From Candidatus Woesearchaeota archaeon (GTDB taxonomy: Archaea > Nanobdellota > Nanobdellia > Pacearchaeales > GW2011-AR1): DNA of 10,394 nt. The DNA is taken from the NCBI GenBank assembly GCA_964594495.1, contig CAZQLX010000015.1, positions 9,451 to 19,844 on the forward strand, read 5' to 3'. The position numbers and the translations under genes are program-made. Below are positions 1 to 10,394 of this stretch, in pieces (the first letter of the stretch is position 1; every line of letters begins with the position of its first letter). A model generated the notes under the pieces. The model saw only the letters and a program-made list of their open reading frames with translations. It ran no database searches and was not told the origin of the DNA.

Positions 1-109
1 ACAAGTAAAGCGACAAGAGAGAAAGAAGGAAAGAGAGAAATTAGCAAGAAAGGAAAAAGCAGCGAAGACGAGAGCAAAAAACAAGAAGAAAAAAGGTCGT
101 AGGAAGTAG
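1..109 (+). CDS. Possible 3' end of an upstream CDS (partial, K/E/R-rich C-terminal tail); frame ambiguous
   Basis: Frames 1 and 2 are both open from the window edge, with stops at TAG 100-102 and TAG 107-109. Frame 2 reads QVKRQERKKEREKLARKEKAAKTRAKNKKKKGRRK*, a plausible basic tail. The tract is 104/120 purines, so absence of stop codons is weak evidence. Frame and even coding status are uncertain. Confidence 0.3.
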   Translation, partial: QVKRQERKKEREKLARKEKAAKTRAKNKKKKGRRK

Positions 110-120
110 AAAGAGGAAAG

Positions 121-825
121 ATGGAATACTATTCTTATAGAAGAAAAGCAAATAGAGACTTTGTATTGATAATTAAAAACTTATCGATGGTGAGTTGGTT
201 GATAATAATCAGCGTTGTTATTTCTGTAGTTGGATTTATTTCTTGGGCTTTAGCTCCGGGAAGTATTATTTATTTTGCTTTAAAGCCTGCCAATATTTTA
301 AGTGGAGAGGCGATATGGACTTTAATTGTTCATATGTTTGCTCATGGAAATTTAATTCATTTGTTGATTAACATGTTTGTTCTGTTTTCTTTAGGAAAGT
401 TATCTGAAAAAATAATTGGGAGAAAAAGATTTTTGTGGTTTTACTTAGCTGCGGGAGTGTTTGCAGGGATTTTATCAGTTTTACTCGCAGGTTATTTTGG
501 TTATGGTGGGGGGGCAAAGATCTTTGGAACACCTGATACATACATGGTTGGAGCTTCAGGAGCAATTTTTGGAATAGCAGGATTATTTGTGATGCTTCTC
601 CCTAAAATTAGATTTGGAATTATATTTATTCCATTCTTTTCATTGCCTGCTTATGTTATGGTTCCTTTAGTTCTTATCTTAACATGGGCAGCAACTCTTG
701 CTGCGGGGTTGCCTATAGGCAACGTAGCACACCTTGGAGGGTTTTTAGCAGGACTTGGGTATGGGTATTACTTAAGAGTAAGATATAGAAAAAAAGTAAT
801 AATGTTACAAAGAATGTTCAGATGA
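121..825 (+). CDS. Rhomboid-family intramembrane serine protease
   Basis: 234 aa and polytopic. It has the HxxxxHxxxN motif (HGNLIHLLIN), the catalytic GxSG (GASG, Ser146 at nt 556-558) and the catalytic His in AHLGGFLAGL (His204 at nt 730-732). GAGG lies at 113-116, 4 nt upstream of the ATG. The arrangement matches the rhomboid family (PF01694). Confidence 0.9.
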   Translation: MEYYSYRRKANRDFVLIIKNLSMVSWLIIISVVISVVGFISWALAPGSIIYFALKPANILSGEAIWTLIVHMFAHGNLIHLLINMFVLFSLGKLSEKIIGRKRFLWFYLAAGVFAGILSVLLAGYFGYGGGAKIFGTPDTYMVGASGAIFGIAGLFVMLLPKIRFGIIFIPFFSLPAYVMVPLVLILTWAATLAAGLPIGNVAHLGGFLAGLGYGYYLRVRYRKKVIMLQRMFR

Positions 826-1418
826 AAATAAAAAAACAGAGGAAAATAGTAGATTTTAAAAAACAATATAAAGAAGCCGGAAGTTATGTTCGTGAGTCGA
901 GACACTACATCTTTTTTGTAATTGCTTTGTTTATTTTATGTGTTATAATCGGAATTGTTTTTGCAGATTATTTTGCTATTTATCTTCAAGATGTTTTAAA
1001 GAAGCTTGTTGGACAAACTGAGAATATGAACGGTGGAGAATTGATGTTCTTTATATTGCAAAATAATTTTAAAAGTGCGTTGTTTGCTGTTCTGGGAGGA
1101 ATTATTTTAGGAATTTATCCTTTCATCAATGTAATCGTTAATGGGGTATTAGTTGGGTTTGTTTTGGAAAGAGTTGTTGATGCTGTTGGATTTAGCGCGG
1201 TGTGGAGATTGTTCCCTCATGGTATTTTTGAATTGCCAGCTATTTTTGTTGCTTTTGGAATAGGAATACGACTGGGGACAGCAATATTTAATGAGGCGCC
1301 TTGGAAAGAACTGAAAAGAAGATTTTATCATTCGATGAATGTGTTGCTTTTTGTTGTATTGCCTTTGTTGATTGTTGCTGCGGTGATTGAGGGATTGTTG
1401 ATTGCTTTTGGAGCTTGA
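822..1418 (+). CDS. SpoIIM / DUF95-family integral membrane protein
   Basis: 198 aa with about 5 hydrophobic segments. The family-typical block LFPHGIFELPAIFVAFGIGIRLG and a C-terminal AAVIEG resemble stage II sporulation protein M-like proteins. The start overlaps the rhomboid stop (ATGA at 822-825), indicating translational coupling. Confidence 0.8.
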   Translation: MKIKKQRKIVDFKKQYKEAGSYVRESRHYIFFVIALFILCVIIGIVFADYFAIYLQDVLKKLVGQTENMNGGELMFFILQNNFKSALFAVLGGIILGIYPFINVIVNGVLVGFVLERVVDAVGFSAVWRLFPHGIFELPAIFVAFGIGIRLGTAIFNEAPWKELKRRFYHSMNVLLFVVLPLLIVAAVIEGLLIAFGA

Positions 1419-1422
1419 GAAG

Positions 1423-1430
1423 ATATAAAA
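1423..1430 (+). promoter_or_regulatory. Putative archaeal TATA box for the 1453 gene
   Basis: ATATAAAA begins 30 nt upstream of ATG 1453, the same spacing seen at five other units in this window. It overlaps a short AAAGG..CCTTT palindrome followed by a T-rich run. Confidence 0.4.
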
Positions 1431-1452
1431 GGGGCCTTTTATTATTTAGCAT

Positions 1453-1965
1453 ATGGGGAATAAGTACTTGAAATTTTACTTAATTACTGCGATTATTGTT
1501 ATAGCACTGGCATTGATTTTTTTATTTTATCCTTTTCAAAAGGATAATTTTGTTTTAGAGGAAAATGAGATCCTAATGGAGAATTTTTCTTATAATTACA
1601 AAAAAGATACATCTTCTAATCAAGTGAGAGGGGAATGGGAAACTTTGGCTTTTAATTATAATGAATCTAAAATTAATGTAGTTTCTGAACAAACTCATCC
1701 AGGACCATCATATGGGCAAACCTCATCAGTGTATAAGTTTAGAAATGATTCTTCAATTTTGAGAGACATTCCTGGAGATTTTGTATCAAGATATTGTACT
1801 GAGGAGATAAAATCTCCAGATAATTTTTATTCTTATGGTACACTATCAATGAATTGTTCCTTTCGATTAATTTTGACAGTTTTAAAGAGGGAATCATTCT
1901 CTGTTTGTTTAATTGATGAAGAATGTACTTTAGTTTATGGTGAAGATATTAGGATTTCTTCTTAA
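1453..1965 (+). CDS. Hypothetical protein with an N-terminal membrane anchor and a Cys-containing extracytoplasmic domain
   Basis: 170 aa. It has an N-terminal hydrophobic helix (YLITAIIVIALALIFLFY), then a polar domain with a cluster of Cys residues towards the C-terminus (SRYCTEE, SMNCSF, FSVCLIDEEC). A 170-codon ORF is unlikely by chance in DNA this AT-rich. ATATAAAA at 1423-1430 sits 30 nt upstream of the ATG. I recognise no family. Confidence 0.6.
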   Translation: MGNKYLKFYLITAIIVIALALIFLFYPFQKDNFVLEENEILMENFSYNYKKDTSSNQVRGEWETLAFNYNESKINVVSEQTHPGPSYGQTSSVYKFRNDSSILRDIPGDFVSRYCTEEIKSPDNFYSYGTLSMNCSFRLILTVLKRESFSVCLIDEECTLVYGEDIRISS

Positions 1966-2069
1966 ACTAACTTTAATTATGAGAGTTGAGATTCATTAAC
2001 TTTTAAAAGTGTGAAAGATAGGTAGAAATGAGGTAATATGGGCCGATAAAGGCATAATGTAAAGAGACA

Positions 2070-2606
2070 ATGGAAATATCTAAAGAGAGCGTAGAGGAAA
2101 TTGATGAAGCTGTAGAACTGGAGAATATTAAAAAAGTAGAGGCGGCTTTGTTCTTATCTGGGAGATATATGAATTTACAAGAATTAGTTAGTTTGACTGA
2201 TGTTAATCCTATGCTATTGAGAAGGATTTTGAGCGATTTAGAAGATAAATATAAAGGATCGGGAATAGAAATTATAAGTAAAGATAATCTATGGAAAATG
2301 GATGTTTCGCAGGAATATACCTGGATGATAAATAAACTAGCGACGGGGAGTAGTGAGTTTTCTAAAGCGGAACAAGAGACGTTGGCGATTATTGCATATA
2401 AACAGCCGATAAAACAAAGCGTACTTGTTAAAATTAGGGGAAATAAAGCCTATGATCATATAAAGAGATTTGTTGAAATGGGGCTAATTACAAAGAAGAG
2501 AATGGGGCATACTGCAGAATTGAATTTGAGTGATACTTTTTACGAGTATTTCCACGTGAACAAGGGGGAGGGGAGTAATATTCAAGGGGAAATACTTCAA
2601 GAATAA
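2070..2606 (+). CDS. scpB: Segregation and condensation protein B (ScpB, SMC-kleisin partner)
   Basis: 178 aa. VEAALFLSGRYMNLQELVSL and especially EQETLAIIAYKQPIKQSVLVKIRG closely match the conserved ScpB winged-helix blocks (compare bacterial ETLAIIAYRQPIT), family PF04079. Confidence 0.88.
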   Translation: MEISKESVEEIDEAVELENIKKVEAALFLSGRYMNLQELVSLTDVNPMLLRRILSDLEDKYKGSGIEIISKDNLWKMDVSQEYTWMINKLATGSSEFSKAEQETLAIIAYKQPIKQSVLVKIRGNKAYDHIKRFVEMGLITKKRMGHTAELNLSDTFYEYFHVNKGEGSNIQGEILQE

Positions 2607-2610
2607 TAGA

Positions 2611-3873
2611 ATGGACATATATACAATTTTAATTTATATTTTATCTTATATCGGGATTTACGCTACTTGTTTTTATATTATAAGTGTTATAAAACATTAC
2701 AGGGTAAAAAAAGAGGTTGAACAAAAGAAATTTGAAGGCAGTGTGAGCATAATTATTCCAGCATATAACGAGGAAAAGACTATTGAAAGAACAATAGAAT
2801 CTGCTATAAGCTTAAATTATCCTAAAAATAAAATAGAAATTATTGTCGTAGACGATGGAAGTAAAGATAAAACATACGAATTAGCGAAAAAGTTTGAGAA
2901 TATTAAGGAAAGAAAAATAAGGGTTTTTACTAAACGTAATGGGGGGAAAGGATCGGCATTAAATTTAGGCATAAGTAAAGCGCAGGGCGAGGTTATTATT
3001 ACAATGGATGCTGATACATTCGTGAATCCGGAAGCATTGAAAAAAATGGTGGTATTTTTTGGTAATTCTGAAGTTATGTCGGTTACTCCATCTATGGGAA
3101 TTACCCATCCAAGAAATTTGTGGGAGAGAATACAGCAAATAGAATATTATGTCGGAGTGTTTTTGAGAAAAGCTTTTGCTACCGTAAATGCTATTCATAT
3201 TACTCCAGGGGCTTTCTCTGCTTATAGGAAAAAGTTTTTTGATAAATATGGAGGATATGAAGAAGGAAATATTACTGAAGATTTAGAAATTGCATTGAGA
3301 ATACAACACCATGGATATGTTATTGAGAATGCAGAGGATGCTGCTATTTATACTGTTGCTCCAAGAACCTTTAAAGGGATGCTTTTTCAGAGGAGAAGAT
3401 GGTATGTTGGATTGATGAAGAATCTTTGGAAATATAGAACTCTTTTTGGGCTTAAGAAAGGACCCTTGGGAACACTAATATTGCCTGTTGCCGTGATAAC
3501 TGTTTTGTTATCTATCGCTTTGACGATATACGTTGTTTTTAAAACGTTATCTGATCTAGCTAGCGGATTGGCGTATCTGAAATCGGTTAATTTTCAATTT
3601 GCAAATACCTTTGAATTGAGTTTTTATGTTATTGAAAATTTCTTTTATAGTTTATTTAGCAATCCTTTATTCTTAGTGAGTTTTGTATTTGTAATTATAT
3701 TAGCGTTTTATTTGTATTTTGCAAGAAGAAAGATGAAGTTTTCAGAAGGGGTAATATTTAATTTTGTGTTATTTATTGTGGTTTATACTTTTCTTTTTAC
3801 TTTTTGGTGGATAGTTTCTATATTATATGTAATGTTTAATAGAAAAGTCGCTTGGAGGGAAAATAAAAGATGA
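2611..3873 (+). CDS. Family-2 glycosyltransferase of the processive membrane-embedded synthase type (PgaC/IcaA/NodC/cellulose-synthase-like)
   Basis: 420 aa. It has one N-terminal TM helix and a GT-A domain with DDG (nt 2851-2859), DAD (3007-3015), TED (3274-3282) and QRRRW (3388-3402), followed by several C-terminal TM helices. The D,D,D,Q(R/Q)xRW signature is the hallmark of processive GT2 polysaccharide synthases. The product sugar cannot be read from the sequence. Confidence 0.88.
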   Translation: MDIYTILIYILSYIGIYATCFYIISVIKHYRVKKEVEQKKFEGSVSIIIPAYNEEKTIERTIESAISLNYPKNKIEIIVVDDGSKDKTYELAKKFENIKERKIRVFTKRNGGKGSALNLGISKAQGEVIITMDADTFVNPEALKKMVVFFGNSEVMSVTPSMGITHPRNLWERIQQIEYYVGVFLRKAFATVNAIHITPGAFSAYRKKFFDKYGGYEEGNITEDLEIALRIQHHGYVIENAEDAAIYTVAPRTFKGMLFQRRRWYVGLMKNLWKYRTLFGLKKGPLGTLILPVAVITVLLSIALTIYVVFKTLSDLASGLAYLKSVNFQFANTFELSFYVIENFFYSLFSNPLFLVSFVFVIILAFYLYFARRKMKFSEGVIFNFVLFIVVYTFLFTFWWIVSILYVMFNRKVAWRENKR

Positions 3874-4502
3874 ATAGAAAATATCTTTCACACTATTTTC
3901 TAGCATTTATATTAGCAACGATTATATTTAGCTTGGTATTCTTGGTTTCTTACGCAGTTTCATTTGCCAATTATAAATCTGTAGGAAAAGATACTAATTT
4001 AATCAGGGATTATGTTAAAGATTTGGACTTATATCTTAATCAATCTTTATGTGAAAGCGAATTACTGTACGATGCATCTGACAAACTAGACTTTGTGGGG
4101 AATAAATTAAATATTTTGGAAACCAGGCTGGGAAAAAATGATAAAAGAGTTTTAGAACAGAAGAAATTATATAGCGAATTGGAAGTAAAACATTTTCAAA
4201 TTGTGGAAAAGATAAATGAAGAGTGTGAAGGTAAATTTATCACCCTTTTATTCTTTTATTCTAATAGCGAAAACAGTAGAGATGCGAGTGAAAAATCTGG
4301 ATTTATTTTAGATACTTTTAAGCGTGGAAATGTAGAGAATGTTATGACTTATTCTTTTGATTTTGATTTAGAGGCTGGCGTAATAAACTTCTTGAAGGCA
4401 AAATATGGTGTTGAAGACGCCCCTATTGTTATAGTAAAGGGAACGGATTTGGTAAGAGTGGATGATATCGGTGATCTCGAGAAATATATTTTAGGACAAT
4501 AA
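3870..4502 (+). CDS. Hypothetical membrane-anchored protein; the C-terminal region resembles a CxxC-less thioredoxin fold
   Basis: 210 aa. The ATG overlaps the GT2 stop (ATGA at 3870-3873), with GGAGGGA at 3855-3861. It has an N-terminal TM helix (FLAFILATIIFSLVFLVSYAV) and a helical middle. The C-terminal pattern ITLLFFYS...VMTYSFD...APIVIVKG...LVRV resembles the beta-alpha-beta order of a thioredoxin fold but lacks CxxC. The fold call is inference only. Confidence 0.6.
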   Translation: MNRKYLSHYFLAFILATIIFSLVFLVSYAVSFANYKSVGKDTNLIRDYVKDLDLYLNQSLCESELLYDASDKLDFVGNKLNILETRLGKNDKRVLEQKKLYSELEVKHFQIVEKINEECEGKFITLLFFYSNSENSRDASEKSGFILDTFKRGNVENVMTYSFDFDLEAGVINFLKAKYGVEDAPIVIVKGTDLVRVDDIGDLEKYILGQ

Positions 4503-4522
4503 ACAATAAAAAGCCATAAAAC

Positions 4523-4527
4523 AGGAG
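4523..4527 (+). promoter_or_regulatory. Shine-Dalgarno for the operon-internal HTH gene
   Basis: AGGAG lies 5 nt upstream of ATG 4533. There is no TATA-like box in the 30-nt spacer after the previous gene. Confidence 0.5.
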
Positions 4528-4532
4528 TTTTT

Positions 4533-5126
4533 ATGGAAAATTTGGTAGATGCGATCGATGATGGTAAAATTATACGGGTTAGAGAAGAATATGCGAGAAG
4601 AGAAGGACTTTTCATTCTTAGAAAAGTAGAGGAAATGAAGGAAGAAAAATTAAGTAGAAAAGGAAAAATTGAAGAGGAGAGATTAGGATTTGACGAGCTA
4701 AGAAGACCCTTGAATTTACGAAAGAGTCAAGTTATATCTGAGTTGAAAGATAATTTTCAGTGGGAAATTTTAAGCGCAAGAAAGAAGAAGGGATTAAACA
4801 GGAAACAAGTTGCAAATGCTATTGGGATGACGGAAAATGATGTTAAGCTCATTGAAAATGGACTTTTACCTAAGGAAGATTTTGTTTTAGTAAATAAAAT
4901 TCAAGATTTTTATAAGATAAATTTAAGAAAAGATGGAAAAGATTTTAGTGGTTGGGCAAGATACAAAGTTGATTTGAGTAAAGGTATTTTTGGATCTGAA
5001 AAGAAAGAAGAGGTAAAAATGGAGAGAAAAATGGGGATGGGCATAAATAATGATGATGTTGGGGTGGAAAAAGATAGTGTTGATGAGTTAGAGCTTCCTG
5101 ATATAGAATTAGAGGATGAAAATTAA
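4533..5126 (+). CDS. XRE/MBF1-type helix-turn-helix protein with an acidic C-terminal tail
   Basis: 197 aa. The HTH lies at about aa 77-130 (nt ~4761-4922): LSARKKKGLNRKQVANAIGMTENDVKLIENGLLPKEDFVLVNKIQDFYKINL. This follows the MBF1/HTH_3 pattern (PF01381). There is no Cys, so no zinc ribbon. The C-terminus is DSVDELELPDIELEDEN. AGGAG at 4523-4527 lies 5 nt before the ATG. Confidence 0.7.
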   Translation: MENLVDAIDDGKIIRVREEYARREGLFILRKVEEMKEEKLSRKGKIEEERLGFDELRRPLNLRKSQVISELKDNFQWEILSARKKKGLNRKQVANAIGMTENDVKLIENGLLPKEDFVLVNKIQDFYKINLRKDGKDFSGWARYKVDLSKGIFGSEKKEEVKMERKMGMGINNDDVGVEKDSVDELELPDIELEDEN

Positions 5127-5200
5127 GAGTTTTAGCACAGCAAAAGGGTTTATAACAAGATTTAGAAAATCATTGACAAAGTTGGGATTTCTCGCAAGCT

Positions 5201-5216
5201 CGAAAGCTTTATAAAT
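5201..5216 (+). promoter_or_regulatory. Putative BRE + TATA box of rpoL
   Basis: CGAAAG (purine-rich and BRE-like) is followed by CTTTATAAAT. The first T of TTTATAAAT (5208) lies 29 nt upstream of ATG 5237, which implies a leaderless transcript. Confidence 0.55.
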
Positions 5217-5236
5217 TAACTTTTTGAGAGATAGAT

Positions 5237-5494
5237 ATGAATGTTGAAGTTGTAACGGCTGAAAAGAATGATTTGGAAGTTAAACTTGATAATCTTACAG
5301 TTGCTGAGATACTGAGAGTTTACTTAAATGAAGGCGGAGTGGAATTCGCTGCTTGGAGAAGGGAACATCCATTTAAGCCTTTGACTTTGAAAGTAAAAAC
5401 ATCTGGAGAGACGGCAAAAAAGGCGGTGAGTGATGCTGTAAGTGCAATAAAGAAAGATTTGGATAAGTTGAATTCTGTTGTTAAGAAGAAATAG
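5237..5494 (+). CDS. rpoL: DNA-directed RNA polymerase subunit L (Rpo11 / RpoL)
   Basis: 85 aa. LEVKLDNLTVAEILRVYLNEGGVEFAAWRREHPF...LKVKT matches the conserved core of archaeal subunit L / eukaryotic Rpb11 (FAaY..xHPl). The size is typical. It has its own BRE/TATA at 5201-5216. Confidence 0.85.
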   Translation: MNVEVVTAEKNDLEVKLDNLTVAEILRVYLNEGGVEFAAWRREHPFKPLTLKVKTSGETAKKAVSDAVSAIKKDLDKLNSVVKKK

Positions 5495-5495
5495 A

Positions 5496-5506
5496 TTTAA
5501 TAATAA
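5496..5506 (+). promoter_or_regulatory. Putative TATA box of the glycosylase-like gene
   Basis: TTTAATAATAA starts 2 nt after the rpoL stop and 29 nt upstream of ATG 5525. Confidence 0.35.
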
Positions 5507-5524
5507 GTTTCTATATTTTGTTTG

Positions 5525-6286
5525 ATGAATAGTTTATTGATTTCAAAGTGTAAATTGTTGCTTGATGCCTATAAGACAGGTAAATTAGGTCAAACAAAAA
5601 TGCCTGAAGATGCAAATCCTGGATTTTCTGATAAAGATATCGAGGTGAGACTTGCTTATTTTAGTTTGCCAATGGCTCTTAATTATCAAAGAGATAGCTA
5701 TAGGCTTTGGGAAGCTGCTTTGAAGACGTATAATGATGCTGAGACAAGAGAAGTCTTTGATGTTTCTAAAGTTATTTTATTAAGCGAGGATAAACTGAGG
5801 GGGTTTCTTACAAAATATAAATTAGCTTTACAACCCAATAAGCAAACAAACACTTGGAAAATAATTGCAAAAACAGTTTATGAGAATTTTGGAACTTTTT
5901 CTGAGCTAATAAAGCAATCAGATAATGATTATTTAAAATTAAAAGATAATATTCAAAATAAACTTAAGAAAGGATTTCCATATCTTTCTGGACCGAAGAT
6001 ATTTAATTACTGGTCTTTTATAATAAGTACATATGGGAATGTTAAGTTAAAAAATGCTGATTTAATAGAAATTGCTCCCGATACCCACATTATACAGTGC
6101 TCGGTTATATTGGGTTTGATATCTAAAGAAGATGCGGAGATACTTACTAAAGACAAGATATCGGAGAGATGGCGAAACGTGCTACATAATTCTGGGATAA
6201 ATCCTATTGATATGCATCCACCTTTATGGTTCTGGAGTAGAAATGGATTTATTTACCAACTTCCCGAGTTACTTGAGGATAGCTAG
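5525..6286 (+). CDS. Divergent HhH-GPD-superfamily DNA glycosylase-like protein without an Fe-S cluster
   Basis: 253 aa counted from ATG 5525; the track starts at TTG 5522. FPYLSGPKIFNYWSFII (G-P-K at nt 5990-5998) followed by IEIAPDTHIIQCSVILGLI (Asp at 6080-6082) parallels the hairpin LPGVGxKTA ... VDTHIxRV block of EndoIII-type enzymes (PF00730). There is no C-terminal Cys cluster. The assignment rests on motifs only. Confidence 0.5.
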   Translation: MNSLLISKCKLLLDAYKTGKLGQTKMPEDANPGFSDKDIEVRLAYFSLPMALNYQRDSYRLWEAALKTYNDAETREVFDVSKVILLSEDKLRGFLTKYKLALQPNKQTNTWKIIAKTVYENFGTFSELIKQSDNDYLKLKDNIQNKLKKGFPYLSGPKIFNYWSFIISTYGNVKLKNADLIEIAPDTHIIQCSVILGLISKEDAEILTKDKISERWRNVLHNSGINPIDMHPPLWFWSRNGFIYQLPELLEDS

Positions 6287-6287
6287 A

Positions 6288-6295
6288 TTTATTAA
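6288..6295 (+). promoter_or_regulatory. Putative TATA box of the 57-aa ORF
   Basis: TTTATTAA lies 42 nt upstream of ATG 6330. Using the ~29-nt rule seen elsewhere, the TSS would fall near 6317, giving a short leader that starts at the SD. Confidence 0.35.
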
Positions 6296-6316
6296 GGTAT
6301 TTTGTTTCTAGATATT

Positions 6317-6325
6317 AAGGAGGTG
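6317..6325 (+). promoter_or_regulatory. Strong Shine-Dalgarno sequence
   Basis: AAGGAGGTG contains an 8-nt match (AGGAGGTG) to the complement of the conserved 16S rRNA 3' end (CACCUCCU). A 4-nt spacer separates it from ATG 6330. Confidence 0.6.
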
Positions 6326-6329
6326 TGAG

Positions 6330-6503
6330 ATGAATTGTAATTGCAGTATGGCAAACGCTGTGCTTGCTATCATTGCGTTGGTTTTCATTTTTGTGAAAAT
6401 CGGTGATGGAACTGCGTCAATGTGGATAACCGTAGTTGCTACGGCTTTGATCTTAATACACTCGTTGATACATAAGCATACAGAGTCGGGTAAAAGAAGA
6501 TAA
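6330..6503 (+). CDS. Small (57 aa) two-TM membrane protein; not in the supplied ORF track
   Basis: It starts at ATG 6330 and ends at TAA 6501-6503. My translation is MNCNCSMANAVLAIIALVFIFVKIGDGTASMWITVVATALILIHSLIHKHTESGKRR. That gives two hydrophobic helices joined by a KIGDGT turn and a basic C-terminus. It is preceded by AAGGAGGTG (6317-6325, 4-nt spacer) and followed by oligo-T runs. It fills an otherwise 270-nt gap in a genome with very short spacers. Confidence 0.6.
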   Translation: MNCNCSMANAVLAIIALVFIFVKIGDGTASMWITVVATALILIHSLIHKHTESGKRR

Positions 6504-6510
6504 AAACCCT

Positions 6511-6523
6511 TATTTTTTATTTT
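6511..6523 (+). terminator. Oligo-T tract; putative archaeal terminator after the 57-aa ORF
   Basis: TATTTTTTATTTT contains a T6 run (6513-6518) and a T4 run (6520-6523), starting 8 nt after the stop codon. Archaeal RNAP terminates at oligo-T. Confidence 0.45.
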
Positions 6524-6530
6524 AATTATT

Positions 6531-6538
6531 TTTATATA
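6531..6538 (+). promoter_or_regulatory. Putative TATA box of radB
   Basis: TTTATATA has its first T 29 nt upstream of ATG 6560. This favours a leaderless ATG 6560 over GTG 6557 as the start. Confidence 0.55.
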
Positions 6539-6559
6539 GTCTAGTTCTCTGCGGAAGTG

Positions 6560-7246
6560 ATGGCGAAAATATCGGCTGGAAGTTATGATTTGAATAAATG
6601 GCTTTTTGGAGGATATGAAGAAGATATCATAACTGTTTTATACGGTGGGTCTGGGACAGGAAAGACGAATTTTTGCTTATTGGCAGCTGTGAGCCAGGCT
6701 AAGAAGGGAAATAAGGTAATCTATATTGATACTGAAGGAGGATTTAGTACTGAGAGAATAAAACAGTTGACCGGAAAAGATTACAATAGGGTTTTAGAAA
6801 ATATATTTTTATTAAAGCCTACTAATTTTGCAGAACAGAAGAAGGCTTTTGAAGATTTATTCAAATATTTGAAAGAAGAAGTTAGTTTAATCGTTGTTGA
6901 TGGGATGACAATACTATACAGATTGGAATTTGCAGATGCAAGAGACAAAAATGAAGAGGAAATAAGGAAAATAAACTCTATACTTGTTTCACAGATGAAA
7001 ACATTGGCTGAGATAGCTAGAAAGAAGAGTGTTTCAGTATTGGTTACAAATCAAATTTATAGATGGGAAGAGGAAAACAAAATGGTTGGAGGAGATATTA
7101 TGAAATATTGGGCGAAGTGTCATATAGAATTAACTAGGGATGATGGAAAGAGAACGGCTTTTTTGAGAAAACATAGGAGTTTACCTGAGAAGAGGTTTGA
7201 TTTTCAAATAACGAATGAAGGAATAAGAAAGAGAGGATGGATTTAA
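6560..7246 (+). CDS. radB: DNA repair and recombination protein RadB (short RadA/Rad51 paralogue)
   Basis: 228 aa from ATG 6560; an in-frame GTG at 6557 is the track start. Walker A is GGSGTGKT (nt 6644-6667) and Walker B is SLIVVDGM. Further matches are VIYIDTEGGFSTERIKQL, VLVTNQIY and a C-terminal RTAFLRKHRSLPEKRFDFQITNEGI. It lacks the N-terminal HhH domain of RadA, and its length is typical of RadB. TATA TTTATATA lies at 6531-6538. Confidence 0.85.
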   Translation: MAKISAGSYDLNKWLFGGYEEDIITVLYGGSGTGKTNFCLLAAVSQAKKGNKVIYIDTEGGFSTERIKQLTGKDYNRVLENIFLLKPTNFAEQKKAFEDLFKYLKEEVSLIVVDGMTILYRLEFADARDKNEEEIRKINSILVSQMKTLAEIARKKSVSVLVTNQIYRWEEENKMVGGDIMKYWAKCHIELTRDDGKRTAFLRKHRSLPEKRFDFQITNEGIRKRGWI

Positions 7247-7270
7247 ATAGTGACTTAAGGTAGAGGAAAA

Positions 7271-7708
7271 ATGAAAATCGGAAAAATAGTTCGTAGAATT
7301 CTGATAACAACTCAGTTTTTAGCTGTAGGTTATTTGGGATCGGCTTTATTAATAAGTCATCTAGCTGAGCGGCATTCTCCACAAATTACTAGTCAGCAAC
7401 AATTAGAGGAGGTTTTAGAAGTTGAGAGAAAAATTATGAATTTTCCAACAAATTTAGTAATAAAAGGCACGTTAAATCATGATGAAATGAGATCCCATGC
7501 TAAAAGAGTAGAGCAGGACTTTTATGAGTTTACATTAGGGGAAAAATATCATCCAACTATCTCCACATTACAACATGAATTATATCATATCAAAGATGGG
7601 CATTTAGAAAGTAAACCTAAAAATAAAATTCTTGCAGGTTTAAAGTATTTACTTTGGTTTGAGCCAAAGGCTATTTTTTATCAATTTAAAAGATCTAGAG
7701 AAAGGTGA
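7271..7708 (+). CDS. Small HExxH (zincin-like) putative metallopeptidase with an N-terminal hydrophobic anchor
   Basis: 145 aa. It has an N-terminal hydrophobic segment (ILITTQFLAVGYLGSALLISHL). HELYH lies at nt 7574-7588, with a third His 5 residues later (HELYHIKDGH, His111 at 7601-7603). It sits 24 nt after radB, with GAGG at 7263-7266 and no TATA box, so it is probably co-transcribed with radB. Confidence 0.6.
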   Translation: MKIGKIVRRILITTQFLAVGYLGSALLISHLAERHSPQITSQQQLEEVLEVERKIMNFPTNLVIKGTLNHDEMRSHAKRVEQDFYEFTLGEKYHPTISTLQHELYHIKDGHLESKPKNKILAGLKYLLWFEPKAIFYQFKRSRER

Positions 7709-7716
7709 GTGAGAAG

Positions 7717-7739
7717 TAAATCTTCCTGAGGAAGATTTA
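7717..7739. repeat. Perfect 10-bp inverted repeat with a 3-nt spacer (TAAATCTTCC-TGA-GGAAGATTTA)
   Basis: I read it directly from the sequence. The left arm is 7717-7726 and the right arm is 7730-7739. It begins 9 nt after the stop of the HExxH gene, and its right arm runs into the TATA box of the KaiC-like gene. The function is open: terminator hairpin or palindromic operator. Confidence 0.6.
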
Positions 7740-7745
7740 TAAATA
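7736..7745 (+). promoter_or_regulatory. Putative TATA box of the KaiC-like gene
   Basis: TTTATAAATA is preceded by the purine-rich GGAAGA (BRE-like). Its first T lies 33 nt upstream of ATG 7769. Confidence 0.55.
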
Positions 7746-7768
7746 AGAATAATTTAGTCTAGTAGAAG

Positions 7769-8476
7769 ATGGCTGGTAAAAAAGAGAGCGGAAAAGGGAA
7801 GGAAAGGAGTGAAACAGGAATACCTGGATTCGATAAACTTTGCGAGGGAGGGTTCTATGCTAATAGTATCAATTTAGTTATTGGATCGGCGGGAAGCGGA
7901 AAAACGACTTTTGGATTACAATACTTATATCATGGAGCAACAAAAGCTGGCGAAAATGGATTATATATTAGTTTTGAGCCAGAAACTAAAGAATTATTTG
8001 TTGCCGGAAAAAAGCAAGGAATGGACTTTGAGGAGTTAGATAAGAAGGGAAGTGTGAAAATTGTAAAGTTAAATAATACAAGTTCTATTGCCGCGGTTGA
8101 GAAGCAAGTTAAAGATTTAATTAAAAAGTATAATGCTAAGAGAGTTTGTTTTGATCCATTAAATGTTTTTGCTTTGGATTTACCTGCTGGAAAGAATCCA
8201 AGAAAACAAATATATGATTTAACGAATGCTTTGAAATCACTTGGCGTTACAGTTGTTTTAGTTGCTGAGGCGAATGAAGAAACAGTAGGAGTACAGAATT
8301 TGCCTGAGGAAGTTGTTTTCGCCAAATTCTTTGCTGATAGCGTTACAGAAATTTATGCTTCTGGGCTTGGTGGAGCTGGAGATAGATCGATAAGAATTGC
8401 TAAAATGAGAATGACGAATAATGTTAGAGGACCGCAAAGTATGGAAATTACTGATAAGGGTATAAGAATTCTTTAG
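7769..8476 (+). CDS. Single-domain KaiC-like RecA-superfamily ATPase (COG0467-type)
   Basis: 235 aa. GIPGFDKLCEGGFYANSINLVIGSAGSGKTTFGLQYLYHG (Walker A at nt 7883-7906) followed by GLYISFEPE matches the KaiC-domain N-terminal signature GIxGLDxxLxGGxxxGxxxLxxGxxGxGKT...vS.EE (PF06745). Walker B-like RVCFDPL is present, as is a C-terminal IRIAKMRMTNN...MEITDKGIRI. It has its own TATA at 7736-7745. Confidence 0.85.
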   Translation: MAGKKESGKGKERSETGIPGFDKLCEGGFYANSINLVIGSAGSGKTTFGLQYLYHGATKAGENGLYISFEPETKELFVAGKKQGMDFEELDKKGSVKIVKLNNTSSIAAVEKQVKDLIKKYNAKRVCFDPLNVFALDLPAGKNPRKQIYDLTNALKSLGVTVVLVAEANEETVGVQNLPEEVVFAKFFADSVTEIYASGLGGAGDRSIRIAKMRMTNNVRGPQSMEITDKGIRIL

Positions 8477-8818
8477 TTAGAAAATTTTCAGCTTTTTTAG
8501 AATATTATTAACTTCTAATTCTGTGGAATCTAGATTGATTCCCATATACCCCTTTGATATTCTCATATTTAATTCCGATTTTACACGATTTATTATTTTG
8601 TCACGAATATAATTTAGATCAACATCGGGAAGAGGAGTGTTAATAGGATTTATCTTTTCTCTGTAGGAAATTGCAATATTTAGACTGTTTGCTGATTCTT
8701 TTTCATATCTGGACGTTAACTCTGGATTGTTTGTTGATTTTTCTAAGATGGTATGAATTATAGCATTCGAGAGATTTCCAATTAACAAATCAATTATCTT
8801 ATTTCTGTTTTGAACCAT
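8477..8818 (-). CDS. Hypothetical 113-aa protein (composition suggests mostly helical), translationally coupled to the upstream nucleotidyltransferase
   Basis: The ATG at 8816-8818 lies 20 nt inside the 3' end of the 267-aa ORF (overlap ATGGTTCAAAACAGAAATAA). It is the only long ORF filling the 8477-8798 interval, and the stop-rich AT-rich background makes a chance 113-codon ORF unlikely. I recognise no motif, and there is no Rx4-6H. Confidence 0.55.
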   Translation of the reverse strand: MVQNRNKIIDLLIGNLSNAIIHTILEKSTNNPELTSRYEKESANSLNIAISYREKINPINTPLPDVDLNYIRDKIINRVKSELNMRISKGYMGINLDSTELEVNNILKKLKIF

Positions 8819-9602
8819 TTTTTATTAAAGAAAATATAGCCTCTTGAGTTTTTTTATATGCTTTTTTATAGATATCGATAAAATCTTTTTTGTTTAGCAT
8901 ATTGTTTTTTAACTGCTCGATATCTTGTAAATTGAATATCTTAATTATTTCAGTATCAGTTACAGAGGGAGTTAACTTTTTATTTTCTATGAAAAGTTTT
9001 ATACTTATTAAGTTTCTAGTTAAATAGTATTTTTGCTCGCCATCTAAGATATCAAAGTTTTCTATTAATGGTTTGCTTTTTAGTAGGTGTAAATCTAAGA
9101 CTTTATAATCGAACTTCCTTTTGATATTGTAGATAATTCTATGTGAAGAGACACAACAAGACAACATTAAATTGTATAATGGATCTGTTTCTAGACCTCT
9201 TTTTAAAGATTCATTATCAATTATTATAATATGGGGTAGTATGCCTGTTAGTGATTGAATTTTGTCTTTAAGTTCTCGCTCATTTACTTTATTTTCTTTT
9301 ACTATTATGATATCTATATCATTGAATTTAAAGCCCTCATTAAGGAAGGAGCCTGTAATGATGATATTTTGATATTCTTTTATTAAACTGTCAACAGTAT
9401 TAAATATTTTCTGTATTATATTTAGCTTTATTGGAGCAATTTCTTTAATTCCGTAAAAGTAAGGCTTTTGAGTGGTAGTTATGTGGTTTTTAGATAACGG
9501 GGAGATGACTACATAACTTCCTGTTTCTAAGCCTGATCTTTTCTTGGGCACGTATATTTGGTCCATAAGACTGCCCTTGCTTATTTTTGCTATGATCTCC
9601 AT
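8799..9602 (-). CDS. Pol-beta-superfamily nucleotidyltransferase with an N-terminal beta-rich extension and a helical C-terminal domain
   Basis: 267 aa. The minimal-NTase signature is present: ITG84-S85-FLNEGFKFN-D95-I-D97-IIIV (nt 9312-9353), with a later acidic residue in HIIIIDNE. This matches the G[SG]-x9-13-DxD pattern of PF01909. The N-terminal ~75 aa (IAKISKGSLMDQIYVPKKRSGLETGSYVVISP) loosely resembles SpoVT/AbrB-type hairpins; this is low confidence. The C-terminal ~110 aa look helical. Confidence 0.75.
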   Translation of the reverse strand: MEIIAKISKGSLMDQIYVPKKRSGLETGSYVVISPLSKNHITTTQKPYFYGIKEIAPIKLNIIQKIFNTVDSLIKEYQNIIITGSFLNEGFKFNDIDIIIVKENKVNERELKDKIQSLTGILPHIIIIDNESLKRGLETDPLYNLMLSCCVSSHRIIYNIKRKFDYKVLDLHLLKSKPLIENFDILDGEQKYYLTRNLISIKLFIENKKLTPSVTDTEIIKIFNLQDIEQLKNNMLNKKDFIDIYKKAYKKTQEAIFSLIKNGSKQK

Positions 9603-9622
9603 ATTACGTAATATTACGTAAT
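9603..9622 (-). promoter_or_regulatory. Two tandem copies of the 10-bp palindrome ATTACGTAAT, forming a perfect 20-bp palindrome; putative operator
   Basis: ATTACGTAAT occurs at 9603-9612 and again at 9613-9622. Viewed as a direct repeat, it is ATATTACGTA x2.2 across 9601-9622. It sits exactly between the TATA box (9625-9632) and the start codon (9600-9602). By eye, the motif does not recur anywhere else in the window. Confidence 0.6.
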
Positions 9623-9624
9623 TG

Positions 9625-9632
9625 TATATAAA
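9625..9632 (-). promoter_or_regulatory. Putative TATA box of the nucleotidyltransferase gene
   Basis: The minus strand reads TTTATATA, with its first T (9632) 30 nt upstream of the ATG (9602). It lies inside the 39-nt spacer after the TrmB-like gene. Confidence 0.55.
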
Positions 9633-9641
9633 TGTTTTGCT

Positions 9642-10394
9642 TTAAGGTTTGGCGATTTTCCAGAGAACATTGAAGTAGGATTTAAGGCTGTCAACGGCTT
9701 CTTGACTTTCTAGCATTACTCCGACAGGTTCTTCTGTCATGAAAAAGAAGAAAACTTTCTTCTTATAGAATAAAATCATCATTTTATTAATAAAATATTG
9801 GGGAAGAAAACGAATGCTTGAACAGATTTTTGTTGTCGGTACTAATTCTATTTTTGCTTCGTAATTTACGAGCATATTAACTTTAATTCTCTTTTTTGCT
9901 CTGTCTTTGTGATAATTATAGAAAAAGTCCATTACTTCTGGATGGTATTTTGTATAGTAAGCACCAATAACATAGTATTCCTCTCCTGCTTTTAACTCTT
10001 CTATAACATTTCTATATATGTTAAAAATTGCTTTAAATCCTTCGAATAAAGTAGCTCTTGTTTTACTTTTTGATTTTTTTCTTTCTACTTCGAGAGTTGG
10101 AATAAGATGTTTAACTTGTTCTATTTTATTATCTAATTCTACTTGTTTTTTTTTCATATAATCCAGGATTGTTTTGGGAGGCATTGCTTGAAAATATTTT
10201 ATTTTACCTTTGATAATATGACCAGCAAGTCCCTTGTTCATTAATTTATCAAGAACTTTGTATACTTTAGAGGATGAAATATTGGCTTCTTTAGCTAATT
10301 GTCCTGTTTTTGTTTCTCCTAATCTTATTAAAGTTAGATATACTTTAGTCTCTCCTTCTGTAAGACCGATATCTTTGAGTAATTTTATATCCAT
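9642..10394 (-). CDS. TrmB-family transcriptional regulator (winged HTH plus TrmB-type C-terminal domain)
   Basis: 250 aa. The ATG falls exactly at the window edge (10392-10394). The N-terminus LLKDIGLTEGETKVYLTLIRLGETKTGQLAKEANISSSKVYKVLDKLMNKGL is the canonical TrmB wHTH (PF01978). The length and C-terminal half fit full-length TrmB-like proteins. An upstream extension beyond the window cannot be excluded. Confidence 0.85.
   Translation of the reverse strand: MDIKLLKDIGLTEGETKVYLTLIRLGETKTGQLAKEANISSSKVYKVLDKLMNKGLAGHIIKGKIKYFQAMPPKTILDYMKKKQVELDNKIEQVKHLIPTLEVERKKSKSKTRATLFEGFKAIFNIYRNVIEELKAGEEYYVIGAYYTKYHPEVMDFFYNYHKDRAKKRIKVNMLVNYEAKIELVPTTKICSSIRFLPQYFINKMMILFYKKKVFFFFMTEEPVGVMLESQEAVDSLKSYFNVLWKIAKP

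Follow-up and report, generated by a model that had tools for sequence, protein, structure and literature searches.

Typical toxin-antitoxin (TA) modules are patchy, multi-copy and mobile in their distribution, and in those of the HepT-MntA kind (type VII) the nucleotidyltransferase (NTase) gene comes first and overlaps a second gene, which encodes a small helical partner. The type VII NTase (poly)AMPylates its partner on a tyrosine and so renders it non-toxic. The Shewanella pair SO_3165/3166 (PDB 7aer, 7bxo, 6m6w) shares with the locus described here a GS...DxD NTase encoded first, the gene overlap, a small, all-helical partner (~110-130 aa) and an operon that is probably autoregulated. In HI0073/HI0074 (PDB 1no5), as here, a small NTase is accompanied by a separate four-helix-bundle protein. 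The ANT-type enzymes AAD(9) (6xz0), AadA (6fzb/5g4a) and LinB (3jyy) are chains of ~250-265 aa in which a helical domain comes after the NTase domain. Hailong HalB (PDB 9dbh/9dbj) is a similar two-domain NTase; one of its own tyrosines serves as the primer for oligo-dA synthesis, and it exerts negative control over the partner with which it shares a two-gene operon (PMC13434031).

Among the DPANN archaea, Makarova, Wolf & Koonin (2019; PMC6393860) placed cls.004259 (representative NEQ050), an 'MNT fused to HEPN', among four top-priority 'dark matter' families. It is described there as DPANN-specific, in a housekeeping context, present in 36 of 67 DPANN genomes and 'most probably a toxin-antitoxin module', unusually conserved. 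Table 1 of the same paper separately gives cls.004340 (NEQ484), an 'alpha helical protein, house-keeping context'. An enrichment of AbiE in DPANN genomes has also been reported (PMC12988326). Here we compare these systems with a locus from a Woesearchaeota genome and its relatives in other DPANN archaea.

Results

An NTase gene overlaps a small partner gene

The window, i.e. the whole 10,394-nt stretch that was analysed, contains long minus-strand open reading frames of 250, 267 and 113 aa only (Table 1). All long frames between positions 121 and 8476 lie on the plus strand, and a KaiC-like plus-strand gene ending at 8476 abuts the stop of the 113-aa gene at 8477. The ORF positions therefore agree with an earlier note on this DNA, which had described three co-oriented genes as the window's only minus-strand block.

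Table 1 Coordinates of the features of the NTase-partner locus in the window.
Feature	Position (nt)	Strand	Basis and remarks
TrmB-like gene, 250 aa	9642-10394	-	ORF list; wHTH at residues 6-74; judged to lie outside the unit
Promoter: BRE-like purine-rich stretch AAAGCAAAACA and TATA box	9625-9643	-	sequence
BRE-like stretch AAAGCAAAACA	9633-9643	-	sequence
TATA box TTTATATA	9625-9632	-	begins 30 nt ahead of the NTase start codon
Operator: palindrome ATTACGTAAT, two direct copies	9613-9622, 9603-9612	-	core TACGTA, 10-bp period
NTase ATG	9600-9602	-	sequence
NTase gene, 267 aa	8799-9602	-	ORF list
N-terminal domain, residues 1-55	9438-9602	-	beta-rich; alignments and AlphaFold model
Pol-beta/minimal-NTase core, residues 56-139	9186-9437	-	motif, fold
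Helical C-terminal domain, residues 140-267 and stop	8799-9185	-	ANT/KNTase-like, all-helical
NTase/partner gene overlap	8799-8818	-	20 nt; partner gene in the +1 frame
Partner gene, 113 aa	8477-8818	-	ORF list

The coordinates also confirm the 20-nt overlap noted earlier: the NTase tail (..NGSKQK and stop) is written over the partner start MVQNRNK. We surveyed 84 DPANN loci and found a partner homologue directly downstream of the NTase gene in 77 of them, which bears out the expectation that the 113-aa frame is a real gene, has homologues and is conserved beside the NTase. The overlapping pair is present even in a relative at 44% identity. Where both gene ends could be placed (54 loci), the relative frame is constant throughout and the overlap measures 11, 14, 20 or 29 nt in 52 loci; from this single register of 11-29 nt we infer translational coupling, as the overlap in the window itself indicates. 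Two proteins, P0191 and P0113, are in-frame NTase-partner fusions. An intact partner gene is missing from L035, L081 and L040, and the gene is frameshifted in L078 and L084, which points either to lineages that can do without the partner or to faulty assemblies.

The NTase carries two additional domains

The 267-aa protein was predicted to be a Pol-beta/minimal NTase (MNT)-type enzyme with extra domains, and both motif and fold support this. The motif ITGSFLNEGFKFNDIDIIIV (G84-S85-x9-D95-I96-D97, nt 9312-9353) is the predicted GS-x9-DID signature and conforms to the hG[GS]-x9-13-Dh[DE]h motif of the Pol-beta/minimal NTase superfamily (PF01909 clan). Since G84, S85, D95 and D97 are invariant in the alignment of 50 homologues, it is no chance match. 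Profile matches are weak: PF01909 gives an E-value of 0.009 and 16.8 bits, under the gathering cut-off of 21, and the 50 homologues include 24 weak matches to PF01909 and 25 to PF22014. The AlphaFold model (overall pLDDT 84.6) nevertheless has an NTase fold, for which Foldseek returns AAD(9), HalB, AadA, MntA (chains 7aer, 7bxo and 6m6w) and HI0073 at probabilities of 0.97-1.0. Near-invariant H124 (98%) is on strand 124-128, the next after the motif strands, and appears to stand where the third catalytic carboxylate is usually expected; D129 is variable, and D140 is invariant but lies past the next helix. This placement of H124 suggests that the chemistry may differ from that of MntA.

As anticipated from the letters, the domain sizes in the AlphaFold model show a beta-rich N-terminal and a helical C-terminal addition to the MNT core. 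They make the protein about twice the size of MntA, and, unlike HI0073, it already contains a fused helical domain. The C-terminal domain, with helices spanning 130-263 at pLDDT >90, has invariant D140, R155, D170, K191 and N197, R196 at 94%, and a 'TRN' motif. The best full-length fold matches are AAD(9), AadA and LinB, aligned by Foldseek over 256-272 columns at TM-scores of ~0.4 and 9-12% identity; ANT-type and kanamycin NTase-like enzymes, in contrast, have no N-terminal beta domain, partner gene or such operator, and beyond this likeness in fold to ANT enzymes we found no evidence for an antibiotic substrate.

The NTase is probably a member of cls.004259, to which it was matched by description, and the earlier suggestion of an undescribed variant is to that extent not supported. 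Both are DPANN-restricted, join an MNT and a helical domain in one polypeptide and occur in a housekeeping context. The helical domain of cls.004259 was assigned to HEPN by HHpred (PMC6393860), whereas our C-terminal domain has no Pfam HEPN match and no conserved Rx4-6H, gives 0.3% probability in hhalign against a bona fide HEPN protein, and thus shows no HEPN ancestry by HMMER or hhalign. The overlapping partner, the N-terminal domain and the conserved operator are not mentioned in those parts of PMC6393860 that give the account of cls.004259.

The N-terminal domain is invariant at S8, G10, M13-D14-Q15, Y17, R22, G28 and Y50 among the aligned homologues and is modelled at a pLDDT of ~60 as three short strands and one short helix. 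The earlier note had labelled it AbrB/SpoVT-like by eye. No Pfam family matched it; PF04014, at E-values up to 10, matched 0 of 26 N-terminal segments, and no AbrB or MazE structure was matched. A profile search against the PDB returned weak matches only, namely eS1 (E 0.007) and designed double-psi barrels (E 0.09-0.2). By eye, the pattern K-I-S-K-G-x-x-x-D-Q-V-Y-I-P-K-x-R-x-G-x-x-x-G-x-Y-V resembles cradle-loop barrels, in a region where the model is of low confidence.

The partner is a four-helix bundle without HEPN features

The 113-aa partner has 60 homologues at ~55% identity, and an exhaustive search gathered 161 representative clusters. It is modelled with high confidence (pLDDT 90.2) as a four-helix bundle (helices 2-28, 32-56, 65-88 and 96-109), and its invariant residues are N4, R5, N15, N18, H22, Y38, E41, S45, Y52, R53, P58, R86, G90 and Y91. 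Three of these (Y38, Y52 and Y91) are tyrosines.

The earlier note had read the partner as lacking the HEPN Rx4-6H motif, and this motif was indeed found in 0 of 43 partner sequences. No Pfam family matched, PF05168, PF01934 and PF08780 included; Foldseek against the PDB and viral structures gave nothing significant (the best match, at E 0.25, being a generic Dps/ferritin-type bundle) and no HEPN among its top matches; and hhalign against a DPANN HEPN protein gave 0.1% probability. The partner is therefore no recognisable HEPN protein, and it differs in this from those of HepT-MntA and from HI0074-type partners, which belong to HEPN/NTase-substrate-binding families. Searches with HMMER, Pfam and Foldseek turned up no relatives beyond its own homologues, and the partner resembles no known toxin family. 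The partner might correspond to cls.004340 (PMC6393860, Table 1).

The two proteins could instead make and sense a signal, the NTase (HalB/CD-NTase-like) constitutively synthesising an oligonucleotide, possibly primed on a protein tyrosine, which the four-helix partner would bind as sensor or guard. HalB ranks second among the fold matches (9dbj_B, E 6.7e-4), it uses its own tyrosine as primer and restrains its partner (PMC13434031), several tyrosines are invariant in both of our proteins, and the invariant polar residues of the partner appear to sit on one face each of helices 1 and 2, as for a ligand pocket. However, HalB is matched at a TM-score of no more than 0.32-0.39, the partner, a small soluble bundle, is neither a membrane channel nor another recognisable effector, and the pair lies outside defence islands, is absent from mobile elements and gives no PADLOC matches, which makes this reading very improbable. 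The Hailong system itself is rejected: HalA is a transmembrane channel of a mobile bacterial anti-phage defence, whereas the 113-aa soluble four-helix bundle belongs to a vertically inherited archaeal operon without PADLOC matches.

A near-invariant tandem operator fills the promoter

The presence of a palindromic operator upstream of the NTase, as proposed before, is borne out by two copies of ATTACGTAAT, an element common to the loci. In the window they occupy the whole gap between the TATA box TTTATATA and the NTase start codon. Across the DPANN loci, the order is a TATA box, ~4 nt, and a tandem TTACGTAA of 10-bp period, usually abutting the ATG, with an AAAG-N-TTTAWATA block at fixed distance. 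TACGTA-N4-TACGTA occurs in 76 of the 84 loci with at most one mismatch per hexamer (exactly in 57), and the other eight retain one perfect TACGTA copy. In 53 loci, 4 nt separate the end of the TATA-like box from the first repeat, and in 70 of the 84 the ATG follows the second hexamer by 2-3 nt. Core positions of the operator are 100% conserved, compared with 37-50% at the least conserved (wobble-like) coding positions downstream. The promoter-operator is better conserved than the proteins (~50% identity). In 569 kb of flanking DNA the tandem operator was matched elsewhere once, also at an NTase start (L049); it is specific to the NTase-partner operon within the DPANN flanks examined.

TATA-like boxes also precede four further genes in the window, where they begin 26-33 nt ahead of the start codon, and the geometry of the NTase promoter agrees with that of these genes. 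A TATA box 30 nt upstream of the ATG would give a leaderless or near-leaderless mRNA; as judged from sequence, this implies a leaderless-type promoter under operator control. The N-terminal domain of the NTase is a candidate for reading the operator, and since neither this domain nor the partner matches a known DNA-binding family, naming the repressor is guesswork.

The TrmB-like gene is an occasional neighbour

The gene upstream of the NTase is TrmB-like, as had been suggested (PF01978, E 6e-16), but the role then given to its wHTH as the dedicated regulator of the pair is not supported. Among the 84 loci, only the window and L065 have a TrmB-like gene immediately upstream of the NTase; in L017 and L044 a homologue occurs elsewhere within the locus. 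The promoter and operator are present whatever gene is upstream, so the operator is not that of TrmB, and the 39-nt spacer between the TrmB-like and NTase genes of the window already holds the complete NTase promoter. A three-gene cassette of AbiEi/AbiEii-like layout, regulated by the TrmB-like wHTH through the palindromic operator, would account for the co-oriented gene ending 39 nt before the NTase start, for the same arrangement in L065 and for the general resemblance of a wHTH and NTase layout to AbiE. Given that the gene is directly upstream in only two of the 84 loci while the promoter and operator are present in all of them, that the spacer carries the NTase's own full promoter and that the NTase matches no PADLOC AbiE model, we regard such a cassette as extremely improbable. 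AbiE is rejected likewise, its likeness (a wHTH gene beside an NTase gene) being confined to the window and the wHTH gene not being conserved with the NTase. The unit consists of the NTase and partner genes alone.

The pair is widespread in DPANN archaea and probably vertically inherited

The search matched 155 GTDB species genomes, and all of the best 80 listed are of DPANN type. Carriers are Woesearchaeales/Pacearchaeales-type Nanoarchaeota and some Aenigmatarchaeota and Diapherotrites. Among the 80 best genome loci, only one MAG contributes two (H51-bin037_1, with L025 and L052), and the pair is apparently single-copy in nearly all MAGs sampled. Its flanks are housekeeping genes, no neighbour family is shared by more than 6 of 81 loci, and it diverges about as much as the adjacent housekeeping genes LysRS and SRP54. 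Searches of IMG/VR, PLSDB and INPHARED revealed no relatives in viruses, phages or plasmids, and PADLOC gave no matches. A variable-island or defence cassette is therefore not supported. Of the traits of type VII modules, the pair has the upstream, overlapping NTase gene; it has no HEPN RNase partner and, unlike HepT-MntA, it is lineage-wide, near single-copy and in housekeeping context, not patchy, mobile or multi-copy.

A working type VII-like addiction module would nevertheless share much of this operon grammar. The 113-aa protein would then be a toxin of new fold, the NTase an antitoxin that nucleotidylates it and represses its own operon through the N-terminal domain, and addiction, not a host function, would explain why the pair persists in reduced genomes. 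The operon appears autoregulated, with a putative DNA-binding domain in the first gene and a small overlapping second gene; the fold matches include MntA and HI0073; L035 and L081 have lost the second gene but kept the first, an order of loss that a toxin would tolerate; and the probable family is called 'most probably' a TA module in PMC6393860. Against this stand a partner without HEPN motif or fold and unlike any known toxin family, a lineage-wide distribution with one two-locus MAG among the 80 best loci and housekeeping-like divergence, absence from the viral, plasmid and defence libraries, and natural in-frame fusions of the two proteins. We consider an active addiction module unlikely.

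The same context is also compatible with a housekeeping enzyme acting on a non-protein substrate (a small molecule, a lipid or sugar hydroxyl, or an RNA 3' end), with the partner as an accessory, substrate-binding or chaperone subunit and the operator setting dosage. Its best full-length fold matches are small-molecule adenylyltransferases (6xz0, 6fzb and 3jyy), conservation across the lineage is strong, and HI0073/HI0074 was first presented, in its PDB title, as an NTase made of two proteins, one of them a helical subunit that binds the substrate. Yet the similarity to ANT enzymes is low, an operator more conserved than the enzyme's own sequence is rare for a metabolic enzyme, and no linked pathway genes recur nearby. 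This explanation, too, is a doubtful one.

Discussion

At about even chances, we interpret the pair as a self-contained, vertically inherited two-gene operon of DPANN archaea that encodes an autorepressed nucleotidylation module derived from MNT-HEPN. This reading is favoured by the conserved overlapping pair, the fusions P0191 and P0113, the invariant catalytic motif, the near-invariant, fixed-position, operon-specific operator with its promoter geometry, and the lack of a recurrent neighbour that could supply a dedicated regulator. Further points in its favour are the housekeeping context, the LysRS/SRP54-like divergence, the lack of relatives in viruses, phages, plasmids and PADLOC, the NTase-first overlapping order, the fold matches to AAD(9)/AadA, HalB, MntA and HI0073, and the independent account of a DPANN-specific MNT-HEPN fusion in PMC6393860. 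Against it count the absence of matches to DNA-binding families for the N-terminal domain and the partner, the HEPN ancestry of the C-terminal domain that HMMER and hhalign did not reproduce, the histidine H124, and the few genomes without an intact partner gene.

In this operon, the NTase and its partner would be produced in linked amounts and associate in a complex, in which the NTase may nucleotidylate the partner, or itself, on an invariant Tyr or Ser; the partner's RISKGY or YREKINP motifs are examples of possible target sites. Alternatively, the partner may be the regulatory or substrate-binding subunit of the NTase. The complex, bound to the tandem operator, would block recruitment of RNA polymerase and so repress its own promoter, with the DNA contact made most likely by the dimerised N-terminal domain of the NTase. 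Its ancestor would be an MNT-HEPN (type VII) TA-like module from which the HEPN RNase motif disappeared and which was fixed in the lineage as a gene pair.

In DPANN archaea, whose genomes are very small, conserved genes specific to the lineage are few. To what was an 'MNT-HEPN-like hypothetical', our analysis adds a nearly obligate partner with a fold of no known family, which appears translationally coupled, an extra N-terminal domain on the NTase, and a promoter-operator more conserved than the proteins across genomes at ~50% protein identity. The result is a defined three-part system of operator, enzyme and partner that can be reconstituted in vitro.

The pair looks like a TA module turned into a core gene pair. 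If domestication has indeed given it a role in the host, it would illustrate clearly how a selfish element can enter the core gene set, and it could also throw light on the sensing of nucleotide supply by host-dependent archaea. At the speculative end, and quite unlikely in our estimate, the operon could be an essential, DPANN-wide, nucleotide-charged transcription switch, in which the NTase reads the NTP or dNTP supply that these host-dependent archaea cannot make and records it as a covalent nucleotidyl mark on the partner or on its own N-terminal domain; the mark would toggle binding to TTACGTAA, and perhaps to another cellular target. If true, such a switch would be a new regulatory principle, combining a domesticated TA module with a partner fold without relatives.

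A conserved overlapping gene pair

The window is AT-rich (GC 26-36%), and ORF calling places every long ORF between 121 and 8476 on the + strand, with three - strand ORFs at the right end. These three ORFs, the GS-x9-DID signature and the 20-nt overlap described in the earlier note are all present, and their coordinates are collected in the table. The + strand genes encode Rhomboid, SpoIIM-like, ScpB, GT2 glycosyltransferase, RpoL, RadB/Rad51-like and KaiC-like proteins. Three further + strand ORFs that lie amid these housekeeping genes, 4533-5126 (197 aa), 5522-6286 (254 aa) and 7271-7708 (145 aa), have no Pfam family above threshold. The KaiC-like gene (7769-8476, +) meets the small - strand gene stop to stop with zero intergenic bases, and our scan found no terminator-like hairpin at the 8476/8477 junction.

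Features of the minus-strand genes and fold matches of the nucleotidyltransferase (NTase)
Feature	Position	Strand	Remark
TrmB-like protein, 250 aa	9642-10394	-	TrmB wHTH PF01978, E 6e-16
39-nt spacer, 250-aa stop to NTase ATG		-	AGCAAAACA-TTTATATA-CA-ATTACGTAAT-ATTACGTAAT-ATG
NTase, 267 aa	8799-9602	-	
NTase signature	nt 9312-9353	-	ITGSFLNEGFKFNDIDIIIV = G84-S85-x9-D95-I96-D97
NTase 3' end / partner start overlap, 20 nt	8799-8818	-	
Partner ORF, 113 aa	8477-8818	-	conserved gene
NTase N-terminal region	residues 1-55		beta-rich, low-confidence in model
NTase alpha/beta core	residues 79-83, 97-101, 124-128		strands
NTase helical domain	residues 130-263		pLDDT above 90
AAD(9), 6xz0			Foldseek/PDB, E 4e-4, 256 columns
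Hailong HalB, 9dbj			Foldseek/PDB, E 7e-4
AadA, 6fzb and others			Foldseek/PDB, E 6e-3 to 2e-2
MntA chains of HepT-MntA, 7aer, 7bxo, 6m6w			Foldseek/PDB, E 7e-3 to 8e-3
HI0073, 1no5			Foldseek/PDB, E 1e-2
LinB, 3jyy			Foldseek/PDB, E 3e-2

Homologues of the NTase number at least 560 (50-61% identity, ~260-270 aa) in Woesearchaeota, Pacearchaeota, Aenigmarchaeota and Nanoarchaeia assemblies, and none of them carries a precomputed Pfam domain. For the partner, a word-seeded search returned 60 homologues, and an HMMER profile run exhaustively over 1.84 billion representatives gave 161 representative clusters at E ≤ 0.001. The clusters examined are the same family, its fragments or fusions, so HMMER finds no distant partner relatives. 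A genome scan gave matches in 155 GTDB species-representative genomes. The best 80 loci were taken, all of them from DPANN-type MAGs, some with evidently automatic labels such as 'Methanosarcinales'.

HMMs of both families place a partner homologue directly downstream of the NTase in 77 of the 84 surveyed loci, and the small ORF proposed in the earlier note is a real, paired gene. Among the seven partner-less loci, five stop at or just beyond the NTase gene; at locus L035 the partner gene is reduced to 23 codons with a convergent membrane-protein gene abutting, and at L081 there is no trace of it downstream of the NTase. Partner copies are truncated or frameshifted at L040, L078 and L084, and irregular too at L034 and L062.

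Both gene ends could be placed in 54 loci, and in 52 of these the overlap measures 11, 14, 20 or 29 nt; in overlapping loci the small gene is always in the +1 frame relative to the NTase, the same DNA encoding the conserved NTase tail ..NGSKQK and the conserved partner start MVQNRNK. The layout is unchanged in a divergent pair (NTase 44% identity). Since this register is fixed and two in-frame NTase-partner fusion proteins exist, P0191 (366 aa) and P0113 (368 aa), which may be real or assembly artefacts, we considered a programmed +1 frameshift. No slippery or stimulatory signal was found and the small gene starts at a conserved ATG of its own; translational coupling of the two genes is therefore preferred.

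Several single loci deserve mention. The upstream DNA of L035:3012-4700 and L087:670-1776 is near-identical; L087 encodes the fusion P0113, and L035 has lost the small gene. The other fusion, P0191, comes from elsewhere. L025 and L052 come from the same MAG (H51-bin037_1) and hold one NTase-partner pair each, a sign of a rare duplication or of a mixed bin. The 341-aa protein P0297 opens with partner-family residues 34-84 and continues into sequence with a LAGLIDADG-like motif (LAKILGAHVADGN), which may mark an inserted homing endonuclease or a chimera of assembly.

An MNT-type enzyme with a non-HEPN partner

The AlphaFold model of the NTase (mean pLDDT 84.6) combines an intact GS/DxD element with two extra domains. 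Judged from this model and its Foldseek matches, whose TM-scores are modest (about 0.4 at full length), the fold class is clear, two-domain ANT/KNTase-like with an MNT core, and no specific family is assigned. In Pfam, NCBIfam and PADLOC searches of the three proteins the TrmB wHTH (PF01978) alone is significant, the NTase stays sub-threshold and the partner is without matches. The N-terminal domain has no PF04014 (AbrB) match, which leaves the AbrB/SpoVT-like label of the earlier note a tentative one. Sequence and profile queries of the PDB, made for the NTase, its N- and C-domains and the partner, gave nothing significant.

Invariant residues of the NTase alignment are G84, S85, D95, D97, D140, R155, D170, K191 and N197, together with an N-terminal block, M13-D14-Q15...Y17...R22. 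A third catalytic carboxylate is usually expected on the strand after the GS/DxD element; here that strand bears a near-invariant His, H124. With the N-domain profile, the sole matches were those to eS1 (E 0.007) and to designed double-psi barrels (E 0.09-0.2). In the borderline eS1 alignment, NTase residues 1-43 (window 9438-9602) pair with residues 198-238 of a eukaryotic ribosomal protein eS1 (EIVAKCSKVFSMDNVYIRK vs ELIAKISKGSKMDQVYIPK). The C-terminal domain has a conserved TRN and no His at HEPN spacing, and neither HMMER nor hhalign gives it a HEPN match (hhalign 0.3% against the bona fide L081 HEPN protein, a weak single-sequence template).

The partner, a coupled small protein for which our searches found no relatives outside its family, is modelled as a confident four-helix bundle (pLDDT 90.2). 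Its fold has no significant match in PDB or BFVD, where the best are generic Dps/ferritin-type bundles (E ≥ 0.25). It is not recognisable as a HEPN protein: 43 members yield no HEPN, DUF86 or NTase_sub_bind Pfam match, the Rx4-6H motif is absent, in agreement with the earlier note, and hhalign gives 0.1% against the L081 HEPN protein, again with the weakness of a single-sequence template. Descent as a paralogue of the NTase C-domain was likewise rejected (hhalign probability 0.4%). Its invariant residues are N4, R5, N15, N18, H22, Y38, E41, S45, Y52, R53, P58, R86, G90 and Y91. Polar invariant positions fall on single faces of helix 1 (4/11/15/18/22) and helix 2 (38/41/45/49/52) in the model, which suggests a pocket or an interface. 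The proposal of a non-canonical MNT-type pair holds.

A tandem palindrome in the promoter

Essentially every locus carries the same block before the NTase ATG, RAAAG-N-TTTAWATA - about 4 nt - TTACGTAWTWTTACGTAAT - ATG, whose operator, two direct copies of a palindrome, can also be written TTACGTAA-N2-TTACGTAA. The palindromic operator of the earlier note is real: TACGTA-N4-TACGTA with at most one mismatch per hexamer occurs in 76 of the 84 loci, exactly in 57, and the other eight retain one perfect copy. The ATG lies 2-3 nt beyond the second hexamer in 70 loci, and the TATA-like box ends 4 nt ahead of the first in 53. Conservation across the aligned sites is 100% at the TACGTA positions, compared with 37-50% at the least conserved (wobble-like) adjacent coding positions, and the operator is near-invariant although the proteins are only ~50% identical. 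The identical block type precedes the 44%-identity NTase of L085, from a GC-richer genome.

In archaeal promoters the centre of the TATA box lies some 26-27 nt ahead of the start site. The NTase box begins at -30, and those of four other window genes begin 26-33 nt before their start codons. Based on this geometry, the NTase mRNA should be leaderless or nearly so, and the two palindromes would occupy the interval from TATA to start site, where archaeal repressors typically act by keeping RNA polymerase from being recruited. That the palindromes form a hairpin in the RNA was considered and set aside: with the TATA box fixed 4 nt upstream, the repeats come before the transcript start. The Rfam search of the window gave zero matches. 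At L010, L027, L044, L059, L072 and L082 the TATA-plus-operator block does not abut the NTase ATG but stands 10-55 nt upstream, indicating either a short leader or a true start elsewhere.

The tandem motif has one further occurrence in the 569 kb of flanking DNA, likewise at an NTase start (L049). This leaderless-type promoter thus holds an operator that is operon-specific in the DPANN flanks examined, and no neighbour recurs as a regulator; autoregulation by one of the operon's own products is the simplest inference. A 19-nt operator scan of metagenome contigs listed 120 loci, of which 40 are NTase-linked; the others are unrelated organisms or repeats, as a collection of this size would lead one to expect. 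Five metagenome contigs (L103, L090, L143, L151, L170; GC 0.38-0.45) carry four TACGTA hexamers with a 10-bp period (ATTACGTATAAATACGTTACGTAATTTTACGTAAT) next to a divergent gene resembling an archaeal-type ATPase (MENPFEYQRIV...); this element differs from the NTase operator.

Genomic context and inheritance

The earlier note had included the TrmB-like regulator in the cassette. Its gene is co-oriented with the pair in the window, but stands directly upstream of the NTase only there and at L065 among the 84 loci; the neighbourhood survey rules it out as a unit member, and a three-gene TrmB cassette is barely credible. When all flanking ORFs were clustered, every other family turned up in at most 6 of 81 loci, and the commonest were housekeeping genes such as SRP54, LysRS and TFB. 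At L004, HTH_3-type, RpoL and AMMECR1 genes lie a few kb from the NTase pair, and there may be partial synteny with the window around RpoL. At L081:4001-6150, in a Nanoarchaeota MAG, the partner-less NTase adjoins a canonical HEPN gene (5061-5540, -; PF05168, E 3.9e-5) and a wHTH-MNT gene (5524-6150, -; PF01909, E 8.8e-10); their presence in the partner's place could be coincidence or replacement.

PADLOC returned nothing for the NTase or the partner, and the pair has no relatives in IMG/VR (2.9 million viral contigs), PLSDB plasmids or INPHARED phages. These results, with no viral fold match for the partner and no recurrent neighbours, led us to reject a defence or mobile-element reading. A Hailong-like signal-maker, suggested by the HalB fold match, is very improbable.

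Among loci with a shared neighbour, close relatives show LysRS identities of 0.82-0.90 vs 0.85-0.88 for the NTase, and SRP54 0.81 vs 0.80. At deeper divergence NTase identity levels near 0.5, the same range as the SRP54 main cluster (0.55-0.6). Among close relatives NTase identity tracks that of its housekeeping neighbours. This is how a gene inherited vertically and kept by purifying selection behaves, and not a hopping cassette. Co-occurrence and overlap of the two genes, anticipated in the earlier note, are confirmed; a variable-island or defence setting is contradicted by the housekeeping flanks and housekeeping-like divergence. A still-toxic toxin-antitoxin pair with a new toxin fold sits poorly with this context; we regard it as unlikely. 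An enzyme of housekeeping type whose substrate is a small molecule or an RNA, the partner serving as accessory subunit, is improbable to a similar degree.

Discussion

Our preferred reading keeps from the earlier interpretation the non-canonical MNT-type pair, the non-HEPN partner and the operator, and abandons the TrmB role and the variable or defence context. The pair would descend from an MNT-HEPN (type VII TA-like) module, having preserved the layout of that operon (the NTase gene leading, a small helical partner overlapping it, autoregulation), lost the RNase motif and become a fixed gene pair of the lineage. The two proteins would form a complex, in which the NTase may nucleotidylate an invariant Tyr or Ser, either of the partner or of its own chain. 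MntA nucleotidylates HepT. HalB primes synthesis on its own Tyr (PMC13434031). The complex would bind the tandem palindromes, most plausibly with a dimerised N-domain, and so repress its own promoter. Two caveats apply to this mechanism: a few genomes lack an intact partner gene, and the strand on which the third carboxylate is expected bears H124.

Makarova, Wolf and Koonin name four top-priority DPANN-specific dark-matter clusters and take the unusual conservation of cls.004259 (NEQ050, 'MNT fused to HEPN') as a sign of an important role (PMC6393860). By its description this cluster is probably the 267-aa NTase family, and cls.004340 (NEQ484, 'alpha helical protein, house-keeping context') may be the partner. 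Full-text searches and the passages of PMC6393860 that were consulted gave no published account of the partner that overlaps the NTase gene, of the N-domain or of the operator. The enzyme family has thus probably been flagged already, as an uncharacterised one, and the conserved partner and invariant operator provide well-defined parts that are directly testable.
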